Shown one piece after another: positions 1 through 13,274 of a stretch of DNA of 13,274 nt. The DNA is from an uncultured archaeon. GTDB taxonomy: Archaea; Asgardarchaeota; Thorarchaeia; Thorarchaeales; Thorarchaeaceae. The stretch is taken from the NCBI GenBank assembly GCA_964610875.1, contig CAZSWP010000063.1, positions 1-13,274 of the forward strand, written 5' to 3'. The stretch's first letter is position 1. The number at the start of each line of letters is the position of its first letter. A program made the position numbers and the translations under genes. The notes under the pieces were generated by a model. The model saw only the letters and a program-made list of their open reading frames with translations. It was not told the DNA's origin and ran no database searches.

Positions 1-133
1 GCTCAACAGCATGAGGAAAGGGTAAGGTCCTTCACGCAACCTGAATCGATTGCACTAATCCCGTCGAAGGCCCGTACCTCTTCCGGCAATCCCGAAGGAC
101 TGCCAGAACAAGCTGTTGCCTTCCCTGTGGGAA
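1..133 (-). repeat. Structured dispersed repeat, copy 1 (near complete; cut by the left window edge)
   Basis: 20-55 (gggtaaggtccttcacgcaacctgaatcgattgcac) is identical to 12648-12683. Inverted repeats: caacagc 4-10 / gctgttg 112-118; hairpin 85-104 reads GGCAGUCC-UUCG-GGAUUGCC on the minus strand; hairpin ttccc-tgt-gggaa 121-133. Strand assigned from G-U-compatible mismatches. Confidence 0.9.
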
Positions 134-183
134 TGAATGTATCAGAATATTTAACACAATGAAGAGGATACGATTTCATAATC

Positions 184-921
184 GTGGTGGATTTGAAAAT
201 GATGATATCTTATCAATATGTTATCTTTCTATCCATATTCTTAACAAGTGTGGTTTTTTGTATTATTGTAGTCGTTAGTAATAAAATGAGATCACTTCAA
301 TATAGAAAAGAAGCATTTTCATTCCATTCTGTTCTCTTCAGTTCAAAAAAAATCCTGACACTACTAATAGTTTCATGCGTACTTTCTACGCTATTGATCT
401 TGGAAATTACACCAGCAGGGGACTTCAATCAAGATTATCAGAACCAAGACACTCGTGTTTTCACTGTAGCGAACTATGACAACTCGACAGACGTAGCCTC
501 AATCAAGGGACAACACAACTTGCTCTTAGATCAGAGGTATTGTATTGTTTTTTCTGACGCAATATATTACAACCCACTGGAAGATGGGTTTCCCAGTATC
601 AATTCATCGTGGGTTCTGAACTACTCATTGAAGGTTTTCCTTATCGGAAACGCGACCATATTGATGAGGTTCTATGTCTATAATATCGACAGGGAATTTC
701 TGGGAGAGTCTCATATAATTGTCAAGAGTTCAATACACGAAGGTTCTGTAAGTGACTCGATTACTAGAAATACTACAGATATTCTGGACTACTATTGCTT
801 AGCGGGAGCTGAATACAACACAAGACTGGCATTCATCTCAATTCTGAGTGGAAATTCAGAAGTGAGTGACATTGATAGTGCAAATCCAGCTACTTTACGG
901 CTAATATCGGCATCCATTTGA
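184..921 (+). CDS. Hypothetical membrane-anchored protein
   Basis: 245-aa ORF with two N-terminal hydrophobic segments followed by a beta-rich soluble region; no recognisable motif; true start uncertain. Confidence 0.7.
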   Translation: MVDLKMMISYQYVIFLSIFLTSVVFCIIVVVSNKMRSLQYRKEAFSFHSVLFSSKKILTLLIVSCVLSTLLILEITPAGDFNQDYQNQDTRVFTVANYDNSTDVASIKGQHNLLLDQRYCIVFSDAIYYNPLEDGFPSINSSWVLNYSLKVFLIGNATILMRFYVYNIDREFLGESHIIVKSSIHEGSVSDSITRNTTDILDYYCLAGAEYNTRLAFISILSGNSEVSDIDSANPATLRLISASI

Positions 922-941
922 AACCATCAGGTCCATCTTAG

Positions 942-1610
942 TTAAATGACCCTCCCATCACGTAGACGCACTTCTCGATCCATACAGTGTCCAATTTCTA
1001 AATCATGAGTAGCAACAATTAATATACCATTCATCTTCTGTACAAGTTGTTTCATCATTTCAACGACCAACAAACCGGTTTTTGAATCCAATTGTCCTGT
1101 AGGTTCATCAGCAAGAACAACCACAGGATTATTCGCTAAAGCTCTCGCTAGTGCAACTCGCTGTCTTTCACCACCAGATAATTCGCTTGGAAGATGATTA
1201 CTTCGATTAATAAGATTCACTGATTCAAGTAAAGAATTGACTCTTTTTGTTCGCATTGTTTTTTGTGTCCCGGCAGCTAATAGAGGTAGTTCAATATTCT
1301 CAAATGCAGTAAGATAAGGAATAAGATTGTGCATTTGAAATATGAATCCAACCTTGAAACGACGATAGATGGTTGTTTCAGACTCGCCCAATTCTGTAAT
1401 TGATTTCCCTCCAACAGAAATGTCACCAGATGTTGGTAAATCCAAAGCACCAAGAAGAGAAAGAAGGGTCGTTTTTCCAGATCCTGACGGTCCGGTTACT
1501 GCAATGCTTTCACCTTCATTGAATGATAAATTTACTTCTTTCAAAGCTTGAATGCATCTTTGACCAATTTGATATTCTTTTGTTACTTCAGAGATTTCAA
1601 TCATAGACAT
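942..1610 (-). CDS. ABC transporter ATP-binding protein, LolD/MacB/SalX family
   Basis: Walker A GPSGSGKT, Q-loop GFIFQ, signature LSGGE, Walker B VVLADEPTGQLD, H-loop ATHD. Confidence 0.96.
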   Translation of the reverse strand: MSMIEISEVTKEYQIGQRCIQALKEVNLSFNEGESIAVTGPSGSGKTTLLSLLGALDLPTSGDISVGGKSITELGESETTIYRRFKVGFIFQMHNLIPYLTAFENIELPLLAAGTQKTMRTKRVNSLLESVNLINRSNHLPSELSGGERQRVALARALANNPVVVLADEPTGQLDSKTGLLVVEMMKQLVQKMNGILIVATHDLEIGHCMDREVRLRDGRVI

Positions 1611-1619
1611 TCATTTCCC

Positions 1620-4256
1620 TCATTGCATTTCGTTTTTGATTAAATCTACCAGATTCTTCTTTCGAAGATACATCACAGCTATTAATGTGGTGATAATTAT
1701 GCTAAAAAGACAAGGTATACATACTATCAGAAAATCAAACATAGGAATTACTTCACCAAGAAAAATGAAAGGAACTTGTATTGTGGGATAACCTAGTAAT
1801 TCACCAAGAATTAGAGGAAAATACAATATTGAAATACAGATTAGTCCACCAATAAATCCCATTAAAATGATTATCAGACTCTCAAAGAAAATAATTCCAT
1901 AAATTTGTATTGAAGTAAATCCCACAGATTTCAGTATTCCATATACATATCGATTTGTGATTATCTTTGAAATTTGAGTCGTTCCTACAATTAGAAGGAT
2001 ACTTGTGATTGTTACAAACATTACCAAGTTCAGAAGTTTGGAAATAGCTACAAACCTCTCAGTGTAAGCATTCAATTCTTCTTCAGCAGACAAAGCATAG
2101 AATGAATCAGTTAACATAGAAATCTGTTTTATTACTTCTTCATACTTCGTGGAATCATCCAACCCAATTAGAATTCGGTCTATTTCATAAATCTCCGTAC
2201 TTTCAATGATTTGAGGGCTTAAAAAGATGCCAGGATTTTTCGAGGGGATTCCTGGCATATTATCGACAATAGAACTGATAGTGAAATTTCTCGAAATTTG
2301 GGACACAATACCAATCTCAGATATGTCAGCTAAGCTGATAGAAACCGATTCGCCCACTTCTTTACATAGAAACCGCGCAAGATTTGTGCTTATGATAAGA
2401 GAACTAGGATTTGTCAGAAGCTTTGCTGCAGTTTCTATTGTATTATTATCAATAGAATCGAATTTTACGACATCTTGATAATCCACTCCTGTAATGAAAT
2501 AAGAGATGATTTCACCATCTTCAGGGATTTCTGAAACATTGTTGACATATGTGTATGCAAGGGAAGATCTCCTAATAGGACAAATTTTTCTGACATTTGG
2601 AACATCTTTTAACGAGTCAATAATACTCTCATTACTAATACCACTTATTTGGATATCTCCTCCAAGACGCATATACACATTTGGAGTTTGTTGATAACGG
2701 ATTCCCATAGCAGCGGTGGATGACAATATTACCAATAATAGACATAAGGCTATGGCTATGATATTAGACGTTATATGTTTACTATTTGATTTGATTGATT
2801 GAAATGCAATCTTAAAGTGTGCAAATCGAGATGAATCTACAATTCCGTATGAGTTTCTGTTAGATGAATTTGATGAAAATAAAAACCGTAAAATAGAAAT
2901 CATAAGTAAAAACGCAGATACTGTAGCTAGTATAGGCAAAAAATGAGTTAATGATGCTGAAAAGGGAATAATTCCACCAAACAGGTTAAGTATGACATAT
3001 CCAATGAAAAAGGGAATTACAAATTTCAATGATTTTTTCTCTTTAGAATGATTTACCCTTGGACATAATGCCATCTGAGGACTTCCAGATGTTCCTTTTA
3101 TAGATGGATACGCACCTGCCAAGATGACAATGAAAAAGCCAAGTGCTACTACAACAAGAGATGATAGTGAAAAACGAATTTGTAAAGAAGAGGGTGAAGA
3201 TAACCCGAACTCTGAAATGATATTTTGGTAAGAATTTAGGAAAAGTTTTCTTGATACATCCATGAGAAAGGGAGAAAGAAAGTTAAAAGTACCGATTGAG
3301 AATATCAAGGAGAATAATATACCAATTGGCCCGATTACTAGTGGTATATAGAAGAAAATTCTCTTGATTTGATTTTTCGAAAAGCCAATCGCGTATAAGA
3401 CGCCTACTTCATGGAGTACTTCATAAATACTAATTGTTACTAGACTGTACGTAGCAGTAAACGCAGATAGTAAAGAACAACAAAATAATATTGTTAACAA
3501 AAAATGTGAATTCTCAAGTGCTTCGAGTATAGGGCGAGAATAAGCAATTTTAGGAGTGATTACATTCGCTGACGGAAATTTATGTTCAATATCCAATGCA
3601 AAATTAGTCACCAATTCGTTATTTTGTACATGTTCCCGTATTAGTTTTATTCCAAGATAGTTTGAAAAACCCGAAATGCCTGTTGCTTTGAGGATTGAAT
3701 CATGTGATATACATAACATACTTGATGCTTGTCCGATTTCATGAACAATTCCACAGATTACAAAACTTCTACTAAGGTTTAGTGTTTGAATATCTACACT
3801 AATTACATCGCCAATTTCTACTAACAATACTGATGCAAGTTGATGTCCGAGGGCAACCATTTCTGAAGTATTTGGTAATGATCCAGAATCTATCACTAAT
3901 CCATTGAACCACGTATCTTCATCTGTCGAAACAATGAATCGACAACTACGATAGGTTCCTGCTAATTCATTGGTAACTCTACTATATACGTTGATTCTGG
4001 GTTCGAATTTCTCAATTAACTGATTATCGATTTCGCTAATCGCATCAATAGTAACATTGGTTGATTTGAAATCATGAAAAGTAATAGATATATCATCAAT
4101 ACCTCGATTATCCAATTCAACATTCACTGCATATGCAGCATTTTCCATCACTAATGAAACATTCAGAGGAAGACTAATAGATATGGCAATAGCCAAAATT
4201 GTAATTATTGTTCTTACTCTTTGCTTCCTTATTATTTTGAATGAAATTCTAAGCAT
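1620..4256 (-). CDS. ABC transporter permease, FtsX/MacB-like with two fused repeats
   Basis: 878 aa with twice TM - large extracellular domain - 3 TM; FtsX-like motifs EVGVLYAIGFSKNQI and YGILKSVGFTSIQI; ends 9 bp before the ATPase start. Confidence 0.92.
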   Translation of the reverse strand: MLRISFKIIRKQRVRTIITILAIAISISLPLNVSLVMENAAYAVNVELDNRGIDDISITFHDFKSTNVTIDAISEIDNQLIEKFEPRINVYSRVTNELAGTYRSCRFIVSTDEDTWFNGLVIDSGSLPNTSEMVALGHQLASVLLVEIGDVISVDIQTLNLSRSFVICGIVHEIGQASSMLCISHDSILKATGISGFSNYLGIKLIREHVQNNELVTNFALDIEHKFPSANVITPKIAYSRPILEALENSHFLLTILFCCSLLSAFTATYSLVTISIYEVLHEVGVLYAIGFSKNQIKRIFFYIPLVIGPIGILFSLIFSIGTFNFLSPFLMDVSRKLFLNSYQNIISEFGLSSPSSLQIRFSLSSLVVVALGFFIVILAGAYPSIKGTSGSPQMALCPRVNHSKEKKSLKFVIPFFIGYVILNLFGGIIPFSASLTHFLPILATVSAFLLMISILRFLFSSNSSNRNSYGIVDSSRFAHFKIAFQSIKSNSKHITSNIIAIALCLLLVILSSTAAMGIRYQQTPNVYMRLGGDIQISGISNESIIDSLKDVPNVRKICPIRRSSLAYTYVNNVSEIPEDGEIISYFITGVDYQDVVKFDSIDNNTIETAAKLLTNPSSLIISTNLARFLCKEVGESVSISLADISEIGIVSQISRNFTISSIVDNMPGIPSKNPGIFLSPQIIESTEIYEIDRILIGLDDSTKYEEVIKQISMLTDSFYALSAEEELNAYTERFVAISKLLNLVMFVTITSILLIVGTTQISKIITNRYVYGILKSVGFTSIQIYGIIFFESLIIILMGFIGGLICISILYFPLILGELLGYPTIQVPFIFLGEVIPMFDFLIVCIPCLFSIIITTLIAVMYLRKKNLVDLIKNEMQ

Positions 4257-4282
4257 TTTATGGATTCACTTCTTTTCATAAT

Positions 4283-4311
4283 AAAAATGAGTGCGCAGTT
4301 TGCACACTCAT
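4283..4311 (-). terminator. Hairpin plus U-tract, putative terminator
   Basis: Minus strand ATGAGTGTGCA-AAC-TGCGCACTCAT (11 bp, one G-U) running into a T-tract; lies 24 nt after the restored stop (4335) of the upstream gene. Confidence 0.6.
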
Positions 4312-4334
4312 ATTAAATGTCTTTAAATTCTTGA

Positions 4335-5139
4335 TTAGAATCCAAGATCATTGTCGTATTCTAGGGCTTCCAGAAGATATAGCTTGCAGTCTGATGATGG
4401 TGAATCATCCCCCATAATGAAGGTGTTAGTATATGAGTACTCCCGATCAGCAAGCATAAGGGATACCGTACCAATATGCCTTGAACCACATTTCAGTCTT
4501 GATTTTTACTGCAAATCTGTGGGTATCATAGGAACCAGCATCTTCATTTGGAATTCCGATTTTCACACTAACAACAAAATCATTCTGAGTAACACCGCCA
4601 GTAGCCATAACAATCTGAATCTGGCCTAAGTGACAATATCCTCCTGAATTTGTATCATCAAGATCCCATGAATGTGTTTGAATTTCTGTACTTGAACCGG
4701 AAATCGAAAACCCAATGTCGCCACGGATCTTGTAGTTCTCGTTGTCACCATATTCCCCACGAACTCCTGCTTTTCCTTCAATTGTAAGTTTCGTCCCATA
4801 AGTTGAGGAATGCATTGCATAATCGGCTAATTCCATCCAATCTGCAGCCCAACCCAAAGTTAGATCTCTGACATAGACATCAATCAATAGCTCTCTAGGT
4901 TCATAGTGCCAACCGAAAGTCCCCTGTTCTTGATAGCCTTGAGCTTTAATATAGACTGGGAACTCTGTAATACCTCCTGCATCAACATACCACATATCGA
5001 GAGGTACCTTAACCCATATATCCCTAGCAGTGCTATCGTATATTTCTTGTCCGTATGATGTTACTGCATAGGCAAAAAGTGGTATGATAAGAATAATGCC
5101 CAGAGTTAATATCCAAATTCTTCGATTTGTTTTTCTCAT
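4335..5139 (-). pseudogene. Secreted/membrane-tethered hypothetical protein, probably frameshifted near its 3' end (called ORF 4447-5139; restored end 4335)
   Basis: Signal-like N-terminus MRKTNRRIWILTLGIILIIPLFAYA. Tandem AGCA-AGCA at 4449-4456; removing one copy extends the frame as ...GIPYADREYSYTNTFIMGDDSPSSDCKLYLLEALEYDNDLGF* to TAA 4335-4337. The ORF itself is well supported, the frameshift is inferred. Confidence 0.6.
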
Positions 5140-5295
5140 TTTTTTTCTCCATTTTGTAAAACTAAGAGTTTTACTCTCCTTGTATCCACTAGATAGAAGG
5201 AAGTCTTACATCCCCAATTACTACGTGCAAATAATGTAAAATGATTTAAAATATAAAAGAATTTCCTCTAAAGCAACAATGGTATATTGTAAAAA

Positions 5296-5406
5296 TGAAA
5301 AGGGCGCTCAACAATGTGAGGAGAGGGGAAGTACCTTAATACCTGACCCCGTATGCCATGTACGAATACAGTCCTGAGGGTAGTATATACATCCCGTTTG
5401 AGAGGT
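5296..5406 (-). repeat. Structured dispersed repeat, copy 2 (divergent interior)
   Basis: tgaaaagggcgctcaaca (5296-5313) matches copies 3 and 4; then tgaggagaggggaagtacctt resembles tgaggaaagggtaaggtcctt; conserved atcccgt at 5391-5397; internal hairpin tgta-cgaa-taca 5359-5370 (UUCG loop on minus). Right boundary approximate. Confidence 0.75.
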
Positions 5407-5563
5407 TAGATTTATATGGTGGGATTTAGAACTTGGTTTTGTCTTGCTTATAACTGAGAAGACAAATCGTTGTAGAATGATATGCTGGAGGGCATCGATT
5501 GTGCCTGTGATAAACAGGGTCGTTGATTCCAGTTATCCCGATACTTGATGGAGAGGAGTAGAA

Positions 5564-6541
5564 ATGCGAAAAAAAAACAATCTAAGAGTGATTGTGCTAT
5601 ATGGTATATTACCACTGCTTTTGGTTTCAACAATAATCATACCTGTGATTTTTCAGTCAACAATAGTTGATGCTAGAACAAATGAGAGTACACTTGATGG
5701 GTATTCCCTCTTAAAGTGGTCACCGATTATACCTATTGGTATCTTGACTCCGGAATCCTCTGGACATTTAAAAGATGAGTATGATGTTGTTTACGACGTC
5801 CTAGATGGGCTCAACGATGATTTCGGAACTCATATCTCAATCTACCGGAAAGCTGGTAGTTCCGCTACAGAGTATGGTCTAAAATACCTGTTGAGGTACA
5901 CAGAGAGAACTCATGTTTCATCACATGGACAATATCATTCAACATACAAATCTGGTGTTGATTTGTATAATGGATACATCTATTCAAGTGATGTGAATTA
6001 TTGGTCAATTTCAAGTCCGAAATCTGATCTTCTATTTCTAAGTGCATGTGAAAGCTTAGGGTACAACGGACATACAGAGTCCTCTCTCGCAAGCAGTATT
6101 TGCTCTAAATCTTCTGTTGATATGGTAGTTGGATATAATGATGTTGTTGATGCATATTCAGCAACTTACATAGCTCATAAATTCTGGTGGTTCTTAACAA
6201 GAGCTGCTGAACCATACGGAGGTTTTGACGGGCATACTTCTTTTAATTTGGCTCAAGCTTCATGTCAGGGACATATTGATGGACTTGAGGCAGCTGCATC
6301 GTTAGGTGCTTCCGCAATTATTGCTCTTGCAGGAGCTGCTGTTGGAGGGGAGGTTGGACTTCTTCTTGGGGCAATTCTAGGTGAGTTAGCTGAACAGGCT
6401 CTTCTTGAGTTGACTGCAGGGGACTGGATTGAATTGCAACAGGATACACATGATGCCTTTGAGTACTATGGAGAGGTGTATGTACCTGAGTTAGTTTGGA
6501 CTGGTGGCGGTGATCCCTGGGGTAAAGATTTACCGTTCTAG
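5564..6541 (+). CDS. Secreted protein with putative caspase/CHAT-like (His-Cys) domain and hydrophobic Gly/Ala-rich C-terminal helices
   Basis: Basic-hydrophobic N-terminus; HVSSHG ... LLFLSACES ... MVVGYNDVVDA follows the caspase-hemoglobinase fold pattern; C-terminal AAASLGASAIIALAGAAVGGEVGLLLGAILG; purine-rich SD-like gagaggag upstream. Confidence 0.7.
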   Translation: MRKKNNLRVIVLYGILPLLLVSTIIIPVIFQSTIVDARTNESTLDGYSLLKWSPIIPIGILTPESSGHLKDEYDVVYDVLDGLNDDFGTHISIYRKAGSSATEYGLKYLLRYTERTHVSSHGQYHSTYKSGVDLYNGYIYSSDVNYWSISSPKSDLLFLSACESLGYNGHTESSLASSICSKSSVDMVVGYNDVVDAYSATYIAHKFWWFLTRAAEPYGGFDGHTSFNLAQASCQGHIDGLEAAASLGASAIIALAGAAVGGEVGLLLGAILGELAEQALLELTAGDWIELQQDTHDAFEYYGEVYVPELVWTGGGDPWGKDLPF

Positions 6542-6570
6542 AACACTGTAGAATGTTGGAGTTGTATTGA

Positions 6571-7887
6571 GTGAGTCGAGTGTCAAGATATGAAAAAACG
6601 ATATGCATAGTATTTGCGATTATGCTTCTGTTTGTTCTTTGTCATTTGCCTCACTCAAATTCATTTTCTTCTCAGGAGGAAACTGAAGAAAATCAGATTT
6701 CACTAGCACAATTTACAAAGAGCAGAGAGCAAGCAATTGTCGACTATTTGACTGCGCTTTATGATGAGAAGGGCTACTTTCATTATTCACTGAGTGCACC
6801 ACCTTATGAGGGGCTGTTAGGACTCTATCCAGGTTTAGTAGATATTTATGATGGCTATCTAACACTTAATACACTCGATTCAATCAACAAAATTGACTTG
6901 AATGAAAGCAAAGACCTTCTTGAAAATCTAATCAATACTGATGTAGATTCAGAGTTTTTTGGATTAATTAATGACTCGCATAGCATTGGCCCAAATGTAG
7001 CTGGACTTTACACAGGTCTGGCGTTATTCCAAGGCTTTGGTATGATGGATTTGCTTGACTTGGAGTTGATAGCAAATTGGGTTGCATCTTGTCAACAGAC
7101 AGATGGAGGATTCTCATCCAATATTGAATTTACAGCATCACGAATTACGTATACCTATTTTGCAATTGAACTTCTTTCGCAATTTGAATACTTGGATAGG
7201 ATTAATACAGACACTTGTGTTTCGTTTGTTTTGGATTGTATCAACTCAGACGGTGGTTTTGGAAATAGTCCTAGTAGCGAATCAGATTCAGAAATAACTC
7301 CACTTGGTTTGATGGTACTGGAAACTCTTGGAAGTAAAACTGAGATAAATGAGACTTCAATCTTGAAATTTGAACTCGATAATTGGGATAATGAAACTGG
7401 AAGTAACATTGAGGGTTCGATTGTAGAAACAGAAAGAAGTTTGTGGTCTTTTTCTCTCTTAGATTCATTGAATCTTATTAATACTGAACAGGCTATTGAA
7501 TGGATTCTCTCATGCCAATCACATCAAGATGGGTCTTTCAGAATGTATCCTGATGACGATAGCGATAGATTAGAATTCTGCCGAGCTGCTGTTCATTCTC
7601 TCGAACTCCTGAATTCTCTAGATTCTTTAATAGCAACATTTACGGTTCAAGTCGAACCAGTGTGGGAAATACCTCAATGGTACTTGGATAGAATATCTGA
7701 TTTGACCGACACCACAAGTGAAAATCCTGGTGAATCTTTTATCATTCCAGATATGACATGGTTAGTAAATGGACTAATTTCGATAGCTCCTTTCTCAATC
7801 TGTCTTATACCACTTCTATATTACGTATATGTAGATAAACAAGAAAAAGCGGAGCGACGTCAGATAAAGAAAAGAAGAAAGAGATGA
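6571..7887 (+). CDS. Exported, C-terminally anchored prenyltransferase/squalene-cyclase repeat (alpha/alpha barrel) protein
   Basis: QW-like repeats WVASCQQTDGGF, FVLDCINSDGGF, WILSCQSHQDGSF; N-terminal signal-like segment; C-terminal TM followed by basic tail KKRRKR. Confidence 0.85.
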   Translation: MSRVSRYEKTICIVFAIMLLFVLCHLPHSNSFSSQEETEENQISLAQFTKSREQAIVDYLTALYDEKGYFHYSLSAPPYEGLLGLYPGLVDIYDGYLTLNTLDSINKIDLNESKDLLENLINTDVDSEFFGLINDSHSIGPNVAGLYTGLALFQGFGMMDLLDLELIANWVASCQQTDGGFSSNIEFTASRITYTYFAIELLSQFEYLDRINTDTCVSFVLDCINSDGGFGNSPSSESDSEITPLGLMVLETLGSKTEINETSILKFELDNWDNETGSNIEGSIVETERSLWSFSLLDSLNLINTEQAIEWILSCQSHQDGSFRMYPDDDSDRLEFCRAAVHSLELLNSLDSLIATFTVQVEPVWEIPQWYLDRISDLTDTTSENPGESFIIPDMTWLVNGLISIAPFSICLIPLLYYVYVDKQEKAERRQIKKRRKR

Positions 7888-7977
7888 AGATAATTCATAC
7901 GATTAAAAGATTCAATCTTTACAAAAAAAACAATCAACAATCTAAAGCAGGAAGGGGTCTTCAATCCAACCTTTCTT

Positions 7978-8301
7978 TTGGATATTCATAGGTCCAAGTC
8001 GGATCCTTTTTTACAACTAGACAGTGAACAAATTACATGCATCCTCCAACAGGATGGAAAAGCGGTCAGATGGAAATTACGCTCAACAGTGACTAAGGAG
8101 ATCATTCATTCAGCCGCCATGGTCTTTAATCAAGAAAAACCAGAGGCCGAGAAGACGGTGGAGGTCTTCAAAGAACGCCTGGAGTATTTTGTAACAAAAT
8201 ACTTTGGAACTCACGAGAAACTATCTGTCAGAGTATTCAATTTTGATTCACTATTGGAGCAACTTCAGACTATTCTCAAGCGATTGAGAAGAGAGTGGTA
8301 A
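7978..8301 (+). CDS. Hypothetical protein, probably 5'-truncated or frameshifted
   Basis: 107-aa ORF from TTG; the frame is open back to 7894 without an ATG; stop lies 33 bp before repeat copy 3. Confidence 0.45.
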   Translation: MDIHRSKSDPFLQLDSEQITCILQQDGKAVRWKLRSTVTKEIIHSAAMVFNQEKPEAEKTVEVFKERLEYFVTKYFGTHEKLSVRVFNFDSLLEQLQTILKRLRREW

Positions 8302-8334
8302 CGAACCTGGAATCGACTCAGCTGACTAAGAATA

Positions 8335-8420
8335 TGAAAAAGGGCGCTCAACAGTGGAGGGGGGTAAGGTCCTTCACGCAACCGTCTGATTGCACTATCC
8401 CGTCGAAGGCCCGTATCCCT
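8335..8420 (-). repeat. Structured dispersed repeat, copy 3 (truncated on the right)
   Basis: tgaaaaagggcgctcaacag ... gggtaaggtccttcacgcaacc (8362-8383, identical to 20-41) ... atcccgtcgaaggcccgta; lacks the UUCG hairpin present in copies 1 and 5. Confidence 0.9.
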
Positions 8421-8435
8421 GAGAGAATCATGAAG

Positions 8436-13274: not shown

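What the first reader, a model, noticed from the sequence alone, without database searches (positions are those of the whole stretch)
1..133. The repeat is a conserved multi-stem fold on the minus strand: candidate new ncRNA or ssDNA motif
Minus strand of copy 1, 5'->3': hairpin UUCCC-ACA-GGGAA; closing strand CAACAGC; hairpin GGCAGUCC-UUCG-GGAUUGCC; long stem GGAAGAGGUACGGGCCUUC / GAAGGACCUUACCCUUUCC with an unpaired GACGGGAUUA segment and apical hairpin GUGCAAUC-GAUUCA-GGUUGCGU; closing strand GCUGUUG; other copies then continue AGCGCCCUUUUCA into U-rich sequence. Copy 5 keeps two hairpins at the same positions with largely different stem sequence (UUCUACUUC-UUA-GAGGUAGAA; UUCACAGUUC-UUCG-GGACUGUGAA). 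Copy 4 changes an A-U to G-U in the apical stem; copies 3 and 4 change only its loop (AGAC). These mismatches are A-C on plus but G-U on minus, and cUUCGg is a known extra-stable RNA tetraloop. So structure on one strand, not sequence, appears to be selected. I cannot match it to tRNA, 5S, SRP, a riboswitch or a ribozyme.
Basis: partly seen in the sequence, partly recalled or inferred. Interest (0 to 1): 0.8.

Follow-up and report, generated by a model that had tools for sequence, protein, structure and literature searches.

The report
16S-tail copies left by RNA-guided element
The folded repeat is not a new RNA gene: it is a set of clipped spare copies of the tail of this Asgard archaeon's 16S ribosomal RNA gene, most likely left behind each time a mobile element with an RNA-guided nuclease aimed at that gene inserted new genes there.

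Summary
The repeat is real (5 copies here, at least 13 in the genome). It is the 3' trailer of the Thorarchaeota 16S rRNA gene. It follows Rfam-confirmed 16S genes in relatives and pairs with the 16S 5' leader through compensatory changes. Window copies are 5'-clipped direct repeats separating toxin-antitoxin and other cargo in an array that starts at the 16S gene. The scan found such arrays before (at least 7 notes, enzyme unknown) and the guide array once. Tested here: the neighbouring element encodes a giant Cas1/Cas4-like protein and a TnpB whose guides match four 16S sites next to a CGGAT-like motif. Copy left ends cluster near the predicted cut of guide 3 in intron-less alleles (13/36, versus 0/13 where an intron splits that target). 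No copy extends past the guide-2 site. A remnant of the Cas1-like gene abuts copy 3 in this window. Best model (0.6): RNA-guided cutting of the 16S end plus recombinational repair; tiny introns act as immunity alleles. No cutting or integration was shown.

The parts
1..133 (-). Copy 1 of the 16S 3' trailer. Homology to native trailers covers about 1-118: UUCG hairpin, processing-stem arms, apical hairpin and core. The U-tract and outer arm lie beyond the window, in C44.
5283..5352 (-). Copy 2: short and diverged. Its best native match is a trailer from another genus (G067 type).
7978..8301 (+). C-terminal remnant (about 98 codons) of the giant Cas1/Cas4-like gene. It ends next to copy 3, as the intact gene does next to native trailers.
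   Evidence: 56 of 98 aligned positions identical to the intact gene on G000:C78
8304..8421 (-). Copy 3: 5'-clipped, with core, U-tract and outer arm.
11828..11924 (-). Copy 4: clipped at the apical hairpin; lies downstream of hicA.
12003..12570 (-). HicB-HicA toxin-antitoxin cassette between copies 5 and 4. Homologues at 63-75% aa identity lie in the G002 array with other neighbours.
12617..12836 (-). Copy 5, the longest: decayed 16S helix 45 (about 12836-12807), 32-nt BHB-type intron (12806-12775), anti-SD (12775-12766), trailer hairpins, decayed core. It starts just 3' of the guide-2 site.
12853..13269 (-). PIN/VapC toxin cassette upstream of copy 5. The same cassette plus long copy occurs in G002, G022 and again on C44.
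184..5139 (.). Cargo between copies 2 and 1: ABC ATPase, MacB/FtsX permease and two unknown ORFs.
5564..7887 (+). Cargo between copies 3 and 2: unknown ORF and a prenyltransferase-toroid membrane protein.
8436..11687 (-). Cargo between copies 4 and 3: YCF48/BNR protein, alpha/beta hydrolase with TSP3 repeats, and an unknown ORF.

Best explanation
SHOWN: each repeat is a duplicate of the Thorarchaeota 16S rRNA 3' end and trailer (3' arm of the leader-trailer processing stem, side hairpins, U-tract). The copies form a head-to-tail array starting at the single 16S gene, with cargo between them. SHOWN: a recurrent element sits right behind the native trailer. It encodes a ~1700-aa protein with a Cas1-like catalytic domain and a Cas4-like nuclease, and a divergent TnpB followed by short repeats with spacers matching four sites in the 16S 3' region. 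INFERRED: TnpB cuts a recipient 16S end at a guide site. The left end is repaired on incoming DNA carrying a 16S end, trailer and whatever lies behind them (the element and/or cargo). The cut-off host end is rejoined behind the new DNA, either by end joining (host-type copy starting at the cut) or by annealing to the donor's next trailer copy (mosaic copy). Each round adds one cassette and one clipped copy. Small BHB introns inside the target sites make an allele immune, so intron alleles and linked cargo spread like a homing drive. Ordinary recombination between copies then reshuffles cassettes, and toxin-antitoxin modules resist deletion.
For: Identity: Rfam 16S lies directly upstream in G001, G002, G004 and G020. 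The own leader on C25 is complementary. The 13-bp outer stem has 183/208 Watson-Crick pairs in own leader/trailer pairs versus 158.9 when shuffled, with double changes in several columns. Contiguous 16S-then-array loci occur in G044, G067, G089, G055, G052 and G003. Of 72 copies with a native on hand, 40 match their own genome's trailer best among 27; several are foreign-5'/host-3' mosaics. Right ends lie at +18 to +26 (U-tract) in 73 of 101. Element: trailer-Cas1-like-TnpB-guides order in G068, G077, G093, G095 and G050, and G003 and G002. In G000 the element on C78 abuts a trailer copy and a remnant abuts copy 3. Spacers match 16S at about 1340, 1380, 1499 and the anti-SD, three with an upstream CGGAT and one with AGAAT. 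RuvC D, alternative E and D are 30/30 conserved, a rearrangement PMC10691335 considers active. TnpB cuts 15-21 bp from the TAM (PMC8612924). Left ends at +16 to +24 from the guide-3 TAM: 13/36 for intron-less natives, 0/13 for natives with the 1530 intron (Fisher p 0.009). Ten of those 13 start just 3' of the guide-2 site. 23 of 24 copies holding 16S sequence start at -2 to +15 of that site, the other being a weak alignment, and no 16S fragment further upstream was found in the arrays. G002, G001, G016 and G094 lack all four intact targets. Some guides match intron-bearing alleles of other genomes. Model residues 2-158 align to Cas1 (Z 10.3, rmsd 3.2, 131 residues; top 22 hits all Cas1) and 200-514 to Cas4 (Z 7-8). 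E13, H101 and D112 are conserved.
Against: Arrays exist in G044 (one contig, 86% complete), G067 and G089, where no TnpB of this family was found at E<=1e-60, so the element must have been lost or donor-borne. No copy starts at the 1340 or 1380 guide sites, and the 1380 guide is the only one on G000's C78 element. The guide-3 cut zone coincides with the first trailer hairpin, so a structure-induced break is possible (although intron alleles have that hairpin too). The statistics use related genomes and shared cassettes, with identity filters. Held-out loci gave +19, +28, +30, +31, +37 and -56, but also +2 (G095) and the guide-fused copy at 0 (G065). G003, G050 and G095 keep some intact targets next to near-matching guides. 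Copies 1-4 in this window start well beyond any predicted cut. The profile comparison of the giant protein with Cas1 was not significant.
Confidence: 0.6

Rival explanations
1. RNA-guided integration. The Cas1-like protein itself inserts the element or cargo, attacking at the U-tract end and at the TnpB-marked site, and gap filling duplicates the trailer as a long target-site duplication. The result would be a CRISPR-like array with gene-sized spacers.
For: Cas1 fold with conserved E/H/D. The gene always ends next to the target gene's 3' end: 16S trailer, and tRNA-Asp on C47. Right ends are fixed and many copies are wholly host-type. PMC10691335 proposes aCas1 as the transposase of aCas1-TnpB loci.
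Against: Duplications of 40-240 bp are far longer and more variable than Cas1 or casposase duplications (own knowledge). Mosaic copies need recombination anyway. Cargo cassettes carry no recognisable element ends. No clipped tRNA duplicate was found for the tRNA-Asp or tRNA-Arg elements in G000. The Cas1 N-terminal beta domain was not matched.
Confidence: 0.2
2. No dedicated enzyme. The trailer is a conserved landing pad, and cassettes are added and shuffled by RadA homologous recombination and homology-facilitated illegitimate joining; the TnpB element is just one more cassette.
For: Mosaic copies and shared cassettes in different order. Arrays without the element. This is the reading of several earlier scan notes.
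Against: Does not explain the hard upstream limit at the guide-2 site, the intron-dependent left-end cluster, or why the guides aim at exactly these sites.
Confidence: 0.13
3. Retroposition of processed pre-rRNA trailer fragments (fixed 3' end at the terminator, variable 5' truncation).
For: Fixed right ends at the U-tract and variable left ends. The upstream limit is close to the 1499 splice site.
Against: No RVT_1 gene in five genomes including G000. Copies keep the 1530 intron unspliced (copy 5). Several copies extend into the convergent Cas1-like gene.
Confidence: 0.03
4. One reading: each copy is a functional stand-alone ncRNA or ssDNA motif (or attC-like site) kept for its own fold.
For: Copies 1 and 5 fold below shuffles. 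The core contains a GTTRRRY-type heptamer.
Against: The long stem and closing helix are not conserved. Copies 2-4 do not fold. Lengths range from about 20 to 220 bp. No IntI was found. Copies may still serve as terminators for upstream cargo.
Confidence: 0.04

Closest known systems
Archaeal pre-16S rRNA processing stem (leader/trailer inverted repeat)
   Same: Long leader-trailer helix with covarying pairs, followed by a U-tract.
   Different: No conserved canonical BHB found in the stem. Here the trailer also occurs as many orphan copies.
aCas1-TnpB loci of Asgard archaea (Cas1H-Asgard groups; PMC10691335)
   Same: TnpB with rearranged RuvC-II, a TTCACTCA-like motif downstream of tnpB, and a Cas1-variant neighbour.
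   Different: That paper has no mention of rRNA or tRNA and places the putative guide before the motif. Here spacers follow a GGTCGG repeat after the motif, match 16S with a common TAM, and are linked to introns and cassette arrays.
IS200/IS605/IS607 TnpB homing (PMC8612924, PMC10055086)
   Same: RNA-guided break proposed to drive recombinational copying of the element.
   Different: Several guides aimed at an essential host gene rather than one donor joint; immunity by introns; the host end is displaced into a cargo array; no TnpA at the 16S loci.
Integrons/CALINs and tandem islands at tRNA 3' ends (own knowledge)
   Same: Co-oriented repeats separating reshuffled cassettes rich in toxin-antitoxin modules, growing from one anchor.
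   Different: The repeats are rRNA trailer copies of variable length. No IntI, no attC fold, and no integrase beside the array.
CRISPR-associated transposons homing to tRNA genes; casposons; free-standing homing endonucleases cooperating with introns (own knowledge)
   Same: Targeting of a conserved RNA gene by a short guide or a Cas1-type enzyme; a nuclease outside the intron that protects the site.
   Different: No Tn7 genes, no PolB or terminal inverted repeats; the effector appears to be an active TnpB; long variable duplications.

Membership tests
Archaeal 16S rRNA 3' trailer / processing stem | Lies directly 3' of a 16S gene | tested here: met
   RF01959 directly upstream in relatives; copy 5 holds helix 45 and the anti-SD. 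G000's own 16S 3' half is unassembled.
Archaeal 16S rRNA 3' trailer / processing stem | Pairs with the 5' leader with compensatory changes | tested here: met
Archaeal 16S rRNA 3' trailer / processing stem | Bulge-helix-bulge motif in the stem | tested here: inconclusive
   Strict search found no conserved BHB; relaxed forms not tested
Stand-alone structured ncRNA | Defined ends and a self-contained conserved fold | tested here: not met
   Variable left ends; long stem and closing helix not conserved
Stand-alone structured ncRNA | Discrete transcript | not testable with these tools
Integron / CALIN | Integron integrase IntI | tested here: not met
   TIGR02249: none in 5 genomes; PF00589 genes lie on other contigs than the arrays. 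The genomes are incomplete.
Integron / CALIN | attC palindrome (R''-L''-L'-R') | tested here: not met
   Only a GTTRRRY-type heptamer, whose inverse partner lies in the 16S leader and not in the copy. No attC model was run.
aCas1-TnpB loci (Cas1H-Asgard) | Cas1-variant gene next to tnpB | tested here: met
   By structure: Z 10.3, rmsd 3.2, 131 residues. Sequence profile comparison not significant.
aCas1-TnpB loci (Cas1H-Asgard) | TTCACTCA-type motif downstream of tnpB | tested here: met
aCas1-TnpB loci (Cas1H-Asgard) | Placement in the published Cas1H-Asgard branches | not tested
   Reference sequences not on hand; the aCas1 paper is not held
TnpB RNA-guided nuclease | Complete (or rearranged) RuvC triad | tested here: met
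   D, alternative E and D in 30/30; canonical RuvC-II E replaced by G (PMC10691335)
TnpB RNA-guided nuclease | Guide with TAM-adjacent target | tested here: met
   Four 16S targets with CGGAT or AGAAT upstream
TnpB RNA-guided nuclease | DNA cleavage | not testable with these tools
   Needs an experiment
Archaeal BHB introns | 4-bp central helix between exon 1 and the intron end | tested here: met
   5/5 at 1530 and 10/12 at 1499
Retroposed copies (R2-like or group II) | Reverse transcriptase; spliced copies | tested here: not met
   No PF00078; intron retained in copy 5

The most novel reading that the evidence does not exclude
The Asgard Cas1-like protein and TnpB form an RNA-guided integrase that targets the host 16S gene end. 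It duplicates the trailer as a repeat around gene-sized inserts, giving a CRISPR-like array of whole genes, and it is locked in an arms race with tiny rRNA introns that act as resistance alleles.
Probability: 0.22. Interest if true: 0.93.

Novelty: new variant of a known kind. Interest (0 to 1): 0.75.

Why it matters
If true, it gives the unexplained Asgard aCas1-TnpB loci a concrete target, TAM and product, so their function can be tested directly. It offers a reason why tiny ORF-less introns persist at fixed places in an rRNA gene: they would give immunity to a nuclease encoded outside them. It explains a lineage-wide gene-capture hotspot that looks like an integron but has no integrase. Practically, these clipped 16S ends break assemblies and can mimic extra rRNA fragments.

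Tried and rejected
Rfam on the window gave only chance hits, and ARAGORN found nothing. Group II intron, ribozyme and riboswitch readings were dropped once the 16S context appeared. No reverse transcriptase, no IntI, and no tyrosine recombinase on the array contigs. The giant protein gave no Pfam, NCBIfam or Atlas hit and no Foldseek hit at E<=0.001; hhalign and hmmsearch against 7 Cas1 sequences were not significant, so the Cas1 call rests on the structure alignment and conserved residues. The BHB search in the leader-trailer stem was negative. I first took the motif 25-45 nt past the U-tract for an element end. It pairs with the leader and is absent at the tRNA-Asp element, so I treat it as host trailer. 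No clipped tRNA duplicates were found for the tRNA-linked elements. Literature searches found no description of these arrays or of 16S-targeting TnpB guides; subscription papers are largely missing from the library.

Full report
OBSERVATION. The window is a whole contig (G000:C63) of an Asgard genome; exact-match relatives are Ca. Thorarchaeota. Five co-oriented copies lie at 1-133, 5283-5352, 8304-8421, 11828-11924 and 12617-12836. At least 13 copies exist in the genome, only on C63, C44, C111, C68 and C122. The ends of C63, C44, C111 and C68 break inside copies.

WHAT THE REPEAT IS. In relatives the same sequence follows a 16S rRNA gene directly (Rfam RF01959). Copy 5 still carries a decayed helix 45, a 32-nt intron and the anti-Shine-Dalgarno sequence. 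G000's 16S 3' half is unassembled, but its 5' leader on C25 is complementary to the repeat. Across 16 genomes the outer 13-bp helix has 183 of 208 Watson-Crick pairs in own leader-trailer pairs, against 158.9 when partners are shuffled, with double changes in several columns (not corrected for kinship). The closing strand occurs in no native trailer. So the repeat is the pre-16S 3' trailer. No conserved canonical BHB was found in the stem.

THE ARRAY. Contiguous loci read 16S, trailer, cargo, clipped copy, cargo and so on: 5 extra copies in G044, 7 in G067, 6 in G089, at least 11 in G055 and 5 in G003; none in G001, G019 or G094 within the stretches fetched. Cargo is often a single toxin-antitoxin module (ParE, PIN, HicAB), shared between genera in different order. 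Four of five PIN genes in G000 lie in the arrays. Of 72 copies with a native on hand, 40 match their own genome's trailer best among 27, and several are foreign at the 5' side and host-like at the 3' side. Right ends fall at the U-tract (73 of 101). Left ends vary, but 23 of 24 copies with 16S sequence start within -2 to +15 of one site near position 1499 (the other is a weak alignment), and no 16S piece further upstream was found in any array.

THE LIKELY DRIVER. Behind the native trailer of G001, G003, G050, G068, G077, G093, G094 and G095, and behind the second copy in G002, lies a convergent ~1700-aa gene and a divergent tnpB. In G000 the pair on C78 ends at a trailer copy. The ORF at window 7978-8301 is the last 98 codons of that gene (56 identical), next to copy 3. 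A model of its first 640 residues aligns to the Cas1 catalytic domain (residues 2-158, Z 10.3, rmsd 3.2; top 22 hits all Cas1) and to Cas4/RecB nucleases (200-514, Z 7-8). E13, H101 and D112 are conserved; sequence profiles alone do not show the relation. This fits the aCas1-TnpB loci of PMC10691335, where rRNA and tRNA are not mentioned. Downstream of tnpB, a GGTCGG repeat precedes spacers that match 16S at about 1340, 1380, 1499 and the anti-SD; three targets have CGGAT upstream and one AGAAT. The TnpB has the rearranged RuvC site thought to be active. Small BHB introns sit inside these targets. G001, G002, G016 and G094 have none of the four targets intact, and some guides match other genomes' intron junctions. 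In G065 the last repeat is fused to a whole clipped trailer.

TEST OF THE LINK. TnpB cuts 15-21 bp from the TAM (PMC8612924). Among well-aligned copies, 13 of 36 whose best native lacks the 1530 intron start at +16 to +24 from that TAM, and none of those 36 starts earlier. Of 13 whose native has the intron, none starts there and 10 start just 3' of the guide-2 site (Fisher p 0.009). Caveats: kinship, shared cassettes, identity filters, and overlap with the first hairpin. Held-out loci partly agree (+19, +28 to +37, -56) with exceptions (+2, 0). Unexplained: no copies start at the 1340 or 1380 sites (a longer copy would hold the guide-2 target and might be re-cut; inference), and arrays exist in genomes where the element was not found.

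MECHANISM AND RIVALS. Best (0.6): guided cutting of the 16S end, repair on donor DNA that brings a new end, trailer and cargo, and rejoining of the displaced host end behind it; later reshuffling by recombination between copies. Rivals: direct integration by the Cas1-like protein with a long duplication (0.2); recombination alone (0.13); stand-alone RNA or attC-like site (0.04); retroposition (0.03). The identity of the repeat (about 0.97) does not depend on the mechanism.

NOVELTY. The fold itself is ordinary rRNA spacer. The array was noted at least seven times in this scan on other genomes with the enzyme unknown, and the guide array once. I reached the array and the guides before reading those notes. 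The literature I could search describes neither. All activity remains inferred.

Noticed in passing
G000:C3:148847-152503 with C47:23255-25830; C37:33100-36072 with C104:634-3909: Other Cas1-like/TnpB pairs end next to tRNA-Asp and tRNA-Arg. The C3 spacer matches 17 nt of the tRNA-Asp anticodon region and the C37 spacer partly matches tRNA-Arg. The contig joins are inferred, not shown.
   Followed up: partly
L126, L127, L129, L130, L132, L133: Another TnpB clade has a spacer complementary to the CMQC-coding stretch of an mvhD-like gene that lies just downstream in several loci (read by eye).
   Followed up: no
G000:C18:16218-24704 and 60669-67782: Two elements with an IS607-like MerR/resolvase gene, a ~1800-aa relative of the Cas1-like protein and a TnpB-like gene (the resolvase was identified by eye).
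   Followed up: no
G000:C44:21480-23617: A second short array in the opposite orientation, about 18 kb from the first: an inversion or a misassembly.
   Followed up: no
window 12853-13269 and G000:C44:2900-3316: The same PIN/VapC cassette plus long trailer copy occurs twice in this genome (93% aa identity).
   Followed up: partly
window 8436-11687: The YCF48, hydrolase-TSP3 and unknown-ORF block has paralogues on C44 (3611-6113 and 23804-24937) and in the G014 array.
   Followed up: no
L103:1351-2031 (G094 16S gene): An ORF inside a large 16S intron looks like a LAGLIDADG homing endonuclease (by eye). Several 16S genes in the family are over 2.1 kb.
   Followed up: no
G000:C25:57200-57260 and leaders in L058-L087: A conserved box-C-like stretch in the 16S 5' leader upstream of the processing stem.
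   Followed up: no
G000:C25:56613-57008: A tnpB fragment with its RNA motif lies just upstream of the 16S leader.
   Followed up: no
L025:234-824 and homologues in G044, G067, G085, G089: A DUF1801/YdeI-OmdA cassette with the same junction at 16S position ~1498 occurs in several genera, often at the far end of the array; probably an old insertion.
   Followed up: partly
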